Of a stretch of 64,000 nt of DNA, positions 1 to 64,000 are shown piece after piece. The stretch lies in sequence record NC_061444.1; one strand, 5' to 3'. The notes under the pieces were generated by a model that did no database searches, had not been told where the DNA came from, and saw only the letters and a program-made list of their open reading frames with translations. Both the position numbers and the translations under genes were made by a program. The stretch's first letter is position 1; the number at the start of each line of letters is the position of its first letter.

Positions 1-147
1 CGGTGCGATATCCTTTTCTGTGGTAGCATCATCAAACGTACCGCCAACAACACGGAACGTCAGAGCGTCAGTATGGCTCTGGATAGTTACGTTACCAGAC
101 CACGACTGCGCACCAGTAGCTGATACTACAGGAATCATTTCAGCCAT
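1..147 (-). CDS. Hypothetical (probably virion) protein, runs off window edge
   Basis: Not in ORF track. ATG at 147 with GAGGTG RBS; 49 open codons MAEMIPVVSATGAQSWSGNVTIQ... to position 1. Confidence 0.7.
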   Translation of the reverse strand, partial: MAEMIPVVSATGAQSWSGNVTIQSHTDALTFRVVGGTFDDATTEKDIAP

Positions 148-171
148 TGTTCACCTCACGATGCGGAAACT

Positions 172-194
172 AAAAAGGGCGCCCGAAGGCACCC
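172..194 (-). terminator. Rho-independent terminator
   Basis: Minus strand GGGTGCC-TTCG-GGCGCCC-TTTTT just after stop at 203. Confidence 0.8.
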
Positions 195-202
195 TGTGAG
201 GA

Positions 203-1384
203 TTAGGCTCCGGCGCCTTCTGAGGCTTTATAGCCTTTGAGGAAGAAGATACGCATACCGGTGTTGTTCGGACTGTTAGCAGTCAGAGCTTTGTAGGTAC
301 GCTTCTTCGGTGTGCTACCGTCGTCTTCCGTTTCGTTGTACACCTGCACGTCGATCTCAGTACCGTTAGAGATAACGTCAGCAGACGCATAACCAATGAT
401 ATCCATTTCGTACGGGTAGCTGTAGCGCTGGGTATTGAAGCCCGCAGGCAGACGGAAATCGAAGTGGTTATCTTCGGAGAACGGAACCATCTGATACGGG
501 TTGATAACAGCAGAGCTATCAGCGCTGTGTACGTGTGCCGGTGCTGGTACAGTCGGTGCGTTCACGTCTGACTCACGCACGGTGAAGCGCATGATCTGGA
601 ATGAACCTGGGCTGTACGATACCGGACGCACTTCGATATCGTTGTTGATTGAGCCGCCACCGTTCACGCTGAACATACAGAACAACGGAGCTTTGCCGTC
701 AACCACAACAGTACCATCAGAGTTGATAGCACGTTGAACAACGAGCCATGAAGCGCGGCAGCCATCAGAGTCACGACCCTCAACACCGATATGCAGCGCG
801 AAGCCGTGATCAGTGAAGGACAGGTGATACGTGAACGGAGTCGCTTCCGGGTCGGCCCAAATCAGGCTGTCAGTGTTCTGCTGACCAGCAGTGGCATTGG
901 TGGCGTTCGTCGGGTAAGACATAGTACCACCGTAATAAACGGAGTTACTTGGTCCTGCGATACCACGATGATAGAAGCACACATCGTTATCACCAGTAGT
1001 ACCGCCAGTAATGCCAGTGTAGCGGGCACCAATCTGACCAGCATATTCAGGTACACCGGCAGCGCTGGTGGCAGCCGTACCGGTCTTGGCGATAGTACCA
1101 GTATCAGAAATCTGCTCAGGCGCAGCACAGTACAATTGAGTGCGCTTCTCTGTGCCCTTCATGGCGATACGCCAGCGTTGTTTACCTGTGCCAGTACCCG
1201 CCAGAGGGTCGATAGTGTTTGTCGCTTCGAGAACGAAAGACACAAGGTCAGTTGTAGGCAGAGAGGACGCGATAGTTCCGTTGTAGCTCACCAGCTGGAA
1301 TCCGTTAGCGATCATATCCTCAAGGATTGAGCGCCACATCTTCAGGTTGCTGGTGAAGCCAGATTTAACAATCAGTTTGTTCAT
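203..1384 (-). CDS. Putative virion/tail-associated structural protein, paralogue of 1404..2390
   Basis: 393 aa, Gly/Thr/Ser-rich; shares FTDHGFALHIGVEG, WLVVQR, PLFCMFS, MDIIGYASADVIS, NTGMRIFFL motifs with the neighbour; in the tail operon. Confidence 0.65.
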   Translation of the reverse strand: MNKLIVKSGFTSNLKMWRSILEDMIANGFQLVSYNGTIASSLPTTDLVSFVLEATNTIDPLAGTGTGKQRWRIAMKGTEKRTQLYCAAPEQISDTGTIAKTGTAATSAAGVPEYAGQIGARYTGITGGTTGDNDVCFYHRGIAGPSNSVYYGGTMSYPTNATNATAGQQNTDSLIWADPEATPFTYHLSFTDHGFALHIGVEGRDSDGCRASWLVVQRAINSDGTVVVDGKAPLFCMFSVNGGGSINNDIEVRPVSYSPGSFQIMRFTVRESDVNAPTVPAPAHVHSADSSAVINPYQMVPFSEDNHFDFRLPAGFNTQRYSYPYEMDIIGYASADVISNGTEIDVQVYNETEDDGSTPKKRTYKALTANSPNNTGMRIFFLKGYKASEGAGA

Positions 1385-1403
1385 GAGTTGTTGTCCCCTT
1401 TAA

Positions 1404-2390
1404 TTAAGCAGCGTCGCCGGTGCCAATAGGAAGCATCAGACGCATACCACGGTTGTCTTTACCGTTAGCGTTCATGCCCAGGTATTTGGTTTTGTTCGTT
1501 GCTTTCAGCGGGTTCAACTGAACTTCGGAGCCAGCAGAGAGAACGTCAGCAGACGTATAACCCAGCATATCTAGTGTAGCGAAGTACACATAGCGCTGAG
1601 TGTTGATCATCTGCGGGAACAGAACGATAGCACGGTTACCTTCTGCAATCATAACCTGCTGGAGCGGGTTGATGATAGGAGCAGAGTCAGGCGTCGGCTG
1701 CACAGCAGACAGTGGAACCGTAGCAGAGTAGATACCCTCTTCGATTACAGTGTAGCGCTGAATAGCGTCTGGCTTGAATGTGTCCGGATCGCCTGCCAGA
1801 CCACCGCCGCAGGAGAAGATTGCGAACAGAGGGCTTTGATCGCCAGGCTTAGTGTCAGTAGACTGAACGCCGCGCTGAACAACGAACCAGCTAAATGCAG
1901 TACCGGTGTTATCGAAACCTTCTGCGTTGATGTGCAGAGCGATGCCGTGGTCGGTAGTGATGAAGTCATACGTCAGAGGGTATGCAGACGTATCAGCAGT
2001 TGGGTCCATCTTCCAGTCGTTGGTCAGATCGATGAAGAAGTTAGTCATCAGACCAGACTTAGACATACGGCCAATTTCAACGGTGTCAGAGCGTTTTGCT
2101 GCGCGGTAGTCAGTGCTGTTTACCTGATTATCCGGCAGGACGTTTACAGCCAGAGTTTTGTCCGCGTCACTTGCAGACAGGATGATGCCCCACTTCTGAT
2201 TCTGATACAGAGGATCGACAGCATCAGAAGCAAGCAGATAGAAAGTCTTAGCAGTAGGTGTTACGGTGGTTCCTGTCTTGCCGTCAACAGCTACAAGCGA
2301 GAAGCCAGCCGTAATCATTTTGCCAACGAGATCGCGGGTCAGGTTTTCCAGACCTACGAGCTTAGTAGCATTTACACGTTGAATAGCCAT
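1404..2390 (-). CDS. Putative virion/tail-associated structural protein, paralogue of 203..1384
   Basis: 328 aa; TTDHGIALHINAEG, WFVVQR, PLFAIFS, LDMLGYTSADVLS, NRGMRLML match the neighbour. Confidence 0.65.
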   Translation of the reverse strand: MAIQRVNATKLVGLENLTRDLVGKMITAGFSLVAVDGKTGTTVTPTAKTFYLLASDAVDPLYQNQKWGIILSASDADKTLAVNVLPDNQVNSTDYRAAKRSDTVEIGRMSKSGLMTNFFIDLTNDWKMDPTADTSAYPLTYDFITTDHGIALHINAEGFDNTGTAFSWFVVQRGVQSTDTKPGDQSPLFAIFSCGGGLAGDPDTFKPDAIQRYTVIEEGIYSATVPLSAVQPTPDSAPIINPLQQVMIAEGNRAIVLFPQMINTQRYVYFATLDMLGYTSADVLSAGSEVQLNPLKATNKTKYLGMNANGKDNRGMRLMLPIGTGDAA

Positions 2391-2397
2391 ATGGTTA

Positions 2398-3183
2398 TCA
2401 CTCCATTACCAGATAGGTTACAGTGAGTTTCGGTTTCGATGGTGATGTACCGATATTCTTCATACGCCATGAGATTGTAGGCGTATTGTCTTTGTTAGAC
2501 AAGAAGGAATATCGACGCAGCTTACGAACGATAGGATTATTGTCTTCATCCACGTCAGTAAACACACCATCATCTTCGAGAAAATTAGCAGTGGAACGGA
2601 ATATATACGGGTTTCTGTCATCACGAAGTGTACTTTGATATGCAGTCAATTCCACGTCAAAGGCGTTCAGTTTAACAGAAAGCAGCATAACCGTTTTGTT
2701 CATCGCCAGATCGAAATCAAGCTGTTGGCCGGGCGTAATGTAGTCAGCGGCTTCGTACTCTACAGTCTTACGCACACCTGCCTGTTCATTACCACTCATA
2801 TCGGCCCAAAACATTGTGCCATTCGCACCAGACATGAGGGTCATACCCGCATACTCAGGTTCTGGCACTTGCTTACTTGGGTCGAGTCCAACAACCGTTA
2901 GACCTGTTTCATCCACAGCAGTAACGAACGGTGACTCAAACTTATAGTTCGAACCACCGAACTTCGCTTCTTCCCACGTCACGTTGTCTGCACCAAGCTG
3001 ATACATCTTCTTGGTCTCAGTGACGTAACACAACATCCCCGGCTTTTTATTACCGACAGACATTGTATCACGATCATTGAGCGTAGGCAGACAGCGCATA
3101 CCCCCTCGAAGATATTTGTCTTCAAGGAGGTATGGGAGTGCTGCGGATGCTGGCAACAGGAACGAAGTCATGTTAACCGGCAT
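2398..3183 (-). CDS. Putative tail fibre-associated structural protein
   Basis: 261 aa; N-terminal TLNDRDTM..GNKKPGMLCYVTETKKMYQL resembles a motif common in phage fibre proteins; operon context. Confidence 0.5.
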   Translation of the reverse strand: MPVNMTSFLLPASAALPYLLEDKYLRGGMRCLPTLNDRDTMSVGNKKPGMLCYVTETKKMYQLGADNVTWEEAKFGGSNYKFESPFVTAVDETGLTVVGLDPSKQVPEPEYAGMTLMSGANGTMFWADMSGNEQAGVRKTVEYEAADYITPGQQLDFDLAMNKTVMLLSVKLNAFDVELTAYQSTLRDDRNPYIFRSTANFLEDDGVFTDVDEDNNPIVRKLRRYSFLSNKDNTPTISWRMKNIGTSPSKPKLTVTYLVME

Positions 3184-3193
3184 CTTATTCTCC

Positions 3194-6100
3194 TTACGCG
3201 ATACCTGAACCTGGGTTAGATGAACCGTAGGTCAGTTTGAACGTATACGCCAGACCATCAAACGGGAAGTCGTTACGATAGATAACGTAATCAACACCGT
3301 TGATAGTTACTTCGGCAGGACCAGCAAAGTTGAAGTCATCGAACTCCAACGCACCATCCCATGAACCAGCAAAGCCCTGCACAGATTCGACGAAGTAACC
3401 ATAGCCCAGAGACTTCGGCCACGCAACGTAGAAGAACACGTTGTTCGAACTTGTACTGGTATTTCCCGGACAGTTCAGGAGTTGCTGACCAGTCGTAGTC
3501 AGAGCGGTTTGCAGACCCTGTACGAACTGCGCATCATAACCGCTGGTGGACTTGATCTTAGAGTGATAGCCGAAGCGAGCACCCAAGTCAGAGGACTGTT
3601 GCGGTTTGAGCGTAACGTCTTTCGTCGCAGTAACCGTCTTACCGTTCTTAACGTAACTAACGGTGATGGTCACTACAGCGTCAGCAGTAACAGCGTTAGA
3701 CTTCAACGAGCCACCAGCAACGCTCAGGCCTGTTGCAGTGCCGGACTTCACAGCTACCGACCACGTTGTACCGCTATCAGCAGTCACATCAGGCGTAGTG
3801 CCGTCAGACAGCGTAGCAGTCGCAGTGTACGCAGTAGTCACACCGCCGATGATTGAAGCAGGACCAGTGATAGTCACAGAGTCAGGCGTCGGTGGAGCTG
3901 GCGTGTTCGTCACAGTCAGGTTCGCAGTCTGCGATTGACTGTTATACGATGCAGTACCAGTGATGATTGCTGTCTGCGTCGTGCTTACCGTGTTACCGAC
4001 AATCGTGTTGTTGCCCGGGAACGTGAAGCCTGTAGTAGAACCAGAGCTACGCGTAATAACAGGCGTCAGATCGACAGTCGTGCTATCAGAGAACGTCAGG
4101 CGAAGAATGTACGTACCAGTCTCACCTTTGTTCACAGCAGTAGGACCAATCAGCTCGCGCTTAGTGATCGTTGCTGCCTGATTGATAAGCTGAATCACTT
4201 TCTCAGGTGCATACGTCTTACCGTCAACAGTCACGTTAGCGGCACGAAGCGTAGCAGTCTGGTTCTGGCTAATCGAGTTAGCAGGTACGGTCAGCTTCAC
4301 GCGAGTTGAAGTAGAACCGACAGACATAGTTGCATACGCAGCGCCTTGAGGCAGTGACCACGTTGGCAGAGAAACATACTCATTCGTTGCGCCAGACAGG
4401 CGAGTAACACGAACGAGGTAATCACCAGATACAGTACCCTCAGTGATAGAGTCTGGACCGATGATTTCAACGGTGCTCACATCGTCAGTAGGACCGACAA
4501 CAGTGAACTGGACGTTGCCTGTCTTCGATACAGTACCGACAGTTGCAACTACGTTGAGCTGGAACGTCAGAGTGCCGAAGAAACCGCTGAGTGCTTTCTT
4601 GGTGCGAATGCGCCAGCCGGTCGTGCCGCCAGCAACAATCTCAAAGTATTCTTGAGCAGCAGTTGACAGCGTGTAAGACAGTTCACCGCTAGCACCCTCA
4701 CGAGTAGTAGAGTCAGAGAACGTCAGGGTGCTGTGCAGGTCACGCGTCACACCAACAGCAGTACCGAAGTCAAACACAGGCGATGGTGCCAGCGGCTGAA
4801 CGGACAGCAGAGTGATAACGATGATGTTCTTGACCAGTACAGACTTCTGAGCGTTACGCCCATCGTAAGTCGCACGAATCAGAACAGTCGTGTCCTGAGT
4901 TACTTCACCAGCAGACAGCACACCAGTTTGCGCGATGCTTGCAACAGCGCTACCCTGAATCACAGACCACGTCGGTGAAGCTACCTGACGATCAGTACCG
5001 TCAGAAAGAATTTCCCACGCAGTGAACGTCGCAGTGGTATTCTCGTTCATCGAGTCTTGACCACGAATCTCCAGAGAGGTCACAGTCGGTGGGTTGCCAA
5101 CAATAGACACAGGCAGAGTTGCAGTCTTCGTGATACCGTTTTCAGTGTACGACGCGTACAGCGTTACGCTGGTGTTAGCGATAGGTACAGCGCCAACAAC
5201 CAACTCAGAGTTGCTGAACGTAGCGTACTGCGAAGTAGCCTGCAAACGGAACTCGTTCGGACTAATCGTTGCAGTGTGTCCGTCAGAGTAAGTGGCCAGT
5301 ACGGTATAAGGCGTAGTGGTCTTCTCTTGAACAGACGACGGACCGACGATCTTGATGCTCGACAGGTCAACTACAGGCACAACATTCATGATAAGAATAT
5401 CAAGAGTTGCAGTCTTCGTGATGCCGTCCTCCGTGTACGAGGCAGACAGTTTCACAGGAATGTCAGAAGACACTTTACCTGCGTTGACAGTCTTGTTCAC
5501 GATAGTAACGATATCGAGACGGTCTGCGGTGAACGTAGTCGGGTCTACCAGTTTGGTGTGACCGTCAGAGTACGTAGCAAGGAACGTATAGTTCGCGCTT
5601 TCTTCACTGCGGATTGTGTTAGCACCCTGAATAGCGAGAGAGGTCAGCGTTATCGCAACGTCTTCTTTCAGGATAGTAACGGTCTTGTTGCCAGAGACTG
5701 TCTGATCAGCAGTGATGTACGTCGCAGTCAGGACAACAGTGCGGTCCTGAGTTGTCTCTTTCTTCGCAGTCACCACGTTGCCACTGATAGTGGTGTACGT
5801 AGTAGGTGCAGCAGTGAAAGAGTTCGGCGTAATCATTTCAGTGTCGCCGTTAGACCACGTGATTTTAAACGTGTAGGCAGCACTTGCCTGAGATGCGATG
5901 GTAGCAGAACCCAGCACTTCGAGCAGCGTGATCATCTGAGCCTTAACAGTGACGTTCTTCGTCGCGCTAAAGGTCAGGCCGTTGTACTGATAGGTCGCAG
6001 TCAGTTTGGCCACTGTATCTGTAGAGACTTTCTTCGCAGTGCCTTGCAGACCAACAAGAGACATAGCTTCCGTCTTATCTACCGTGAAGTTCGACGGCAT

Positions 6101-7204
6101 GACAGTTGCAACAGCACCAGACTTGTAGCGAGCAGTCACGGTGTAGGTCTCTTTCTGCTTATAGAACAGCGAGTCAGCACCAACGATAGAGATAGACACC
6201 AGCTCGTCGTCAGGGATGAATGCGTTCTTAATCAGCAGGTCGTAGGTAGCAGACACCCAGTTGCCATAAACAGGGTCGCGCTTACGTGCAGTGACTTTTA
6301 GCACAACGTCAGCAGCGAGGTCAGGCGCAGTCACAGTACCGTCTTGCGCGATAGTCACACCGATAACGTTCTCTTCGATGGACCACTCAATGCCAGTAGG
6401 GTTGTGCTCAATGCTGTTAGACCATTCAGCGTCGATGTTCAGCTTGACGCTACTATTGTCCGACATGTAGCTTGCATTGCCCGGCAGGCTGATACGCAAG
6501 TTAAGCAAGTGAGGAGATTCCCACTCGACGTTATCAGCAGTAGCTTTCACCCACTTGCCGATATACTTGTTCGGGTTAACAGGGTCTTGATCGACAATCG
6601 CCAGAACATACCCAGGCTGCGGTTCGTTAGAGCTTGCGACTTCAACGAATGCTGTGGAGTTCAGGCGAATCATGGTACGCGCATAATCAGGGTGATCATG
6701 ATTAGTCGGGTAACGCGCATCGCTCATACGTGGGTCAGAGCTTGACACTGCGATTGGCATCGTAGGGTCAGAAGGTTCGGTCTTAGTAACGATGCTACCA
6801 AGACGGCTGGTGGTCGCGTGTGCGATTTCCAGATCACCTACTTCGATACCCAGGTCAGATGCGTTCTCTACAACGCGACGGAAGAACTGCTTCTGTGCAA
6901 ACAACTGCGCATAGTCATTCACGGTTACCCATGAGCCACGGTGGTTGCCGTCAGATACAGCAGAGGTACGACGCAGAACATACTGATACTGAGGGCTACC
7001 AGTGTTTGCGTCAATCCAAATCAGGTTGTACGGCTTTTCAGAAAACGATGGCTCAGTCAGAGACACAACAACCTGATGCACTTCCGTTTGATCGTTCGCA
7101 TTGGGGCGGAACAGGAAAGTGATTGGGTTACGTGGCGTCAGACCGCGAGTACGAGCCAGAGCGATATACTGTTTAGCAAAGCCGTCGATCGTGGTTACGC
7201 TCAT
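3194..7204 (-). CDS. Large Ig-like repeat virion protein (tail/fibre accessory)
   Basis: 1336 aa; about 10 repeats of ~90 aa starting L/V-x-S-I-x-I-x-G-x-x-S/T-I/V and ending TATL/K-x-V/I, typical of bacterial Ig-like domains; N- and C-terminal modules are paralogous to adjacent small genes. Confidence 0.8.
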   Translation of the reverse strand: MSVTTIDGFAKQYIALARTRGLTPRNPITFLFRPNANDQTEVHQVVVSLTEPSFSEKPYNLIWIDANTGSPQYQYVLRRTSAVSDGNHRGSWVTVNDYAQLFAQKQFFRRVVENASDLGIEVGDLEIAHATTSRLGSIVTKTEPSDPTMPIAVSSSDPRMSDARYPTNHDHPDYARTMIRLNSTAFVEVASSNEPQPGYVLAIVDQDPVNPNKYIGKWVKATADNVEWESPHLLNLRISLPGNASYMSDNSSVKLNIDAEWSNSIEHNPTGIEWSIEENVIGVTIAQDGTVTAPDLAADVVLKVTARKRDPVYGNWVSATYDLLIKNAFIPDDELVSISIVGADSLFYKQKETYTVTARYKSGAVATVMPSNFTVDKTEAMSLVGLQGTAKKVSTDTVAKLTATYQYNGLTFSATKNVTVKAQMITLLEVLGSATIASQASAAYTFKITWSNGDTEMITPNSFTAAPTTYTTISGNVVTAKKETTQDRTVVLTATYITADQTVSGNKTVTILKEDVAITLTSLAIQGANTIRSEESANYTFLATYSDGHTKLVDPTTFTADRLDIVTIVNKTVNAGKVSSDIPVKLSASYTEDGITKTATLDILIMNVVPVVDLSSIKIVGPSSVQEKTTTPYTVLATYSDGHTATISPNEFRLQATSQYATFSNSELVVGAVPIANTSVTLYASYTENGITKTATLPVSIVGNPPTVTSLEIRGQDSMNENTTATFTAWEILSDGTDRQVASPTWSVIQGSAVASIAQTGVLSAGEVTQDTTVLIRATYDGRNAQKSVLVKNIIVITLLSVQPLAPSPVFDFGTAVGVTRDLHSTLTFSDSTTREGASGELSYTLSTAAQEYFEIVAGGTTGWRIRTKKALSGFFGTLTFQLNVVATVGTVSKTGNVQFTVVGPTDDVSTVEIIGPDSITEGTVSGDYLVRVTRLSGATNEYVSLPTWSLPQGAAYATMSVGSTSTRVKLTVPANSISQNQTATLRAANVTVDGKTYAPEKVIQLINQAATITKRELIGPTAVNKGETGTYILRLTFSDSTTVDLTPVITRSSGSTTGFTFPGNNTIVGNTVSTTQTAIITGTASYNSQSQTANLTVTNTPAPPTPDSVTITGPASIIGGVTTAYTATATLSDGTTPDVTADSGTTWSVAVKSGTATGLSVAGGSLKSNAVTADAVVTITVSYVKNGKTVTATKDVTLKPQQSSDLGARFGYHSKIKSTSGYDAQFVQGLQTALTTTGQQLLNCPGNTSTSSNNVFFYVAWPKSLGYGYFVESVQGFAGSWDGALEFDDFNFAGPAEVTINGVDYVIYRNDFPFDGLAYTFKLTYGSSNPGSGIA

Positions 7205-7833
7205 TCATTATTCTCCAGAATGTCGGTCGCAATCAGATGGCCGTAAGACGCTTTCGCTGACGTGTCGGCAATGAAGGTAGAACCATTGTCGCCTACGTCT
7301 GCGTCCATGTTCACTTTGTCCTGCACAGTCTTCACTTCGACCAGAGGCTTCTCGGCGTGCATTTCATCGTGAGGCAGCGGTGTACGCTTGTCAGTGTTAC
7401 GCGGGTCAGATACAGACACGAACGTAGGACGACCGACAGTAGCAGGCTCAGTAGTCAGGCGCGCGATACCATACGTGTCAACAGACGCGTTAGGAATATC
7501 ACCACCGCCACTGATATCAGACGGATCGTAATACTGAGGCGCCCAGAGCGAGTTGAAGTTCTTCACTTCTTCCCACGTATTCTGATAACCACCAGCAGGA
7601 GTTTTAGACTTACGTGCAAGGAACTTGCGATAGAACGCGCTGTTCACTTCCATGCAGAGCCACACGACGTTCATCGGTAATACAACACCAACAGGTTCTG
7701 CTGATGCAGTGATGAACGTACAACTGATGTTGAGTGTCGGGTTAATCTGACGAACGATTTGGTCTTTCGACGTGTCGTCCATGAATCCCGTAACAGCCAA
7801 CAGAGCAGCAGCGATTTCATTCAGTGTAGTCAT
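7201..7833 (-). CDS. Structural protein, paralogue of the N-terminal module of 3194..7204
   Basis: Start moved to ATG 7833 (GGAG RBS; upstream stop at 7844); shares W...S..Y...L.R and SDPR.TD.R.P..HD motifs. Confidence 0.6.
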   Translation of the reverse strand: MTTLNEIAAALLAVTGFMDDTSKDQIVRQINPTLNISCTFITASAEPVGVVLPMNVVWLCMEVNSAFYRKFLARKSKTPAGGYQNTWEEVKNFNSLWAPQYYDPSDISGGGDIPNASVDTYGIARLTTEPATVGRPTFVSVSDPRNTDKRTPLPHDEMHAEKPLVEVKTVQDKVNMDADVGDNGSTFIADTSAKASYGHLIATDILENNE

Positions 7834-7843
7834 AACCGCTCCG

Positions 7844-8482
7844 TTAATCAGTAGGCTTGCCGAGTTCAGATTCACGTACCTTACGCCATTGAAGCGTATT
7901 GTCTTCAAGCACCATTACCTGATTCACGGCAGGAACCAGCTGGTCTTTGATAGGCACATGTTCTTCGCCAAAGCTACCGTTGATAGAGATCATAGTAGCA
8001 GGCTTCTCAGGGTGAGTGTGGTCTTTTGGATCACGGTTGTTCGTCAGCGTTTCATCGCCTTCCATCACAGCGCGTGACTCAGCTTCTGGGTATGACAGAT
8101 ACCCTATACCGCGAGTGATCGCAGTCGCCAGAGGAGGCAGAGCACGGTTGATGATTTGCAGATCGTTCGGGTCATACGCTTGTTCTTCCATAGCATCGTC
8201 ATAGAAGTACAGCGCAGTCCAAACGTCTTTGTACGGGTCAGCCTGATCTTTCGTCGTGCGCTTGAACGCCGTGCGGAAAGTAGGCGACTCAGGGTCGTAG
8301 TCAATCCAGATCGCATTGACCGGAAGGACTACAAAACGCGGAACTGCATACGAGCAGTAGAACAACAGACCTAACTGCGAACCCTCTTTGGGAAGACGGA
8401 ACAGGATTGGGTTTTTGTTCTGCTGGTGGATATTCGTAAGCAACTCAACGTTACTGATGAACTGTTCAAGTTTCAGTTCCAT
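7844..8482 (-). CDS. Structural protein, paralogue of the N-terminal module of 3194..7204
   Basis: 212 aa; NPILFRLP, IWIDYDPESPTFRTAFKRT, NNRDPKDHTHPE vs NPITFLFRP, IWIDANTGSPQYQYVLRRT, DARYPTNHDHPD. Confidence 0.65.
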   Translation of the reverse strand: MELKLEQFISNVELLTNIHQQNKNPILFRLPKEGSQLGLLFYCSYAVPRFVVLPVNAIWIDYDPESPTFRTAFKRTTKDQADPYKDVWTALYFYDDAMEEQAYDPNDLQIINRALPPLATAITRGIGYLSYPEAESRAVMEGDETLTNNRDPKDHTHPEKPATMISINGSFGEEHVPIKDQLVPAVNQVMVLEDNTLQWRKVRESELGKPTD

Positions 8483-8512
8483 TGTGTTCTCCGTTTACCA
8501 GAAGCGGTGATT

Positions 8513-8520
8513 AAAATTAT
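8513..8520 (-). promoter_or_regulatory. Putative phage promoter motif B (TAATTT)
   Basis: Minus strand ATAATTTT, 31 nt upstream of start 8482. Confidence 0.4.
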
Positions 8521-9212
8521 ACAGGGTCGCCTGACTTAGGACTGGTCGAGCCGTATTTAATACGGAACACGTAGTCGAGACTATCGAACGGGAAGTCGTT
8601 GCGATAGACAACATAATCAAAGCCACCGAGACTAACTTCCGCTGCACCCTGGAAGTTGAAGTCATTAAACTCCATAGCGCCGTCCCACGAACCAGCAAAG
8701 CCTTGAACAGTCTCTTGGAAGAATCCATAGAGTAAGCGCTTAGGCCACGCTACGTAGAAGAAGCGGTTGTTGTCAGAAGTAGATTCGTTCGGAGGACAAG
8801 TGATTAGCTGAGGACTCGACTCACCGAGAACAGTAGTCAGAGAACGGAAGAAGGTGTCATTGTAGTCTTGAATCGACAACACTTTATTGTGTACGCCAAA
8901 TCGAGGACCGTATTCACCGCTGAATGGCACAGACACACGTACCTTGTTCGACGTTGCGTTAAGCGTTGTACTAACGTTATATGCCTTAGCAACAATGTCA
9001 TGCTCGCCTGTGTCGAAAGGCAGAGTGAAGTCAAAGTACGCGCTGGTACCAGTAGTCGGCATATCAAGTGTCTTGAGCACCGTACCCGCTGCATTCTCAA
9101 TCTGGAGTGTACCACGCAGAGGTGGATTGTCCATTGCGACTAAGAAGCGCAGTTGTTTGTTACGCAGCGAGAAGCAGTATTCCAAGTTACCTTGAATGGT
9201 CAAAGTAAGCAT
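8517..9212 (-). CDS. Structural protein, paralogue of the C-terminal module of 3194..7204
   Basis: 231 aa; FFYVAWPK...VQGFAGSWDGA.EF.DFNF.G.AEV...G.DYV.YRNDFPFD nearly identical to the Ig protein C-terminus. Confidence 0.7.
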   Translation of the reverse strand: MLTLTIQGNLEYCFSLRNKQLRFLVAMDNPPLRGTLQIENAAGTVLKTLDMPTTGTSAYFDFTLPFDTGEHDIVAKAYNVSTTLNATSNKVRVSVPFSGEYGPRFGVHNKVLSIQDYNDTFFRSLTTVLGESSPQLITCPPNESTSDNNRFFYVAWPKRLLYGFFQETVQGFAGSWDGAMEFNDFNFQGAAEVSLGGFDYVVYRNDFPFDSLDYVFRIKYGSTSPKSGDPV

Positions 9213-9227
9213 AGAACCTCACAATAC

Positions 9228-9254
9228 AAAAAGAGGAGGACCGAAGCCCTCCCC
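9228..9254 (-). terminator. Rho-independent terminator
   Basis: GGGGAGGGC-TTCG-GTCCTCCTC-TTTTT after the sheath stop. Confidence 0.75.
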
Positions 9255-9259
9255 ATTGA

Positions 9260-10936
9260 TTACTGACTCAGAGTTGTGGAGGTACTGCCTGTCGGGTTGA
9301 TGTTGAAACGATAGATCAGACGCTTAGTAGTACGCGTCGGGTCCAACACGATATCCAGAATCAGGTCGCCATTAGCGATAGTCTGGTTGGTGTTGTTGTT
9401 CTCGTCACAAACAACCTGATAGCCCTGAGAGCCAGAGCTACCGCTACGCAGACCACGAGCCAGTTTGATTTCTTCGAGGAACTTCTCGACGATGCCTTTC
9501 AGATAGCCACGCAGGATGCTATCGTTCGGGTCAAACAGGCCAACGCGGCAGGTGCGCTGACAGACCTCAAGCACGTAGCCAACCATACGCTGAATCTGAA
9601 TCTGCTGGAAAGCAGAGTTCTGATTGTACTGAGTGCTCGCTTCCCACACAGCATAACCGCCACCCATGACGCTAGGCAGCTTACGAATGTAGTTCACTTG
9701 CTCACGCGTCATAGCATCACGGTCATCCTGATCGTACTTCTGAGCGATTTCCAAGAAGTCGAGAGGAGCAGACGCAGTGATACCAGCAGGTGCGAACCAG
9801 CTACCACGGTTGTTATCCGTGTACGCGAACACAGCACAGATCTGACCTACACACGCAGTCCACAGATAGCGGCCAGTGTCTTCGTCGAAGATCTTGATAT
9901 CAGGCGTATACAGAGCCATGTTGGTGTCGTTAACGTTCAGCGTCTGACGGCGATAGCGAATCGCTTTAGACACAGACTGTTCAGACGACGGGATGCCACA
10001 GATAACGAAACAGTTAACGTGCGCAGCAGCAGCGGCTTTCATGCCACGGTGAACGATGTAATCCTGAGTAGGACTAATCAGCAGCGTCACGCGAACTTCT
10101 TCTGGGTCACCGAAGTATTCCTGATATGCTTTCGCAAAGTCATCAGAAGTACAGGTGTCACCATCAGCACCACCTTGGAAGAAGATGAAGTCAGTGGTGA
10201 AGAAGTCGATATCGGTAGTGAAGTACGGGTTGCGAATGAAGCGGAAGTTTGAGCTTTCGTTCTCCATCGCATAGTCAATACGATATTGGCGGTCGAACTC
10301 ATCCGCATAATCGTACAGGCTGCACTGGTAAGAGTTTACCGGGCTGCTGCCGTTCTGATAGTTCTCGTACTCGTCGATATAAAACAGTTTCGTGTTATAT
10401 GACTTACGGTCGTCGAATGGGTCAAGACCCTTAGGACAGGCCGGACGAATCTGCAACGCCATCTGGTTGTTCCAGTCGCCTGGGTTTTCCAGAATAACGT
10501 AACCGATGATGTTATCGTTCAACGGGTCAGTAGGCAGGAATCCCAGCTGATCAGGAGAATCAACACCGACGATGTTACCATCTTCATCAGTGTAAGGGGT
10601 AATACGCACTACAGGCTGAACAGCAGTCGCGTCATCAACAGTAACCACACCGACCGCGTATTTTGCGTTCTTAGTGATACGGACGAACTTGAGCTGGTTA
10701 GTCTGTTTCGCAACAGGCAGCGCGAGATACAGGCCGAGGCCATACTTAGGATCTTTTGCACCGAAGATGTTTTTCAAATCATCTTTATTACGCACATCAA
10801 CACGCTGGTTTACAGGACCGCGACGAGCCTGACCAACAATGCCTACTACTGCCGTAGATAAAGACGTTGCACCAACGGAGAGATCCCGTACACCAGTATA
10901 AACACCAGCAGAGGAATGCGTTGAGTTAACGGGCAT
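9260..10936 (-). CDS. Tail sheath protein (contractile tail)
   Basis: N-terminal SAGVYTGVRDLS, IVGQARRGPVN, C-terminal SWFAPAG, QVNYIR, IQIQRM, VCDENNNTNQTIANGDLILDIVLDP; start moved to ATG 10936 with AGGAGA RBS. Confidence 0.92.
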   Translation of the reverse strand: MPVNSTHSSAGVYTGVRDLSVGATSLSTAVVGIVGQARRGPVNQRVDVRNKDDLKNIFGAKDPKYGLGLYLALPVAKQTNQLKFVRITKNAKYAVGVVTVDDATAVQPVVRITPYTDEDGNIVGVDSPDQLGFLPTDPLNDNIIGYVILENPGDWNNQMALQIRPACPKGLDPFDDRKSYNTKLFYIDEYENYQNGSSPVNSYQCSLYDYADEFDRQYRIDYAMENESSNFRFIRNPYFTTDIDFFTTDFIFFQGGADGDTCTSDDFAKAYQEYFGDPEEVRVTLLISPTQDYIVHRGMKAAAAAHVNCFVICGIPSSEQSVSKAIRYRRQTLNVNDTNMALYTPDIKIFDEDTGRYLWTACVGQICAVFAYTDNNRGSWFAPAGITASAPLDFLEIAQKYDQDDRDAMTREQVNYIRKLPSVMGGGYAVWEASTQYNQNSAFQQIQIQRMVGYVLEVCQRTCRVGLFDPNDSILRGYLKGIVEKFLEEIKLARGLRSGSSGSQGYQVVCDENNNTNQTIANGDLILDIVLDPTRTTKRLIYRFNINPTGSTSTTLSQ

Positions 10937-10961
10937 GATTTGTCTCCTTATATGACTGTCT

Positions 10962-10969
10962 GAAATTAT
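10962..10969 (-). promoter_or_regulatory. Putative phage promoter motif B (TAATTT)
   Basis: ATAATTTCAGACAG, 26 nt upstream of the sheath start and just downstream of a terminator. Confidence 0.5.
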
Positions 10970-10990
10970 CGTATAAGCGACAAGAAATGC

Positions 10991-11017
10991 AAAAGGGGCA
11001 GCCGAAGCCACCCCTTT
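10991..11017 (-). terminator. Rho-independent terminator (repeated GGGTGGC-TTCG-GCTGCCC family)
   Basis: GGGGTGGC-TTCG-GCTGCCCC-TTTT. Confidence 0.8.
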
Positions 11018-11020
11018 GTT

Positions 11021-12106
11021 TTAACAATCACAACCTACTGAATCGAAGTCGAGTTTCAGGCCAGGATAGAGTTCATTAAACTCCGTAAGCGGCATATTGA
11101 AACCGGCAGCACTGACATGGCCATCGCCACCACGAGTACGCGCAATATAACGAGCGCTACCCTTATGACCTTCAGGATATCCCTGAGAGCGACAGCTAAC
11201 GTAAACACGGTCTGGGTCACGATGACCTTTACGTACCAGCAGCACTGTCTGGAAGTGTGCATAGTTTTCGTAGACGTAGGTACCTGTTTCAGATGCGATG
11301 CCTTTGTCACAAGGCACCACAGCGTGTTTCACATCAATCAACGAGTTAGGCTCTGAGAAGAAGCTGTTCTCCTCAATCATCTGACGAATCTTTTCGTCAC
11401 GGATTTCGATATTCTTGAAACCTTGTTCGATGATTTGTTCGATATTGCCAGCAAGGATAATCTTGTAGGCTTTACGAACGGTCGGCGGCATTTCAGTGTA
11501 GACATGACCACACTTCTCTACTTCCGAGAACACGTCTTTCGAATAACCTTCGTAGAACGCGAACGCACGTTTGTTTGTGCGAATCCACAGGTCACGGTCT
11601 GACACCAGCTGCGCACAGCGAATGAGGTTATCGGTGCAAGCATACTGGTGCTGTTGGAACTCAGATACATGAGCCATGTACGCGAGCAGCGCACCACTGC
11701 CACCAGCAGCGAAAGTAAGTTGCAAAGGACTTACTTGCTTACGCACACCTTTATCGTCGTAGGCTTCGATGGCAGCGCACTCTTCGGCATACTTCTCGTG
11801 GCTGCGACAATCATGGTGGTCGAGCACCTTGAAGTTACCGCCATAGCGATGCGTGAAGATAGCCATCTGCTTTTCAGTGAAAGAGAAGTCAACTACAATA
11901 ACGCGTTTATACAGCGCATCTTTACCGCCTTCGAGCCCAGGAATATCTTCCATGAGAACTCCGTCAGCAGTAACTATATCCCCTTGATCTTGTGCGTAGA
12001 CAGCAGGGAAGAAGTGGAGCGTATCGTTGGGATACGCAAGTGCTGTAATAGCAGCGGCAAAACTACCATCAGCACATCCTTGATGATAAACAACAAGTGT
12101 AGTCAT
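11021..12106 (-). CDS. DHH-family phosphoesterase (NrnB/nano-RNase-like)
   Basis: YHQGCADG, VVDFSF, LDHH, SGALLAY, DRDLW, C-terminal GGDGHVSAAGF. Confidence 0.85.
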   Translation of the reverse strand: MTTLVVYHQGCADGSFAAAITALAYPNDTLHFFPAVYAQDQGDIVTADGVLMEDIPGLEGGKDALYKRVIVVDFSFTEKQMAIFTHRYGGNFKVLDHHDCRSHEKYAEECAAIEAYDDKGVRKQVSPLQLTFAAGGSGALLAYMAHVSEFQQHQYACTDNLIRCAQLVSDRDLWIRTNKRAFAFYEGYSKDVFSEVEKCGHVYTEMPPTVRKAYKIILAGNIEQIIEQGFKNIEIRDEKIRQMIEENSFFSEPNSLIDVKHAVVPCDKGIASETGTYVYENYAHFQTVLLVRKGHRDPDRVYVSCRSQGYPEGHKGSARYIARTRGGDGHVSAAGFNMPLTEFNELYPGLKLDFDSVGCDC

Positions 12107-12108
12107 GA

Positions 12109-12981
12109 CTAAACCCAGTGGTTATTAGAATTTGAGTCGGTCGCTGATTGACCTTTCGCGTGGGCAATCATGTGACGCAGGCCCTCCAGTGTCTGTTCGA
12201 GATTGTAGCGGTACTGCGCGTCAGCAACTCCTTCACCGTGATGGAATGCGATAGAAAACAGTTTCCATTCATCGGACTGTCGGAGCGCCTCAATCTTATG
12301 ATAGAGAATCTGACGACGTTCACGCGCACGTAACAGACGTTGCACTAAATTAAGTGGATCGTGAGATTTCGAAGCAAGTTCAATGTGAATTGCGTCCAAT
12401 CCTTCATAATCCAAACGAGAGACGGCATCTTTAGCCTTCAGGAACAACTCACGACGACGCAGTTGCTCTTGCTCGGACATATGGCGGCACCGGTCTGGAT
12501 GCGTCATACGCGCGATTGCTTTGTAGACAGCCTTACACTTACGAATAAGTTCCGAACGTGACCAGCGTTCGTGTTCTGCCTGTGTATCGGCATCGGATTC
12601 GTTGTCACGCGTTTCGTGGTCAGTGTCTTCCTGATCGAAGTTGTCTTCCAGAATCTTTTTCAAGTCTTCTGCATTGGCTTGGTCTTCGAGGTCATCAGAC
12701 TCGGCCATATTAATCAGCAGCGCTTGCAGTTCCGCATTAAGACGCTCGACTTCCATGATAAGAGGTTTGTTTTTGGCATTCAGCTTATCAATGATCTTTG
12801 TTACGCGTTCGCAGTCTGCACTGTATCGCAGTTCGAGGGCTGATACTTCTTCGAGAATTTCCTCAAGTGTCTCACCGCCCTCAGACTCAAGAGTTTGAAA
12901 CTCCAGTTCATCGGCGAGACTAACAGCAGTGCCTAACAGCGCGGGATGTTGAGGGATAACCATCAACTGAGTATTTGTCAT
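12109..12981 (-). CDS. J-domain (DnaJ-like) protein with coiled-coil N-terminus
   Basis: CKAVYKAIARMTHPDR carries the HPD motif in a helical context; no G/F region or Zn finger. Confidence 0.7.
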   Translation of the reverse strand: MTNTQLMVIPQHPALLGTAVSLADELEFQTLESEGGETLEEILEEVSALELRYSADCERVTKIIDKLNAKNKPLIMEVERLNAELQALLINMAESDDLEDQANAEDLKKILEDNFDQEDTDHETRDNESDADTQAEHERWSRSELIRKCKAVYKAIARMTHPDRCRHMSEQEQLRRRELFLKAKDAVSRLDYEGLDAIHIELASKSHDPLNLVQRLLRARERRQILYHKIEALRQSDEWKLFSIAFHHGEGVADAQYRYNLEQTLEGLRHMIAHAKGQSATDSNSNNHWV

Positions 12982-13172
12982 GGGCGCGTCAGCTCCGAGA
13001 TTGGTTTAGCTACCAGTTCTGCAATGCGCTGTGGGCACTGAGGATTGCGCTTCAAGTTCTTGTGCAACCATTGCAGGTTATTACCAGACGAAGACACCTC
13101 AGCGCGGAAGCTAGGCAGTTTAAGTTCGTCACGGTGTTTAGCCAGCAGCGCATTCAGTTCATTCAGTAACAT
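12978..13172 (-). CDS. Hypothetical protein
   Basis: 64 aa; 4-nt overlap with the next gene; AGG RBS. Confidence 0.65.
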   Translation of the reverse strand: MLLNELNALLAKHRDELKLPSFRAEVSSSGNNLQWLHKNLKRNPQCPQRIAELVAKPISELTRP

Positions 13173-13181
13173 TATTTTTCC

Positions 13182-13802
13182 TTAAAGAGAAGAAGTCATC
13201 AGTTCGAGAACATTGGAAACTACATGCGCAGGACCGATTGAAATACCGGTATGCGCTTGCAGGTGAATACGTTTCGTAAAAAGTTCAAGCGGGTCGGGCC
13301 CGCCGCCTGTCACTACGATGCGAGGTATCTTCGGGAACATCTCAAGGATATCACGCAGTCGTTCAATCTTATAGCTTGTGCTGTCCATAGTTACGTTGGT
13401 CAACACTAACAATGACGGTCGCTTGCTTTTGAGTTGTTCATAGTCGAAGCGATCACCATACAGCGTTACCCAGCGAGGCTTGAGCGCTGTTTCTGCGCTG
13501 TCTTCTACTGCGGCATTGAAGATATTCAACGCTGCCATTTTCGCTCGGTAGTCATTCGGGAAACTGCTAATCACCGTGATACGAGGATCAGACTCAAACG
13601 GATTCTGAATCATCTTCGCAAGGTGAGTAAGCTGTTTGGTCTTCGATACAACACGACCCTTGAAGTATGGCGACAGAGGTTTGTAGTCTTGCGCTGCCTC
13701 TACCACATCAAAGTTCTCGCGCTTGCCAAACAGAAGCTGGGGGTCTACACCCAGCGTTTGCATTTGCTTTGCCACAGCAGGTTCAAAATCGAATGTTAAC
13801 AC
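13182..13802 (-). CDS. Hypothetical protein, possibly degenerate DnaC/IstB-like AAA+ fold
   Basis: GTG start with GGAGG RBS; strand/helix order RITVISS..., RWVTL, SLLVLTNV, PRIVVTG parallels DnaC but the Walker residues are absent. Confidence 0.4.
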   Translation of the reverse strand: MLTFDFEPAVAKQMQTLGVDPQLLFGKRENFDVVEAAQDYKPLSPYFKGRVVSKTKQLTHLAKMIQNPFESDPRITVISSFPNDYRAKMAALNIFNAAVEDSAETALKPRWVTLYGDRFDYEQLKSKRPSLLVLTNVTMDSTSYKIERLRDILEMFPKIPRIVVTGGGPDPLELFTKRIHLQAHTGISIGPAHVVSNVLELMTSSL

Positions 13803-13822
13803 AATACCCTCCGTTGTTCATG

Positions 13823-14182
13823 TCAGGTATTTACAGATTCTGGAGCGCGTTGCCACACGACGAATTTGACATTCAGGCACGTCTTTTCGCTACGAGCGCG
13901 ATCACGTGGGTCATATCTGAATGCGTGACTCAGGAAATGATCTTCACGTTTAGGACCACTGAAAGGGCTATATGCAGGATTAGCCACAGACGAGTATGTA
14001 TGGCTTTCGATATTAACCAGATTGTCAATACGAAGAACACCAGGAACATCAAACACAGTAGGAACTTTGCTGGGGTCAAAAGTAGGCTCACACATCTTTT
14101 CGTGATAAGAAACAAGCGCTTTCACCAACAGTTGTCCGGCATACGTAGACAGCGTGAGATCATACTCGGTTCTAAATTCCAT
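13823..14182 (-). CDS. Hypothetical protein
   Basis: 119 aa, GGAG RBS, packed in operon. Confidence 0.7.
   Translation of the reverse strand: MEFRTEYDLTLSTYAGQLLVKALVSYHEKMCEPTFDPSKVPTVFDVPGVLRIDNLVNIESHTYSSVANPAYSPFSGPKREDHFLSHAFRYDPRDRARSEKTCLNVKFVVWQRAPESVNT
13828..13836 (-). promoter_or_regulatory. Putative phage promoter motif A (CTGTAAATA)
   Basis: Exact motif 26 nt upstream of start 13802. Confidence 0.5.
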
Positions 14183-14198
14183 GGTGTTCTCCTTGTTA

Positions 14199-14570
14199 CT
14201 ACATCAACGGCATTCCTGGATCGACGTAAGTGTATTGGAACACGATACGCCAGCCGGATGCCACAGTTTTATCTTCGTGGAAACGGAAGCCGTAGAACAG
14301 GATAAGTCCTTTAGCTTCCGGTGCCAGTGTTGGCTCGTAGATAGTAAACGCTTCTTCGAGCTTGAGGGCATCAGCGATATTGATTGCCCAGCTATCGAGA
14401 TCAAACGGACCTTCAGGAACTTCCCACGACAGCGTATGCTTCTGCCAGTGTTCGGCTTGCATGTCGGTGTCTTTGGAAATCCAGTCTAGGTGCTTGAGTC
14501 CCATGTGCAGAGCAACAGCGTGTGGAATGCCGTGCTCTTTCATGTAGCGTTGCAGTTGATCAAGACGCAT
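14199..14570 (-). CDS. Hypothetical protein
   Basis: 123 aa, AAGGA RBS, overlaps upstream gene end. Confidence 0.7.
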   Translation of the reverse strand: MRLDQLQRYMKEHGIPHAVALHMGLKHLDWISKDTDMQAEHWQKHTLSWEVPEGPFDLDSWAINIADALKLEEAFTIYEPTLAPEAKGLILFYGFRFHEDKTVASGWRIVFQYTYVDPGMPLM

Positions 14571-14883
14571 TGCATGATTCCTTAATGGTACGTGGGAAGA
14601 CTGTCACGTTAATGCGCGTGTGGTCTTTGTGCTCAGGATGCGGTAGGCATTCATGGGACACAAGCCAGATGTTCGTACACTCCAGTTTATCACGCATAAC
14701 CATTAACAGGTTGGACATGACAGACACGGAATGAACGAAGTTGGAGAAGTCGAGAGTAATGGTAATGACCTCACTCGTCGGCTCCTCGTCACCGTTACGC
14801 CACTGACTAACGTTCATTGACAGGCGGGATGCTTCACTCTTAATCATATCCATATCGAGAGTGTGCGGTAAACGCTCTTTCAT
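14560..14883 (-). CDS. Hypothetical protein
   Basis: 107 aa, AGGAG RBS. Confidence 0.7.
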   Translation of the reverse strand: MKERLPHTLDMDMIKSEASRLSMNVSQWRNGDEEPTSEVITITLDFSNFVHSVSVMSNLLMVMRDKLECTNIWLVSHECLPHPEHKDHTRINVTVFPRTIKESCNAS

Positions 14884-14916
14884 TTAAGCTCCTTATAGCT
14901 TCAAAGAGACAGTCTA

Positions 14917-14924
14917 TAAATTAA
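14917..14924 (-). promoter_or_regulatory. Putative phage promoter motif B (TAATTT)
   Basis: TTAATTTATAGACTG, 34 nt upstream of start 14883. Confidence 0.35.
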
Positions 14925-15412
14925 AGAGCGAGACCTTTCAGGAGCAAACGCGCTGCGGCCGTGAACTGTTTCTTTTTCAGGTCAGGCAGCTTGCTGTATA
15001 GGTCGATGATATCCGCAAGGCCGAGATCATTTTCATCTTCAACCACGTTTTCGTCATCGGCATAGCGACCTTCTTGTCCAGCAACACCATCAACGCCTCT
15101 CTGCCAATTAGCTTTAGTGACAGTCAGACGGAACGTGCCTTGAACTTGTTCCGTACTACGCCCGCTTACGTCTACTGGATTACGCACAACAGTATGATTG
15201 AGATCTGCAACGCGCTGCACAGCAAAGCCGTCAGGGAACGCATCAAAAACAGCGGTCAGATCAATATCAGCCTGATTGTTAGGCGCAGGCGCTTTTGCAA
15301 CGAACGAAACAATAAACGTTTCGCCGCCTTCAACGTCGTACTGACCATCCATAATAATCTTTGGATTGGCGCGTAGAGTGTTGACGATAAGAGTATGCAG
15401 TGGATCGAACAT
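14921..15412 (-). CDS. Hypothetical protein
   Basis: 163 aa, GAGG RBS, 2 nt from upstream gene. Confidence 0.7.
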   Translation of the reverse strand: MFDPLHTLIVNTLRANPKIIMDGQYDVEGGETFIVSFVAKAPAPNNQADIDLTAVFDAFPDGFAVQRVADLNHTVVRNPVDVSGRSTEQVQGTFRLTVTKANWQRGVDGVAGQEGRYADDENVVEDENDLGLADIIDLYSKLPDLKKKQFTAAARLLLKGLAL

Positions 15413-15414
15413 GA

Positions 15415-15873
15415 TTACTTCCTCAGATAATCTGCCAGCATTTGGATATGGTCTTTAATCATATCTTTCTGGACGATAGTGAGTCGATTGAATGGAGGCA
15501 GATCAGGATAGATACCCTGCATAGCCAGATACGTTGTCTGAATGTTTGGTGCAGGACGTTCACCGCGAGCAAACACACAGTTCTGATAAATGTACGCTGG
15601 TGGCTGGCCGTAGAGATTATCGTCAACCAGAACACAATCGCAACGCACTAACACAAGGTTCTTGCCTAACTTTTCTTCAACTTCTTTCATGTTGACGAGT
15701 TTGAGCACTTCATACGTTGCGTCTACAGTGCTGGTGGCAGACCCTGCGATAGATACGTCAAGTCGCAGGTCCAGCGTATATGTTAAGCTAGGAGAAGCTG
15801 GTGACGTAACCATGTTGAAGCCCTCCTCCTTGAGGGCTTTGTGTAGTAGATCTTCCAGACTATTAGTTGACAT
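15415..15873 (-). CDS. Hypothetical protein
   Basis: 152 aa, TAATG coupling with helicase stop. Confidence 0.7.
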   Translation of the reverse strand: MSTNSLEDLLHKALKEEGFNMVTSPASPSLTYTLDLRLDVSIAGSATSTVDATYEVLKLVNMKEVEEKLGKNLVLVRCDCVLVDDNLYGQPPAYIYQNCVFARGERPAPNIQTTYLAMQGIYPDLPPFNRLTIVQKDMIKDHIQMLADYLRK

Positions 15874-17474
15874 TAGAATCGCCTCATGCCTAAGTTAGAC
15901 GGCTGGCCTTTCACACGCGCTTCTGGTTCGAAGTAATCAGGCAACTCGCTATCAAGCGCTTCACTTCTCGACACAACGCCCATCCAATCACGCAGCTTCT
16001 TCGGTGTACGCTTCGCTTTCGCGTAACCAAACTTCCAGCACATCTTGAGAACGGAGCGAGCACACTGCATCGAACGTTCCATCTTTGGATCAATGAACAT
16101 ACGAATCACAGGCGTCCGCTTGTTTTCCATCGGCGTCAGAATACGACACGATTCCTGTTTCCAGTTCGGTTCGTTATTCATCGGCATGATGTAGTACAGC
16201 GTGTCCCACTTCGGAACGTTCAGACCGCGCTGCATCAGCTTACGCATACCAACAACGCAACGTATCTTACCTTCACGCGCTGCATCAATAATCGGCTTAC
16301 GCTTCTTCGCTTCTTTCGCACCTCCAAGGAACACAGCAGCAACTTCTTCCATGTAATGCTCATTGATACGCTGCACCAGACGACGTGCTTGATCAGTGAA
16401 CATGATTGGGATTGCGATACTTCGACCAGCATCAAGGTCTTTGATAATCCATTCAAAGATCTTGTCGTTACGGTCTGGATGATTCGCAAGGAACTTACAG
16501 AATCGCACCCAACCACTTTTGGTGTTGTAGTTCGCTTTCGACTGCACTCGGTTAGAAGTCTTGTGCAACGTTACTTTCGGCACAAGCTCCTCAACGAACG
16601 CTTCGGCAATCACAGGCCCGAAGATAGATTCAATCAGGTAGTGACGTCCATCTTTACGCTTCGGTGTTGCAGTCAGACCAAAACGATACTTCATTTTCAG
16701 GCTGGCCAGCACACGGCTATAGCAGCTTGCGTTTCCAGCGTGACATTCATCGACGAACAGCGTACCGTAGTTCTCGTTCAGCAACTTGAGTCGCTTCTTC
16801 GAGTTCTTACTGTCGGAGATCAGAGACTGATAGGTCACGAGGATAATCTGGAAGTTCTTATAGTCATCCAGAGTCTTCGGGAACCCATACAGCTTCTTGC
16901 CGTACTTCTCTTCCAGCTCAGGCAGATTCGTCATCGCTTCGATAGTCTCTAAGAAACCATCGAGGAAGTCTTTCTGGTCAGCCATAATGACTGTACGGAA
17001 ACCAGAGTGACATGCACCAGCAGTACCGATAACTGTCTTACCAGAACGAGGCGGCGCTTTAAACACACCACACAGTTCACCGAACATCTTCTCGAACGGT
17101 TCTTCCTGATACTCACGCAGCTTGCCCGTGAACTTCACTTTATAGTCGTAAGGTACGCGACTCGTTCCATTCACGAACTTCACTTCTTTCAGGCTCAACC
17201 CTGCTGTCTTCTCGAAACGGTGCATCTCACCGTACGGGATAGACACGTAACGCTTACCCTTAATCTCAGAGTATTTCGCCAGCACGGTAATATCGAGCAG
17301 ACCGCCTTTAGAACACGAACGGCATTCTTCGGACGGTCGTATAGAACGAAACTCACAGTTCTTACAAACGGCGTTGTCGAACTCGTAGTGAGTCATCTTC
17401 TTGATGATGTTGTCTGCGTCCACAACCTTAACTGGAATGTGCAGACGGCTATCGACCAATACTTTGGCAGTCAC
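15873..17474 (-). CDS. uvsW: UvsW-like superfamily 2 DNA helicase
   Basis: KLREYQ Q-motif, APPRSGKT Walker A, DECH, GLTATPKRKDG, GLNVP motif V; N-terminal CxxC-x8-CxxC. Confidence 0.85.
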   Translation of the reverse strand: MTAKVLVDSRLHIPVKVVDADNIIKKMTHYEFDNAVCKNCEFRSIRPSEECRSCSKGGLLDITVLAKYSEIKGKRYVSIPYGEMHRFEKTAGLSLKEVKFVNGTSRVPYDYKVKFTGKLREYQEEPFEKMFGELCGVFKAPPRSGKTVIGTAGACHSGFRTVIMADQKDFLDGFLETIEAMTNLPELEEKYGKKLYGFPKTLDDYKNFQIILVTYQSLISDSKNSKKRLKLLNENYGTLFVDECHAGNASCYSRVLASLKMKYRFGLTATPKRKDGRHYLIESIFGPVIAEAFVEELVPKVTLHKTSNRVQSKANYNTKSGWVRFCKFLANHPDRNDKIFEWIIKDLDAGRSIAIPIMFTDQARRLVQRINEHYMEEVAAVFLGGAKEAKKRKPIIDAAREGKIRCVVGMRKLMQRGLNVPKWDTLYYIMPMNNEPNWKQESCRILTPMENKRTPVIRMFIDPKMERSMQCARSVLKMCWKFGYAKAKRTPKKLRDWMGVVSRSEALDSELPDYFEPEARVKGQPSNLGMRRF

Positions 17475-17476
17475 AT

Positions 17477-18022
17477 CTATTTCCTTGAGTTCGGCAGACC
17501 GTACTCACGCTGATTGATGATGTTCATCGTATCGACAAGTGCTCGGTATGCGAAGCCACACTTATCAATGTCCTTGATATACAGGTCCAACTCTTCCTTG
17601 AGTAGTTCAAGCTGATCAGCGTATCGGTAGTATTCGGCCATAATGTTTCTGACACAACGCTCACGTTCTTTCGCAGCGCCGACGGCTTTCAGATCTTTTG
17701 CATACGTGACCGAGGCATAATCCTGAAATCGTTCTAACATATCATTTAACAGTTTTGAGGCTGTGTGGATATGCGTCATGATCTCAGTCATACGGCTTCG
17801 GTACGACTGATCTTGAATTATCGACTCGGCAACTTTGTTCAGTGCTTGAGGGTCAGAGATGTTGAGCGTTCTGACCTTACGCATCTTAAACAGCTTACGC
17901 GCTTCGTCTTGCAGTTCGGCGAGAGGTTGCTGAAAGATATCATTCGTTTTGTAGATATCCCGCAGCTTCTTATAGCGCTTGTCATTCTTGACCTTTATTC
18001 GAATGCGCTTTAGGTCGTCCAT
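17477..18022 (-). CDS. Helical protein, possible UvsY-like recombination mediator
   Basis: 181 aa coiled-coil next to the UvsW-like gene; C-terminal IKDIDKCGFAYRALVD resembles T4 UvsY LDAIKSRGFAIKHIQD (from memory). Confidence 0.45.
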   Translation of the reverse strand: MDDLKRIRIKVKNDKRYKKLRDIYKTNDIFQQPLAELQDEARKLFKMRKVRTLNISDPQALNKVAESIIQDQSYRSRMTEIMTHIHTASKLLNDMLERFQDYASVTYAKDLKAVGAAKERERCVRNIMAEYYRYADQLELLKEELDLYIKDIDKCGFAYRALVDTMNIINQREYGLPNSRK

Positions 18023-18468
18023 TAATCACCTTTGTCAGTTACGAGAATCGGACTCTCAGGAGTCTTGTTCGGCATAGCAAAGAAGCTGCCATGCTCGTCC
18101 CGATAAATTAGCAGACCCCCAGAAGGACCTTCGATAGGACAGGTGAAGTTGTGCAGTTTTTCGAGCGGTGGCATATAACCAACAGTCACATCGTTGAACG
18201 TACACCACTTCGCAGACACTTCAAGCAACGAACCTACAACTGTATCAGCAAGGCGCAGATACGATTGCTTGAAGTGATAGCTATGTTCAATAGGCGCAAC
18301 GCTATCAATGTCCAGCGTATCACCATACACAGCTTTATAGATCAGACAGAAACGACGACGCCCACGCGGGGCATTAGGTATTTCATACAGAACATCATGT
18401 ATGAGTGAACAAACGTCCCCAGAGAGGACGTTTTTCTTGATGGCTACTTTAGCCCATCTTACTGTCAT
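18022..18468 (-). CDS. Hypothetical protein
   Basis: 148 aa, overlapping stop/start with both neighbours. Confidence 0.65.
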   Translation of the reverse strand: MTVRWAKVAIKKNVLSGDVCSLIHDVLYEIPNAPRGRRRFCLIYKAVYGDTLDIDSVAPIEHSYHFKQSYLRLADTVVGSLLEVSAKWCTFNDVTVGYMPPLEKLHNFTCPIEGPSGGLLIYRDEHGSFFAMPNKTPESPILVTDKGD

Positions 18469-19643
18469 GCTGGCAGATACCCGAAGTACAACAGCGTGTG
18501 CGTGTCGAACTTATAGTTCAGGCTGAACGCGTTCAGTGCATTGATGCTACTACCGTGGAATCCCATGTTGTGTCGTTCTTCACGGCCGATGTTACGCAAC
18601 AACTCACGGATGATACGCATGTCGAGTGCGGTGCTAAACTCTTTCTCAACAGGCTTCGCCAGCTTCAAGCTGTCCTGTACGCTACCGCTATCGTTACCAA
18701 ACTTGAGTTTGAACTCTTGCTTCTTAACGAGGAGCTTCGCGTTCGTGTTGCCCTTCTTCTCGATCAGCGTCGAGATGTTAGCGAACGGAGCAGACAGGTC
18801 ACCCTTGATCACACAACCAATCAGCGGCTTACCGAGTTGTGCAATCATGTTGTCCATGTAACGATAGTCTTCATCGCTCGCCTGAATAGGAGGCAGTGTC
18901 AGAACGAACGACTCGGCCTCAGCAGCAAACGAGCTACTGTCTACGTGGAACGTTACCTTTTCTTCACCACAGAAGCGATACACCAGATCGAACATCTCGC
19001 CTGTCATACTGAAACGGAACGGCTTCACTTTCTTTTTCAGCGCAGCACGATAACGAGATGAAGTCCAGTGACCAGGACTGACGAGGCTCAGGCTCTCACC
19101 GTCACAGATAACACGACACATCACGGTCTGCCCTGTGATCGTATCTTTCAAACGAGTCAGCTTAACGCCCTGAGTCATCGCGTCGATTACTTCACGCGTC
19201 ATCTCATGGCCGCCTTCGATATGGTGATGCAGACCCTGTTCAACCATTGGAATCTGTTCGTCTGACACAGGACGCAGTTTCACTTCTGCTTTGTACTTGC
19301 CTTTCTGTTCGCTGATGTTCAGCGTCTTACCGTCGAACTCAACGTTCAGTTCTTTACGCTTACTGATCAGGCCGGTCAACTGAATCGGATCGATGTTCAT
19401 AACCGTATCAGCGTCGGCAGTCGCACCAGGAACCAGATACGCAACAAACGTATCAGGAGTACGGCCGAGAACGAACACGTCAGACTTGTAGGTGACCAGC
19501 AGATGAATGTGCGTCAGCTTGTCGTCCGACTCAGAGAAACGCGTTACGCTATCAACACGTTTAAGAATATCTGACAGGAAAGTACCGTTCAGCGTTAAGC
19601 TGCATTTCTTAGCGGGGTTCTTCGGTAATCGACAAGTCTTCAT
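18465..19643 (-). CDS. dnaN: DNA polymerase sliding clamp, bacterial beta (DnaN)-like
   Basis: 392 aa (beta-clamp size), repeated helix/strand pattern, LSDILKRVDSV start and terminal YFGYLP; two genes from the polymerase; DnaX-like loader in window. Confidence 0.55.
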   Translation of the reverse strand: MKTCRLPKNPAKKCSLTLNGTFLSDILKRVDSVTRFSESDDKLTHIHLLVTYKSDVFVLGRTPDTFVAYLVPGATADADTVMNIDPIQLTGLISKRKELNVEFDGKTLNISEQKGKYKAEVKLRPVSDEQIPMVEQGLHHHIEGGHEMTREVIDAMTQGVKLTRLKDTITGQTVMCRVICDGESLSLVSPGHWTSSRYRAALKKKVKPFRFSMTGEMFDLVYRFCGEEKVTFHVDSSSFAAEAESFVLTLPPIQASDEDYRYMDNMIAQLGKPLIGCVIKGDLSAPFANISTLIEKKGNTNAKLLVKKQEFKLKFGNDSGSVQDSLKLAKPVEKEFSTALDMRIIRELLRNIGREERHNMGFHGSSINALNAFSLNYKFDTHTLLYFGYLPA

Positions 19644-19902
19644 CTCTATCCTCTAAAACAAATTGTAGTGTGCCCTGTATATTTACAGCATTCAGGCGCT
19701 TGCCGGACGCTGCAATCAGGCCATTCAGAATGCCAACGAAGTCAGCACTGTAACATTCAGGTGCAATCTGGTGAACGTAGATATCATCAGGTACATCGCC
19801 TGGGTTAAGCTGCCAAGCAGTACGCAAGGCAGCACCCATGAATGCCGGACGTTCTACCAGATGCTTGTTCAGGAACGAACATACATCTTCTGCCGTCATC
19901 AT
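19609..19902 (-). CDS. Hypothetical protein
   Basis: 97 aa, ATGA overlap with polymerase stop. Confidence 0.65.
   Translation of the reverse strand: MMTAEDVCSFLNKHLVERPAFMGAALRTAWQLNPGDVPDDIYVHQIAPECYSADFVGILNGLIAASGKRLNAVNIQGTLQFVLEDRDEDLSITEEPR
19680..19688 (-). promoter_or_regulatory. Putative phage promoter motif A (CTGTAAATA)
   Basis: Exact motif 37 nt upstream of clamp start. Confidence 0.5.
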
Positions 19903-22900
19903 TTCTTCGCAATCCCCTTAAGTGCCATTTTAAGCATGGATTTACTGATCTTGATTTTCTTCTGGCCCGTTGCGCCAGCAGCAGCGGCTTTCTTCTTCGC
20001 TTCCTCTGCTTCGTATGCTTCGAACTTCTTAACGTTCTTCGGAAGTTCTTTGAGCCATTCTTCGACGTTCTTCTTGTCTTTGTTGGTGAGAGGATTAACT
20101 TTATCCATGCTGCGAATCTTAATGCCATTCGCCCACAGTTGTTTCTTCATCCAATCAGACATGAGGTGATACTGATCTTCCATAATGGAGTCAGTTGTCT
20201 TCTCAACGTCTAGGTCAGGTTCGTTAAGCTCGTCGCGTTTAATCTCCAGACCTTTCTTGATAAGTTTACGCAGACCAACATAAGAGAAGTCCCAACCGCC
20301 AACGTCTTTTTCAGACGCACCAATTTCGAAGTCGATCTCAGGCACCGACGTGAACTCAAACCCTGGATGACGCTTCTGTACTTTCTCAACCACAGCGCTT
20401 GTCATAGCACGTTCGATCATATCAAGTGCAAGGAAGATCCACTTGTAATCACAGTCAACGGTTAAGGAGTCATGTACAGATACGTTCATATCAAAGTCAG
20501 GGTACTCGCCGTTCGCTTTCCAGTAATCGTACTTCATGCGGTCCAGAATACGAATCGCGGACATCATCAAGTCAGAACCGAAACCCTGTACTGGACTGTT
20601 TACTGCACGACGATCACACGCAGCATGTACCATGTTCGCTTCTTTGTGCGACTCAGGTAACATCAAGCCCCACAAATGACGACGACGACCAACAGGCGAT
20701 TCGACGAAGAAGTTCTCATGCGCAAACTTCTTAATCTTATCGAACCACTTCAAGCCTACAGGGAATCGTGTCAAGAACTTGTCTTTGATCTCTGCAATCT
20801 CTTTCACATCACGACCAGTAGACTTAGCAAGACCTTTATCACCCTGCTGATAAATCAGGCCGAAGATAACTGTCTTAACCGCGTTACGTACGGACTTGGT
20901 TACGTCCATTACGTTTGGAATACCGAAGAAGTATGCGGCGTTGATTTTGTGAACGTCACCTTCTGCTTCGACGCGGTGTCCTACCCACGGGTCTGGTACT
21001 GTACGATAACGATGACGCAACGTTCGACCCTGTTCGAATACGTCTGCTACGCCTTGGTCACCCGAGATGATTGACCAACCACGAACTTCGTGCGCTGAGT
21101 AGTCGACCTTGATTAACAGGCGATTCTTACGCGCAATCAGAATACGTTTGATCAGTTTACCCATCTCACTACGCGACGGTACCTGTTGCAAGTTCGGGTC
21201 AGATGCAGAAGTACGTCCCGTTACAACTCCGAGGTAGCCATACGTCGGTCTGATTGAACGGTCGTGTTTGAAGTCTTCTGATTCTCCCCAGAGCTTGAGC
21301 AAGCTGTTAACGTAGGCGTTCTTGAGCTTGTACGCTTTTCCGAGTTTGGTATATAACGCAACAAGAGGCACATCCTTATACGCCTCCTGGAAGTCCTTGT
21401 CGAGTTTGCCCGACTTCTTACCGTTCTCACGTAATTGCTCGCTCTCTTTCAGTGGCTTGAGTTTCATCACGTCAAAGAACAGAATCTGTTTGTGTTCTGC
21501 TTTCGACATATCGAACTTGGTCACTTCGACTTTGCCCATAAGACCCATCTTAGGAACATTGTCGTCTTTGCAAATAACCTTGTTCGCAGCCTTAACTTCA
21601 GGGCTGTTCATGAACTCGCGCTCTACGTTTCGAATCTCCTCGTTAATCGGAGAGTTCGGCAGGTTGAGCTTAAACAGGTAGTCGATATCAGCGCCAGCAC
21701 CTGTTGTCTCAAGTATCGAGAACGCATGAATCTGGTCTGAGATTTGCTCACTGACCATAGACTCATACTTACCGTACTTGATATCGTTCGCTCGAAGCAT
21801 CTGCTTCTCTGCGATGCGGAACGGTACGATAACGTCTAGGCCAGCATACTCCTGAACTGACTCGTCGAGGTCAACGTCTGCAATCGTTGCTCGCATCTCT
21901 TTACCGAACGATACTTCGTGATACACCTGACAGCCAAACTGCATTGTCAGGTTCGCTAAGTTGTAGTAACCGTTACCAGTTACCATCAACAGCGACTTGG
22001 CGTTTTCATCGAACGCGAACTCACCAGCCTGAATATCCCAGACGTTCGCAGCGTAACTACGAATGCCAAAGTTAGAGCGCATTACGTTCAGGTCGAACTT
22101 CGCGTTGGTGTAGATCTGATACTTGTTCTCGTTGTCCTCGAAGTAATCTTTGAACAACTCGCGTACCTTACGCAACTCCTTAGGACTGAATGGACTATCA
22201 CGATGATAGATTGGAATGACATACGCCTTCTGACCATCAGAGGATAACTGCACCGTCAAGATTTTATTCTTGATACGATTCAGGTTCTCTGTTTCGGTAT
22301 CGACTGCAACCTTCTTGGCGCGCTTCATACGCTTCAAGATTTTCTCAAGCTGCTTGACCTTCGTTACATACACGAGGTCCCAGTTACGCTTCTTACCACA
22401 CGTAACTTCGTCGATCTTATAGCGCATCCCTTTGTTCAACCACGGCAACATCCAACGTGCCATGTAACCGAGAGTATACGATGAACCGCTAATGTGCATC
22501 GGGTTCAATACGGTGTGATAGCTAACGTTCGGCAGATGAATGAAGCTGTGCTTCTTGCCGTCGTGCTTGAGCTTTGTAGGAATCTCAACACCGTACCAGT
22601 GCTCGTAGTGATCTTTCGAGAACTGAATCTTATCGTTGTTCAACGCTTTGAACGGCGCTTTACCAAACGTCAGTACGTAATCAGGCTTGTAGTCAACAAT
22701 CAGATCACGAATGCGATTAGCGAACGCTTGGTCTGCGTCCTCTTTGAACTGTTCACCCTTGTCATACGTCTTGAACATATTGTACGAGACAACAAGGAAG
22801 TTCCAGTCGTCGAGTGTGGTCTTTGTCGGGAACACGTCTTCGAGATACTGAATCTGGTTGAGGAACAATTCTCCTTCTGTGCTACTGAATATCTTACCGT

Positions 22901-23063
22901 TACGCAAGTCATCAGTCGGCATGTGATCGAGGACGAGTAGGGCTTTACCACCCTTGGCGCTTTTGCTTACGCCTTTTAGTATTCGAACACCGTCGTATGT
23001 CTGCTGTTCAGCAAACTGTTCAGGTGGATCGAAGTCAAGAGCTACGTGCTTGATTTTCACCAT
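19899..23063 (-). CDS. polA: Family A DNA polymerase with 3'-5' exonuclease and N-terminal UDG-like domain
   Basis: VAVDTETE (ExoI), NAKFD (ExoII), TGRTSASDPNLQQVP, DYSAHEVR (A), RNAVKTVIFGLIY (B), VHDSL (C). Confidence 0.93.
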   Translation of the reverse strand: MVKIKHVALDFDPPEQFAEQQTYDGVRILKGVSKSAKGGKALLVLDHMPTDDLRNGKIFSSTEGELFLNQIQYLEDVFPTKTTLDDWNFLVVSYNMFKTYDKGEQFKEDADQAFANRIRDLIVDYKPDYVLTFGKAPFKALNNDKIQFSKDHYEHWYGVEIPTKLKHDGKKHSFIHLPNVSYHTVLNPMHISGSSYTLGYMARWMLPWLNKGMRYKIDEVTCGKKRNWDLVYVTKVKQLEKILKRMKRAKKVAVDTETENLNRIKNKILTVQLSSDGQKAYVIPIYHRDSPFSPKELRKVRELFKDYFEDNENKYQIYTNAKFDLNVMRSNFGIRSYAANVWDIQAGEFAFDENAKSLLMVTGNGYYNLANLTMQFGCQVYHEVSFGKEMRATIADVDLDESVQEYAGLDVIVPFRIAEKQMLRANDIKYGKYESMVSEQISDQIHAFSILETTGAGADIDYLFKLNLPNSPINEEIRNVEREFMNSPEVKAANKVICKDDNVPKMGLMGKVEVTKFDMSKAEHKQILFFDVMKLKPLKESEQLRENGKKSGKLDKDFQEAYKDVPLVALYTKLGKAYKLKNAYVNSLLKLWGESEDFKHDRSIRPTYGYLGVVTGRTSASDPNLQQVPSRSEMGKLIKRILIARKNRLLIKVDYSAHEVRGWSIISGDQGVADVFEQGRTLRHRYRTVPDPWVGHRVEAEGDVHKINAAYFFGIPNVMDVTKSVRNAVKTVIFGLIYQQGDKGLAKSTGRDVKEIAEIKDKFLTRFPVGLKWFDKIKKFAHENFFVESPVGRRRHLWGLMLPESHKEANMVHAACDRRAVNSPVQGFGSDLMMSAIRILDRMKYDYWKANGEYPDFDMNVSVHDSLTVDCDYKWIFLALDMIERAMTSAVVEKVQKRHPGFEFTSVPEIDFEIGASEKDVGGWDFSYVGLRKLIKKGLEIKRDELNEPDLDVEKTTDSIMEDQYHLMSDWMKKQLWANGIKIRSMDKVNPLTNKDKKNVEEWLKELPKNVKKFEAYEAEEAKKKAAAAGATGQKKIKISKSMLKMALKGIAKK

Positions 23064-23100
23064 CTAGTCCTATCAGAGTGTATCACAATTCGATGGCTGT

Positions 23101-23109
23101 TATTTACAG
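23101..23109 (-). promoter_or_regulatory. Putative phage promoter motif A (CTGTAAATA)
   Basis: Exact motif between a terminator and the polymerase start (38 nt). Confidence 0.55.
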
Positions 23110-23121
23110 ATTCCGAAACGC

Positions 23122-23148
23122 AAAAAGGGCAGCCGAAGCCACCCTTTT
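23122..23148 (-). terminator. Rho-independent terminator (repeated family)
   Basis: GGGTGGC-TTCG-GCTGCCC-TTTTT. Confidence 0.8.
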
Positions 23149-23151
23149 GGA

Positions 23152-24138
23152 TTAAAGTTTACGCAGACCTTTCTTAATCGCAGCATTGACTTGCGCTGCT
23201 GACGGGTCTTTCGTTGCAAACAGATCGATAACGTTCGTGATTGAGTCCAGCTCGCCAAGATGAATCTGGACGTTCTGCACTTTCTTCAAGTGGTCAGCGA
23301 TGAATGTCATCAGCCAGCCCTTCTGCTTCATGACAACAGCAACTTCAAGGTCCTTGTATGAGAACGAGAACTTATTGCCGGTAGCATGAAGCAATTTCGC
23401 AGCACCCGGAATAGGCTCGACAGCGCGGATAAACTCCGGCGCATACTGTCGGGCAGTCTTAGTGCGTAAGACAGAGTACGCTGGGTCAAACGTCCGCAGC
23501 TTGCTCTTAACTTTAGGCTTAGACCCAGGAGTACCGCCAGTCTGTTTCTGATCTGGGTTCTGCGTCCACGTCAGACCTTCATCCAGACAGTTCTGGCCGG
23601 TCATAGCTTCCTGAATGATGACACGCTTATCTTTGCCTGTCTCAACATTCTTCTCAGCTTCTGCCTCGGTCTTGAACGGACCTTTGACGATGATATCGTT
23701 GGCGTGACGAGTGTGGTCGATAACGTACCACTTGTTGCGTTCGATCTTACCGTTCGCGTCTACGGTGTTAGCGCGTACAGGACGGGTCGTTTTCGCAGGC
23801 GCGTTCTGCTGAATAGCGACAGGCTTGATCTTGATTGCACGAAGACCGTTGATCGTAGCCACCAGCGTCTTGGCTTTATACAAGTTCTTCATCGCAGTGA
23901 CAAGATTCTTGCCAGCAGCTTTCTTGGCCAATGCGGTGGTTGCATCAGCATCGTTCAGTACGTCGAGAACGGCAGACAGCTTTGCAGTGTCCAGTTCTTT
24001 GATCTTCACCAGCTCGTCGATCTTCTTAACGATAAGTTTTGCGTTCTTACCGAAGAGGATTTCAGCATTGGCGATCTGCTTCTTGTTGGCTGCGGAGACT
24101 GATACCACCGCGCCTGAAGGTAGAGTGATTTCGTGCAT
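23152..24138 (-). CDS. Basic Lys/Ala-rich protein, putative internal head protein
   Basis: 328 aa; N-terminus MHEITLPSGAVVSVSA carries the shared S-x-S-A motif. Confidence 0.5.
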   Translation of the reverse strand: MHEITLPSGAVVSVSAANKKQIANAEILFGKNAKLIVKKIDELVKIKELDTAKLSAVLDVLNDADATTALAKKAAGKNLVTAMKNLYKAKTLVATINGLRAIKIKPVAIQQNAPAKTTRPVRANTVDANGKIERNKWYVIDHTRHANDIIVKGPFKTEAEAEKNVETGKDKRVIIQEAMTGQNCLDEGLTWTQNPDQKQTGGTPGSKPKVKSKLRTFDPAYSVLRTKTARQYAPEFIRAVEPIPGAAKLLHATGNKFSFSYKDLEVAVVMKQKGWLMTFIADHLKKVQNVQIHLGELDSITNVIDLFATKDPSAAQVNAAIKKGLRKL

Positions 24139-24147
24139 TGCTGTTCC

Positions 24148-24696
24148 TTATCGTTTCTTGGTCCAGTTGTTCTGCTTCACTGGAGCGGGTGCGGGTGCGG
24201 TGTTCTCTTCGGAGATTTCGTCTTCTTCGACTTCATCTTCGTCATCCTGCTCAGGCTCAGGTTCAGCTTCTTTGACAGGAGCAGGAACAATCACTGAGGC
24301 AGCGAGAGGCGCTTGAGACACAGTATTTACAGTAGCGACAGGCTCTGCTTCTGCGGCCTTACGCGCTTCTGCTACTTCGCCTACAGCATGTGCGTGAATC
24401 ACATCCACAGTAAGCAGCGCACCCTTCTCTTTCAGGATAGCATCTGCTTTCTCTTGATCCCACTGATCCCAAATGATATCAAGAGTCTTGTAGCCGTAGT
24501 TCATGCCCTTAGGCAGCTTACCACGACCGTTGAAAGGCAGACCGTTAGAAGGAGTAGCTGGCTCGAACTCGTCCATCATCTCCCACTTACGTTTTGCCTC
24601 GATACACTTCGGACCCCAGACACCATCGCAGGCGCCGTCGTACAGACCCATCATAGTCATGATGACCTGTAGCTTCTGATAGAACTTGTTGAGCAT
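24148..24696 (-). CDS. Peptidoglycan-binding domain protein with Pro/Glu-rich tail
   Basis: LQVIMTMMGLYDGACDGVWGPKCIEAKRKW matches the PG_binding_1 pattern. Confidence 0.6.
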   Translation of the reverse strand: MLNKFYQKLQVIMTMMGLYDGACDGVWGPKCIEAKRKWEMMDEFEPATPSNGLPFNGRGKLPKGMNYGYKTLDIIWDQWDQEKADAILKEKGALLTVDVIHAHAVGEVAEARKAAEAEPVATVNTVSQAPLAASVIVPAPVKEAEPEPEQDDEDEVEEDEISEENTAPAPAPVKQNNWTKKR

Positions 24697-24707
24697 GATG
24701 GCCTCGA

Positions 24708-25160
24708 TCAGGCTGACTTTGGCAGAGGAGGAAGTGGCTTCCCGTTAACGCGATTAAAGATTCGAGATGCACCGATACCGTCAGAGTTATACTGCTTACT
24801 GGCCTGACGGAACTCCATAGGATGCTTCTCAATCCAATCGAGAACGTTCTGCATCTGAGCAGCGGTAATGACTTTCGCCTGCACACGCTTCTGTAAGTAC
24901 AAGCGAATGCCGTGACCTGTAGCACCGCTGGTGCTTTCGACAGAGCTAACACTGCGAATAACGCTGGTAGCAGCTTTGGCTGGAGACAGACCTTTAGCAA
25001 TCAGGTCTTTCAGCTTCTTAGGGTCGGAGTTCAGAAGTTTGATGCAGTCGTTGTACTGCGTCTGGGTGATCTTACCTGCTTTCTTACGCGCAGCAAGTTC
25101 GTTCCATAAAGAGGAACGCCCAACAACTGCGGCACTTAAACTGATAGTGATTTTAGCCAT
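24708..25160 (-). CDS. Basic protein, putative internal head protein
   Basis: 150 aa; N-terminus MAKITISLSA; two similar helical repeats (ITQTQYNDCIKLL / ITAAQMQNVLDWI). Confidence 0.5.
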   Translation of the reverse strand: MAKITISLSAAVVGRSSLWNELAARKKAGKITQTQYNDCIKLLNSDPKKLKDLIAKGLSPAKAATSVIRSVSSVESTSGATGHGIRLYLQKRVQAKVITAAQMQNVLDWIEKHPMEFRQASKQYNSDGIGASRIFNRVNGKPLPPLPKSA

Positions 25161-25181
25161 GACATACTTTCCCTATTGGTG

Positions 25182-25199
25182 AAGGGGCCGAAGCCCCTT
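25182..25199 (-). terminator. GC hairpin, possible weak terminator
   Basis: AAGGGGC-TTCG-GCCCCTT after SNF2 stop; poor U-tract. Confidence 0.45.
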
Positions 25200-25204
25200 A
25201 CCTT

Positions 25205-28200
25205 TTAGACTGATTTGTTTTTCGACGCGGTCAGTTTCAACTTGTCGATACCCTGAATCGCTTTCTTGATGTTCGTGATGGTGTAGCCAGCTTTCGCAAT
25301 CTTGTTGATTCGAGCTTTCGCACCAGCAGCGTTTTTCACGAAGCCGATCCACATACCCGGTGACAGGTCGAACGTACCGAACTTACGAGTGTTAGGCACT
25401 TTCGTTCCGACGAAGCGTTTCATCTGCGGGTTAGTTTTCAGGTCAAACATAATACGCAGACGATCTTCCATCACCATTGGATATGCCTTGACGTGTTTCT
25501 TGTCAGTGGCAGTCTTATGACGCACGAGGAAGAACTGCTGCAACTGAGACTGCAACTTAACGGCCAGTTTGTAGTTGAAGCCCATGCGAGCGTGTGTCTC
25601 GTCGAAGCTATCCTGAATGAACTCCAGACGCTTCTCGGACATGCGGTCGAATGACAGTCGTTTCCCTTCGATGAAGTCGAGCATTGCAACGAAGTCATCA
25701 TAGTACGCACAGTCGTAGTAGACGTAATCACCGAACTCGGTGAAGTCGAAACTTTTCAGAGCTTTCGCATCAGGGTCAGTCGCGTCAGCATACAGAGCAA
25801 CGAATCCGTTGTACACTGTAGGCGTCAGCTCCAGCGCCATATCAGCGCCGCCCATATCGTCTACCGCAGTGATGGCACCAGGCTTAGCACGACGAGTAGT
25901 GTTGTCCAACACTTTCAGTTCAGACGGCTTACGGCGACGAACTTTCTTGGCAGCTTCCTCAACACCTTCGTTGATTGGCTTACCTTCTTCCTTGTTCGCA
26001 ACACGCTTGGCAACACGAGCAGCTTTACGCGCTTGTGCTTCCACCTTCTTCTCTGTCTCTTTCGTGTCGGCAGTCTGCGTTTCGTCGAGAACGGTGTCTT
26101 CAACTTCAACACGGTTCGCTTCGGCATTAGCACGTTTGCGGTCTTTCTCATTCGCCCACGGCTTACGCTGTTCGAAGAAACGTTTCAGGTCGTTCTTGTC
26201 TACCTTAGTAGCGATGTGAACTTTCGTCGCAGGAATCGCAACAGTCTCACCAGTACCAGCCAGACGAACACGAACGGTGCTGATAGGGCTATCGCCGCGC
26301 AGCTTACCATCAACCATACGAACAGTCACAGACACAACAACACCGTTACCGAACTCAGTCACGACAGGTGCACGATTCAGAGAATCTTTCAGCCCTTCGC
26401 CGCTAGTGAAGTTACGGTTACGTGCCCAGTCCAGAATACGCTCAGTGCCCCAGCCATTACGATCAGGGATCTTCTGGTTGGCAACGAGAGGCGTCTGCTC
26501 CATAACACGGAAGTCAGTCAGAGCTGGAGTAGCTGGCAGCGCTTGCATTGCTGCAATCGTTGTCTTACGCATCTCTTGGAACTCTTGTGACTCGATTTCG
26601 TTCAGGTCACGCTTCGCATAGAAGTATTCCCGGAAGTCATCCATCGTGTTGTTATCGATCAGCAGCTTCGCGCTCATTTTGATCGGGTCCAGTTTGTACT
26701 GGTCGAGTGCTTCGTAGCGCTGGTTGCCTTTCTCGTCGAAGCGAGTCTTCTCCAGAGTCTTCCACATCAGACGTGCAACCTTACCAACTTCTAAGGTCTT
26801 GTTCGTCATAACCCAGTCGATGAACACAACTTCACGAGCCATGTCGCCCGGCTTACCGTTCTCATCCAGCTTCGCAGCAGCAACGTCAGGACGGAAGATA
26901 CGCGCAGTAGACTGATCGTAAGTACCAGGTGACCACGGAGTATCGCAGCGGATGATACGGCTACCCATCTGCATGTTGTGGCCTTCGGAGATTGCCTGTT
27001 CGTTCGCAATCAGAATCTGAACGTTGTTGTCAGTTTTGAATGCGTCGAGGTTAGCGTCTTTGTTCTGGCCGAGCTTACCAACTTCACCGTGATACACCAC
27101 AGCAACTTTCTTGTAGTTAGCTGGCAGTGCATTGTAGATGGCGTTAGCAGCACGAACGTAACGCGTAAAGACAATCAGTTTACCCTGCACTTCCGGTTTC
27201 CAGTAGTCTGGATCATCCGGCGGCGGAGTCATTGAAGGAGGCAGCACTTGACGCTTGAACTCTTCGGACTGCTTACGTGCCAAATACTTCTGACCGTTAT
27301 AGACAGCAATGTCCAGTTCACGCGGCTCTACGCCCGGCTTCCATTCGAAGATCTGTTGCTCACCCACCATCGGGTCACGCTCAGGCTGCACTTCAAAGTG
27401 CTTCTTGATACGGTCGATAATGGTCAGTACCTTGGCAGAGGTGAAGTGCGTAACGCCCGCAGCTTCAAACGTCATACGTGCAACGTCATCACCCATTGGG
27501 TCGGTCAGCATCATCTCCATACGCTGGAAGTACATGTTCAGGTCAGCGTTACCTGCAAGCAGTGCGCCCAGGTCATCGCCTTCTTCAATCTCGTCTTCGT
27601 CGATATCAGAAGCGCTATCGCTATCACCGCCACCAGCTTCGTCGTCATCGTCGTCGCTACTGCCACCAGATTTACGCTTCGCAGCCTTAGCAGCTTCGTC
27701 CAACTTCTCCAACACTTCTGCGTACATTGCGTTGTACACTTCTTGGTGCAGAGCAGAGTTAGGAACTGACGGGTCATCGATCTCAACCTGAATGAAGGTG
27801 TCAATCGGGTTCGGCAGCATGAACGCCCAGTGCTTACGCTTGAACGAGATGAACGCTGTATGGTTTGCCATACGTGAGTGCGCACGACGAATCATTTCGA
27901 TATCGTCTTTCGCGCCGTCATACGCAACATCCAGTGAGTCACCGAACATCGCAGGCGTCATCAGTGCAGCCTGACCAACGATATCACGCACACGGTCAGT
28001 CACCAGCGTACCGGTAGCGATACGTGCATAGCGAACAGACGGAGCAGTGAAGACCGCTTTGGTGTTGAAGTGAACCTGAGAACCAGATTGACCACCAGAG
28101 AAGTTCTTAACTTTGTGCGATTCATCGAGCAGCACGTAGCTGAACTTGAAGCGGTTAACGAACTCTACAGCACCACGCACACGAACACGCACACCGCCGA

Positions 28201-31057
28201 TATCAACGTTGAACGTACCAGTTTGCAGATAGCTCAGGCCGACGATGAAGATTGTGTTACGAGGTGACTGAGAGATCACATCGTACATACGTTCTTCGCC
28301 CCACGTGTTCACAGTGTCAGCAGTGATAGGCACTGCGTTCCAACCGTTAACGATTTTGTGGAGGTCGTCACACCAGTTCGCTACGAGGTTAGACGGACAG
28401 ATGATCAGAGGACGAATGTTCTCTTCACCTAAATCGTCAAGCTCTTTGATAGTCGCAGCGATATCAGTCAGACCGATAATCGTCTTACCACCACCAGGCG
28501 CGATAAAGATTGTTGCAAAGCGCGGACGACGACGCAGTGTTTTGTGCGCTTCGACCTGATGCGGCAGTAACGCTGCACCATCTTTCAGACCCGGAATACG
28601 GATATCATCAATCGTGATACCGCTATCAGGTTTCAGGCGTTCGATCTCAGCCTCAGCGGATTCGAAAATCTCAAGAGCTTTAGGAATCACGTCGCTGTAC
28701 ATCGTGGCGAACGGCAGAATGATTTGTTGCAGACGGCCAGAGCCGGGCGCTTGTTCGCTTTCAATCAGAGAGCTAAACAGTTTCTTACGATCAGCACGTA
28801 CCAGAGACTGTGCCATTTCACGATACAGCGCACCACCGAAGTAGTTGTTGAGTCGTGCCATGTCAGACAGTTTGGACTTCTCACCCATCACGAAGTAGTG
28901 AGTGTGTGACGGCAGAGATTCGGTTGCAGCCTGAATGCTCCCCATCTCGCTCATGCTGGTGGCAATCAGGTTAGAGCCACGCAGACCAGCAGCATCGTTC
29001 AGCACACGAATCATGATGCGAAGCATGGTCAGTGCAGGACGTTCGTTTGCCAGATCAGGTACAGAGAAGTCGTTAGCGATCAGATTCTCGTACAGGTCTT
29101 TGTCCATCGGGCTTTCAGACAGGGACGCGTTTTCTGCATCCATACCGATTGCTTTACGCGCGTTCTCCACCAGCGTTTTCAGGTCAGGAACTTGTTTGTT
29201 CTTGAGCATGAACTCGTAGGTCTGACACGTCTGCGCAATGATGTTCAACAGCTCAGGCAGATTAGAACCTTCGGTGGAGTTGAACTTGATTGTGGATTCA
29301 CTCACACTCTCAACCAACTTGCCACTGCCGGATTCAACCTTAGCAGCTTCGATCATCGTGTCATACGATGGACGATACAACGCCATACCGCCAGATGCCT
29401 GATTGTGATAGATGTTGCCAATCACGTTCGTGGCTGAGCGGAAGTTCGGTGCTTCACCAGGCTCTGCGAAGTCGTAGCCTAAAGCATCAGCAACGTCCAG
29501 AGAGTTCGGCGCTTTCATACCGACAGTACGCGTTTCGTTAACTGCCAGCCCACCGCCGTTCGAGGTGTTTACGATCAGCGAGAAGTCAGGGTCGATACCG
29601 ATACACACGTCACTGAAACGAGTCAGAGACTTAGCTTTCGCCTGAATGTCACGGTCGAAGTCCAGATTCTTGTTCTGGATAGCGAACATGTTAGTACGCA
29701 GCGTGTCGTGTTCGGTAGACAGTGGAATACCTTTCTCGAACAGGTCTTCAAGCACACCGTTCAAGGAGGTTTCGTACTGCTTGACCATTTCGAGGTCAAT
29801 GTCTTCACGACGAGGCAGCACAGCCATTGTACCGTTCGGCATGATAGTCATACCGTTCTCGTCTGCGACCACATCATTCACGGCGTAACCGAACTTCTCA
29901 CGCAGCTTCTTCAATTCAGGCAGAGAAGTAGCAGACGTTACATAGCGCGGGATACGTGCAGCACGAGTGATACCAGTACGAGTAGAACCAGCAACACGGA
30001 AGTAGTAGCTTGCCCAGCCCTGGAACCAACGATACAGACACATGGTCTGAGTGTCAGCACCCTGAGAGATGTACTCAACCATCTCTTTCTCGAAGTTAAC
30101 GATCAGGCCACCTTCAACGCGAACGTCGGTAGCGAGTGCCACTTCGTTAAAATCGACAGGAGTGTCAGGACTGATCTTCATCGCCTGAATCTTACGATCA
30201 ATCATGGCCTTGCCGGGGATTGAACGAATACCGATAGTCATGAAGTCACCCAGACCATCGACTACAGGCTTCTCCAGATTGCGGAACAGGTCGATATCAA
30301 TGTTGTGCATTGAAGGGTGAATAGAACGCAGAGCAGCGTTATACACAGACCAGTCTTTGTCGAGAGGGATGCGCACCATCTTGGTGTCGAACGCATTACC
30401 GTTAGTACGGTCAACGCCGAAGATATCTTTGTAGATAGTCTTCGCAACACGAATTGCCTGTTGAGCAATGTCAGCGCTGTACGTGCGCAGGTTAGCGCTT
30501 TCGAAGTTCGCATCGTTATCAACACGAGGACGGTCGCTACCCTGATTGTTCAGAACGTTGAAGTTACCGTTCGAAGCCAGCGGGCTAGTCGGGCACGGAG
30601 TACCTGACATGATGATATCTTTACCGCCAGGGAAGCGCGTACTGTTTTCGATGATAGCACCAGAGGAAGAAGACAGGTGCTCGGCGAGAGCAGTCTTAAT
30701 CTCACGGCTCAGCTTATCACCGTTAAGCAGCATATTGATTTTCAGCGTAGACGCGTCGATGTTATTCTTAACGCGCTTCTGGAAATCTTCAGGTGCTACT
30801 TCCAGCATGTCTTCGAACTCTGCACCGTTCACAACGATGTAGTTAATCAGGTCGAAAGCCGCATAGATACGTGCCACGGTTGATGCGGTAAACACTGCGA
30901 GGGCTTCGTAGTTACGACGAGACTTCCCTGTAGCGTACATCTTCGATGTTTTCGCATCAAACTCGGGCGGCAACGGACGAATAGCAAGCGCCTGATTAAA
31001 CGTATCGGCGATTTGCTGAGTCGCTGTTGCTGACACACTAATCATCTGATTCATCAT
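25205..31057 (-). CDS. Giant SNF2/SWI2-family helicase/ATPase
   Basis: 1950 aa; PHQVEA, APGGGKT, LIICPSNLVANW, DESHKVKN, ATGT, EGHNMQ, DTPWSP, QSTARIFR; ~800-aa unknown N-terminal region starting MMNQMISVSA. Confidence 0.85.
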   Translation of the reverse strand: MMNQMISVSATATQQIADTFNQALAIRPLPPEFDAKTSKMYATGKSRRNYEALAVFTASTVARIYAAFDLINYIVVNGAEFEDMLEVAPEDFQKRVKNNIDASTLKINMLLNGDKLSREIKTALAEHLSSSSGAIIENSTRFPGGKDIIMSGTPCPTSPLASNGNFNVLNNQGSDRPRVDNDANFESANLRTYSADIAQQAIRVAKTIYKDIFGVDRTNGNAFDTKMVRIPLDKDWSVYNAALRSIHPSMHNIDIDLFRNLEKPVVDGLGDFMTIGIRSIPGKAMIDRKIQAMKISPDTPVDFNEVALATDVRVEGGLIVNFEKEMVEYISQGADTQTMCLYRWFQGWASYYFRVAGSTRTGITRAARIPRYVTSATSLPELKKLREKFGYAVNDVVADENGMTIMPNGTMAVLPRREDIDLEMVKQYETSLNGVLEDLFEKGIPLSTEHDTLRTNMFAIQNKNLDFDRDIQAKAKSLTRFSDVCIGIDPDFSLIVNTSNGGGLAVNETRTVGMKAPNSLDVADALGYDFAEPGEAPNFRSATNVIGNIYHNQASGGMALYRPSYDTMIEAAKVESGSGKLVESVSESTIKFNSTEGSNLPELLNIIAQTCQTYEFMLKNKQVPDLKTLVENARKAIGMDAENASLSESPMDKDLYENLIANDFSVPDLANERPALTMLRIMIRVLNDAAGLRGSNLIATSMSEMGSIQAATESLPSHTHYFVMGEKSKLSDMARLNNYFGGALYREMAQSLVRADRKKLFSSLIESEQAPGSGRLQQIILPFATMYSDVIPKALEIFESAEAEIERLKPDSGITIDDIRIPGLKDGAALLPHQVEAHKTLRRRPRFATIFIAPGGGKTIIGLTDIAATIKELDDLGEENIRPLIICPSNLVANWCDDLHKIVNGWNAVPITADTVNTWGEERMYDVISQSPRNTIFIVGLSYLQTGTFNVDIGGVRVRVRGAVEFVNRFKFSYVLLDESHKVKNFSGGQSGSQVHFNTKAVFTAPSVRYARIATGTLVTDRVRDIVGQAALMTPAMFGDSLDVAYDGAKDDIEMIRRAHSRMANHTAFISFKRKHWAFMLPNPIDTFIQVEIDDPSVPNSALHQEVYNAMYAEVLEKLDEAAKAAKRKSGGSSDDDDDEAGGGDSDSASDIDEDEIEEGDDLGALLAGNADLNMYFQRMEMMLTDPMGDDVARMTFEAAGVTHFTSAKVLTIIDRIKKHFEVQPERDPMVGEQQIFEWKPGVEPRELDIAVYNGQKYLARKQSEEFKRQVLPPSMTPPPDDPDYWKPEVQGKLIVFTRYVRAANAIYNALPANYKKVAVVYHGEVGKLGQNKDANLDAFKTDNNVQILIANEQAISEGHNMQMGSRIIRCDTPWSPGTYDQSTARIFRPDVAAAKLDENGKPGDMAREVVFIDWVMTNKTLEVGKVARLMWKTLEKTRFDEKGNQRYEALDQYKLDPIKMSAKLLIDNNTMDDFREYFYAKRDLNEIESQEFQEMRKTTIAAMQALPATPALTDFRVMEQTPLVANQKIPDRNGWGTERILDWARNRNFTSGEGLKDSLNRAPVVTEFGNGVVVSVTVRMVDGKLRGDSPISTVRVRLAGTGETVAIPATKVHIATKVDKNDLKRFFEQRKPWANEKDRKRANAEANRVEVEDTVLDETQTADTKETEKKVEAQARKAARVAKRVANKEEGKPINEGVEEAAKKVRRRKPSELKVLDNTTRRAKPGAITAVDDMGGADMALELTPTVYNGFVALYADATDPDAKALKSFDFTEFGDYVYYDCAYYDDFVAMLDFIEGKRLSFDRMSEKRLEFIQDSFDETHARMGFNYKLAVKLQSQLQQFFLVRHKTATDKKHVKAYPMVMEDRLRIMFDLKTNPQMKRFVGTKVPNTRKFGTFDLSPGMWIGFVKNAAGAKARINKIAKAGYTITNIKKAIQGIDKLKLTASKNKSV

Positions 31058-31548
31058 TCACCCAGTTTGGTATAGTTGTCGATTACTGATTGCCACACGC
31101 TTGGAACAGGCAAGCGACGATCAGCAGCAAGATCAGACAGCACTACTGCCAGAGCGTAGGCTCGAAGAGGGTTCAACCCTTCAAACTTATCGCGCGTAAA
31201 CACAGACATGAGTTGATCGTTTGTCAGTGTCTGATATTGCAGGCGATACTCGGACAGATAAGCGCGGTACTTGCCGTCATCAACTGGCGTTGTATCAGGT
31301 ACGCTCTGAATGGACAGCAATGCTTTCGCAAGGGCATCCATAATCAAGAGCAGATCAGCCTGATCAAACGGAGTGATATCCGGCACGTTAGAACGGCCCA
31401 ACAGTTCGAGAACTGATTGAGGCAGTTGAATAGGCTCTCGCGCCTCAGAGATAGACTTCATGATTTCTCCAGCCGCATTTGCGTAGCGCTTATCGCTAGT
31501 CGCAATACCGGACAGCAGAGTATGAAGCCGCGAGTTTACGTCAATCAC
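31054..31548 (-). CDS. Hypothetical protein
   Basis: Start moved to GTG 31548 (AGGAGA RBS, removes the 218-nt overlap with the upstream gene); 164 aa. Confidence 0.6.
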   Translation of the reverse strand: MIDVNSRLHTLLSGIATSDKRYANAAGEIMKSISEAREPIQLPQSVLELLGRSNVPDITPFDQADLLLIMDALAKALLSIQSVPDTTPVDDGKYRAYLSEYRLQYQTLTNDQLMSVFTRDKFEGLNPLRAYALAVVLSDLAADRRLPVPSVWQSVIDNYTKLGE

Positions 31549-31558
31549 GGTTCTTCTC

Positions 31559-32341
31559 CTAAATAAAAATGCTCTTGACCAAAGAGTTGAGCTTCTTCTC
31601 CACAGCATGACGTTTGTACGAGGACAAGAAACAACACAGTCTGCGTGATTGAAGGTGCAGTGCGATTGCATTACCCTTAACACGCATACAGTCCACACCC
31701 TGTTCCATACTCCAAGGATGCCAAGACCGAGGCGACAGCATTGCTTGTTGAATTGAAGGATAAGTGTCCGGCACAACAGGCAGGGGAGACTTTGCCAGTT
31801 TCTTCGTCAAATTATCAGTTTTGAACAAAGCCTTTGGTTCTTTGTTCGAAAACCAGTAAGGAACCTGCTTATGCAGCAGCTCACCAATCTTGGGTATGCC
31901 GCCACGAGTCGTCTGTGGTACATACACCAGATAGATATCGATCGTGGTGTTGATGCAGTTAGCAACTCGGTTGTAGTCGCTATCAGTTCGACTATGTACT
32001 TCCGCCAGACGAAACTTGTTGCTGAACTCAATACGTTGCAGCCACTGTTTCAGGTCACGCTGTTGAAGCTGGAGCAAGGTCTTAGCCTGCTCGATAGAAT
32101 GCTTCGTGATAGGCGGAACAGGACGCAGCAGAAACTGAGTGCTGGTCTTTGCGAGAGAAGACAGGAAGCCTTCTACCACGCGTTGCATACCTAGAGGCTG
32201 CGGCAGTGAGTGAAACAGATCAATCGCAGTCTGCGTAGAGATGAATGCTCCCCACGCTTCGATATACTCAGGGCTGACGCAATCAGGAAAGTTGCGTAAG
32301 TCCAACCCAACGTCTGAGCCATATTTTTTCAAACGACTCAC
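31559..32341 (-). CDS. Hypothetical protein
   Basis: 260 aa, GTGA overlap with HNH stop. Confidence 0.65.
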   Translation of the reverse strand: MSRLKKYGSDVGLDLRNFPDCVSPEYIEAWGAFISTQTAIDLFHSLPQPLGMQRVVEGFLSSLAKTSTQFLLRPVPPITKHSIEQAKTLLQLQQRDLKQWLQRIEFSNKFRLAEVHSRTDSDYNRVANCINTTIDIYLVYVPQTTRGGIPKIGELLHKQVPYWFSNKEPKALFKTDNLTKKLAKSPLPVVPDTYPSIQQAMLSPRSWHPWSMEQGVDCMRVKGNAIALHLQSRRLCCFLSSYKRHAVEKKLNSLVKSIFI

Positions 32342-32703
32342 CGTCTACCTCCATGAAGCAGTCTTGAGCCACGGCGGTTGTCACTACCTATCTGGTTGTT
32401 GTCACAGTTGTAGCACAGCAGTTCAAGGTTGTGCTTCATGTTCGAACCGCCCTTGGCATGTCCAACTTTGTGGTTAAGAATAAGCTGGGCAGTCGGTACG
32501 CCACAGCGTTCACAGAACTGACCGCGCTCGTCAATGATACTCATTTTAAGACGAGTCCAATCTGTTCTATCCATTCGAACGTGAGTGCCTACGCGAGCAC
32601 GTTCAAAACCAGTAACACCTGCAAGACGTTGAGAGGTAGACATGCTACGACCGCGCCCACCCATCTGTCTTGCAGCAATACCACCCTTAGGTCTGTATGC
32701 CAT
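32338..32703 (-). CDS. HNH endonuclease
   Basis: CERCG...LNHKVGHAKGGSNMKHNLELLCYNCDN with two CxxC pairs. Confidence 0.85.
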   Translation of the reverse strand: MAYRPKGGIAARQMGGRGRSMSTSQRLAGVTGFERARVGTHVRMDRTDWTRLKMSIIDERGQFCERCGVPTAQLILNHKVGHAKGGSNMKHNLELLCYNCDNNQIGSDNRRGSRLLHGGRR

Positions 32704-32725
32704 ATTATTCTCCTAAATACAGTTA

Positions 32726-32734
32726 TATTTACAG
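32726..32734 (-). promoter_or_regulatory. Putative phage promoter motif A (CTGTAAATA)
   Basis: Exact motif 23 nt upstream of HNH start. Confidence 0.5.
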
Positions 32735-32738
32735 ACTC

Positions 32739-33566
32739 TTAGGCGCTCGCACTGAATATCTGCACGGTCTTTGTTAGACTCGCTTGATAGGACTGTTCTA
32801 CGTCTTTTGCTGCGCGTCTGATAATAGCCTGAACTGCATTCTGTGCTGCGTTAACGAGTTCGATAGGCAGGTTCTTTTTGTTCCATGCGTTCACTTGGTG
32901 GAACACACTAACCAGAATAGTACCAGACGATTCAGCGAACGGTCCCAGCACTTCTTCATTCAGAATCTCACCCAGCTGGCCTACGTCACGCAATGCGCGA
33001 AGGTCTGCAATGATTTCACGCATCTGGTTATAGAGTTGCATCAGCGCATAGATATCACGGCTCTGCAATTTCTCTTTGTAGTTCTTCTCACACAAACGAG
33101 CCATGTCCTGACACTGTTTGAACATCGTCATGTATTCGGCGATCTGTTCGTTCTCTTGCTTGATAACGTCAGGTACATCAGCCATTGCTTCGATGAACTG
33201 CCCTTCAAGCGCAACGATATCATTGCTCAGGCTCTTTTTATCTTTCTTCTTTTTCTTTTTGATCGTGTCTACAGCGTTCTCTTTCTTTTTCTTCTTCGGC
33301 TTCTTCACAGGGTCAGCGTCAGGAGCAGGAAGAGATTTGATTGCCTTTTGTGTTGCTGCAATGTCAGCATAGAAGTCACCAGCATCGGTGTTCTGAGGCA
33401 GCACATCATTAGAGGGATCAGACTTCTTTTTCTTTTTGACCTTAACGCCTTTGCTAACTGTCTTAGCTTTCTTGACGGTGGTCTTAGCTTTAACTTTCGC
33501 CTTGCTTTTCTTTTTAGCAGCAGATTGTGCGAAAGAGCCAATGTCATCCAAGCTTATGGCCGCCAT
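32739..33566 (-). CDS. Lys-rich N-terminal, helical C-terminal protein (terminase small subunit is one possibility)
   Basis: 275 aa; poly-Lys tracts followed by long helices; adjacent to HNH; function call weak. Confidence 0.35.
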   Translation of the reverse strand: MAAISLDDIGSFAQSAAKKKSKAKVKAKTTVKKAKTVSKGVKVKKKKKSDPSNDVLPQNTDAGDFYADIAATQKAIKSLPAPDADPVKKPKKKKKENAVDTIKKKKKKDKKSLSNDIVALEGQFIEAMADVPDVIKQENEQIAEYMTMFKQCQDMARLCEKNYKEKLQSRDIYALMQLYNQMREIIADLRALRDVGQLGEILNEEVLGPFAESSGTILVSVFHQVNAWNKKNLPIELVNAAQNAVQAIIRRAAKDVEQSYQASLTKTVQIFSASA

Positions 33567-33588
33567 GTGAAAATCCTCGATAGAAATG

Positions 33589-33616
33589 AAAAAGGGAACC
33601 CCGCGAGGCTCCCTTT
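33589..33616 (-). terminator. Rho-independent terminator
   Basis: GGGAGCC-loop-GGTTCCC-TTTTT. Confidence 0.75.
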
Positions 33617-33625
33617 AGGGTTTGA

Positions 33626-34432
33626 TTAGAAGCTATGACCTTTGATGATCGATGCAATCTTACCGTAGTATTCCGGGCTGTAGCGGAACACTTTAGCGTA
33701 GTAGTCCAGCAGCTTCGGTACGTCAACGCCAGCAGCAGCAGACACGCTATCGATCTCAGGGAACTGGCGCTCGTCCAGCTCGTTACCGGACAGCACAGCT
33801 ACCATGCTCATGGAGCTAATCTGTTCTTCATTACCCTGCTCGTCAACAACGAGGAAGGTGTTGTCGTCAGTTACGTTCGCAGCAACGAAGCCAACTTTCA
33901 GAACACCGCTGTTAGACACGAAGCTAACCATGTCACCGCCAACAGCGCCGGCCAGAATCAGATCGTTACGCGCAATCGCCTGTGCCAGAGTAGGCATAGA
34001 GGTTGACAGAGAAACAGCAGAAGCACCAGACACGGAACGAATCATATCGATCAGTTCAACGTTGTCGTTCGCGCTGCTCTCACGTACCAGTACGTCTTCA
34101 CCGCTTTCGCTGCGACGAATCGCCCACATGCGTTCTGACTTGTCCATGTACATGTTCTTGGACAGCGCCTGGAACTCGTCACCCATCTGAGACACAGGGA
34201 TAACGTCCTGCATACGATTCAGAATGGTGCGGACGAAGCTGGTGGTTTTACCCTGCTCGATCATGGATGACGCACCTTCAACAGGCATGTATTCACGATT
34301 GCAGGAAGCGCTTACGATAGCGCCGAAGTTGTCAGCGATGTTTTCACCGACGTTGTGAGTCACTTGCACGATAGCCACGCTCTGGGAGTCGTTGAGCGCG
34401 TCAATCTGTTTGATGAAAGCCTTCATTGTCAT
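33626..34432 (-). CDS. Hypothetical, probably head-associated structural protein
   Basis: 268 aa; AGGAGA RBS; preceded by motif B; internal SAVSLS and IDSVSA resemble the shared S-x-S motif. Confidence 0.5.
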   Translation of the reverse strand: MTMKAFIKQIDALNDSQSVAIVQVTHNVGENIADNFGAIVSASCNREYMPVEGASSMIEQGKTTSFVRTILNRMQDVIPVSQMGDEFQALSKNMYMDKSERMWAIRRSESGEDVLVRESSANDNVELIDMIRSVSGASAVSLSTSMPTLAQAIARNDLILAGAVGGDMVSFVSNSGVLKVGFVAANVTDDNTFLVVDEQGNEEQISSMSMVAVLSGNELDERQFPEIDSVSAAAGVDVPKLLDYYAKVFRYSPEYYGKIASIIKGHSF

Positions 34433-34453
34433 CTCCTGAATGTTTCGACAATT

Positions 34454-34461
34454 GAAATTAG
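34454..34461 (-). promoter_or_regulatory. Putative phage promoter motif B (CTAATTT)
   Basis: CTAATTTC, 22 nt upstream of start 34432. Confidence 0.5.
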
Positions 34462-34472
34462 TAAACTTAGGG

Positions 34473-35636
34473 TTAGCCTGTCACGCGATACCGCGCATTG
34501 ACCCAGATACTGCGGTTACCAACAGTAGCCCATTTGGTTGTTGGGCTGTTTGTGATGCCGAGCTTGCCAAGTGCGCGAGCACCGTCAATCGCACCAGAAC
34601 CCTGAGAACCATCACCGTCGTTGATTCCGGCCTTAGACAGTTTGTTCTTCAAGTTCGTAACAGGACCTTGAATCTCCGTTTCGAGTCTGCCTAACGCAGC
34701 TTCGATAGAAGGTGTTCGGTCCATGTTCAAGTTAACTACCTGACCTGTGAAGTCAAATGCTAACTGTCCTTCTGCCTGTAGTTGAGCAGCAAGCGCATAG
34801 TAGCAGCTACAGATAACCCAACCGTTCAGGATAGTACCCTGCATGTTCGTGCCGTTAAAGCCAGTAACACGAGGACCTATAGTGTTGAACAACGCAAGAC
34901 CACGGAACAGATAGTTCATGATATCTGCTTGTGTATACTCAAGCTGAGGGATAACATCCATAGCGCGAGCTTTGTTGATGTGGTCTTCAACCATTGACGC
35001 TGCAATAAGAATCTGAGGCGTAATTGCCCACAGCTTATACGTCAGCATCTTAGTTGTCTTGCGTGTCGCAGAGGTGTAGTGTGCGATTAAGCTGATAGGC
35101 TCAAGGCGGCGAGTCGCAACCCACACAGGCACTTGAAACACACAGGTCTTGGCGCGGTTCACAATCATCTTAACACCCGCATCGCCGGAGTCGATATCAG
35201 ATGCAACGATTTGGTTGTTGAGTGCGAGCTGGAATCTCAGCTTATCACCACGCGTGTCAAAGTGAAACGGCAACGTCATCTCAAACGTTTCGTTGTCACC
35301 AAACAGCGTCACGATATCTGTCACACGGTTTTCAGTCAGTGGCTCAACGGTGAGTTCCTGACTCGACTGCATGATTCCTTCTTCGGACTCATAGCGCCAT
35401 TTGACGGTCAGACGTTTATCGTCTACCAGCCCCATGTTTGGAATTGCAACATCAGCAGTCCAGTAGCCCGGTACTTCACCGGGCGTTGCGACTACTTGAG
35501 CCAGCACTGATTTGTCTTCTGGATCAATGAGACTTACGACAGGTCCCATGTCATCCGATAGAGGATAAACAGGCTGGTCTAGATCATCGAAGAAACTTTC
35601 TTCAAGGACCAGTACGTTACCTTCTGTTGTGCGCAT
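34473..35636 (-). CDS. Putative neck/head-tail adaptor-like structural protein
   Basis: Start moved to ATG 35636, directly after the upstream TGA; beta-rich N-terminal half and helical C-terminal half (DIMNYLFRGLALFN, YALAAQLQAEG). Confidence 0.4.
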   Translation of the reverse strand: MRTTEGNVLVLEESFFDDLDQPVYPLSDDMGPVVSLIDPEDKSVLAQVVATPGEVPGYWTADVAIPNMGLVDDKRLTVKWRYESEEGIMQSSQELTVEPLTENRVTDIVTLFGDNETFEMTLPFHFDTRGDKLRFQLALNNQIVASDIDSGDAGVKMIVNRAKTCVFQVPVWVATRRLEPISLIAHYTSATRKTTKMLTYKLWAITPQILIAASMVEDHINKARAMDVIPQLEYTQADIMNYLFRGLALFNTIGPRVTGFNGTNMQGTILNGWVICSCYYALAAQLQAEGQLAFDFTGQVVNLNMDRTPSIEAALGRLETEIQGPVTNLKNKLSKAGINDGDGSQGSGAIDGARALGKLGITNSPTTKWATVGNRSIWVNARYRVTG

Positions 35637-35637
35637 A

Positions 35638-36744
35638 TCAGTCTGCCTTAGTGAGTCCCAGATACTCAATCAGATTGCGTAGCTGGTCGTTATACCCACC
35701 TTCAATAAGCGCTCGTGCCATTGCAACGTGGTTCGAGTTCGCTGTGCGTACTACCTTAGCCTGATACTCAGGAACGTTCTGCATGTTCTGACTCAGGTTA
35801 TAGAAATAGCTACGCACGAAGTTGGTTCGCTCAACGTTGCTTGCTTCCATGTCGCTTGTGTCCTGCGTCGGAGTTAACAGCAAGTAGAGTGCAGCAAGCA
35901 ACTCAGGACTCTGATCGATGATAGGCGACGCCAGCGAAGCAGCAATCTTCGTCAAGCCTCTCGCAACAAAATCAACCACAGTCTTCTCGATGAACTCCGT
36001 GCCGGACTTGCCTACGTTTGGCAAATACAGGCCGGGCAGGATGAAGATACAGAAGTAAAGAGGAAAGTCTTTACGCATCACATCGGGGATAAGCATCTCC
36101 GAGTAGTCTTTCCAGATGTTGATGTTGAAGTGCCATTCATCGTAGGGCACTGTACGCATCAGGTTCGACACAGATAGGTCTTTCACAAGGTTCGCCTGCG
36201 ATGCAAGATCGCGAGCGCTCTGCGAAGGCCCAAGGTTAGAACTTGATACAAGCTGGACGTAGTTGCGAGTGACAGCACCAATAGTGTTGTACACAACGTT
36301 CAGCATCTCAACACCGTTACCGTTCAGTCCGAAGATAACTGAACGAGGAAGACCGATAGTGATGTATTCGTTATTGTTCTCAGTTCCCCACAGTCGCCAG
36401 TAGCGCCCACGGCCAAGCTGAGTCATAGGCTGAGGGAGAATACGGTTAGCGCGAGATTTCAGGCAGAACGTGAAAGCAATGCCACTGTCAATCATGATCA
36501 CTGAATCATCAGGACGATTCGAGTAACCCATCGACATATTGTTGTCAGTGCTAAACACGTTCACCAGAGTGAAGTTCAGAGCCTTGGTGAAAGGCATCTG
36601 CGCTTCAATCAAATAACCGAGAACTTGACGAACGATAGTATCGAGCACATACGGAGAAGCGTTACGCATTTGATTCGGACGATACTGCCCGCTATACGTG
36701 TTCTCCTTGAATGTGCGATCTACCTTGAAGTGCGTTAACGCCAT
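35638..36744 (-). CDS. Hypothetical, probably structural protein
   Basis: 368 aa, TAATG coupling in putative late operon. Confidence 0.55.
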   Translation of the reverse strand: MALTHFKVDRTFKENTYSGQYRPNQMRNASPYVLDTIVRQVLGYLIEAQMPFTKALNFTLVNVFSTDNNMSMGYSNRPDDSVIMIDSGIAFTFCLKSRANRILPQPMTQLGRGRYWRLWGTENNNEYITIGLPRSVIFGLNGNGVEMLNVVYNTIGAVTRNYVQLVSSSNLGPSQSARDLASQANLVKDLSVSNLMRTVPYDEWHFNINIWKDYSEMLIPDVMRKDFPLYFCIFILPGLYLPNVGKSGTEFIEKTVVDFVARGLTKIAASLASPIIDQSPELLAALYLLLTPTQDTSDMEASNVERTNFVRSYFYNLSQNMQNVPEYQAKVVRTANSNHVAMARALIEGGYNDQLRNLIEYLGLTKAD

Positions 36745-38027
36745 TACTTAACAGACTGTTTCAGCAGGCGTTTCTGTTGCGGGTTCAGGCCCATAACGTC
36801 TGCAATCTCGTCGATCTTACGCAGAGTCAGGACGCCTTTAGCAGTGCCGCCGCTACCAGTCAGTGAGACTTTAACGAACTCACGACCGTTACGGCCATTC
36901 ACCATCTGATGCACGATGCTGTTCTTACCGCCGCGGCCAGCGCGAAGTGCGGTAGATGCCATGCCCAGAATTTCCGTAACAGCTTCTTTCTTCTCAGTCG
37001 GGCTAAGACCCGGAACGAGGCGAACATACAGGCTGTCGTTCTGCACACGCACGTTGTCGAAGATTTCTTTCTTACGACCGCGAATGGTGTGCTGCGCATT
37101 ACCCAGCATCGTCGTGTCACGCAGGTTCTGCGTAGAACGGTTGATTGGCTTACGCTCACTGTAGTTCAAGAATCCGTCGAGAGCCATCAGGTGGTTGATG
37201 GTACGCTTCATCTCTGGAGCAGTAGCAATCTGACGACCCATAGGGAATGAGCCAGGGACTTTCTCGTCAACGAGTGACGTCAGGAAGTTTTCGCTGATAC
37301 CGCTTGCGACCGCGATCGTGGTAGACAGTACAAGAGCATAGTTCGGGTAGTGCATACCGTCTGAGTTCACGAAGTTGTCGATGAACACATAGGTCTGGAA
37401 GCAAATCGGGTCAGTGCCGGACGCGATGAAAGTACGAGTACGAATCTTCGAATAGTCTTCTTTATTCAGAATCTTCGACAGGTAGTTAGCGATGGTTGCG
37501 GCCAGCTTGGTGTGTTCTTTAGGAGCGCCGTTCTTAACGTCGATGCTCATAAGTTTAACCAGTTTGTTCTGCTGGTCTTTCGCTTGTGCGATAACGCTCA
37601 ACAGAGACTTAGCGGCTGCGCTTTGGTCTTTGAACGCGCTGAAAGTTTTGCTGCTGAGAATCTGATACGCAACGGACAGTTCGCCGATTGCCTGACTGAG
37701 TTGACTCACCTGATTGTTGTACTGCGCTTTGTTGCGTACATCGGTGATATCAATCTTAGACAGGTCGATAACCTGATTCAGGTCAATCGTCTTTGTCTGC
37801 TTGCCTTTGATACCGCCTTCGATATCGGACAGCTCAATAGCTTTAGCGCTGACAGACAGAAGGTGCTTAGGGATAGTGACGCTTTGTGCAGTTGCAACTA
37901 CACGGTCGAGTACGTTACGGAACTCTTTCGCTGTACGTGCACCACGCAGGGCAGCCATGTTCCCAGAGCTATAGTCAACAGATGCGCTGATACTGCTAAC
38001 TTCATTGTTTTTGGCAGTCTTAGCCAT
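36744..38027 (-). CDS. Hypothetical, probably head-associated protein
   Basis: Second ATG preferred by GAGG spacing; N-terminus MAKTAKNNEVSSISA; first gene after motif B. Confidence 0.55.
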   Translation of the reverse strand: MAKTAKNNEVSSISASVDYSSGNMAALRGARTAKEFRNVLDRVVATAQSVTIPKHLLSVSAKAIELSDIEGGIKGKQTKTIDLNQVIDLSKIDITDVRNKAQYNNQVSQLSQAIGELSVAYQILSSKTFSAFKDQSAAAKSLLSVIAQAKDQQNKLVKLMSIDVKNGAPKEHTKLAATIANYLSKILNKEDYSKIRTRTFIASGTDPICFQTYVFIDNFVNSDGMHYPNYALVLSTTIAVASGISENFLTSLVDEKVPGSFPMGRQIATAPEMKRTINHLMALDGFLNYSERKPINRSTQNLRDTTMLGNAQHTIRGRKKEIFDNVRVQNDSLYVRLVPGLSPTEKKEAVTEILGMASTALRAGRGGKNSIVHQMVNGRNGREFVKVSLTGSGGTAKGVLTLRKIDEIADVMGLNPQQKRLLKQSVK

Positions 38028-38064
38028 GATCATCCTCTACTGGGTCTAGTAATCATATCGAGTG

Positions 38065-38072
38065 AAAATTAG
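38065..38072 (-). promoter_or_regulatory. Putative phage promoter motif B (CTAATTT)
   Basis: CTAATTTT, 38 nt upstream of start 38027. Confidence 0.5.
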
Positions 38073-38139
38073 CGACTAAGGCGTGTTTTGTTCGATATAG
38101 TGTGCGTACTGACTTTACAAATTTAGGACGCTAGAATGC

Positions 38140-38168
38140 AAAAAGGGGCAGCCGAAGCCACCCCTTTT
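38140..38168 (-). terminator. Rho-independent terminator (repeated family)
   Basis: GGGGTGGC-TTCG-GCTGCCCC-TTTTT. Confidence 0.8.
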
Positions 38169-38199
38169 TGTTTCGTAATTGTCTTACCGACCAGGTCGA

Positions 38200-38871
38200 T
38201 TAAACGCTTACTTTACCAGTTTTCTTGGTCTTAGCTGCTTTCTTCGCGCCGGCTTTCTGTGCTGCGGTGCCGGTGTGATGAACCTGCTTCTGGGTAGTCT
38301 CTTTACCCTTTTTCAGGCGCGGCAGTGGTTTCAGCTTAGGCTTCTTCAGGGTAACAGCTTTCGGCTGAACCTTCGGAGTTACCAGCTTACCGTTTTTGAT
38401 CATCGGCTTACGTGCTTTACGCGCGGCCAGACGAGCTTTCTGTTTCGCGATCAGGTTGCTGTAGCCAGCTTTCTGTTTCGCTTTCAGGTTGCTCAGAGCG
38501 ATGGTCTGACGTTTCAGCAGCAGCTTACGAACCTGCGCCTGAGATTTAGCGGTGGTTTTCAGACCGGCCTGGTATTTAGCCAGACGCTCTTTCAGACGTT
38601 GCTCGATGCTTTTGCCTTTCGCTTTCTTAGCCTGCTTACGCAGGTGAGTAGAACGCTCGTTGTCGAACTTCTTCTCAGAAGCGGTTTTCTTTGCAGCAGG
38701 CTTTTTAGCCTTTGCAGTTTTAGGAGCTTTAGCTTTGGCAGCCTTAGGCGCTTTAGCTTTTTTGGTGGTAGCTTTCTTGGCACCAGATGCTTTCTTGGTA
38801 CCAGCTTTCTTAGCTTTAGAACCGCCTTTAACTGGGTCGGTCGGGGAGGTCAGTTTGCGTTTTACGGCCAT
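38200..38871 (-). CDS. Histone H1-like Lys/Ala-rich DNA-binding protein
   Basis: 223 aa dominated by KKA, KAPKA and KKPAAKK repeats; monocistronic between motif B and a terminator. Confidence 0.7.
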   Translation of the reverse strand: MAVKRKLTSPTDPVKGGSKAKKAGTKKASGAKKATTKKAKAPKAAKAKAPKTAKAKKPAAKKTASEKKFDNERSTHLRKQAKKAKGKSIEQRLKERLAKYQAGLKTTAKSQAQVRKLLLKRQTIALSNLKAKQKAGYSNLIAKQKARLAARKARKPMIKNGKLVTPKVQPKAVTLKKPKLKPLPRLKKGKETTQKQVHHTGTAAQKAGAKKAAKTKKTGKVSV

Positions 38872-38938
38872 GGTTATATCCTCAAGTTACAATTGAACTT
38901 TCGTCCTGTGGACATTAAGTTTTGAAATCAGCATGTAA

Positions 38939-38945
38939 AAATTAG
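38939..38945 (-). promoter_or_regulatory. Putative phage promoter motif B (CTAATTT)
   Basis: CTAATTTTT, 68 nt upstream of H1-like gene. Confidence 0.45.
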
Positions 38946-38987
38946 TATAATCCCTGAAACTTTTATCAGGAAATTTCCTAAATCTTT

Positions 38988-40064
38988 TTACATAGCAGTA
39001 TACCCTATTTCAGATAACACCGCGTTAAGTTCCTTCCGAGCGCTAACCCGCAAGGACTTTTTAATTCCCGAAGCCTTGAGGTATTCCTTAAGGCCATCGC
39101 GTGGATCAATATCCGCGAGCGCTAACTCGCTAACATCGACTGTATCTATATTATCGAGATCCACACGTTTATTCGTGGAATTTATTTGAGAAATATTCGG
39201 GACGCGAGTACGGATATCTGCCGGAATAGAAACGGTATCTTTAACAATAACACGGTATCTAATCGCAGGGTTTACTACCAGACGTGACCAGTCTTTCTGA
39301 TTCTCTATTGCAACTGTCTCTAACCTGAATCCGGGTTTGCTGTCAACAAACTTCTGTTGAACCACCAGCTCACCCTTCTTGTAGAACGCACGAATGTGGA
39401 GGAATCCCTTCGGCAGTGCCTCACCGAATGTCTTCTGGTAAGGCGACCCGCAGTATGTGAAACGTTTAGCCTCAAGTACCTGGTGCAGGTGAATGTGTCC
39501 ACTGATTGTGTAATCGCGTGGATCGACTTTGATATCTTTCTTTGCTTTGAGCGGACGACCGTTATCTCCCAGAGCACCTACAGCCTCTACGTGACAGAAG
39601 TTAAGACACGGCTTCTTATGCTTAATGCTTTCTTTTGCAGGGTGAGGCAGGAAGTTAACGATGACGCCATCAATCTCAACCTGCTCAGGTCTGAGGTAGA
39701 TATGCAGCGACTTGAGGAAGTCCCACTCACAGAAGGTCTTGATCAAGTCCATGCTGGTGGACGTCATATCTGCCCAGTCGTGGTTGCCACCGCAGTACCA
39801 CGTTTCAATAACACCTTCGTACTTGAGGAAGAACTGGAGCAGCTTACGCTTTGTCTCGTCTTCCATTTTGAACTTGTCGGTGATATCACCGGGAACGATA
39901 ACGTGACGAATCCCGTGCTCGATAGCATACTGATAGATGCGGTCGATTGTTTCAAGCTGACGATCAACATGGTCAGTAGGGAAATGATTCGACAGACCTT
40001 CGAAGTGCCAGTCAGAAGTCGTAATCGCCTCTAACATCTCTGATACTTTTTTCTTTTTCATCAC
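38988..40064 (-). CDS. sbcD: SbcD/Mre11/gp47-like metallophosphoesterase nuclease
   Basis: SDWH, GDITD, GNHD, GHIH, YCGSP motifs; true start may be ATG 40037. Confidence 0.88.
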   Translation of the reverse strand: MMKKKKVSEMLEAITTSDWHFEGLSNHFPTDHVDRQLETIDRIYQYAIEHGIRHVIVPGDITDKFKMEDETKRKLLQFFLKYEGVIETWYCGGNHDWADMTSTSMDLIKTFCEWDFLKSLHIYLRPEQVEIDGVIVNFLPHPAKESIKHKKPCLNFCHVEAVGALGDNGRPLKAKKDIKVDPRDYTISGHIHLHQVLEAKRFTYCGSPYQKTFGEALPKGFLHIRAFYKKGELVVQQKFVDSKPGFRLETVAIENQKDWSRLVVNPAIRYRVIVKDTVSIPADIRTRVPNISQINSTNKRVDLDNIDTVDVSELALADIDPRDGLKEYLKASGIKKSLRVSARKELNAVLSEIGYTAM

Positions 40065-40090
40065 TACAGTCCACAGGTTTCTTTGACTGC

Positions 40091-40099
40091 TATTTACAG
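40091..40099 (-). promoter_or_regulatory. Putative phage promoter motif A (CTGTAAATA)
   Basis: Exact motif immediately after a terminator, upstream of sbcD. Confidence 0.55.
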
Positions 40100-40124
40100 A
40101 AAAATGGGCACCCTAAGGCACCCA
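40100..40124 (-). terminator. Rho-independent terminator
   Basis: TGGGTGCC-TTAG-GGTGCCCA-TTTTT. Confidence 0.75.
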
Positions 40125-40130
40125 TCAAGA

Positions 40131-41018
40131 TCAAAGAGCAAAAGAATGTGTCCACATCTTAGGCGTTAGACGCATGTTGCGTCCAGGCTCTATTGCTGTC
40201 TTACTTGCCTCAAAGTCGTTCGCGTCCAGCATGAAGGCCTTGTTATCCTTTATCTGCACCAGACGATCAATCGTTACTCGCTCTGGTTGGTCAGTTGATT
40301 GCATACGTGGTGTTGCTTGTTGCAGCGTAGCACTGCCAGACCTGTGATACATACTCACAACGTAACCGCCACCACCAATAGCAGGAAATCCCACGGAGTA
40401 TAGATGGTTGAAGAACTGCATATCAGCAGGCTTCGTTCCTATTGGAGTAACTACACCGCTACCACCACCGGATGAAGCAGGCATATGAGCAGTTCCGCTA
40501 AGAACTGACATGGCGTTATTCAAGTTTAGACCATAACACGTCACAATCACATTGAAGGCGGCCGTGATGCCAGCTTGATACACAGGAGCCAGATATGTAG
40601 GAAACGTTCTGCCATCATACTTCTTAGGCACTACGACAACCGTATGAGCACCTGAGTTGAACGCACTATAGCTCAAGGTACTCACAATATAACTATCCGT
40701 GTCTTGTTGAATCTGAGGCAACCCTGAGTATGTGTATGCTTCGAACACTTGGTCAAGGGTGTACGTAGGAGATACAGACACTGGACCACGAAAGGGCAGT
40801 GTGGTTAGATAAATGAATTTATCGTCAGCAACTCCGCTGATAGGATGACAAACGCCTTGCGTATTGAAGCCTAGAAAAGATCTAGCAGTACGCATGGCGT
40901 TCGTAGTCGTACTCAAGTCCATTTCATTCTTAGACGTGTCAAACAAGAAGCTCCATCTCAATGTATCAGATCGAGAGATGAACTTCCTAAAATCGGGTTG
41001 AGCGCAACAGTATTGCAT
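40131..41018 (-). CDS. Hypothetical protein, low-GC paralogue family member 1
   Basis: 295 aa; MQY start, FLFD, ARSFLG, HPISG, C-terminal MLDANDFEAS..IEPG..MRL. Confidence 0.6.
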   Translation of the reverse strand: MQYCCAQPDFRKFISRSDTLRWSFLFDTSKNEMDLSTTTNAMRTARSFLGFNTQGVCHPISGVADDKFIYLTTLPFRGPVSVSPTYTLDQVFEAYTYSGLPQIQQDTDSYIVSTLSYSAFNSGAHTVVVVPKKYDGRTFPTYLAPVYQAGITAAFNVIVTCYGLNLNNAMSVLSGTAHMPASSGGGSGVVTPIGTKPADMQFFNHLYSVGFPAIGGGGYVVSMYHRSGSATLQQATPRMQSTDQPERVTIDRLVQIKDNKAFMLDANDFEASKTAIEPGRNMRLTPKMWTHSFAL

Positions 41019-41019
41019 A

Positions 41020-41538
41020 TCATGTCCTTTTCAGGTGCCCGTTATACCTCAGCCAGTCTTTCCACCAGTACTCAACCGACTTACCATTACGAAGCGCATA
41101 GTCGATGCAGTTCTGAGTTCCTGATGGAGCACCGCAACACAATGAGATCAGACGATCTGTTTCGTCTACCATATAGTTGTTGCGTTTGTTCAGCAGAAAC
41201 CCAGGCTGGTGATTGTGTGCTTCAATCTCTTCTTTGGTCGTTACGATTCTAACTTCGTGACTTTGATTGAGTAGACCATCAAGCTCGAACACACTGGACA
41301 TTTGCCAACGCGTGTTAAAGCCAAGAAAAGGCAAGCACGATATTACCTTGTGACCTTGCTCTAGTGCAGCAGTGGCGATTGCCATATCGAAACCAAGAGC
41401 GCAACCTACATAAATCAGAGCGTCGTCTTGGACTGCAAGCATCTTACGATGCGCGAACTTATAGAGGCGTCGTTTTGCCTCAGGGCCAAAGCCTCCGAGA
41501 TACTGAGGTCGATGACCAGTGAAGGATATCTTTTCCAT
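41020..41538 (-). CDS. YspA/DUF1273 SLOG-family nucleotide-binding protein
   Basis: ISFTGHRP, GCALGFD, RNNYMVD, SGTQNCIDYA. Confidence 0.82.
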   Translation of the reverse strand: MEKISFTGHRPQYLGGFGPEAKRRLYKFAHRKMLAVQDDALIYVGCALGFDMAIATAALEQGHKVISCLPFLGFNTRWQMSSVFELDGLLNQSHEVRIVTTKEEIEAHNHQPGFLLNKRNNYMVDETDRLISLCCGAPSGTQNCIDYALRNGKSVEYWWKDWLRYNGHLKRT

Positions 41539-41544
41539 GACTGG

Positions 41545-41553
41545 TATTTACAG
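41545..41553 (-). promoter_or_regulatory. Putative phage promoter motif A (CTGTAAATA)
   Basis: Exact motif 7 nt upstream of the SLOG gene ATG. Confidence 0.5.
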
Positions 41554-41559
41554 AACTGA

Positions 41560-42426
41560 CTACATGGCTATGAGGCGCTGGGTACGAGAGAAGTCGATTG
41601 TATATGAAGTACCAGCAACGCAGTTATCTTCAACGTCGAAATCAATTCCCTTCTTCAACTTGATAAGGCTCTTGCCGTCAGCATTACACAGCAAACCATC
41701 GGTCAGGTTGAACACTTCATCTTTAGATACAAGGTACTGCGGTATACGAGGTGAACGGCGCTCTGCAATCACAGACGGATATACGATAGTCGGACCGTAG
41801 CCTGTATCAGAAACAGACATGCTTGTAGGATAAGCGAAGTGCGTGTATGCGTCCTGCATCACAAAGTAGTTATTCTCTCCCTGAGCTACCGTACCACCTG
41901 AAGGTGAGGAACCAGGAGTATAAGTACCGGTAGCTGTTGTTGACACCACGCTGCCGTTGGTTGTTACCATTTGAAGATTACAGTACACAGTGTAGGTTCG
42001 AGAAGATGGGATACCCGAACGTACACCAAGCATTGCCATATACGTGGCTCGGTTGCCTAGACCAGACGGATAGAGGCAGATAATGCGGCTGCCGTTATTT
42101 GGAATACCTATACCCGCAGTCCATTGGCCGTGTGGGCCGTAATAAGTCCCTGTCGCACGAGCATGTTCAACCAGACTCGATGCGTTTACACTTCCTATAG
42201 CCTTAGGGAGTTCCGTCAGAAAATATTCAGCACCTTTCTGACCGCGTGTAATCATAGTACGAGAATTATTACCAAGAATTGTTCGTGCGTTACGCAACAC
42301 TTGATTCAGTGTAGTGTCATTGACCGCGCCATCGAAGTCAATGTTGTCCAGCTCAGGATCGAAAAAGAATATGTCAGGCGTGGTGGGCTTTGTCCACGAG
42401 TTACCTGCTACCGCTATGTACTGCAT
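41560..42426 (-). CDS. Hypothetical protein, low-GC paralogue family member 2
   Basis: 288 aa; MQYIA, FFFD, VLRNARTILG; Gly/Ser/Thr-rich middle. Confidence 0.6.
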   Translation of the reverse strand: MQYIAVAGNSWTKPTTPDIFFFDPELDNIDFDGAVNDTTLNQVLRNARTILGNNSRTMITRGQKGAEYFLTELPKAIGSVNASSLVEHARATGTYYGPHGQWTAGIGIPNNGSRIICLYPSGLGNRATYMAMLGVRSGIPSSRTYTVYCNLQMVTTNGSVVSTTATGTYTPGSSPSGGTVAQGENNYFVMQDAYTHFAYPTSMSVSDTGYGPTIVYPSVIAERRSPRIPQYLVSKDEVFNLTDGLLCNADGKSLIKLKKGIDFDVEDNCVAGTSYTIDFSRTQRLIAM

Positions 42427-42439
42427 AATCCCTCCTTAT

Positions 42440-43282
42440 CTATAGATCGATAGTTGCATGGTTCCCACGGCTGTTCAAAGCTACTGAATATCTGTTTCCT
42501 GGTGTAAGAGTACCTATAGGTGAGGCAATCATCTCAGCACCATATTTCTTGAACACACCAGAAGCGGGATCGTACATGAGGAAGCAATCCAGAATAACAC
42601 TCTCTCTCGCATCCGAAGTAGTGGACAAAGGTAAGCCCCCAGAGTAAACAGAAGTTACTACTGTTTCTGCACGAGATGATTTAGGAAAACGACGTCCATA
42701 CGACACAGCACAAGGGTCAGAAGAAAATGTCATAGTAGTGACACCACTATATCTACTCGAAGATCCTAATGGACTGACTAGGTATTGTATTTCGTATGTT
42801 TGATTTGGCTGCTTTGTCCCAGAGACTTGTTGAACATCGTAGGTGTAAGTAATGCCTAGAGTACCACTAAACGTCGGATTAGTGAACTGATAATCGACGT
42901 TTGATCTTACTGGCGCAGCACCTGTAAGTAAGGCAACGGTATTGATGGTGCCGTCACCATACGTGCTGTAGTAACCGCTGCGCTTAGACGTCAGAGGAGA
43001 TACGGGATCATTCGATCTGTCCCCTGTGCAAAGATTGAGGAGATCAAAAGAATCCTGAGTTATTCCCCAACGGAGAAAAGTGACATACCGAGAACCATCC
43101 CATACTCCGGCTATTGGATTCAAGAAACCATCTTCACCTAAAACTGAGCGAGCTTTACGCAACACATTTAACGCAGCGTTGTTTGGCTTTATATTATCCG
43201 GAGGGTCGTATAGAGCGCTGGAATAAAAGAGAACTTCGCGGTTTGACGTGCTTATAAAATCTTTTGAGTAAAGATAGAGCAT
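42440..43282 (-). CDS. Hypothetical protein, low-GC paralogue family member 3
   Basis: Start moved to ATG 43282 (GGGGA RBS); VLRKARSVLG, LNPIAG, C-terminal TLTPGNRY. Confidence 0.6.
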   Translation of the reverse strand: MLYLYSKDFISTSNREVLFYSSALYDPPDNIKPNNAALNVLRKARSVLGEDGFLNPIAGVWDGSRYVTFLRWGITQDSFDLLNLCTGDRSNDPVSPLTSKRSGYYSTYGDGTINTVALLTGAAPVRSNVDYQFTNPTFSGTLGITYTYDVQQVSGTKQPNQTYEIQYLVSPLGSSSRYSGVTTMTFSSDPCAVSYGRRFPKSSRAETVVTSVYSGGLPLSTTSDARESVILDCFLMYDPASGVFKKYGAEMIASPIGTLTPGNRYSVALNSRGNHATIDL

Positions 43283-43326
43283 GTTCAATTCCCCCAAGAG
43301 AGCACTTCCCTGTGCTTCACCTAATG

Positions 43327-43692
43327 TTAGGACACTACTTCGAGTTCGTGATCGCCTGAGTTCCATACGAGTTCACGAATATTGCGAGGCATGATGATAC
43401 AACCGCTCGATGCAGTACCAGGAGCTTTGATGCTGTCACCGTGCATCTGAAATGCAGAGCGACCGAACATCACGTTCTCTTTCGCAGGTGTCAAGTCCAT
43501 TGCATAAGGACCAGTCTTCGCGCTTGTGCGTGGCGCATTCAGCGTGTAGCGTCCTACAGGCAACGGCCCCATACCAACAACTGACTGCGACTCATGTTTG
43601 TTCTTATGCTCACCTTTACCAGCGTAGCCTGTAGCGATAACTTTACCAGATGCGTTATACAGGCGTCCTGTAGTTTGTTCATATTTCCACAT
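43327..43692 (-). CDS. Tlde1/DUF2778 L,D-transpeptidase-like peptidoglycan enzyme
   Basis: GYAG.G..KN, GPLP.GRY, RSAFQMHGD...ASSGCII (HxxxxxxxxxxSxGC catalytic motif). Confidence 0.8.
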   Translation of the reverse strand: MWKYEQTTGRLYNASGKVIATGYAGKGEHKNKHESQSVVGMGPLPVGRYTLNAPRTSAKTGPYAMDLTPAKENVMFGRSAFQMHGDSIKAPGTASSGCIIMPRNIRELVWNSGDHELEVVS

Positions 43693-43717
43693 AAGTGCTC
43701 CGATATGTGTATAATGG

Positions 43718-43748
43718 AAAAAGGGCCTACACCTTTCGATGCAAGCCC
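43718..43748 (-). terminator. Rho-independent terminator
   Basis: GGGCTTGCA-loop-TGTAGGCCC-TTTTT. Confidence 0.6.
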
Positions 43749-43753
43749 CAGTA

Positions 43754-43891
43754 TCAGACTATAACAGTCTTGATCACGTTTCGGTTCTTCTTTGGGTCGA
43801 ACCATATTTCTTCGATAATCTTGCCCATGCCGAAGTTGATCATCTGCACCGTGCGTCGTCGGACTAAGAGCAGACGTTTTGACTGGAACAT
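43754..43891 (-). CDS. Small hypothetical protein (45 aa)
   Basis: Not in track. ATG 43891 with GGAG RBS; MFQSKRLLLVRRRTVQMINFGMGKIIEEIWFDPKKNRNVIKTVIV; fills the gap before the terminator. Confidence 0.55.
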   Translation of the reverse strand: MFQSKRLLLVRRRTVQMINFGMGKIIEEIWFDPKKNRNVIKTVIV

Positions 43892-43893
43892 GA

Positions 43894-44403
43894 TTACTCC
43901 TTAATCATCTTGACGCGCGTATGATCAAATATACCAAAGGTAGGAACATCATGGTGCTCACCCTCATTACCTTTGATAGAATCATAGCCCGCCAGTTTTA
44001 GGATTTTACTGATCTCTGTATACTCGTCCCACCACATGTACACTCGCTTGTGTTGATTAGCAGGTATGTGTTTGTTCAGAGCATCCAGACGACCGACTAG
44101 TGTTATCGCTTCATCTTTGCCAACCAGATGCAACTGAAAGGCTTCCATGATTAGCTGTTTCACTCGTCTATAAATCTCAGCGAACCGTACTTCCGTCCAC
44201 AGAGAACGGAATTTCAGGCTGGCATAGCGACCTGGGTCCGCATGAAACTTGTAGAGGCGCCCACCTTCCGCATACTTCTCAGCATACGCACGATCTGGTG
44301 TTACCCAAGTCATGTGTTGCTTCTTAGCATGTTCATCTGACCAGTCTTCTGCAAGACCGCGATAGTAGATTGTAGGCGCACTTAGGCTGACGAAGATCTG
44401 CAA
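43894..44403 (-). CDS. ADP-ribosyltransferase-fold (ART-PolyVal-like) protein with shared N-terminal peptide
   Basis: TTG start, MQIFVSLSA; YYRG, WVTPDRAYAEKYA, GRLY, GYDSI, FGIFD..RVK. Confidence 0.5.
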   Translation of the reverse strand: MQIFVSLSAPTIYYRGLAEDWSDEHAKKQHMTWVTPDRAYAEKYAEGGRLYKFHADPGRYASLKFRSLWTEVRFAEIYRRVKQLIMEAFQLHLVGKDEAITLVGRLDALNKHIPANQHKRVYMWWDEYTEISKILKLAGYDSIKGNEGEHHDVPTFGIFDHTRVKMIKE

Positions 44404-45315
44404 TTACTTGCCCAGACGTTTGAACGTAACACCCTTCTCACCCTGAGTGAACTTAATAACGCCAGGGACTTCAAAGCCATTTGCCGTTTTCTGCACTGGG
44501 ATATTTTTATCCTCAAGGTGCATACGCAGCTCAGTCATAACAATGTTGTTCTTGCCTATGGCCTTGCCTTTGAGATCTTTGGTATCGTATTTAACAGAAC
44601 CTGATTTCTTGTTCTGATCAAAATTGATACCTACAGTTTTAAGCATCTTCGGCAGAGACTTATTGACTTTTGCAGCCAGTGTAGCCGGGTTCATTTCCAC
44701 TGGTTTCTTCGCAGCGCGCTTTTTAGCAGATGGAGCTTTCGCGTCTGCTTTGGCCTTGCGAGTTGCAGGCGTGCTGGCTTTGCCTGCGGTCAACTTTTCG
44801 GCCTTCATGAATACAGGCTTGAATGTACCGCGCTTGCCAGTAATACCGAACTCAGTCAGCTTGATACCGCGAACAGTTTTCAGAGCCTTGGCCAGACCCG
44901 GACCTGACATTACGATATCAGATGCAGACAGCGGAAGGTTCAGTCCACCGAAACCGTGTTTCTTCGCGTGGGCATTCGCTTCTTTGATCAGCTTCTTAGC
45001 CTGCTTGATATCCGCAGACGATTTAGCTTTCTCGGTCTTATAGGTTTCGCGCAACGCAGTCTTACGCGGGCCTTTAGGAGTTTGTTGTGCTTTGGTAAAA
45101 GCGGTCGCAGCTTTGATACGTGAAGACATACCAGACACAGCGGCAGTTTTCGCTTTCTTCAACAGACCGACAACAGCCTGCAATTCAGCTTTTCGCTCAG
45201 ACACAACTACGAGCGTAGTTTTGCCGCCGACTTTAGCTACCTTATAGCTTACTACCTTAACACGAGCAGACTCAGATACTAAAGAATCTGCAATATTGAT
45301 TCTAATAAGAGCCAT
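44404..45315 (-). CDS. Lys/Ala-rich basic protein, putative internal head protein
   Basis: MALIRINIADSLVSESA leader; N-terminal half paralogous to 45353..46318. Confidence 0.55.
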   Translation of the reverse strand: MALIRINIADSLVSESARVKVVSYKVAKVGGKTTLVVVSERKAELQAVVGLLKKAKTAAVSGMSSRIKAATAFTKAQQTPKGPRKTALRETYKTEKAKSSADIKQAKKLIKEANAHAKKHGFGGLNLPLSASDIVMSGPGLAKALKTVRGIKLTEFGITGKRGTFKPVFMKAEKLTAGKASTPATRKAKADAKAPSAKKRAAKKPVEMNPATLAAKVNKSLPKMLKTVGINFDQNKKSGSVKYDTKDLKGKAIGKNNIVMTELRMHLEDKNIPVQKTANGFEVPGVIKFTQGEKGVTFKRLGK

Positions 45316-45352
45316 TTGTTTTATTCCTTAACCGCCACGCAGATGCAGCGAT

Positions 45353-46318
45353 TTACCAGTTAGTGTCTGTGATGTTGGACTCACCCAAAGCGCGTTTGAA
45401 AGAATCAGGAGTTAAACCGAATCTAGCCATATCGGATTTCTTAACCACCAGCTTCTGGCCCTTCTTATTGGTGAATACACCTTTACCTTTTTCGACAGTA
45501 CCGGTCCAGCCAGCAGCAGAAGTGATAGCTTTACCGCCATTCAACTCTTTCAGCATACGCTTGGACATGCGGGTGTCTTTATCCCACTGACGGGACTGCG
45601 CCTGCAACGACTGACGAGCAGCATCACGAAGCTGACCCTCAGTTTTATACTGTTCGCCTTTCGGTCCGCTTGATTTGTCATAGTGACGCCACAAGCTATT
45701 CTCGTTCTTAGGCTTAGGCTTAGCTTTCGCATTAGGTGCAGTACCCGGCTTCAATTTCTTCGCAGCAGGAGAAGCACCAATCTTATCGAACTTCTCACCA
45801 GTCGCGTATCGCGGCTTGAGTAGAGAAGGTGCACGATGCGTACCGCTCGCTTTTACCCAGAAGCTATTCGTTTTAGCTTTACCGATTTTACCAATAGTAT
45901 AATCAGGCTGGGTAGATGTGATGTACGTAGGACGCACTGTGGGATCTAAGACCTTCAAGCCTGCTTTAGCTAAGGAGGACAGTGCATCTTTAGCCAGCTT
46001 TTTGGCCGCAGCAACGTCCTTCTTGATCGTAGCATTGTTTGCTTTGATCTTGTCACGTAGCGGCCCTTTCTTACCTGCATCACGCGTAGACTTCAACTTG
46101 AGTTTAAGTTTCTCGGTGGCTTGGCTAAGTTTAGCCGCAGACAGACCAAGCTTCTTCGCGGAAGCGAGAGAAGTGGCGGCCTTTGTGACAACAGGCTTGT
46201 GCTTCGAATCAATAACGATCATAGGACCGCTAGAAGATTGTACGATGTGGTACGCAGGTTTCTTTGCAGCAGATTCGGACAACAACGTGTCCGCGATATT
46301 AATACGAATGAGTGCCAT
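45353..46318 (-). CDS. Lys/Ala-rich basic protein, putative internal head protein
   Basis: Start moved to ATG 46318 (AGGGA RBS), giving MALIRINIADTLLSESA. Confidence 0.55.
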   Translation of the reverse strand: MALIRINIADTLLSESAAKKPAYHIVQSSSGPMIVIDSKHKPVVTKAATSLASAKKLGLSAAKLSQATEKLKLKLKSTRDAGKKGPLRDKIKANNATIKKDVAAAKKLAKDALSSLAKAGLKVLDPTVRPTYITSTQPDYTIGKIGKAKTNSFWVKASGTHRAPSLLKPRYATGEKFDKIGASPAAKKLKPGTAPNAKAKPKPKNENSLWRHYDKSSGPKGEQYKTEGQLRDAARQSLQAQSRQWDKDTRMSKRMLKELNGGKAITSAAGWTGTVEKGKGVFTNKKGQKLVVKKSDMARFGLTPDSFKRALGESNITDTNW

Positions 46319-46328
46319 TCTATTTCCC

Positions 46329-46934
46329 TTAGACCAGGGCTCTGCCTGGGAGATCGAAGTTTTTACCGGCTGAGTAATCACCCAGCGCTTGGTACAGGGA
46401 GTTGCGTAGCATCTGCTCAATGATATCTGAGTTGTGTGCCGAAGCGTCTTTGAAAGAGACCTCGATCGACTCAGTTCTCGGATTCACAACTGCATACCGC
46501 AGAGGACAGATAGCCTGTGCTTCACACCACGCATCGACTTTAATCTGCAAGTCAGGTGTTAATGGAATGCGGAAATCACTTAGCTGAAACACAACGCTTT
46601 GAATTGGTGGAGGGGAGGACTGAGACAGGAACTTACCGTTCACATTCAATCGCTCCATAGCGTTTGCGGCTTCATAGATCGTCTGATAGCCGTCACCGAT
46701 TGTAGTGAGGCTATTGAGCTTGAAGCTATGCGTTGTCAATCCTTTACGAATCAACTTGGCGATATTAAGCTCATAATCACCAGAGTCATCTCGCATAAAA
46801 GTGACGAACGCGTAGAAGGCGAAACCATCTTCTTCGCGTAAAAGTTTGTGATCTAATACACGAAAGCCCACGACACTTTGCAGTGCCTGGGCTGTGATTT
46901 GCGTCGCCTTAGATAGGGAGACGTAGATTTCCAT
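46329..46934 (-). CDS. Hypothetical protein with shared N-terminal peptide
   Basis: 201 aa, MEIYVSLSK. Confidence 0.6.
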   Translation of the reverse strand: MEIYVSLSKATQITAQALQSVVGFRVLDHKLLREEDGFAFYAFVTFMRDDSGDYELNIAKLIRKGLTTHSFKLNSLTTIGDGYQTIYEAANAMERLNVNGKFLSQSSPPPIQSVVFQLSDFRIPLTPDLQIKVDAWCEAQAICPLRYAVVNPRTESIEVSFKDASAHNSDIIEQMLRNSLYQALGDYSAGKNFDLPGRALV

Positions 46935-47269
46935 TAACGCAGACGGGCGAGAGCTTTCTTAGCAGCAGCCAGAGTAGGTTGGATATCGCCTTCGTCGTCG
47001 AACTCACCTTCGAAACGAATGTCGAGACCAGTCACGTTGAAACCTTCGTCTTCATCTTTGGTGATGATGCCGAAACGAGCGGTGTCGCCGGTAGCGCTGA
47101 TGAAACGCAGATCCAGAATGTCGTTCGGACCTTCGAGGTCAGACGGCATACCATCGTCGATGATCTCGAACAGAGCTTTCTTGTCCAGACCCTTGAAGAA
47201 GGCGTTCAGTGCAGGAGATGCAGACTCGGATTTAACAGCGTCGTTCAGGTTCAGTTTGATAAGAGACAT
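46934..47269 (-). CDS. Small acidic protein with shared N-terminal peptide
   Basis: 111 aa, MSLIKLNLNDAVKSESA. Confidence 0.6.
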   Translation of the reverse strand: MSLIKLNLNDAVKSESASPALNAFFKGLDKKALFEIIDDGMPSDLEGPNDILDLRFISATGDTARFGIITKDEDEGFNVTGLDIRFEGEFDDEGDIQPTLAAAKKALARLR

Positions 47270-47271
47270 GA

Positions 47272-47844
47272 TTAGTTTACTCCAACTTGTTTAGTGATTG
47301 TGATAACACGCTGGTACCAACCATAAATGTTATCTTCCTGAGTTTCGTCTGCCTTAGCGATGTTTTTCAACTTCGCAATACGACAGCCGTTATAGGCATA
47401 CGCCAGAACTTTGATATCACGCACTTTGCAGTACGCATCAAGAGCAGCGAGAGTCTTAGGACCAATATTCGCAGCAGGAGCAAAATCAGGATAGAGTCTG
47501 CCTCGGCTGTTTAAGATGTTCAATTGGTCTTGCAACTCTGCGATTGCTGCTGGTGGACCTGAGTTTACTGCGTAGTCGAATACCCACAATGCCAGTTCCT
47601 GACTGTACTTCGCAAGCTGATCGCATTTGCAGAAGTCCCAGAAATTAGCGCTGTAGATCGCATACGCAATCTCATAAGGCAGGTCTTGCATCGCACCCTT
47701 GTAGCCATAGGCACGAGCATTCTTTTCAGTGACGCCCCAACGAGTAGGACCGCCACGGTCAGCAGCGCGGTTTGTGTACTTCTCGCCACCTTCGCGATCA
47801 ATAACTTCCGCAATAGCTTTCTTTCTAAACGTCAATGCGTCCAT
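47272..47844 (-). CDS. Endolysin, glycoside hydrolase family 108 with PG-binding_3 C-terminus
   Basis: IDREGG, DRGGPTRWGVT, YSANFW, FDYAVNSG, NIYGWYQRV. Confidence 0.9.
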   Translation of the reverse strand: MDALTFRKKAIAEVIDREGGEKYTNRAADRGGPTRWGVTEKNARAYGYKGAMQDLPYEIAYAIYSANFWDFCKCDQLAKYSQELALWVFDYAVNSGPPAAIAELQDQLNILNSRGRLYPDFAPAANIGPKTLAALDAYCKVRDIKVLAYAYNGCRIAKLKNIAKADETQEDNIYGWYQRVITITKQVGVN

Positions 47845-47870
47845 AGATAAAGTCCTCTTTTAGACAGACT

Positions 47871-47878
47871 GAAATTAG
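47871..47878 (-). promoter_or_regulatory. Putative phage promoter motif B (CTAATTT)
   Basis: CTAATTTCAG, 27 nt upstream of endolysin start. Confidence 0.55.
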
Positions 47879-47880
47879 CG

Positions 47881-48765
47881 TTAGATGGCTAAGTTCGATT
47901 GTTTGAATCGCATATTAGGTCTGGTTCCCGGAATGAGGTTCGACGCAACATCGTAGTCCCTCGAATCCAACATTACCAGAGTGTTGAATGCTTTCCAGTA
48001 GAACAGGCCAAACGTGAGATTGACCGTTTCGTCCGGTGCTGACCTTGATCCCCAGAAAAGGCCGTTGTCCCTATATGGCAAATATATGTCGGCATAGTTT
48101 CCTTTGTCTGTTGCAACGATTATCTGTCTCAGCGCCATTGCATATCGAAAATTAACAGTATAGGTTGTATACACATCTGTTGGAACTATACTTGGATGGT
48201 CATAGCCAGTGATAAACTGATCAGAATTGGATGCAGGTTTATCAACGATTGCGCCATTGTAGGACAGAAGATGAATGGTACTAGGAAATCTTCCAAATTG
48301 ATCGCCCCACGTGTCTGTTGCGTAAGCAGCACATTTTGGAAAGTGTAATTGCACGTCGAACGGACAGTTAACAATTATAGTACCCTTCGTTACTGTATAC
48401 GAGGATTGATACGGTGCGCGTGTCGCTGCATAGCTCTGATAATCAGTAGACACAGCATCGGAATTATGCAGTGAAAATCCTACAGTGTTCTCCTGAGTTA
48501 TAGGGTCATACGTAGCAGGTGACCAGTTCGCATCTGCTGCGTACTTTGCGAAAGTAGGGAAGTATTTATTTCCATATTGTCCAGCAATAGGATTGAGTTG
48601 ACTACCCGTACCAAGAATTGCTCGCGCTTTGTGTGCGTTGGCTTTCGCAAATGTCATGTCACGCATTTGAGCTTTGGTGACACCGTCCTTATCATCGAAG
48701 AAAAGAACGTTTGGCATTGTTGCCACAGGACTCGCGAGTCCGAATAGAGCAGCTATGTACTGCAT
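47881..48765 (-). CDS. Hypothetical protein, low-GC paralogue family member 4
   Basis: 294 aa; MQYIA, LFFD, KARAILG, LNPIAG, MLDSRDYDVASNLIPG..NMRF. Confidence 0.6.
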   Translation of the reverse strand: MQYIAALFGLASPVATMPNVLFFDDKDGVTKAQMRDMTFAKANAHKARAILGTGSQLNPIAGQYGNKYFPTFAKYAADANWSPATYDPITQENTVGFSLHNSDAVSTDYQSYAATRAPYQSSYTVTKGTIIVNCPFDVQLHFPKCAAYATDTWGDQFGRFPSTIHLLSYNGAIVDKPASNSDQFITGYDHPSIVPTDVYTTYTVNFRYAMALRQIIVATDKGNYADIYLPYRDNGLFWGSRSAPDETVNLTFGLFYWKAFNTLVMLDSRDYDVASNLIPGTRPNMRFKQSNLAI

Positions 48766-48811
48766 ATGATTACCTCTAGGTAAACAAATTTAAGGTACTC
48801 CGAATTTAGGT

Positions 48812-48819
48812 AAAATTAG
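48812..48819 (-). promoter_or_regulatory. Putative phage promoter motif B (CTAATTT)
   Basis: CTAATTTT between a terminator and start 48765. Confidence 0.5.
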
Positions 48820-48832
48820 ATGCAAGATCGAC

Positions 48833-48852
48833 AAAAGGGGCCGAAGCCCCTT
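48833..48852 (-). terminator. Rho-independent terminator
   Basis: AAGGGGC-TTCG-GCCCC-TTTT. Confidence 0.8.
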
Positions 48853-49192
48853 AGAATACCCAACGTGTTGACCAAGCGATTAAAGCAGAGAGAATACCTA
48901 TATGCGCGAGATATGCGTATTGCAACACATGACCTCTGACGTAGCGATTTAGTCCACCAGCATACGCACCATCATAGACAGCGGCAATGATCACAAACGA
49001 CATGACGTAGGTGAACACATGCCACTTGGTCATCTCCATGGCTTCATTGCAAAACACAAGCAGGAACAATGCTACACCCATGATGTACCATGCGCGTTTT
49101 ACTTCGGTTAGTTTGATACCGAGAACAACAGGTCGCATCGCAAATGACGCAAGTATCGACACCAGCACTAACGCTTCATAATCGGCTGACAT
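48851..49192 (-). CDS. Small multi-pass membrane protein (holin is a possibility)
   Basis: 113 aa, 3-4 hydrophobic segments; 1 kb from the endolysin but separated by a terminator. Confidence 0.5.
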   Translation of the reverse strand: MSADYEALVLVSILASFAMRPVVLGIKLTEVKRAWYIMGVALFLLVFCNEAMEMTKWHVFTYVMSFVIIAAVYDGAYAGGLNRYVRGHVLQYAYLAHIGILSALIAWSTRWVF

Positions 49193-49482
49193 GCTTCCTC
49201 CACCTGAGCAGAGGTTACACGGGAACGACGAGCATCAAGAGCAAGTTGTGCCCTGCGTCCAATACGTGCCATAGACTCAAGATCTTCATCAGAGTAACCG
49301 CTCATGCTTTCAGCAACCGTAGCAATCTTGGTCATCTGATCGGGAGTTAGGTCATACTGATCGATACCGCCAATGAGACCAACATCGAACCCTGCCAACT
49401 TATTCCAAACGTCAGGCACACTGTCATCGATCTTAACCATCAATGTTCCATGCCGCGCTACGTCGTGAATATTACGAGACAT
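49168..49482 (-). CDS. Hypothetical protein
   Basis: 104 aa, GGAG RBS. Confidence 0.65.
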   Translation of the reverse strand: MSRNIHDVARHGTLMVKIDDSVPDVWNKLAGFDVGLIGGIDQYDLTPDQMTKIATVAESMSGYSDEDLESMARIGRRAQLALDARRSRVTSAQVEEACQPIMKR

Positions 49483-49483
49483 A

Positions 49484-50203
49484 CTAAACTCCCTGATTAG
49501 CGAGATAAGTATCGGTGATGTTCGAGGTCTTCTCTACGTTACCACGAATGTAACCGATTTCGAATACCTGCACGTTGTGTTTCACAACTGCTTCGCCAAC
49601 AGTCTCACACGCACCGCTGTTCAGATCGAGGAAAGCCTGACACAAACGTTCTGCGACAGGCTTGGCTAAGATCTTCATCAGCGTGTGCTTTTGAATAGCA
49701 GTCAGCTTGATAGGCAGCGCGTCGATCTCGCGCTCTATGTTCTTGCGACCACCGTGATAGATCCAACGACAGATGGTTGCAGTCAAAGGCTTCTGGTGAG
49801 TCTTCGACGGCAACGTGTAGATGTAGGTCATCAGTCGATAGAACAGGCTACCGTCGATTGCACGTTTCTTGAGATCATCAAGATACTGACCGACAGGTGC
49901 GAGCTTACCTTTTTGCGGAACCATTTCGTCGAGTTTGAGATCAACGTCAAGTCCGTAACGACGCAGCGTTTCAGAATGACCAAACACATAGAAGATATGG
50001 TCAGGCATGTCACGAATCGCTACTGCATTGCGCGAATACTCTTTCGTACCTACAATAAACAGGTACTTACGATATTTCTTTGAAGGGTCAATGGTGCCAC
50101 CCTGAGGAACGAATGTCACTCGGTCTGCATGACCCTTCTTCTTGAGCCAGCCCAGAACTTGCTCTGGGCTTTGGCGTGTTACCGCGATTACAGGCATTGT
50201 CAC
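49484..50203 (-). CDS. Hypothetical protein
   Basis: 239 aa, packed in operon after sbcC. Confidence 0.7.
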   Translation of the reverse strand: MTMPVIAVTRQSPEQVLGWLKKKGHADRVTFVPQGGTIDPSKKYRKYLFIVGTKEYSRNAVAIRDMPDHIFYVFGHSETLRRYGLDVDLKLDEMVPQKGKLAPVGQYLDDLKKRAIDGSLFYRLMTYIYTLPSKTHQKPLTATICRWIYHGGRKNIEREIDALPIKLTAIQKHTLMKILAKPVAERLCQAFLDLNSGACETVGEAVVKHNVQVFEIGYIRGNVEKTSNITDTYLANQGV

Positions 50204-50520
50204 TCCACTGTGTTCAACGCATTAGCAGTGTACTCGCGCAGAGTACGTTCGATATTTGTCGCTAACGTAGGATGACAGATCAGCTGGTGGTCTTTCATGT
50301 ACACACGCAGCGAAGGTCGCATCACCTTACGCACTTTAGGATAAAGACCGAATATGCGATGCAGAGGAGTTTTGAAGTAGAACTCCTCTTGCTCCTCCAT
50401 GCAGTTGTGATTAGCAACAACTTCGTATTTGGCAAAGATGCCTGGGTTGCGATTTATATACGCAGGGTCGAGAGGCACACTGCCCTTCTCGTGCTTAGTA
50501 TCAAGCTGACCGAAGATCAT
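50200..50520 (-). CDS. Hypothetical protein
   Basis: 106 aa, TAATG coupling to sbcC. Confidence 0.65.
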   Translation of the reverse strand: MIFGQLDTKHEKGSVPLDPAYINRNPGIFAKYEVVANHNCMEEQEEFYFKTPLHRIFGLYPKVRKVMRPSLRVYMKDHQLICHPTLATNIERTLREYTANALNTVE

Positions 50521-52856
50521 TACATCACCTTACGCGTGAGTGCGGACCTGCCCTGTTTCTTGGTCACAGTCCACTGATTGTTAGAGAAGTGCTCAACGTC
50601 ATTCGGAGTTATCCAGTAGATGTTCGGGATAATCTGTTTGAGTATTGGCAGGAAGTTATTGATGATATGCTCACTGACTGCTGGGCTGCAACTGTTATCA
50701 GGCTCGTCGAGAATGATAAAGTTCGTGCGGCGATTAGCAGGGATGAATGGCATGATCGCTACAGCAAACAACAGGCGGAAGCAGTTAGTCTCTGCACCAC
50801 TCATGATTGCAATGTCGGTTGTCTTCTTAGAAGACACACGCGTAACGGTAGCGCCAACACCTTGCTTAGTCGTGAACAAATCGAAACGCATAGGCTCAGG
50901 GAATACCAGACTGGAGTATTCGTTCAACTTCGCCTCAATCTGTTTGATACGACCTTCAACAGCTTTCAGTTTGAGTGCGTTGTTGCTGTATGCCTTGTAC
51001 AAGACTTCGAACACCTTGCGCTTATCAATCAGCGGTTGCAGGTCTGCGAGTTTACCACGAAGCTCTTTGAGAGTTTCCTCGTAGTGCTCATGCTCCTGAA
51101 TACGCATCTGGATGTTCTGCGCTTTGCGTTCTTTCTTCTCGATATCGGTAATCAGCTTTTCAACTTCGGCGCTTACCTTTTTATATCGGCCATCGAGAAT
51201 GTAGAATGGATCTTCCGGCTCACCAACAGCTTTGAGTGCAGCACGAATGTCTTTCAGAATCTCAAGGTCCTTGATGCGGTTCTTGATTGTCTTACGAGCT
51301 TTCTTAGGCTGCTTCACTGCTTTTGGTTTCTTGAGCGCATCACGTCTGGCCACCAGCTTCTCATACTTCTTCGCTGTCTCGAATTGTTCTTCGATATCGT
51401 CCAGAGCAGCACCGACAGCTTTGAGTTTACGCTCAAGGTCTTTGCGCTTATGCTTAGGCTTCTTCACTTTGTTGTCTTGCAACTCGGTGAGTTCTGCATT
51501 CAGCTTGTGATATTCGATTGCTTCAATGCACTCGTCAATGATTGCCTGAGCTTTCGTTGCAGCGCGAGCCATAGCTTTCAGGTTAACACCCTGACCGCAC
51601 GTAGGACAAGAGTTGCCGTCGTGATCGTGTTCTTCAAACGCGCGATACGCCTGAACTATTGCTTTGGCTTCTGCTCGGGAATCCTGTGCCTCTTCCTGAG
51701 TTCGTTTAGGAGCTTTGAGCTTAGACAGCTTTTTACTGAGCTTGTCCACTGCTTCTCGCCAGTCGTCGTACTCTTCCTGCTGTTCATCGACTTTCTCCAA
51801 TAACGCTTCGAGGCTTTCTTCCTCTTTAACTAAGCGTCCATGTTCTTTGCGTAGCTTTTTGTTGTCGAGATCAGCAACATCACCAAGCGCTTTGATTTTC
51901 TTTTTGACTTCGGACAGTTCAGACTGATACTCGTCCAGAGCTTCGACAAAGGCATCGTAGCGATCATGTTCTTGCAACAGACCGCGCAGATTGTTCAGTT
52001 CACCTTTAAGGTCGTCTGTCTCAATTCCCAACGTGTCGAGTTGGTGCTTGAGTTTTTCGTACTTCTTCGCAGTAGAACGTTGGGTACCGAGTTCAATCAA
52101 TTGCTCGGACAACTCATTACGCCGCGCTTTCATCTTGTCAGAATGCTTGATGATTGCTTTCAGCGTATTCTTTTCTTCTGCGTGAATAGACAGAGCGTTC
52201 TGCTTACGTTGTGTAACGTCAAGCATATCAGCAAGACCCTTCGATTCTGTCTCGGCGTCTTTGGCCAAGTCCAGTTTCTTCTTCAACGCCTGTCGAATGT
52301 TGTCGAAGATATCGAGGTTGAACAGCGAGGTCAGGTACGTCAGGCGTTCAGCAGGTGTAGCGCGTTGGAACGGATGCTGAATCTGCGACTGAATGTACGC
52401 ATAACTATAGAACTCGTCACGCGTTAGTGGCCAGTGCTTTGTCACCCAAGAGCGAGCAACATCCTGACGATCTACTTTCTGGTTCTCACCGTTGTAGAAT
52501 ACCTGATACTTTGTTTTGGTCTGAATAATACGAACTTCACCACCAAGAGGTGATTGCCATGCAAGCTCGATGGAGCTGTCTTTGCCTAGCATGTTCCCCT
52601 TGTCTTTCTTTTTCATTGCAAGAGGATCTGCTTCGTACAGCAGAGTAGGTATAGCACCGAACAGGAGGCTTTTGCCTACACCGTTCGTATTGTCTTTAAC
52701 ATTAGGACTGTCGAGGTTCTTACCACAAATGGTTGCGAAGCCTTCACTGTCCAGTGTAGCAATATCAAGTTCTTCGTAAACACCAACATCACGCAGATGG
52801 ATTTCTTTCAACCCTATCCCGTGATGATGTTTCTGCTTTTGCTTCGCTTTGCCCAT
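50520..52856 (-). CDS. sbcC: SbcC/Rad50/gp46-like SMC-type ATPase
   Basis: GKN...NGVGKS Walker A, long coiled coil with CPTCGQ zinc hook, MSGAE signature, ILDEPD Walker B. Confidence 0.9.
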   Translation of the reverse strand: MGKAKQKQKHHHGIGLKEIHLRDVGVYEELDIATLDSEGFATICGKNLDSPNVKDNTNGVGKSLLFGAIPTLLYEADPLAMKKKDKGNMLGKDSSIELAWQSPLGGEVRIIQTKTKYQVFYNGENQKVDRQDVARSWVTKHWPLTRDEFYSYAYIQSQIQHPFQRATPAERLTYLTSLFNLDIFDNIRQALKKKLDLAKDAETESKGLADMLDVTQRKQNALSIHAEEKNTLKAIIKHSDKMKARRNELSEQLIELGTQRSTAKKYEKLKHQLDTLGIETDDLKGELNNLRGLLQEHDRYDAFVEALDEYQSELSEVKKKIKALGDVADLDNKKLRKEHGRLVKEEESLEALLEKVDEQQEEYDDWREAVDKLSKKLSKLKAPKRTQEEAQDSRAEAKAIVQAYRAFEEHDHDGNSCPTCGQGVNLKAMARAATKAQAIIDECIEAIEYHKLNAELTELQDNKVKKPKHKRKDLERKLKAVGAALDDIEEQFETAKKYEKLVARRDALKKPKAVKQPKKARKTIKNRIKDLEILKDIRAALKAVGEPEDPFYILDGRYKKVSAEVEKLITDIEKKERKAQNIQMRIQEHEHYEETLKELRGKLADLQPLIDKRKVFEVLYKAYSNNALKLKAVEGRIKQIEAKLNEYSSLVFPEPMRFDLFTTKQGVGATVTRVSSKKTTDIAIMSGAETNCFRLLFAVAIMPFIPANRRTNFIILDEPDNSCSPAVSEHIINNFLPILKQIIPNIYWITPNDVEHFSNNQWTVTKKQGRSALTRKVM

Positions 52857-53065
52857 TAGATATACTCGTAGGTCTTTTCTTGGATCAGGCCTTTGCCGTG
52901 AATCTGCTCGAACACTTCGATTTCATCGGCAGTGTATTCTTCGGCAGACTCTGCGATCACGTCATACGCGTATGACTCGTCACTCGTATCGGACTCAACG
53001 AGTTTAACGATACGCCAGAGAGGTACCTGCACAGGCTCGCGCTTTAACATGGTTGCATTCGTCAT
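52856..53065 (-). CDS. Small acidic hypothetical protein
   Basis: Start moved to ATG 53065 (TAATG coupling); 69 aa. Confidence 0.6.
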   Translation of the reverse strand: MTNATMLKREPVQVPLWRIVKLVESDTSDESYAYDVIAESAEEYTADEIEVFEQIHGKGLIQEKTYEYI

Positions 53066-53274
53066 TAGTGAATCACCGTCGTTGGTTCGATCCACAATTC
53101 AACCGCGTTGTATTTCTTACGCAGTTCGTTCAGTACCTTGTCAGACACAGGTTTGGGTGAGGAGAAGATGCACTGAGGTACTTTCTCCTCTTGTCCTGTC
53201 ACTGGGTTGATATCGAGATCGTGACGCATTACGTTCCAGCGCTTATTCTCGCGGATATTGATAGTCTGTTTCAC
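53065..53274 (-). CDS. Small hypothetical protein
   Basis: 69 aa, first gene after motif A. Confidence 0.6.
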   Translation of the reverse strand: MKQTINIRENKRWNVMRHDLDINPVTGQEEKVPQCIFSSPKPVSDKVLNELRKKYNAVELWIEPTTVIH

Positions 53275-53311
53275 AGCAGGTACCTATTATTTCAGTATGA
53301 ATGATACTCGT

Positions 53312-53320
53312 TATTTACAG
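53312..53320 (-). promoter_or_regulatory. Putative phage promoter motif A (CTGTAAATA)
   Basis: Exact motif after a terminator, heading the sbcC operon. Confidence 0.55.
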
Positions 53321-53337
53321 TTTTAAAGGGTATAGAC

Positions 53338-53370
53338 AAAAAGAAGGGCCACCAGCATAGGCAGCCCTCT
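53338..53370 (-). terminator. Rho-independent terminator
   Basis: GGGCTGCC-TATGCT-GGTGGCCC-TTCTTTTT. Confidence 0.7.
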
Positions 53371-53372
53371 TT

Positions 53373-53822
53373 TCAGTAGCGTCTCGGCTTCTTAGGTTTC
53401 TTAGGCCTCGTAGATTTAGGACGCTTAATGCGTTGCAGCGCTTTACGTGCCTCTGCAATCTGACCAGACAGTGCTGCGCGTTGCTTCTTCGTCGCATCAG
53501 TATCTTGCTCAGTGCCTTTGAGTTTCTCAAGGCGATTCCACTCTTTGACCAAGCGATCCACAACAGCGGCACGGGAGACACGTTGTTGGTTGGTGCGCAC
53601 AATATCCTGTTGCGTCTTAACAGAGCGTTGAGCGTCAAGCACTTTGTTTCGTGCGGACTCTACACCTTTCGTATCACCTTCGGACTGTTTATCGTTAAGA
53701 GCTTTACGTGCAGCATTCGAACGGCGCTGTGCCCCTTTCAGGTCATCACGCGAGTTCTCTAAACTGACTTTAGCTTCTTCGAGTGGGCTTGAACGCACAC
53801 TCAAACTAACCATGATTTCCAT
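53373..53822 (-). CDS. Basic coiled-coil protein with shared N-terminal peptide
   Basis: 149 aa, MEIMVSLSV; Lys/Arg/Pro-rich C-terminal tail. Confidence 0.6.
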   Translation of the reverse strand: MEIMVSLSVRSSPLEEAKVSLENSRDDLKGAQRRSNAARKALNDKQSEGDTKGVESARNKVLDAQRSVKTQQDIVRTNQQRVSRAAVVDRLVKEWNRLEKLKGTEQDTDATKKQRAALSGQIAEARKALQRIKRPKSTRPKKPKKPRRY

Positions 53823-53828
53823 AGGACC

Positions 53829-54380
53829 TCACACAGGCTGTATGGTGAGAATTGTGTACTGACCTTCCTTACGTGTGCCAACGACTTTGAACTTATAGCC
53901 CACAGGGTAGATCCATTCTTTCTCTTCCTCTACACCCTCAATGAGATCGTCACGCCATTCTTCGTCACCAGAAAAGGCTTCTTCGAGAGGGATAGACAGG
54001 ATGTAATCTTTCAGGCGCTGGTGGTAGTTAAAGCCCTTGAGTTTGGGCGATGGTGCAGGTAAGAGTTCGAGCACAACATGAACCTCTGCGAACTTCTTGG
54101 CGATAGCCTTATCCTCAGAGAATGACATGTAACGATTCAGACGAGCGTAACCCTGTTCTTCCAGTTGCTCATTGATCCGGCTTTGCTCTTGTCGATAGAT
54201 GCCGCGATACAATGGCTTCTTAGGGACTTCGGAATACTTTCTGATAAGTTCATTCAAATCATCATCACCACCAAACGCAGAGATGATCTGAGACTTGTCG
54301 TGAATAAGACCCATCAGAACTTCTTGTTGTTCTTCTGTGTACTTAGGTACTTTTGCGCTAAGACTAACGTGAATTTCCAT
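53829..54380 (-). CDS. ADP-ribosyltransferase (R-S-E class, Alt/Mod-like) with shared N-terminal peptide
   Basis: MEIHVSLSA; LYRG, YMSFSED..IAKKFA, EEKEWIYPVGYKFKVV. Confidence 0.75.
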   Translation of the reverse strand: MEIHVSLSAKVPKYTEEQQEVLMGLIHDKSQIISAFGGDDDLNELIRKYSEVPKKPLYRGIYRQEQSRINEQLEEQGYARLNRYMSFSEDKAIAKKFAEVHVVLELLPAPSPKLKGFNYHQRLKDYILSIPLEEAFSGDEEWRDDLIEGVEEEKEWIYPVGYKFKVVGTRKEGQYTILTIQPV

Positions 54381-54397
54381 ACGTGCTCCGTAAAATG

Positions 54398-54424
54398 AAA
54401 AAGGGCAGCCGAAGCCACCCTTTT
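54398..54424 (-). terminator. Rho-independent terminator (repeated family)
   Basis: GGGTGGC-TTCG-GCTGCCC-TTTTT. Confidence 0.8.
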
Positions 54425-54511
54425 GTAGATGGCGCGCTATGCACCCGACTGTTAAGTCTACTACGGTTATTTTACCTCGCAGTAGTCAGCGAGGAGATTG
54501 GGATCACCTCC

Positions 54512-55048
54512 TCATGCTGATTGAAGATCGACAACTTCATCGTCTTCGATATCAGCGGCAGACCACGAACGAAGCACGGACGCATTGCCGCGATTGCCTG
54601 TCAACATCATTTTGATTGACGGTCGAGCATCGCGCTCTGCATAATGGTCGATAAGAGCTTTGTCATTAGCGAACCACAAAATGGAGTGACCACCTTTAGG
54701 GCAGATCAAGAATTGAGGTGGACGCTGAGGAACGTTCAACGTCATGTAGAAATCACCAGCGCCAGTAGGACCAACCATAGGCATTGGCTTCATGACCTGC
54801 ATAAAATCAGTGGCGTCTGTAAGACGTTTATCGCCCAGCAACCAGATAGCACCCTCTTCACCTTCACGCACAGCAGACAACGTGCCTTTGCGTGTAGTGA
54901 TTGAACCGAATACGTCTTGGTCAAATCGTGCAAGACCAAAGATAAGCGATGCGAGTTTCTTTAAGTCAGGCGTGGTACATGGACTTTCGATCTTCGCCAT
55001 GCCCTCAGACCCAACTGTAATCTTCGAGAGTGATACAAAGATTTCCAT
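54512..55048 (-). CDS. Hypothetical protein with shared N-terminal peptide
   Basis: 178 aa, MEIFVSLSK, first gene after motif B. Confidence 0.6.
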   Translation of the reverse strand: MEIFVSLSKITVGSEGMAKIESPCTTPDLKKLASLIFGLARFDQDVFGSITTRKGTLSAVREGEEGAIWLLGDKRLTDATDFMQVMKPMPMVGPTGAGDFYMTLNVPQRPPQFLICPKGGHSILWFANDKALIDHYAERDARPSIKMMLTGNRGNASVLRSWSAADIEDDEVVDLQSA

Positions 55049-55083
55049 TATTGTCTTCCAGAGCTGTATGATTGATTGTAGTT

Positions 55084-55091
55084 AAAATTAC
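55084..55091 (-). promoter_or_regulatory. Putative phage promoter motif B (TAATTT)
   Basis: GTAATTTT between a terminator and start 55048. Confidence 0.45.
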
Positions 55092-55115
55092 TAACGAGTC
55101 AGACATTTCTGAAAT

Positions 55116-55147
55116 AAAAATGGGTGGCTATTTAGCCACCCATTTTT
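55116..55147. terminator. Perfect 15-bp inverted repeat, bidirectional terminator-like
   Basis: AAAAATGGGTGGCTA-TT-TAGCCACCCATTTTT. Confidence 0.8.
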
Positions 55148-55157
55148 CACTTATTTA

Positions 55158-56441
55158 TTACTTCTTCTTTTTCTTTTTCTTCTCTTTGGGTTCGTCGTCT
55201 TCATCGTCGTTACCCAAATCAACCACCAGCTTGCCACTGTAGATATCAGACATTGTTCTGGTGATGCCTGTTTCCAGCATGATATCCGCAGGTACCGATG
55301 TAGAGTTGAATGCTACTTCGGCGTCTGCTAATGCTGATTGCAGATACACCAGACTGACCAGATTGACTTTGATTTTGTCTTTCTTGATCATGTTCATAAA
55401 CATCTTGAGGCCAGCTGACTGCCACTTATTCGTTTCGGCGTAATGACCCAGCACACCGTGAATGATCCAACGCGCTTTCGCTACGATTGCACGAGGGTTG
55501 TTCGCTTCACGCAGGAACTGAATAACACCAATCAGGTCCATACTGAGATAAGCACCAATCATCTGAACTGCTTTCGCTTCCATGTCGATTTCTGGATCAG
55601 CAGCAGCGAGTTCTGCAACGAGGTTCTTATCAAAGTCTTCGCCGCCTTTAACAGACGAGTAAATGTTTTGCAGCATGGTGATTGCACCACGCATCTGACC
55701 ACCAGCGTATTCTGCAACCTGATACAATGCCGCTTCTGCTTTCTCACGCGCTTTGTCTTTCTTCGGCATGATATCCAGCTTCTCGCCAATCTCAACCAGA
55801 CGCTTATGAATCACGTCAGTTGGAATAGGTCTGATAGGCAGTTGCGTCATACGACTGATCATCGTGCCTTTCATCTTCTCTGGGTTCGTTGTTACGAAGA
55901 TGAAGACAACGTGCGCTGGTGGCTGTTCGGTAATCTTGAGCAGCTTGGATTCAGCAGCACTGGACATGAGGTGCGATTCATCGAAGATAAACACGCGACG
56001 TTTGAACATAGGGCTTAACGGTGCAGAGTCAACGATCTTCTGTGAACCGTCTACTTTACCTGCATCGCCACCCATATCAAATTCTTGTACGTCCATGTGA
56101 CCGCCAGTTTCCATAAGCTGACATGAACGACACTTGCCACACGCAGAGAACGAATCGCAGTTGATGTACTTCGCTACCAGACGTGCGAACGTTGTCTTAC
56201 CAGAACCGAGGTGGCCGGTAATGATCATCGTTGACGGAATCGTTTTCGACTTCTGCCAACCTTTCATGATCTTAACGATGTGGTCTTGACCAACGTAGTC
56301 TTCGATACGTTTAGGTCGGAACTGATCAGCAAAGTTAACCGTAGTCAACTCAACTGACTCAGAAGAACCGCTTTTCTTTTTCGATGGCTTATCGTCACCG
56401 AAGGAACGCGCTTTCTTCTTTTTCTTTTCTTCTTTCGCCAT
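55158..56441 (-). CDS. dnaX: Clamp loader AAA+ subunit, DNA polymerase III gamma/tau (DnaX)-like
   Basis: RPKRIEDYVGQDHI, GHLGSGKTTFAR, CGKCRSC, DESHLMS, LLKITEQPP..VVFIFVTT, TMISR; Lys-rich ends. Confidence 0.9.
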   Translation of the reverse strand: MAKEEKKKKKARSFGDDKPSKKKSGSSESVELTTVNFADQFRPKRIEDYVGQDHIVKIMKGWQKSKTIPSTMIITGHLGSGKTTFARLVAKYINCDSFSACGKCRSCQLMETGGHMDVQEFDMGGDAGKVDGSQKIVDSAPLSPMFKRRVFIFDESHLMSSAAESKLLKITEQPPAHVVFIFVTTNPEKMKGTMISRMTQLPIRPIPTDVIHKRLVEIGEKLDIMPKKDKAREKAEAALYQVAEYAGGQMRGAITMLQNIYSSVKGGEDFDKNLVAELAAADPEIDMEAKAVQMIGAYLSMDLIGVIQFLREANNPRAIVAKARWIIHGVLGHYAETNKWQSAGLKMFMNMIKKDKIKVNLVSLVYLQSALADAEVAFNSTSVPADIMLETGITRTMSDIYSGKLVVDLGNDDEDDEPKEKKKKKKK

Positions 56442-56478
56442 TTTACTTTCGCCCTATAGTTTGATGCGTTACATCAGG

Positions 56479-56487
56479 TATTTACAG
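56479..56487 (-). promoter_or_regulatory. Putative phage promoter motif A (CTGTAAATA)
   Basis: Exact motif 38 nt upstream of clamp loader start. Confidence 0.55.
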
Positions 56488-56496
56488 ATTTCAGAC

Positions 56497-56532
56497 AAAA
56501 AGAAAGGACCACATCCAAAATGGAGGGTCCTT
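56497..56532 (-). terminator. Rho-independent terminator
   Basis: AAGGACC/GGTCCTT plus TCCA/TGGA stem followed by TCTTTTT. Confidence 0.6.
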
Positions 56533-56585
56533 ATGGTGTTACAATAAGTTTTGGATGGTAACGCATCGGCAGTGGGCGCTGTCGA

Positions 56586-56783
56586 TTAGGCAAAGCACAT
56601 TTCCCATCGCGGTACGACGCGGAAGAAGTGCTTAAAGTTGGACGGTGGGTTGTTCTTGATTGATTCAAGTTTCTGTTCCACTACGTCATAATCTTTTATG
56701 CCACTCTCTACGGTGTGAGTGGTGAATGTACCGTCAGCCTGAATCAGGTCGGCGACAACACGGTAGCTTGGTTTACGAAGCAT
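56586..56783 (-). CDS. Small hypothetical protein
   Basis: 65 aa, AGGAGA RBS. Confidence 0.65.
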   Translation of the reverse strand: MLRKPSYRVVADLIQADGTFTTHTVESGIKDYDVVEQKLESIKNNPPSNFKHFFRVVPRWEMCFA

Positions 56784-56822
56784 CTATTCTCCTGTGCTAA
56801 AATTTCTCGTTCTTCTGAATTA

Positions 56823-56831
56823 TGTTTACAG
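56823..56831 (-). promoter_or_regulatory. Motif A variant (CTGTAAACA)
   Basis: One mismatch; 40 nt upstream of start 56783. Confidence 0.35.
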
Positions 56832-56876
56832 TTTACTGCGAGTAGTCACACAAGAATAAAGTCAGAAAAGTCTTAA

Positions 56877-57205
56877 ACTCCAATAGGCTCTCAGAGAAAA
56901 CATATTGGAGTCCACCCTCGCCAGATGACGGTCTAGCCAGGGCTTTCTCCCCGTGTCTTTCAAATGCACCGACACGGTAGCGCTCGCGGTCTTACGCTCT
57001 CTGCGGCAGCGAACGTTTCGGCAGGTAGCGGAGTTCGCAGCCTAGAGCAGCCGCTTTTCGGCCATAGCGATAACGCGGTGTTACGCTACTTGGCCTAGGG
57101 TGACTCAGGGCCGAGTCTGTACAAAAAAGAGTTCGGCCTATCCCCAAATTCGGCAAAAGAAACAGGCCGAACTAAACAGTCAGCGCAAACTCCGTATGCA
57201 CTGTT
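56877..57205 (-). ncRNA. Candidate structured non-coding RNA (unknown family)
   Basis: ORF-free GC-rich island with at least 7 stems; several extend by G.U pairs only on the minus strand; motif B at 57217-57224 upstream. Confidence 0.45.
57123..57173 (-). terminator. Long hairpin with U-tract (terminator or attenuator)
   Basis: AGTTCGGCCT/AGGCCGAACT 10-bp stem, extended by G.U pairs, then CTTTTTT. Confidence 0.65.
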
Positions 57206-57216
57206 TTGTACTGTTA

Positions 57217-57224
57217 TAAATTAG
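57217..57224 (-). promoter_or_regulatory. Putative phage promoter motif B (CTAATTT)
   Basis: CTAATTTATAACAG with no CDS downstream for about 430 nt. Confidence 0.45.
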
Positions 57225-57251
57225 AAACATTCCGAAATATTCAGACAATTC

Positions 57252-57839
57252 TTAGTTCAGCATTGGACGCAGCTTTGACAAGAAATGTTGTCTGTCGAAT
57301 GATTCAATTCGGTGAGGATGATCGATGTGCAGGTTCCATCCTTTGGTAAACAGCAACACGTTACGCGGCAGTACCAGTTGATCACCAACGCGAGTGAACT
57401 TGTCACGCACAGCAGTAACAGGATTGTCGTCAACAAGAATCCAAGTACCTTCCCCGTACTTCTCATTGAGGTAAGCAATCTTGTCAGGATGTTGGCGACT
57501 GTCCAGCACGTCGATGTGATCGAACAACGACAGGTGTTTCTCCAGAGCCTTACGTGTGTTGCGTTCACCCTTAGCATGATAGCCACGATGCGTACAAATG
57601 CCGACGCTGAATCCTTCGCGCACCAGGAACGCCACAGTCTGGATGAAGTAGTCACGCATGTTGGCTTCTAACATGAAGCGACCATCTTCCAGCATATCGA
57701 CAAAAGGCTGGTGGCCGTTTTCAGGAGTGATGTAAGTATCTGTCCCAGGGTAGATTCCCCAGTTCATTAGATAACACAACATGAAGTTGTGCGTATCAAA
57801 TGCCGTGTCGTCCATGTCGAAGAAAATATGTTTGATCAT
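57252..57839 (-). CDS. HAD-superfamily 5'(3')-deoxyribonucleotidase-like phosphatase
   Basis: IFFDMDDT (DxD motif I), ICTHRG, K in DKIAY, ILVDDNP (motif IV). Confidence 0.82.
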   Translation of the reverse strand: MIKHIFFDMDDTAFDTHNFMLCYLMNWGIYPGTDTYITPENGHQPFVDMLEDGRFMLEANMRDYFIQTVAFLVREGFSVGICTHRGYHAKGERNTRKALEKHLSLFDHIDVLDSRQHPDKIAYLNEKYGEGTWILVDDNPVTAVRDKFTRVGDQLVLPRNVLLFTKGWNLHIDHPHRIESFDRQHFLSKLRPMLN

Positions 57840-58183
57840 TAATGCCTCGTGCTTTTAACTACCAGAGGAATATCGTTGATGAAGGCGAGAGTGAGCAACT
57901 CGCTGGTATAGCGCATTCGCATTTCGTCCGCGTTCATTACAACGATGATATCGGCGAGAGGATCTACTTTGAAGATTGGAACCTCGATAAGCGTAGCAGC
58001 GTCTGGGTCTTCTTCATCGTCAACAACAAAGTAGGCGCCGTACATTAATACATTGTCACCGGAATCGACGAGGTGTCCAACGATTGCATCATCGCCGTCC
58101 ATCACCATGTGCAGTGGCTGGTCGATGTAGTAACCGCTGTCATCGTCTGCTCCGAACTCAAAATCGAAGTCCTCGTCGTCCAT
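57839..58183 (-). CDS. Acidic hypothetical protein
   Basis: 114 aa, TAATG coupling. Confidence 0.65.
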   Translation of the reverse strand: MDDEDFDFEFGADDDSGYYIDQPLHMVMDGDDAIVGHLVDSGDNVLMYGAYFVVDDEEDPDAATLIEVPIFKVDPLADIIVVMNADEMRMRYTSELLTLAFINDIPLVVKSTRH

Positions 58184-58186
58184 AAA

Positions 58187-58762
58187 CTATGCCCTCAAAT
58201 CAACCAAGATAGACGCAGACAAATCTCGGAGCATGTCACGACCGAGAGGTGTATACATCGTTTGAGCTACCACAATGCGTTCAAGGAATAGGCGCGAGCT
58301 AATAACATCTCTGCCTGTTTTCTGTTGAACGAAGTCGATGATTGATGATGGAGGTTGAATGAGGAACGTTAAGATCTCAGCATCGTGCAGCACGTTGCCC
58401 ATCTCTGTCACAGGACGCATCTCTGTCTCCTGATCGAGTATGTAAGAGATCACACGGTCCTCATTACCAATATTGCGATGTGTCTTGAAGAACCTACGTG
58501 CAGCATTAACAGTCTGCATGAAATCGTATTCCGAAGAAGTCGGCATACGGAGAAATAGGGAAGCGAGCAGCAGATTTATTTCTAACTTCGGACCTTGCTC
58601 AATGTTCAGCATGGCGTGTGAGGTTAACACGACATTCAGCGAGAAGTCACGAGTGTAGAGTGGGTGAGAGATCGCTGTCTGATCGAAGTAGTCAAGGGCT
58701 TGACGTAACCCTTGACGATTCAACAGGTGCTCTGCCTTGATACGAGTTAGGCGCTGCATCAT
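58187..58762 (-). CDS. Hypothetical protein, possibly degenerate HD-domain fold
   Basis: 191 aa, helical; VLHDAEIL and LLLASLF recall HD hydrolases but the canonical HD pair is missing. Confidence 0.45.
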   Translation of the reverse strand: MMQRLTRIKAEHLLNRQGLRQALDYFDQTAISHPLYTRDFSLNVVLTSHAMLNIEQGPKLEINLLLASLFLRMPTSSEYDFMQTVNAARRFFKTHRNIGNEDRVISYILDQETEMRPVTEMGNVLHDAEILTFLIQPPSSIIDFVQQKTGRDVISSRLFLERIVVAQTMYTPLGRDMLRDLSASILVDLRA

Positions 58763-59733
58763 TCGCCGCTACTAATCTCTTTCAGGCTGTTCTTGATTGC
58801 CTTACGCAACGTCTTGCCTGTGTCGATGCCGTCGATGTGACGAGCGAATACGTTAGCGAACAGCGTGGTTGGATTTTTCATAATCGCTTTATCAAGGTCA
58901 GGACGACCCTCAGCGATTTGCATTTCACCAGGCCAGAGTTCTGCTACTGCCGCGCTGTCAGTCGCTGCGATCATTTCCAGTTCGCGGACAGAGATAGAGT
59001 TCTGCCGTGCGATAGTGCGGAAAATCATGTCAACAAAAGGCAGCAGGTCTTCGGACACAACGTTCTTAACGTCTTTCGCGTCACCAGCACGTTGGAAGTC
59101 TTCGAGCAGACCAGTAAGAGTGCTCAGGTTCAGGCGCTGCACATTGCGCAGTTTCTTGAACAGCAGCATCCACTTGACCTTGCGCTTAGAACTCAGCAGG
59201 TGAGTCCACACTGATTCACCGAGAGCGATCATCAGTTTGTTGTAGACGTCAACCGATACGCAGTCACGATCAACGAACACATTGATCTCGTCGTGCCATT
59301 CGTCCTTGCGGAACTTAGAGCGGAACGAGTGTGTCTTCGAACCAGACTGCTGGATGAAGTTGATTTGCTTGCAGCGACGAACCGCTTCTTGCAGATTGTA
59401 CTTCTCGATAATCTTCGGAAGTTTCTTGACTGCGATGCGACACGCTTTAGCGACTTCGGCCTCACGCCCATAAAGAGCAAGACGAGGCAGACCGCCATAG
59501 ACAGGCATCGAAGCATATGGTCTGACAGTCACACCACATACTGACATACCTGGCTCTGGGTCTGGGCCGAGAACAGCAAGCACGTCACCAGCTTTAGGAC
59601 TGAACTTAATTGTTTCTGGTTCAGGCGAACCAAGCGTATTAGCCAGAAGGCCAACAGTTTTGCCGGTTGCCAGAACAAGATGATTTTTATTACCCTGTCT
59701 TACGACAACGTAATCTCTTTCACTATGTTTCAT
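58759..59733 (-). CDS. Hypothetical protein
   Basis: 324 aa, typical codon pattern, ATGA overlap. Confidence 0.7.
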   Translation of the reverse strand: MKHSERDYVVVRQGNKNHLVLATGKTVGLLANTLGSPEPETIKFSPKAGDVLAVLGPDPEPGMSVCGVTVRPYASMPVYGGLPRLALYGREAEVAKACRIAVKKLPKIIEKYNLQEAVRRCKQINFIQQSGSKTHSFRSKFRKDEWHDEINVFVDRDCVSVDVYNKLMIALGESVWTHLLSSKRKVKWMLLFKKLRNVQRLNLSTLTGLLEDFQRAGDAKDVKNVVSEDLLPFVDMIFRTIARQNSISVRELEMIAATDSAAVAELWPGEMQIAEGRPDLDKAIMKNPTTLFANVFARHIDGIDTGKTLRKAIKNSLKEISSGE

Positions 59734-59744
59734 AACGGCCTTTA

Positions 59745-60263
59745 TTAATAGAGTGAGTCAACGATGTGGTTAACGTGAACCTGCGCTGTGTGACCGCGAC
59801 AGGCGCGTCCTTCGGTTTGTTCGAACGTTGCAGGGCGCCAGTTCTCTGCGAGTTCAACGGAGACGATAACTTGTTCATCCCACATATCTCCGTCTTCAAG
59901 AACACCTGCGATCATGCGAAAAGCCGCCGGGCAGTCTTTGCCTAGATGCGACAGTTGAGCAATGATGACATGAGGCTTGGTTCGATCTTCGAGTTCATCG
60001 AGCGCCCAGCCAAGTTCAGACAGAGAACGAATTTGGAATGATTCTACTTGAGAATTTCCACGATACTCGTCTGGTCCGAAATAAACAATTTCAAAATCGT
60101 TGACGTCGGTTTGACTAACAAAAAAGTGAGGCGCGTCCACCAAAATAGAAGGTGCGGCGCGCATCTGGAGAAAGCCCATATATGGGTATGGAACATCACG
60201 GACTTCTACCGAACAGGACTTCCCAGCAAAACTTTGGATTATGCTGTGTGCGAGATTATTCAT
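59745..60263 (-). CDS. Hypothetical protein
   Basis: Start moved to ATG 60263 (GAGG RBS); 172 aa. Confidence 0.6.
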   Translation of the reverse strand: MNNLAHSIIQSFAGKSCSVEVRDVPYPYMGFLQMRAAPSILVDAPHFFVSQTDVNDFEIVYFGPDEYRGNSQVESFQIRSLSELGWALDELEDRTKPHVIIAQLSHLGKDCPAAFRMIAGVLEDGDMWDEQVIVSVELAENWRPATFEQTEGRACRGHTAQVHVNHIVDSLY

Positions 60264-60270
60264 AGTAACC

Positions 60271-60462
60271 TCATTTCTCAGGAGGAGTGAAGGGGCTTTG
60301 AGCATAGCTATACCCATAGCTTACCATTTTGTTTTGCTGACGCTTCGCATTCTGCTTACGCTTGGCCTCGGCTTCACGTTTGTCTAGCTCGTCAAAGATA
60401 CCTACGCGACGGGCGTAACGAAACTTAGGATGCACGGAGATATGTTTGACGATAGCTGTCAT
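60271..60462 (-). CDS. Small basic hypothetical protein
   Basis: 63 aa, GAGGA RBS. Confidence 0.6.
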   Translation of the reverse strand: MTAIVKHISVHPKFRYARRVGIFDELDKREAEAKRKQNAKRQQNKMVSYGYSYAQSPFTPPEK

Positions 60463-60472
60463 TCGTTATTCC

Positions 60473-61006
60473 TCAATCAGGTCTGTTCATCTGTCGATCG
60501 ATATACTCGGCCATTTCGTCTTCGTCATCTTCATCCATGTTTGCCTTTAAGTCTTTCTGCTCCAACGCAGATAACTCTCGGACATACTTCTGGCGAGCAC
60601 GAAGCGCAACAATGTTTTCTTTAGGTAGTTGGTAGATCAACCACGTATACGAATACATCAGAGGGAAACTTTTCAAACGCTTTTCAGGCTTGAGCATTTG
60701 ACGCATAATGCGCTGCGAATAATCATCAAACTTGGCTTGCATTCCTTTTGTCGAATCAAGCCAACGATCAAGAAACGCAAAGCCATTTTTATCTACAAGA
60801 CTTTGCGCATCACACGCAGCAGAAAGCATAAGACGGCTATCCTTTGTCTTGTTGTATTTCTTTTCCAACTCAGGAAACGTTCCATGTTTCTGTTCGATAT
60901 ACAACTCGATTATGATCGCATACCGAATGCGTTGGTTCTCATTAACCTCTGGATAGATCTTTACCACTACGTCCTCTACACTGGTTTGAGTTTCAGATGG
61001 GTCCAA
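60473..61006 (-). CDS. Hypothetical protein
   Basis: 177 aa, helical with acidic tail. Confidence 0.65.
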   Translation of the reverse strand: MDPSETQTSVEDVVVKIYPEVNENQRIRYAIIIELYIEQKHGTFPELEKKYNKTKDSRLMLSAACDAQSLVDKNGFAFLDRWLDSTKGMQAKFDDYSQRIMRQMLKPEKRLKSFPLMYSYTWLIYQLPKENIVALRARQKYVRELSALEQKDLKANMDEDDEDEMAEYIDRQMNRPD

Positions 61007-61479
61007 GGAAAATCACAATCTTCCATAGAGTCGTTCGCTTCTGCAAATTCAGCAAAGTCTGCTATGTCTTCGTCGTGACCGAACATAGCTGTGAACTCTT
61101 GACCTTCTAATTCCGCCTGCCAGTCTTCGTCATCTTCGATAACACGTTTCCAGATTGCGTCATGAAGCTCTGTGAACTTCTGGGCTTTCTTAGGGAAACG
61201 CACGTTCAAATAATCACGAGCGTAGCAGATCGTATAGTCTCCAGAATCAACAAGACGCTTGATTGAGGAGTACGGCTTTTTAGGGTCGAAGCCTGCAACA
61301 CACTTCAAGTAACTCTGATGAAGTTCAGGAGAGGCACTCTCCATGTCAGTCAGGCTCGCAGTTTCGATCAGGCGATTGACAACTTTTTTATTAGCCAGAA
61401 TTGGCCATTGGCTCGGCGGCAGTTCAACACTTTCGGACAGAACAAACTCCAACCGAAATAGAACTTCAAGCAAACTCAT
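60976..61479 (-). CDS. Hypothetical protein
   Basis: 167 aa, ATGA overlap with upstream gene. Confidence 0.65.
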   Translation of the reverse strand: MSLLEVLFRLEFVLSESVELPPSQWPILANKKVVNRLIETASLTDMESASPELHQSYLKCVAGFDPKKPYSSIKRLVDSGDYTICYARDYLNVRFPKKAQKFTELHDAIWKRVIEDDEDWQAELEGQEFTAMFGHDEDIADFAEFAEANDSMEDCDFPWTHLKLKPV

Positions 61480-63053
61480 TCGCTGTCCTCAGTAAAATCA
61501 ATCGTGTCAGAAAACTTCTTACGAACAAACTTAGCGTAGTCGCTTGATAGATTGCGCAGCGGTTGGAGCAGCGCACCATCGTGTTCGAAAGAATACACGG
61601 AACGTACCTGAGATGAATCCCTGACGACTTCAAACAAATACGAACTCTCTAATCCTGTAATGATATGGTTGAGCATCGTTCGTTTGTCTTTCGATGACGG
61701 TCCTTTCAACGGCCACGAGAACTTTGTGCCTGTAGCACACGTCAGGTACATTCTATTTCCTGAACGTCGTGCTCGCTTCTCATAAAGCTGCTGTAAGATA
61801 ACCAATCCCTCAACAAGACCTTCGGTCAACTTGTCCCACTTGTCAAGCATAGCATGTGTCGCCGCACGATCACCTTTATGCGATTCAAGTAATGACGCGT
61901 ATATCTGACCTTTATCCGAACGTCGAATCTTACCGAGAGTATACACAGTACCATAGAAACATTTCTTGGTAGTTGCGACGCTCTCACCAATCATCTCTGC
62001 TAGTTCATTTACAGAATTAAGGCTTTCAACAAGAGCGCAAGGGATGTTGTACGCAGCGAACTCCCTCTTAATGATGTTGAGCTGGCTGGACTTCATGTCC
62101 CAGTTTACACCAACAACATAGCACGCCTGTTTCAACTTGCTCGGCATGTTTTGAAAACCACCGCCAATCTCAAACAGTCGCCCGCCTTTAGTCGCAACTT
62201 TATAGGCCGGCCAGTATCTGATTGTCAGAGGATCTTCGTCAACAATCTCAATCGGCCCAGACAGAATAGAATCCAGCAGATACATCGCCTGTTGAAATTT
62301 CTTCTGGTCTTTCTTGTTGTTACGCAAGGACATTTGCTCAAGGAAAGCAAGTATCGGTTCGATTAAGATTTCATTCGGTGCTAAAACATCTAACACCTGT
62401 TTGTAATAGCGTTTGACCTCACGGCCCGAGTTTTTGTCGATGGGACTCAGGTCATGTTTACGCATCGTGAATTTCTTCTTCGCTGCCGCGTGGATGCGCT
62501 CGATTATCGTATGCCCGAAACGAGACTGAGGTGCTTTCAGTGGACTATATAGCCGCACAGTATTGAGCAAATCATATCGCGTTCTCGGTACGACAGGGTA
62601 CATCTGCTCAAGGTGGAATCGCTTAACACGATACTCCCGACATTTCCCAGGCTGACCATTCTTGCCCAGCTTCTTACGCTTAACGTCAAATACGTTTTCG
62701 ATTAACCAGTCAAGGGCCCTATTGAACTGATTAGAACCTCTTTTCTGTTTCGACGCAGCAACAGCACCTGTTTTCAGTCGATAATCCCCGAAAACTAGCG
62801 GCAGAACAGATCGCCCGTACGAATAACTGAATGGACAGAACGTTTCCCCGAACAGCTCGCCCCTGTTACGCTTAGAGCGATAGATAGACACGTTAAGCAC
62901 ATGCCAGAAGAACAGGTTGATTTGCTCCCTGAACTCCTTTTCGTTCTCTGCCGGGCCTTCGTACGGACAGGCAAAGACTATGTTATCTCGTACCCATTGA
63001 ATTGCTTGAAGCTCTTGGTACGAGGGATTTTTAATTAGAAATGGCTGACTCAT
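61476..63053 (-). CDS. Divergent family A/T7-RNAP-superfamily polymerase-like protein (TV-Pol-like)
   Basis: GGRLF...FQNMP, WDMKSSQL (A), TKKCFYGTVY (B), EHDGALL (C) in the expected order; no exonuclease domain. Confidence 0.6.
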   Translation of the reverse strand: MSQPFLIKNPSYQELQAIQWVRDNIVFACPYEGPAENEKEFREQINLFFWHVLNVSIYRSKRNRGELFGETFCPFSYSYGRSVLPLVFGDYRLKTGAVAASKQKRGSNQFNRALDWLIENVFDVKRKKLGKNGQPGKCREYRVKRFHLEQMYPVVPRTRYDLLNTVRLYSPLKAPQSRFGHTIIERIHAAAKKKFTMRKHDLSPIDKNSGREVKRYYKQVLDVLAPNEILIEPILAFLEQMSLRNNKKDQKKFQQAMYLLDSILSGPIEIVDEDPLTIRYWPAYKVATKGGRLFEIGGGFQNMPSKLKQACYVVGVNWDMKSSQLNIIKREFAAYNIPCALVESLNSVNELAEMIGESVATTKKCFYGTVYTLGKIRRSDKGQIYASLLESHKGDRAATHAMLDKWDKLTEGLVEGLVILQQLYEKRARRSGNRMYLTCATGTKFSWPLKGPSSKDKRTMLNHIITGLESSYLFEVVRDSSQVRSVYSFEHDGALLQPLRNLSSDYAKFVRKKFSDTIDFTEDSE

Positions 63054-63100
63054 TGCCTTTTCATACCCATATCTCGATCCTTGCTTCTTTTTCTATAGGT

Positions 63101-63109
63101 TCTTTACAG
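63101..63109 (-). promoter_or_regulatory. Motif A variant (CTGTAAAGA)
   Basis: One mismatch; 48 nt upstream of start 63053. Confidence 0.35.
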
Positions 63110-63440
63110 AATCAACTTATCAACCCTTACAAACCTTGTACCGTCAACTATCCTCGCTTGGCTCGCTCTGGATGGCGAGGTCAGGACGGCTAGGTACGGC
63201 TTGGAACTGATCGATAACATACAGGGCTATAGTACACTGCGGTAAAAAAGACCTGACCTGCGAAAAACGCTATGATCTGCGTGTCTACAGTGGTCAAAAT
63301 AGCCCTATATTGAAAAAATAGCCGCAAAAAGATCTCGCCGATTCCGTGTAATTTGGGCGTGTTTTTTGAACCCCCACCCACGGAGCGCTTAAAACGCAAA
63401 TCTACCCAAAATCGGTTAATCTTTATCCAGATATTTTGAG

Positions 63441-64000
63441 TCATTTTTTCTGCGAAACGCGCTTCCCTAACTTCACTCCAATCTGCGTCAGGATGCGCTT
63501 AACGGTCTCTCCGTCGTGCTCCGCCATAGCGTTTGCGAGCCTTTCGCCCTGTTCGCGCGATAGCTCAGGCATAATCATTTTGAGCATCTGCGAGCGCATT
63601 TTAGCAGACTTTGAGCGCCCTTTCGATATTGAAACACCAGCCTCGTCGAGTTCCTCTGCTACGCGACTCATGGTGCGCTGCACACGACGATCAGCGAAGA
63701 TATCAGCGAATAAACTGCCGAACAACTGCTTAAAGTTGCCCTGTGCGTTAGGGAAACCTCCCGTTTGTGTGCAGTGCGTAGATTCAACCTGATTCGTTGT
63801 GCGTCCACCAGCACGGAAGTTCTCGTCAGGGCGCGACGCTTTACCCTCTGCACCCGGCTTAGTGTTGCCGTTACGCAGATCAGCATCGCCTTCGACAGCT
63901 TTATCCGGGTCAAACATGTCGTCAGCTTTCGCGCTTTGATTAGCGTCGAACGGAATCTTACCTGTCAGCTTATTCGGGTCTGGCCAACTGTCAGGGATAT
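63441..64000 (-). CDS. Hypothetical protein, 5'-truncated by window edge
   Basis: Frame of the 63441..63917 ORF stays open to 64000 (..IPDSWPDPNKLTGKIPFDANQSAKADDMFDP..). Confidence 0.65.
   Translation of the reverse strand, partial: IPDSWPDPNKLTGKIPFDANQSAKADDMFDPDKAVEGDADLRNGNTKPGAEGKASRPDENFRAGGRTTNQVESTHCTQTGGFPNAQGNFKQLFGSLFADIFADRRVQRTMSRVAEELDEAGVSISKGRSKSAKMRSQMLKMIMPELSREQGERLANAMAEHDGETVKRILTQIGVKLGKRVSQKK

Follow-up and report, generated by a model that had tools for sequence, protein, structure and literature searches.

The 64-kb window analyzed here, which is the whole stretch of DNA under study and derives from the 266-kb genome of the jumbo phage pEa_SNUABM_32 of Erwinia (genus Alexandravirus), contains a previously undescribed gene for a structured non-coding RNA that matches no known RNA family. 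We regard this gene as real; its transcription is inferred, and expression data are lacking. The predicted body of the RNA comprises 337 nt on the minus strand, from helix P1 to the end of hairpin P8 (56875–57211), and was delimited by folding, conservation, and covariation, with both ends being inferred. It is located in an unannotated gap of 468 nt (56784–57251). Of the 25 gaps in the window with a length of 30 nt or more, this is the largest, and the second largest intergenic gap measures only 172 nt. The GC content of the gap region is 0.58–0.61 compared to approximately 0.45 in the surroundings, and no conserved ORF is present, in agreement with the original prediction of an ORF-free GC-rich island in this position.

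The flanking genes are also located on the minus strand. The upstream neighbor gp215 (57252–57839) encodes a HAD-like phosphatase of 195 aa, which matches PHROG 415 "polynucleotide kinase" with E = 1.3e-13 and whose relatives are annotated as phosphatase or deoxyribonucleotidase; no sequence match was found in the PDB. The synteny of gp215 and the RNA is kept in all six genera in which the RNA occurs. The downstream neighbor gp214 (56586–56783) encodes a protein of 65 aa without assigned function and has its own Shine-Dalgarno sequence and ATG, both conserved among relatives. An AlphaFold model of this protein (pLDDT 87) showed no recognizable RNA-binding fold and gave no significant fold match in the PDB (best Foldseek E-value 0.25); the weak matches include small phage inhibitor proteins. 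A gp214 homologue occurs in SNUABM_5, but it is not located beside the RNA in JA11 (Salmondvirus). The RNA locus lies next to replication genes (the clamp loader gene); GGCC and GTAC form palindromes within it, and the motif TTKTCTGA occurs three times locally. The direct repeats TAAGAATTGTCTGA and TAAGACTTTTCTGA flanking the RNA might have been taken as an insertion scar, but are absent from Rivsvirus and Salmondvirus.

Fold, sense strand, and non-coding character

The minimum free energy calculated for the minus strand was -145.8 kcal/mol (z = -5.6 relative to shuffled controls), whereas the plus strand reached a z-score of -2.9. In five homologues the sense strand gave z-scores between -5.3 and -8.1, and in the short JA11 form -3.5. 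The sense strand always folded better than the antisense strand, by 17–30 kcal/mol in six homologues. Many conserved pairs are G·U pairs on the minus strand only, an asymmetry originally noted for several of the stems; on the other strand and in cruciform DNA they would become A·C mismatches.

A homologous gap is present in each of 46 phage records, which belong to the genera Alexandra-, Sasquatch-, Snu-, Rivs-, Yoloswag-, and Salmondvirus, and also in several contigs from metagenomes. In none of the 46 deposited genomes is the RNA annotated. In pEa_SNUABM_5, a small ORF on the opposite strand is annotated over it. When 28 distinct homologues were aligned with a covariance model, 93.7% of the cells at paired positions were indeed paired, compared to 30–51% with slid partners, and 34 of the 59 pairs were changed on both sides; none of 500 shuffles reached the observed values. 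Since the covariation counts derive in part from a model-fitted alignment and from related sequences, the results of the shuffles should not be read as probabilities. Conservation of the RNA in close relatives exceeds that of the coding DNA on its flanks: the identity of the RNA to that of pEa_SNUABM_32 is 98.8% in SNUABM_17, 95.0% in AD1, and 91.4% in phB78, and that of gp215 in the same comparisons is 86.9, 84.4, and 79.6%, respectively. Across the six genera the loops and one helix base are invariant, while the stems vary. The original prediction would have been refuted by a lack of structural conservation in relatives or by a folding energy no better than that of dinucleotide-shuffled controls; it survived on both counts, with compensatory changes across six genera and energies well beyond the controls.

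The possibility of a protein-coding gene or small ORF was rejected, as stop-free stretches differ in frame and place among 21 relatives. Gaps in the alignment of these relatives comprise 218 one-base and 64 two-base runs versus 28 three-base runs. The criteria for a structured non-coding RNA, namely compensatory substitutions across diverged homologues and a folding energy beyond that of shuffles on one strand, are met. Thus, the fold is under selection, the minus strand is the sense strand, and the RNA sequence is non-coding.

Architecture of the RNA

All seven stems listed in the original prediction were found when read off the window sequence, and they could be assigned to elements of the RNA. 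The prediction did not include hairpin hp1, the long-range helix P1, helix P4, and the pseudoknot. The 5′ module (57119–57211, minus strand; alignment A1) consists of P1 enclosing the hairpins hp1 and hp2 and was found in five genera, but is missing in Salmondvirus. P1 is formed by GUACAAAA (57211–57204) and UUUUGUAC (57126–57119); since both strands are invariant, covariation is uninformative on this helix either way. Hairpin hp1 (57181–57203) carries an invariant GGAGU in its loop and is 100% paired, with three pairs changed on both sides. Hairpin hp2 (57130–57173, including the listed stem 57130–57139/57164–57173) is 92% paired, and six of its pairs are changed on both sides. Its covarying stem of 16 bp is followed by C and a run of six U (57123–57128, a T6 run on the minus strand DNA; 6–12 U in relatives), which gives it a terminator-like look. 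A consensus terminator scanner made no call at this position, which we attribute to the 12-nt loop of hp2 exceeding the scanner limit of 8 nt. The other terminators of the phage are short GC stems with tetraloops.

The 5′ module is followed by two hairpins. P2 (57102–57117) is a small hairpin formed by GACUC and GAGUC (57102–57106/57113–57117), whose sequence is invariant, so that it has no covariation support. RNAalifold proposed an alternative in which the P2 loop pairs with GGCCGA. For P3 (57060–57095, listed stem 57060–57074/57080–57095), per-sequence folds agree across clades despite changed stem sequences, and the pair count in a MAFFT alignment gave only partial support. The apical loop of P3 holds the invariant sequence GUAACACCGCG (57074–57084); phage SNUABM_52 shows a 10-nt duplication of this loop motif.

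A core of approximately 180 nt is common to all six genera and comprises P4 with GUAAGAC, P5, the pseudoknot with GGAG, P7, and P8. The covariance model R1 matched positions 56874–57062 with 201 bits and revealed no second copy of the RNA in the window. The P4–P5 domain (56986–57054) was defined from the covariance-model alignment and clade variants. Its closing helix P4 consists of GCGG/CCGC, CU/AG, and GCUCU/AGAGC; the Snuvirus counterpart is GCGAGG/CCUCGC, that of JA11 is GGCGAG/CUCGCC, and that of a metagenome relative is GAACGAG/CUCGUUC. The universally conserved GUAAGAC forms an internal loop within P4 (56989–56995). P5 is a variable stem (57033–57042/57005–57014, with GCGAAC/GTTCGC at 57009–57014/57033–57038) and carries GCUACC in its loop (57024–57029). 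Helices 1–5, which make up this domain, are 92.6–95.2% paired, and 12 of their 20 pairs are changed on both sides.

The P4–P5 domain is followed by an H-type pseudoknot (56951–56983, minus strand) with two stems and an A-rich loop 3. In stem A, GCGC (56980–56983) is paired with GUGC (56966–56969), and in stem B, which corresponds to one of the stems listed originally, CCGUGUC (56971–56977) with GACACGG (56951–56957). Stem A is absent from the covariance model, but it is 92% paired and two of its pairs are changed on both sides; for stem B this holds true for six of the seven pairs. A blind search recovered the same pseudoknot topology in 12 homologues, in every clade and from different sequences, with seven sequence versions of stem A/A′ and eight of stem B/B′. 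Shuffled sequences matched the size of the observed pseudoknot in 0–43 of 1000 trials per sequence.

The single-stranded linker GGAGAAAG after the pseudoknot (56943–56950; alignments A2 and A4, the latter being the version without reverse-strand matches to the palindromic P8) contains a GGAG that is kept in nearly all homologues. It is followed by hairpin P7 (56914–56943, comprising the stem listed near 56914–56942), with eight of the 11 pairs in helices 8 and 9 changed on both sides and the invariant motif GACCGUCAUC in its loop (56924–56933). All clades retain a hairpin whose loop is ACCGUCAU or CCGACA, which is found at a different position in Rivsvirus and Yoloswagvirus. The terminal hairpin P8 (56875–56913), to which the listed stem ACTCCAATA/TATTGGAGT (56877–56885/56903–56911) belongs, corresponds to helix 10 and is 97% paired; eight of its pairs never vary and six are changed on both sides. 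Its base, ACUCCAA/UUGGAGU, shows no variation among the 28 homologues, whereas its tip is variable and covarying. A U-rich stretch is present 3′ of P8. The motif ACCG(U/C) occurs at three places in the Alexandravirus RNA, and CCGUC-type loops at three places in the Rivsvirus RNA.

Relation to known RNA families and distribution

The original prediction had found no match to the hallmarks of tmRNA, RNase P, SRP, tRNA, hammerhead, or introns and had proposed a search of Rfam. Scans of Rfam 15 with seven homologues, at gathering and permissive thresholds, assigned the RNA to no family; together with ARAGORN, which detected neither tRNA nor tmRNA genes in the 64-kb window, they confirmed this first impression. 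The 4227 families of Rfam 15 include RNase P, tmRNA, SRP, 6S, introns, ribozymes, and riboswitches, and the scan also took in the GOLLD/ROOL/HEARO, CsrB/Rsm, and pRNA models. At the gathering level there were no matches in the whole window, and when the gap and the seven homologous loci were scanned permissively, with E up to 10 or 5, nothing consistent emerged inside the RNA. The lone permissive match was ctRNA_pT181 in AD1 (E = 5.1; 25.6 bits versus a gathering threshold of 56), which was not repeated elsewhere. A group I or II intron was rejected, as the flanking genes are complete (gp215 ends with TAA and gp214 has its own start signals) and no intron model matched. Complements of the GUAACACCGCG and GACCGUCAUC loops are not enriched in the window, which gave no indication of antisense targets. 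Full-text searches of the literature did not find a description of the RNA.

The RNA resembles GOLLD, ROOL, HEARO, OLE, and raiA in being encoded by a phage in a GC-rich, ORF-free intergenic island without a function evident from the context, and in having many helices with compensatory changes along with invariant loops and junctions. It differs from them in matching no Rfam family, in its smaller size (approximately 215–340 nt), in the absence of adjacent tRNA genes (there are none in the window), and in its confinement to one lineage, the jumbo phages of Erwinia and Dickeya. Erwinia and Dickeya hosts use the RsmA/RsmB system, and with CsrB, RsmB, and RsmZ the RNA shares several hairpins and junctions showing a repeated short motif, as well as single-stranded GGA(G) in the hp1 loop and in the linker after the pseudoknot. 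However, the repeated motif is ACCG(U/C) rather than GGA, the core is pseudoknotted instead of forming a simple string of hairpins, and the CsrB, RsmY, and RsmZ models of Rfam did not match. A function as CsrA/RsmA sponge was rejected: five GGA in approximately 340 nt correspond to the chance level (about five), and the CsrB/Rsm models were negative. Like the pRNA of phi29-type phages, the RNA is phage-encoded, non-coding, and stably folded, has its own (here predicted) promoter, and within a phage lineage retains its shape more than its sequence, but it matches no Rfam pRNA model and is located away from packaging genes.

The RNA appears to be restricted to this lineage within the data searched. 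A host or plasmid origin found no support, as a blastn search with the RNA gave no match in 5,426 E. coli genomes or in 72,556 plasmids. When loci preselected by DNA patterns from IMG/VR (two patterns), JGI metagenomes (one), and 185,579 species genomes (one) were screened with R1, which was applied to these loci and not to whole jumbo phage genomes, only the same phage lineage and no bacterial genome was found. Pseudomonas phage Lu11 has neither a gap nor an R1 match beside the clamp loader gene, and in Proteus phage 10 and Serratia phage KpHz_2 there is no R1 match beside the gp215 homologues.

Transcription signals and possible function

Directly upstream of the RNA lies the promoter-like motif B (CTAATTT, 57218–57224, minus strand), which had been described as pointing into the island. 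We confirmed this and found nine matches in the window, all on the minus strand, six of them within the 4% of the window that is non-coding (binomial P = 3e-7). TAATTT (57218–57223) is invariant in 21 aligned relatives, and motif B is present upstream of the RNA in all clades, including SNUABM_5, Yoloswag, and the JA11-type phages, in which its distance from the upstream stop codon is different. The predicted transcription start is located approximately 7 nt after motif B, at the G of GUAC (57211). A consensus scan identified no sigma-70 promoter in front of the RNA; reading of the sequence shows TTGTCT-17-TCTAAT as a possible weak one. A second promoter-like motif, motif A (CTGTAAA, 56825–56831, minus strand), is located between the RNA and gp214, outside the RNA. 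It has 14 matches, all on the minus strand and eight of them intergenic (P = 1.5e-8), and the record of Lu11 labels the same sequence as "putative middle/late promoter".

In JA11, JA29, and a metagenome relative, the RNA is followed by a covarying GC hairpin with a T7–T9 run, and motif A then precedes the clamp loader gene. In Salmondvirus, the RNA is placed between its own CTAATTT and its own strong terminator, which marks it as a separate transcription unit, independent and with its own terminator, as far as promoter- and terminator-like signals can establish this without expression data. No strong terminator after P8 was found in the other five genera, in which the transcript may continue into gp214. 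Since in these genera hp2 and 6–12 U precede the core, the full-length RNA would require read-through. No transcriptome of these phages was found in the searchable literature, and the evidence for a transcript consists of promoter- and terminator-like signals only.

The original prediction of an undescribed non-coding RNA or leader held in its first part, with the Salmondvirus core insulated by its own motif and terminator, while the leader is less supported. As a cis-acting leader of gp214 and the clamp loader gene, the RNA would act as a sensor of a protein or small molecule and thereby regulate read-through or translation, with hp2 and the U run as attenuator or with P8 switchable via pairing of ACUCC with GGAG(U). 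Indeed, the order of promoter motif, terminator-like hairpin, structured RNA, and genes on the same strand resembles HK022 put, attenuators, and riboswitches, as does the location in an extended array of genes on one strand that contains numerous intrinsic terminators; the usual layout of riboswitches, a complex pseudoknotted fold followed by a hairpin, was also counted for the leader. The lack of a strong terminator after P8 in five genera is in line with it, and ACUCC could pair alternatively with GGAG(U), which is found in the loop of hp1, behind the pseudoknot, and on the 3′ side of P8. However, the RNA is several times larger than such cis-acting elements. In Salmondvirus the strong terminator and the fresh, separate motif A insulate the clamp loader gene from the RNA; motif A is also present between the RNA and gp214 in Alexandravirus, and the downstream genes thus have their own promoter-like motifs. 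Moreover, the conserved core is located downstream of the supposed attenuator rather than upstream, no antiterminator pairing is conserved (the hp2/P3 alternative of the window is lost in Y3), and no Rfam riboswitch model matched. We therefore consider a leader unlikely, without dismissing it.

Somewhat less probable still is that the locus yields two products, an Hfq-type small RNA of approximately 85–90 nt (hp1 with the GGAGU loop, the A/U-rich spacer, and hp2 as terminator) and a core RNA with a different role formed by read-through or processing. The 5′ module is built like an enterobacterial small RNA, in that the promoter motif is followed by a stem-loop whose loop is conserved, a spacer rich in U, and a hairpin with at least six U, and Salmondvirus, in which the promoter motif directly precedes the core, shows that the two parts are separable in evolution. 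Nevertheless, neither the GUAC behind the U run nor the GACUCGGC that comes next varies, and the pairing of this GUAC with the 5′ end in P1 suggests a constraint on the read-through form; furthermore, the core is not separated from hp2 by a promoter motif. A ribozyme or self-processing RNA with a catalytic fold around the pseudoknot and the invariant GUAAGAC and GGAG junctions is very doubtful: 8–10 helices, a pseudoknot, and invariant junctions are within the range of known ribozymes and large orphan RNAs, but no Rfam ribozyme, group I/II intron, or RNase P model matched in seven homologues at E up to 10, no gene is interrupted (gp214 having its own start signals), and a conserved candidate cleavage site was not identified. 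A DNA-level element (replication origin, packaging or protein-binding site) or a non-functional GC-rich remnant can scarcely be upheld despite the adjoining replication genes, the palindromes, and the repeated TTKTCTGA, as the G·U pairs are confined to the minus strand, the sense strand has the folding advantage given above, compensatory changes and a pseudoknot are unexpected for a double-stranded DNA site, there are no iterons, AT-rich unwinding region, or skew change, and the conservation of the RNA above that of neighboring coding DNA argues against a remnant.

Our tentative proposal, for which the evidence is indirect and to which we give somewhat less than an even chance, is that the RNA acts in trans as a folded scaffold or decoy recognized by protein; no partner has been identified. 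This evidence comprises the invariance of the loops and of one helix base across six genera with varying stems, the repeated ACCG(U/C) and CCGUC-type motifs, and the lack of enrichment of loop complements in the window. Transcription of the minus strand would run from approximately 57211 to 56875, both ends being predicted, and most likely starts a few bases after the phage-specific CTAATTT element, which may be recognized by sigma-like factors that this phage group itself encodes. The 5′ end would fold as a three-way junction of P1, hp1, and hp2 with the U run, followed by P2 and P3 and then the core. In the five genera with this module, hp2 and the U run might end some transcripts as an RNA of approximately 85–90 nt, the rest reading into the core. 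Protein contacts would be likely at the ACCG-type loops, GUAAGAC, GCUACC, GGAG, and the invariant P8 base, although the repeated loop motifs could serve tertiary contacts instead. The gp214 protein is disfavored as partner, as no RNA-binding fold was seen and its gene is not adjacent in Salmondvirus.

RNAs of large size and intricate fold in which pseudoknots are conserved and loops invariant are rarely found, and many of them proved to be ribozymes, riboswitches, or cores of protein machines. The RNA described here is kept across a whole lineage of 255–268 kb phages of the fire-blight and soft-rot pathogens Erwinia and Dickeya. These phages are under development for biocontrol, and for most of their genes a function has yet to be assigned. 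The family is now defined by a covariance model, a secondary-structure model, and clear boundaries as a directly testable RNA, and it is a further candidate for the small group of complex orphan RNAs of viruses. Its newness refers to the absence of a matching RNA family; no such claim is made for the mechanism. It is conceivable, though on present evidence improbable, that the RNA is a subunit of a phage ribonucleoprotein, or catalytic, in a role unknown for phage RNA, for instance as a decoy or scaffold expressed late and catching a host or phage protein via the ACCG-type loops and the pseudoknotted core. If this were true, the RNA would represent a new functional class of viral RNA, beyond a new family.

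Locus and architecture of the predicted RNA

In phage pEa_SNUABM_32 (NC_061444, Alexandravirus, 265,891 bp), of which bases 124001-188000 form the window, all 74 annotated window genes are tightly packed on the minus strand. The predicted structured RNA (minus strand, ~57211 to ~56875, 337 nt, ends inferred) lies in a gap of 468 nt (56784-57251), the largest of 25 gaps of at least 30 nt, the runner-up having 172 nt. Further long intergenic regions are located at 38028-38199 (172 nt), 63054-63189 (136 nt), 54381-54511 (131 nt) and 44314-44403 (90 nt), some of them without an obvious terminator or promoter motif. The upstream neighbor of the RNA, gp215 (57252-57839), is a HAD-like phosphatase matching PHROG 415 (E = 1.3e-13), and the annotations of its relatives name a phosphatase, deoxyribonucleotidase or polynucleotide kinase. 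On the downstream side follow gp214 (65 aa, 56586-56783) and the clamp loader gene. A fold search with the predicted gp214 model (pLDDT 87; strand-strand-helix-helix-strand) gave no significant match, so that no partner protein is in hand. gp214 is confined to these phages; in fold it bears only a weak, non-significant resemblance to small phage inhibitor proteins (Foldseek E = 0.4-0.6), namely the uracil-DNA-glycosylase inhibitor p56 of phi29 and one chain from a type I-C CRISPR-Cas3 complex. A hairpin with a U-rich tail at 56500-56556 (minus strand), 3' of gp214, is probably the gp214 terminator. gp211 (53829-54380) has a weak Pfam match to DRAT (dinitrogenase reductase ADP-ribosyltransferase; E = 4.6e-5, 23.2 bits, under the cut-off of 25) and could, on this sub-threshold match, be an ADP-ribosyltransferase-like protein.

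The original prediction of an ORF-free, GC-rich island was borne out, with a GC content of 0.58-0.61 in 56900-57100 versus ~0.45 nearby and no conserved frame among 21 relatives. A protein-coding gap was rejected because stop-free stretches vary in frame and place among these relatives and gap runs of one or two bases (218 and 64) greatly outnumber those of three (28).

Per-sequence folds of the 21 relatives gave a single shared architecture despite differing stem sequences, and all seven stems proposed earlier were found where they had been placed. On the minus strand, the RNA consists of P1 (57211-57204/57126-57119), hp1 (57203-57181) with an invariant GGAGU in its loop, hp2 (57173-57130) followed by U6 at 57128-57123, P2 (57117-57102), P3 (57095-57060, loop GUAACACCGCG), P4 (57054-57044/57000-56986) with GUAAGAC at 56995-56989, P5 (57042-57005) with GCUACC in its loop, a pseudoknot of stems A (56983-56980/56969-56966) and B (56977-56971/56957-56951), the linker GGAGAAAG, P7 (56943-56914, loop ACCGUCAU) and P8 (56913-56875). 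In a MAFFT alignment of the relatives, the length of the U run behind hp2 ranges between 6 and 12 U even in close relatives, and the P3 loop of pEp_SNUABM_52 contains a tandem duplication of 10 nt, GUAACACCGC (equivalent of 57074-57084); both look like slippage polymorphisms tolerated by the RNA.

Distribution, covariation and strand

Sensitive blastn detected the gap in 46 phage records (Alexandravirus, Sasquatchvirus Y3, Snuvirus), none of which is annotated over it. tblastn via the upstream gene revealed syntenic gaps of 539 nt in Rivsvirus pEa_SNUABM_5 and of 342 nt in Salmondvirus JA11. Yoloswag (259,700 bp), JA29 and several metagenome contigs (71-268 kb) were obtained from pattern scans. 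All six genera have in common the upstream CTAATT(T/A), P4 containing GUAAGAC, the pseudoknot, whose third loop is A-rich, GGAG, a hairpin bearing a ACCGUCAU or CCGACA loop, and P8 with the invariant base ACUCCAA/UUGGAGU. The 5' module and the GCUACC loop are each present in five genera; P3 is limited to Alexandra-, Sasquatch- and Snuvirus. At ~215 nt, the form in Salmondvirus is shorter. Among members of Alexandravirus, conservation of the RNA exceeds that of the neighboring gp215 coding DNA: identities to six other phages were 98.8, 95.0, 95.6, 93.5, 91.4 and 90.5% for the RNA and, in the same order, 86.9, 84.4, 87.1, 85.4, 79.6 and 78.6% for gp215. In pEa_SNUABM_5, the strand opposite to the RNA carries, within the homologous region, an annotated 41-aa 'hypothetical protein' (MPK73_gp214, L048 3786-3911); it is probably a spurious gene call, since the RNA structure is conserved there.

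The RNA sequence was established as non-coding and lineage-specific. No bacterial copy was found when pattern matches from 185,579 species genomes were screened with a covariance model, and blastn against E. coli genomes and plasmids gave no match. It is missing from jumbo phages further afield: Pseudomonas phage Lu11 has neither the gap nor a covariance-model match near its clamp loader gene, nor is there such a match near the gp215 homologues of Proteus phage 10 and Serratia phage KpHz_2. The range of the RNA thus seems limited to one Erwinia/Dickeya jumbo-phage lineage.

The analysis of compensatory changes demonstrated selection on the RNA fold. RNAalifold identified such changes at 24 pairs. 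When 28 distinct homologues were aligned to a covariance model of the core (the ~180-nt P4-P8 part, pseudoknot omitted), 93.7% of the cells held standard pairs versus 30-51% with partners slid by 1-3 columns, and none of 500 column shuffles matched any of five measures. Pairs changed on both sides amounted to 34 of 59, which met the call of the original prediction for structural conservation in relatives. These counts are qualified by an alignment fitted to nested helices and by the relatedness of the sequences. Pseudoknot stem A, although absent from the model, nevertheless showed 92% pairing, and two of its pairs had changed on both sides. When the best H-type pseudoknot in the stretch from GUAAGAC to GGAG was sought blind, an identical topology emerged in 12 homologues, and shuffled segments attained the observed size in 0-43 per 1000 trials per sequence. 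Stems A/A' and B/B' read GCGCU/GGUGC and CCGUGUC/GACACGG in the window, ACGU/ACGU and UCCUGCACU/AGUGCAGGG in Y3, AGCGC/GCGCU and CCGCACG/UGUGCGG in Snuvirus, GGGCGCC/GGCGCCU and CCCUC/GAGGG in SNUABM_5, GGGCGCG/CGCGCCU and CCCUC/GAGGG in Yoloswag, GGUGCG/CGCACU and CCCGC/GCGGG in JA11, and GGUGUG/CGCACC and CCCAC/GUGGG in a metagenome relative. P4 varies by compensated insertion, being GCGG/CCGC in most phages, GCGAGG/CCUCGC in Snuvirus, GGCGAG/CUCGCC in JA11 and GAACGAG/CUCGUUC in one relative. Covariation in the 5' module is seen for hp1 and hp2; P1 and P2 are invariant and hence still unproven, and support for P3 in the MAFFT alignment is only partial.

The minus strand was established as the sense strand. 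Numerous conserved pairs are G.U in the minus-strand sense only, an asymmetry already noted from the single sequence, which settles the strand and speaks against a hairpin at the level of DNA. Region 56860-57225 folded with -145.8 kcal/mol (z = -5.6) as minus-strand RNA and with -123.8 kcal/mol (z = -2.9) as plus-strand RNA. Folding no better than dinucleotide shuffles would have refuted the prediction; in a separate shuffle test on the predicted RNAs of six phages, sense z-scores ranged from -3.5 to -8.1 (sense and antisense: SNUABM_32 -5.3 and -2.6, Alexandra -8.1 and -3.3, Y3 -6.7 and -3.4, SNUABM_7 -4.9 and -1.6, SNUABM_5 -6.5 and -5.9, JA11 -3.5 and -1.3), the sense strand being more stable by 17-30 kcal/mol in all six.

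Transcription signals and boundaries

Two short motifs recur on the gene strand only, mostly within the non-coding 4% of the window: CTAATTT (nine matches, six intergenic, P = 3e-7), with minus-strand copies at 57224, 48819, 47878, 38945, 38072 and 34461, and CTGTAAA (14 matches, eight intergenic, P = 1.5e-8), as CTGTAAA(T/C)A for example with its first base at 63109, 56831, 56487, 53320, 41553, 40099, 32734 and 23109 (minus strand). The promoter motif predicted upstream of the island corresponds to the strand-specific, intergenic-enriched CTAATTT at 57224-57218, which would place the start near 57211, where P1 begins. The CTGTAAA copy at 56831-56825 sits between the RNA and gp214. Because this motif is identical to a 'putative middle/late promoter' annotated in the Lu11 record, this promoter class seems, as far as sequence can tell, common to a wide jumbo-phage group. 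Phages of this group encode one or more sigma-70-like factors of their own (PMC7412058). Other genes preceded by CTAATTT include the endolysin gene and some close to the head-tail connector. Judged from sequence alone, CTAATTT may stand for another temporal class than CTGTAAA. A further motif, TT(G/T)TCTGA, has seven matches across the whole window, three of them (56491-56498, 56862-56869 and 57241-57248, minus strand) in three consecutive intergenic regions within 800 nt. Two of these three belong to longer near-repeats, TAAGAATTGTCTGA and TAAGACTTTTCTGA, present on either side of the RNA in Alexandra-, Sasquatch- and Snuvirus but absent in Rivsvirus and Salmondvirus. The motif might be a regulator site.

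In JA11, JA29 and a metagenome relative, a covarying GC hairpin with a T7-T9 run is located ~45 nt 3' of P8, followed by CTGTAAAT and the clamp loader gene. Here the RNA is a self-contained unit of promoter motif, RNA and terminator, and independent boundaries are thus established in one genus. In the genera other than Salmondvirus, the terminator-like hp2 is internal to the unit and P8 is not followed by a strong terminator, so that full-length RNA depends on read-through and may run on into gp214. That the RNA is a cis-acting leader or switch, as the original prediction also allowed, is possible, if unlikely when set beside the Salmondvirus unit. We likewise regard as rather doubtful that the locus yields two products, a short small RNA and the core.

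Nature and possible function of the RNA

No match to the 4227 families of Rfam 15 was obtained anywhere in the window at gathering thresholds, permissive thresholds gave nothing consistent in the gap or seven homologous loci, and ARAGORN detected no tRNA or tmRNA, in agreement with the earlier failure to assign a known class. The sole permissive match near the RNA, SorX at the 56500-56556 hairpin (E = 1, far under threshold), was taken for a chance match to a terminator shape. A gene-interrupting element was rejected as the RNA does not interrupt a gene, and a CsrB-type sponge because GGA motifs show no enrichment. Nor does the window have an excess of sequences complementary to the invariant loops. 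Full-text searches turned up no publication about the RNA or about transcriptomes of these phages.

It is very likely that the locus specifies a real structured RNA, and the proposal of an undescribed phage ncRNA was upheld by the fold conserved in six genera and by the boundaries in Salmondvirus. A ribozyme is improbable, and a DNA-level element or remnant, against which the one-sided G.U pairs speak, is scarcely credible. The reading we favor, tentatively and with an inferred mode of action, is a trans-acting RNA recognised by protein, as a scaffold or decoy. It rests on loops, junctions and one helix base that are invariant across six genera while the stems drift, on the repeated ACCG-type loops and on the insulation from downstream genes in Salmondvirus. 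The invariant elements would be the parts recognised by the protein, and the repeated loops could provide contacts for such a role.

Follow-up and report, generated by a model that had tools for sequence, protein, structure and literature searches.

A second, compact family-A polymerase of Erwinia jumbo phage pEa_SNUABM_32 is a TV-Pol in an exchanged cassette and a candidate replication initiator

Erwinia phage pEa_SNUABM_32 (Alexandravirus) is a jumbo phage with a 266-kb (265,891 bp) genome that encodes its own replication set, comprising a DnaG-type primase (CHC2 zinc ribbon and Toprim), DnaB, PolA and a clamp loader. The window analyzed here, a stretch of 64,000 nucleotides from record NC_061444.1, contains the canonical replicative PolA (1054 aa, 19899–23063, minus strand), which a first-pass annotation had described as complete and which matches Pfam DNA_pol_A (E 1.2e-53) and the 3’-5’ exonuclease DNA_pol_A_exo1 (E 5.6e-16). 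The same annotation proposed a second, minimal polymerase-like gene, and its 525-aa open reading frame at 61476–63053 proved to be genuine. It lies on the minus strand and corresponds to gp223 (pEaSNUABM32_00223 / MPK67_gp223), labelled ‘hypothetical protein’ in the record. What kind of enzyme is gp223, and what would it do in a phage so equipped?

Pfam, NCBIfam and PHROGs gave no functional name for gp223, and a sequence search of PDB chains with the single protein and two profiles returned no match. The DNA_pol_A profile (PF00476) did not match gp223 at E up to 10, nor any of 35 gp223 relatives at E up to 0.01, and comparison of the gp223 family with this profile was weak (E 5e-4). The family comprises at least 711 clusters at 50% identity, for which Pfam and NCBIfam hold no model. 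A profile of 35 diverse relatives matched one 515-aa open frame in Microcystis phage Ma-LMM01 (E 3.6e-21), and hhalign of the gp223 family profile against Ma-LMM01 gp030 gave a probability of 99.55% (E 2e-23), the 415 aligned columns taking in the N-terminal domain as well. Ma-LMM01 is named in the paper that predicted TV-Pols to be primase-polymerases (Iyer, Abhiman & Aravind 2008, PMC2579912). Its gp030, taken here as the Ma-LMM01 TV-Pol on the basis that it is the sole non-canonical A-family-like gene in that genome, adjoins two transposase genes (IS), in agreement with the paper. gp223 is therefore a member of the TV-Pol family, a link that had been suggested from the sequence and that the profile comparison confirms. 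Matches in BFVD included the replication protein of the Zamilon virophage and, from an algal virus, a protein with an origin-binding domain.

The AlphaFold (AF2) model of gp223 (pLDDT 87, pTM 0.76) shows a family-A fold. The top Foldseek matches listed against the PDB were all family-A DNA polymerases (E ~1e-5, probability 0.99–1.00). VIA comparison gave Z scores of 12.5–15.7 for DNA polymerases, with Klenow at 15.7, Pol theta at 14.6, Pol nu at 13.9 and T7 DNAP at 12.7, a likeness to family-A enzymes (Klenow, T7 gp5, Pol theta) of Z 12.7–15.7; RNA polymerases scored lower (Z 11.1, 10.5 for T7 RNAP, 6.9 and 6.5). The palm and fingers fold on which the first-pass annotation had staked its prediction is present in the model, together with a thumb, and residues 195–514 align with Klenow over 284 residues (rmsd 4.2), and the core spans residues ~195–517 (61503–62471, minus strand). 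As in TV-Pols, the modelled thumb has two antiparallel helices before the palm (231–243 and 247–264), which lie with helix 211–221 inside the thumb-aligned stretch that begins at residue 195–204. The palm superposes on that of Klenow and is RRM-like with two conserved Asp, D319 at the end of strand 316–320 and D492 in the turn between strands 483–489 and 493–498; as modelled, both residues occupy the canonical places of motifs A and C. R292 lies between strands 284–286 and 293–295, forming the Arg-bearing β-hairpin that stands ahead of the palm in TV-Pols. The reported lack of an exonuclease domain is borne out by the lack of a Pfam match and by structural matches confined to thumb, palm and fingers. 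Structure comparison of the N-terminal 190 residues revealed no exonuclease likeness, and the genes adjoining gp223 gave no nuclease matches, in keeping with the absence of a fused or linked nuclease in TV-Pols.

All motifs quoted earlier were found in gp223, namely TKGGRLFEIGGGFQNMP (residues 288–304), WDMKSSQL (318–325), TKKCFYGTVY (362–371) and EHDG (490–493). They are not chance matches, because R292, D319, K363 and D492 are invariant among 24 gp223 orthologues, and R292, D319, K363, E469 and D492-G493 are 98–100% conserved among 165 diverse relatives. Since hhalign against single Pol I, T7 DNAP and T7 RNAP sequences gave probabilities too low to count as evidence, the residue registers alone were used. 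R292, the Arg of the GGR hairpin (codon 62178–62180, minus strand, as are those that follow), is present in 100% of the 165 relatives and registers with Klenow R668. The motif A aspartate D319 (62097–62099) is 99% conserved. The motif B lysine K363 (61965–61967) is 100% conserved, and K363/Y367/Y371 register with Klenow K758/F762/Y766. The motif C aspartate D492 in EHDG (61578–61580) is 98% conserved and registers with Klenow D882. Other registers of the gp223 family were to Klenow R841/G850 and H881-D882, and the paired motifs of Klenow and gp223 read TGR/GGR, LQNIP/FQNMP, QG/TG and HD/HD. Among the 165 relatives, K308 (96%), G467 (98%) and Q324 (95%) are also conserved, while N326 is variable.

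Several motif positions differ from those of TV-Pols or family-A enzymes. The Lys of the RxxxK motif in TV-Pol fingers is present (K363), but the Arg is replaced with V359 in gp223, and the 165 relatives have V (40%), K (23%) or R (10%); K308, which registers with Klenow R682, may stand in for the missing charge. Motif C is H491-D492-G493 (G493 98% conserved) rather than the HDE of family-A enzymes (E883 in Klenow). The steric-gate Glu of PF00476 enzymes, E710 in Klenow, is not Glu in gp223, where the candidates for this position are Q324 or N326. Compared with family-A DNA polymerases, gp223 also has no exonuclease domain and an additional invariant residue, E469, and its core is smaller (~320 residues versus ~400 in Klenow).

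Residues 1 to ~190 (62484–63053, minus strand) form an accessory domain predicted to be alpha+beta. The first-pass annotation had described a basic N-terminal part of ~250 aa. Its basic character holds (pI 9.8 for residues 1–270, with 46 K+R versus 27 D+E), while its length does not: the thumb begins near residue 195–205, and the extra domain is therefore ~190 residues. The accompanying suggestion of a winged helix is weakly supported, the best matches being winged-helix folds (residues 10–155) with VIA Z scores of just 4.3–5.1 (TFE-alpha, TFIIE-alpha, ADAR1 Z-beta and S19e). This domain probably binds DNA.

Like TV-Pols, gp223 falls within 400–600 aa and combines a thumb, Arg hairpin, two-Asp RRM palm and invariant fingers Lys with no nuclease, and its family is found in phages and integrase-bearing elements. 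It resembles the TV-Pol subset with an N-terminal globular domain (e.g., that of Ma-LMM01), with which both domains align by profile. Unlike other TV-Pols, gp223 has an N-terminal domain modelled as alpha+beta rather than all-helical, its family has mostly lost the RxxxK Arg, and it occupies one fixed jumbo-phage locus alongside a full PolA/DnaB/DnaG replisome, with no D5-like helicase, integrase, resolvase or transposase among its neighbours in the phage.

Matches to gp223 were found in 49 phage records, the matching jumbo phages having genomes of ~250–267 kb; the locus is syntenic in 49/49, and the gene is labelled hypothetical in the phage records examined. Comparison with pEa_SNUABM_17 by blastn revealed an exchanged 2.9-kb cassette (60534–63444, minus strand) containing the leader, the polymerase gene, gp222 and most of gp221. 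Outside the cassette edges the flanks match at 91.9% and 97.8% identity, whereas the sole alignment inside is 215 nt at 69%. At the protein level, flanking genes are 92–100% identical, the polymerases are 45.5% identical, and the small partner genes are unrelated. Polymerase identities between phages disagree with those of flanking genes. The polymerase, its upstream non-coding DNA and the small downstream genes are thus a cassette exchanged between phages with 92–98% identical flanks. Cumulative GC skew, a measure confounded by transcription direction, has its global minimum at 189–195 kb of the record, and the cassette, at 184.5–187.4 kb, lies 2–8 kb from it.

Directly downstream, the start of gp222 (167 aa, 60976–61479, minus strand) overlaps the polymerase stop (ATGA). 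gp222, a candidate partner, accompanies the 524/525-aa polymerase clade exclusively, and in every case it overlaps or abuts the polymerase stop. AF2 models it as all-helical (pLDDT 73), its acidic tail is disordered, and a structure search gave no fold match (best Z 3.8). It is followed by a second small acidic-tailed protein, gp221 (164 aa, 60473–60967, minus strand), for which tblastn gave matches in 16 other records, in each just downstream of their polymerase gene; in AD1, Y3 and fHe-Yen9-02-type phages, relatives of gp221 directly follow that gene. Searches of the ESM Atlas with gp222 and gp221 were uninformative.

This arrangement recalls the Pol-SSB pairs found in Bacillota elements (Rice 2023, PMC10061031) and CCPol of SCCmec, the sole TV-Pol assayed, which carries out dNTP-dependent priming when its partner MP is present (Bebel et al. 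2020, PMC7581432). Both gp223 and CCPol are compact A-family polymerases with two catalytic Asp, and in both cases a small, tightly linked gene lies just downstream. Unlike MP, gp222 is all-alpha with an acidic tail rather than an OB fold, and there is no adjacent helicase gene. A role for gp222 as an OB-fold SSB partner on the CCPol-MP model was rejected given its all-alpha predicted fold and lack of a structural match. CCPol keeps the equivalents of Klenow E710 and F762, whereas the candidate counterparts in gp223 are Q324/N326 and Y367.

Upstream of the polymerase gene, a gap of 390–500 nt was present in 9/9 orthologous loci examined (~390 nt in pEa_SNUABM_32). The first-pass annotation had called positions 63054–63440 non-coding. 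An 84-aa gp224 (63190–63444, minus strand) is in fact annotated there, but this ORFan is doubtful: tblastn matched it in none of the other phage records, and most relatives carry no annotation at the corresponding place. The upstream region within the cassette spans 63054–63444 (minus strand), gp224 included. A phage promoter-like motif, TCTGTAAAGAAC (63099–63110, minus strand), lies 57 nt before the gp223 ATG and is retained at orthologous loci. Genome-wide, CTGTAAANA occurs in 41 copies versus 9 expected. Among the copies listed, orientation follows that of the regional genes and many lie within ~70 nt upstream of an ATG, and the motif precedes the PolA, DnaG and clamp-loader genes as well as gp223. 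A further element, TTACACGG (63344–63351, minus strand), lies within AWWTTACAYGG, which occurs once in the 265,891 bp and is kept in 7/9 orthologous upstream regions, which show no alignment elsewhere.

A repeat search of the pEa_SNUABM_32 upstream region revealed no clear iterons or AT-rich unwinding element, and short two-copy matches only; the motif TATAGCCCT was noted in this search. RNA folding z-scores for the upstream region were −3.1 (63054–63444) and −2.0. RNAalifold on the upstream regions of 7 loci found no shared pairs, and a structured RNA is not established. Rfam searches of contigs other than the window, at the gathering score, returned tRNA only. Counts of sigma-70 promoters and terminators around gp223 were no better than in shuffled sequence. 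A search for sequencing runs turned up none with RNA from an infected culture.

Outside phages, the Klebsiella and Gilliamella homologues are carried by islands with an integrase, where alpA lies just upstream of them and defence-type or large unannotated genes come next, and an integrase gene is near the Desulfobacula homologue. The mobile-element context of TV-Pols was thus seen for the Klebsiella, Gilliamella, Desulfobacula and Ma-LMM01 copies, and not in the phage. A pattern-based scan of prokaryote genomes matched the Desulfobacula MAG alone, with search patterns so narrow that the result is no measure of absence. P4-type and PICI-type elements keep a primase or replicase just downstream of alpA in their islands.

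The best of the readings considered is that gp223 is a replication-initiating primase-polymerase, a reading we favour tentatively, on circumstantial evidence, as a real possibility somewhat short of probable. gp223 is a TV-Pol with its catalytic residues intact, and its minimal nuclease-free core follows the predicted basic domain of ~190 residues. This domain would place the enzyme on a specific site, for which the likeliest candidate is the non-coding DNA travelling in the same cassette. On unwound template, the palm (D319 and D492) would next begin or lengthen a short nucleic-acid chain, presumably by de novo priming, and by analogy with CCPol the substrate is probably dNTPs. The small acidic-tailed downstream proteins might assist as interaction partners, and the product would be passed to the phage PolA/DnaB/DnaG/clamp-loader replisome. 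gp223 would act as a specialised initiation primase-polymerase rather than a general lagging-strand primase.

This reading fits the co-variation of the cassette, its position relative to the GC skew and the bacterial island contexts, and it is favoured by the CCPol precedent, by the upstream region with its unique motif and by the promoter-like motif common to replication genes. Several observations argue against it. The phage already has DnaG and DnaB, leaving no obvious gap for a primase to fill. The RxxxK Arg is absent, gp222 is not an OB fold, neither clear iterons nor an AT-rich element were seen upstream, motif C is HDG rather than HDE, and the position of Klenow E710 is not Glu. Finally, the exchange of the cassette fits an arms-race function as well.

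In that alternative, gp223 would be a conflict-related polymerase, whose nucleic-acid product counters host defences, satellites or rival phages, or which is itself a target of such systems, its allelic diversity reflecting the arms race and not origin specificity. The divergence of the polymerase to 45% identity between 92–98% identical flanks, along with different partner genes, is what such a conflict would leave, and the bacterial homologues adjoin type I R-M, GmrSD and AAA_15 genes. We nevertheless consider it unlikely: in the islands the gene is flanked by alpA on one side and the defence genes on the other and is not part of a defence operon, the phage locus is syntenic throughout the 49 records, and gp223 shares its promoter-like motif with replication genes. 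To our knowledge, moreover, there is no defence or anti-defence system based on a family-A polymerase.

Rather less likely still is an auxiliary DNA polymerase that does not prime, used for gap filling, translesion or recombination-dependent synthesis where the proof-reading PolA does poorly. A family-A fold lacking an exonuclease would suit this role, as would a motif B like that of T7 DNAP (Tyr at K+4) and the genes within a few kb of gp223, which are annotated as a Holliday-junction resolvase and clamp loader and also include a PD-(D/E)XK nuclease. CCPol alone extends primers efficiently (PMC7581432). Such a role leaves unexplained the N-terminal domain common to mobile-element TV-Pols, the exchange of the cassette with its own non-coding DNA, and the island position just downstream of alpA.

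We regard as improbable that the cassette is a passenger, a domesticated or hitch-hiking remnant of a selfish TV-Pol element able to copy or spread itself while bringing the phage little benefit. Transposons and integrative elements are the typical carriers of TV-Pols (PMC2579912), the Ma-LMM01 copy adjoins IS transposases, and the polymerase identities are at odds with those of flanking genes. The surroundings of gp223 in the phage, however, showed neither an integrase or transposase nor terminal repeats, its catalytic residues are strictly conserved, and the gene keeps the same slot and orientation in 9/9 orthologous loci, from three named genera and an unclassified Yersinia phage.

gp223 also shares features with T7-like RNA polymerases, including N4 RNAPII and N4 mini-vRNAP: the superfamily fold (Z 6.5–11.1), an N-terminal accessory domain before the thumb, and a motif C acid pair reduced to a single Asp. 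It is much smaller than these enzymes, and the equivalent of T7 RNAP Y639, position 371, is Tyr in gp223 but M (50%), F (39%) or Y (4%) in relatives, so that Tyr is not conserved in the family. A minimal single-subunit RNA polymerase of the T7 or N4 RNAPII type, transcribing a few phage genes or making an RNA primer, is very improbable, since the alignment to mitochondrial RNAP (Z 11.1, 379 residues including the N-terminus), the T7 RNAP score of 10.5, an HDG motif C without Glu as in T7 RNAP HDS and a motif A spacing (D-x3-S) resembling T7 RNAP are set against higher scores for DNA polymerases, Met or Phe at the Y639 equivalent in 89% of relatives, the genome-wide promoter changes that exchange of such a polymerase would demand, and an abundant promoter-like motif that resembles a -10-only site used by a phage sigma factor together with host RNAP.

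The TV-Pol assignment gives an identity to a protein labelled hypothetical and carried by 49 phage records. The idea is directly testable, because most of these phages infect cultivable plant pathogens and natural allele swaps exist between near-identical phages. Extending the initiation reading, the polymerase, the upstream element (AWWTTACAYGG) and the acidic-tailed partner or partners could together form a self-contained, exchangeable origin-plus-initiator module for jumbo-phage replication, of a type that also drives the replication of integrative islands in Enterobacteria, an extension we consider possible but doubtful. An A-family primase-polymerase would then initiate replication, in place of a DnaA/O-type initiator or a transcript made by an RNA polymerase. 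Were the cassette such a module, the onset of replication in these jumbo phages and the mosaic nature of the locus would both be explained.

By megablast, the source of the window was identified as Erwinia phage pEa_SNUABM_32 (MZ443774 / NC_061444; genus Alexandravirus; 265,891 bp), window positions being record positions minus 124,000. The open reading frame proposed at 61476-63053 in the first-pass annotation is real: it lies on the minus strand, translates to 525 aa and corresponds to gp223, annotated as "hypothetical protein". All four polymerase-like motif strings quoted for it were found (residues 288-304, 318-325, 362-371 and 490-493), and the separate canonical PolA placed at 19899-23063 carries Pfam DNA_pol_A (E 1.2e-53) and a 3'-5' exonuclease domain (E 5.6e-16). 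No Pfam or NCBIfam model matched gp223 or any of 35 diverse relatives, a sequence search of PDB chains returned nothing, and PHROGs assigned the protein to phrog_30690, function unknown. A full-length orthologue was detected by tblastn in 49 jumbo-phage records of Erwinia, Dickeya and Yersinia; among the matches listed, with the phage's own two records excluded, identity was just 21-46% in 38 other records. Searching 1.8 billion representative proteins with a profile yielded 711 clusters at E ≤1e-3 and 402 at E ≤1e-10, mostly of 400-650 aa. Given these hundreds of clusters and the blanks in the libraries, the family is both large and unnamed.

Some orthologues are annotated short. In Dickeya phage AD1 (MH460463; L046:1492-3081), the annotated AD1_214 start shortens the protein to 350 aa, and the tblastn match begins ~530 nt further upstream. 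The BFVD entries for phages JA11 and JA13 are 405 aa and 284 aa, while tblastn covers ~98% of the 525-aa query there, so the gene may be split or truncated in these annotations.

An AlphaFold2 model of gp223, built from an alignment of 24 orthologues, had a mean pLDDT of 87 and a pTM of 0.76. The top matches listed by Foldseek against the PDB were all family-A DNA polymerases (Klenow, Taq, Bst, Pol theta, apPol and T7 gp5; E ~1e-5 to 6e-4, probability 0.99-1.00). An independent structure search with VIA aligned model residues 195-514 with Klenow (Z 15.7, 284 residues, rmsd 4.2), followed by Pol theta (14.6), Pol nu (13.9), apPol (13.4) and T7 DNAP (12.7), with unrelated folds beginning at Z ~5. 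As first described, gp223 contains no exonuclease domain. The N-terminal part had been put at ~250 aa and considered possibly winged-helix; the accessory domain is in fact ~190 residues, and a winged-helix fold is plausible for it, the matches to model residues 10-155 being weak (Z 4.3-5.1) and all of this type (S19e, TFE-alpha / TFIIE-alpha, ADAR1 Z-beta and an archaeal regulator).

The TV-Pols were defined as a group of minimal polymerases that resemble the A family and are carried by transposons and viruses, and Microcystis phage Ma-LMM01 was named as bearing one within an integrated element (Iyer et al., PMC2579912). A profile of 35 gp223 relatives picked out a single open frame of 515 aa in Ma-LMM01 (E 3.6e-21), gp030, which adjoins two transposase genes; the sole other A-family gene of that phage is an ordinary PolA. 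The suggested TV-Pol link was borne out by hhalign, which aligned gp223 with gp030 over 415 columns, N-terminal domain included (probability 99.55%, E 2e-23). Foldseek matches in BFVD included an origin-binding-domain protein from Pyramimonas orientalis virus and the "DNA replication protein" of the Zamilon virophage. On the basis of the gp030 and BFVD matches, gp223 is assigned to the TV-Pol subset that carries an N-terminal domain. A full-text literature search found no paper joining TV-Pol with "jumbo phage", Alexandravirus or vB_EamM_Y3. We regard fold and family as secure, with very little doubt; gp223 is a new, unannotated member of an already known family.

Conservation was counted on 165 relatives of ≥380 aa aligned to the family model. 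R292 and K363 are 100% conserved, D319 and E469 99%, Q301, N317, G467, D492 and G493 98%, K308 96%, Q324 95% and H491 92%. The aspartates previously assigned to motifs A and C occupy canonical positions in the predicted structure, D319 at the end of strand 316-320 and D492 in the turn that links strand 483-489 to strand 493-498. Aligned by hhalign with E. coli Pol I, and with a profile of three PolA sequences (E 5e-4), the motifs fall into register: GGR292 corresponds to TGR668, FQNMP to LQNIP, K308 to R682, K363/Y367/Y371 to K758/F762/Y766, R458...G467 to R841...G850, and H491-D492-G493 to H881-D882-E883. In contrast to Pol I, the Arg of RxxxK, which is also a defining TV-Pol feature, is Val in gp223 and mostly not basic across the family; motif C has no Glu; Q324 or N326 stands in place of the steric-gate Glu, the choice hinging on a 1-2 residue indel; and E469 is an invariant acid specific to the gp223 family. 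Judged from these residues, the enzyme looks catalytically intact and is likely an active polymerase, while the sequence does not reveal its sugar selectivity.

The polymerase gene lies in an exchanged cassette. Comparison of pEa_SNUABM_32 with pEa_SNUABM_17 showed that flanking proteins are 92-100% identical, whereas the polymerases share 45.5% and the small ORFs downstream are unrelated. At the DNA level, the flanks are 92% and 98% identical, up to window 63445 and from window 60533; the 2.9 kb between them, comprising upstream non-coding DNA, the polymerase gene, gp222 and most of gp221, is unalignable except for 215 nt at 69%. Polymerase identities are at odds with flank identities: the pEa_SNUABM_32 polymerase is closest (58%) to that of a metagenomic phage with the most distant flanking proteins (59% and 34%). 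The downstream small genes are of at least two sequence types, both present in pEa_SNUABM_32. Genes for proteins resembling gp222 (164-168 aa), which overlap or abut the stop codon of the polymerase, are confined to the clade with 524/525-aa polymerases; those for proteins resembling gp221 lie directly 3' of the polymerase in phages of the AD1, Y3 and fHe-Yen9-02 types. A genuine conserved protein, gp222 has an all-alpha model in which the acidic tail is disordered, and it had no fold match in the structure search (best Z 3.8). As modelled it is not an OB-fold SSB, unlike MP, the partner of the SCCmec primase-polymerase CCPol.

At each of the nine orthologous loci examined, the polymerase is preceded by a stretch of 390-500 nt that lacks a conserved gene. 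In pEa_SNUABM_32 this DNA includes the annotated 84-aa gp224 (63190-63444, minus), for which tblastn gave no match in other phage records; with the corresponding DNA mostly unannotated in relatives, it is probably not a gene. An A-rich stretch plus TTACAYGG is kept 277-397 nt before the ATG in 7/9 of these otherwise unalignable regions; the 265,891-bp genome has a single copy of AWWTTACAYGG (63344-63354, minus). The pEa_SNUABM_32 region shows no clear iterons, no Rfam family was found in the relatives' loci scanned, and the orthologous regions share no RNA structure; single-sequence folding gave z-scores of -3.1 and -2.0. After the gene upstream of the cassette, pEa_SNUABM_17 (L010:5590-5640) and Alexandra (L011:5510-5560) carry a terminator-like GGAGGAAA...TTTTCCTC hairpin followed by a T-run, a position taken in pEa_SNUABM_32 by the start of gp224. 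Non-coding DNA of 740-880 nt, situated at a divergent junction, precedes the homologue in three unrelated contigs from phages; its direct repeats (a 55-nt repeat in two copies of 89% identity, a 28-nt tandem pair and AT-rich 30-mers; L028:7698-7831, L004:7715-7770, L026:7394-7574) look origin-like.

A phage promoter-like motif, TCTGTAAAGAAC (63099-63110, minus), lies 57 nt before the gp223 ATG. Its form is (A/T)CTGTAAATA, and the core CTGTAAANA was observed 41 times genome-wide against 9 expected. Listed copies are oriented as the genes of their region, many ≤~70 nt upstream of an ATG; they also precede the PolA, DnaG and clamp-loader genes, and minus-strand examples in the window include those at 56487 (record 180487) and 23110 (record 147110). 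The motif may be a -10-only site for a sigma-like factor of the phage. Cumulative GC skew over the whole genome has its maximum at record 63 kb and is lowest on a plateau at 189-195 kb, 5-11 kb past the end of the window, with the cassette at 184.5-187.4 kb. An origin near the cassette fits this position, but the signal is confounded by the transcription-direction switch at 189.2 kb; the minimum coincides with this switch and with the DnaG primase gene. The best-supported role, which we propose tentatively, is that of a specialised replication-initiation primase-polymerase working with its own cassette DNA. Of the rival readings, a conflict-related polymerase is unlikely, an auxiliary DNA polymerase improbable and a selfish passenger quite improbable.

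The family also has bacterial relatives. A 490-499-aa homologue occurs in integrase-bearing chromosomal islands of several Klebsiella species and Gilliamella, 270-300 nt after an alpA gene, and an integrase gene is found near the Desulfobacula MAG homologue. On the side away from alpA, the island homologue is followed by type I R-M and AAA_15 genes or by a gene for a 2103-aa protein without a Pfam domain; in the Klebsiella island a GmrSD gene lies just upstream. The islands of Klebsiella grimontii (L013:7558-17245) and Gilliamella (L014:11604-17915) show GmrSD, HsdM/HsdS and AAA_15 ATPase neighbours, or the 2103-aa protein. The post-alpA position of P4-like and PICI-like elements usually encodes a primase or replicase.

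In the phage genome, gp223 sits within a long minus-strand block, a few kb from the clamp loader (gp213) and an annotated Holliday-junction resolvase (gp227). About 6.6 kb away, beyond the window, gp233 (L002:33669-34727; record 193,668-194,726), a hypothetical protein in the annotation, is a primase of the DnaG type, with matches to the CHC2 zinc ribbon (E 1.3e-8) and Toprim_2 (E 3e-6). The phage also encodes a DnaB helicase, and with its own primase and helicase the TV-Pol fills no obvious gap. In the same genome gp235, labelled 'CRISPR/Cas system associated', matches a PD-(D/E)XK nuclease family.

A minimal RNA polymerase is very improbable, RNA polymerases scoring below DNA polymerases in VIA (yeast mitochondrial RNAP Z 11.1, T7 RNAP 10.5, N4 mini-vRNAP 6.9, N4 RNAPII 6.5). 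What is new and testable here is the mosaic nature of the cassette, together with the unique motif upstream of the gene.
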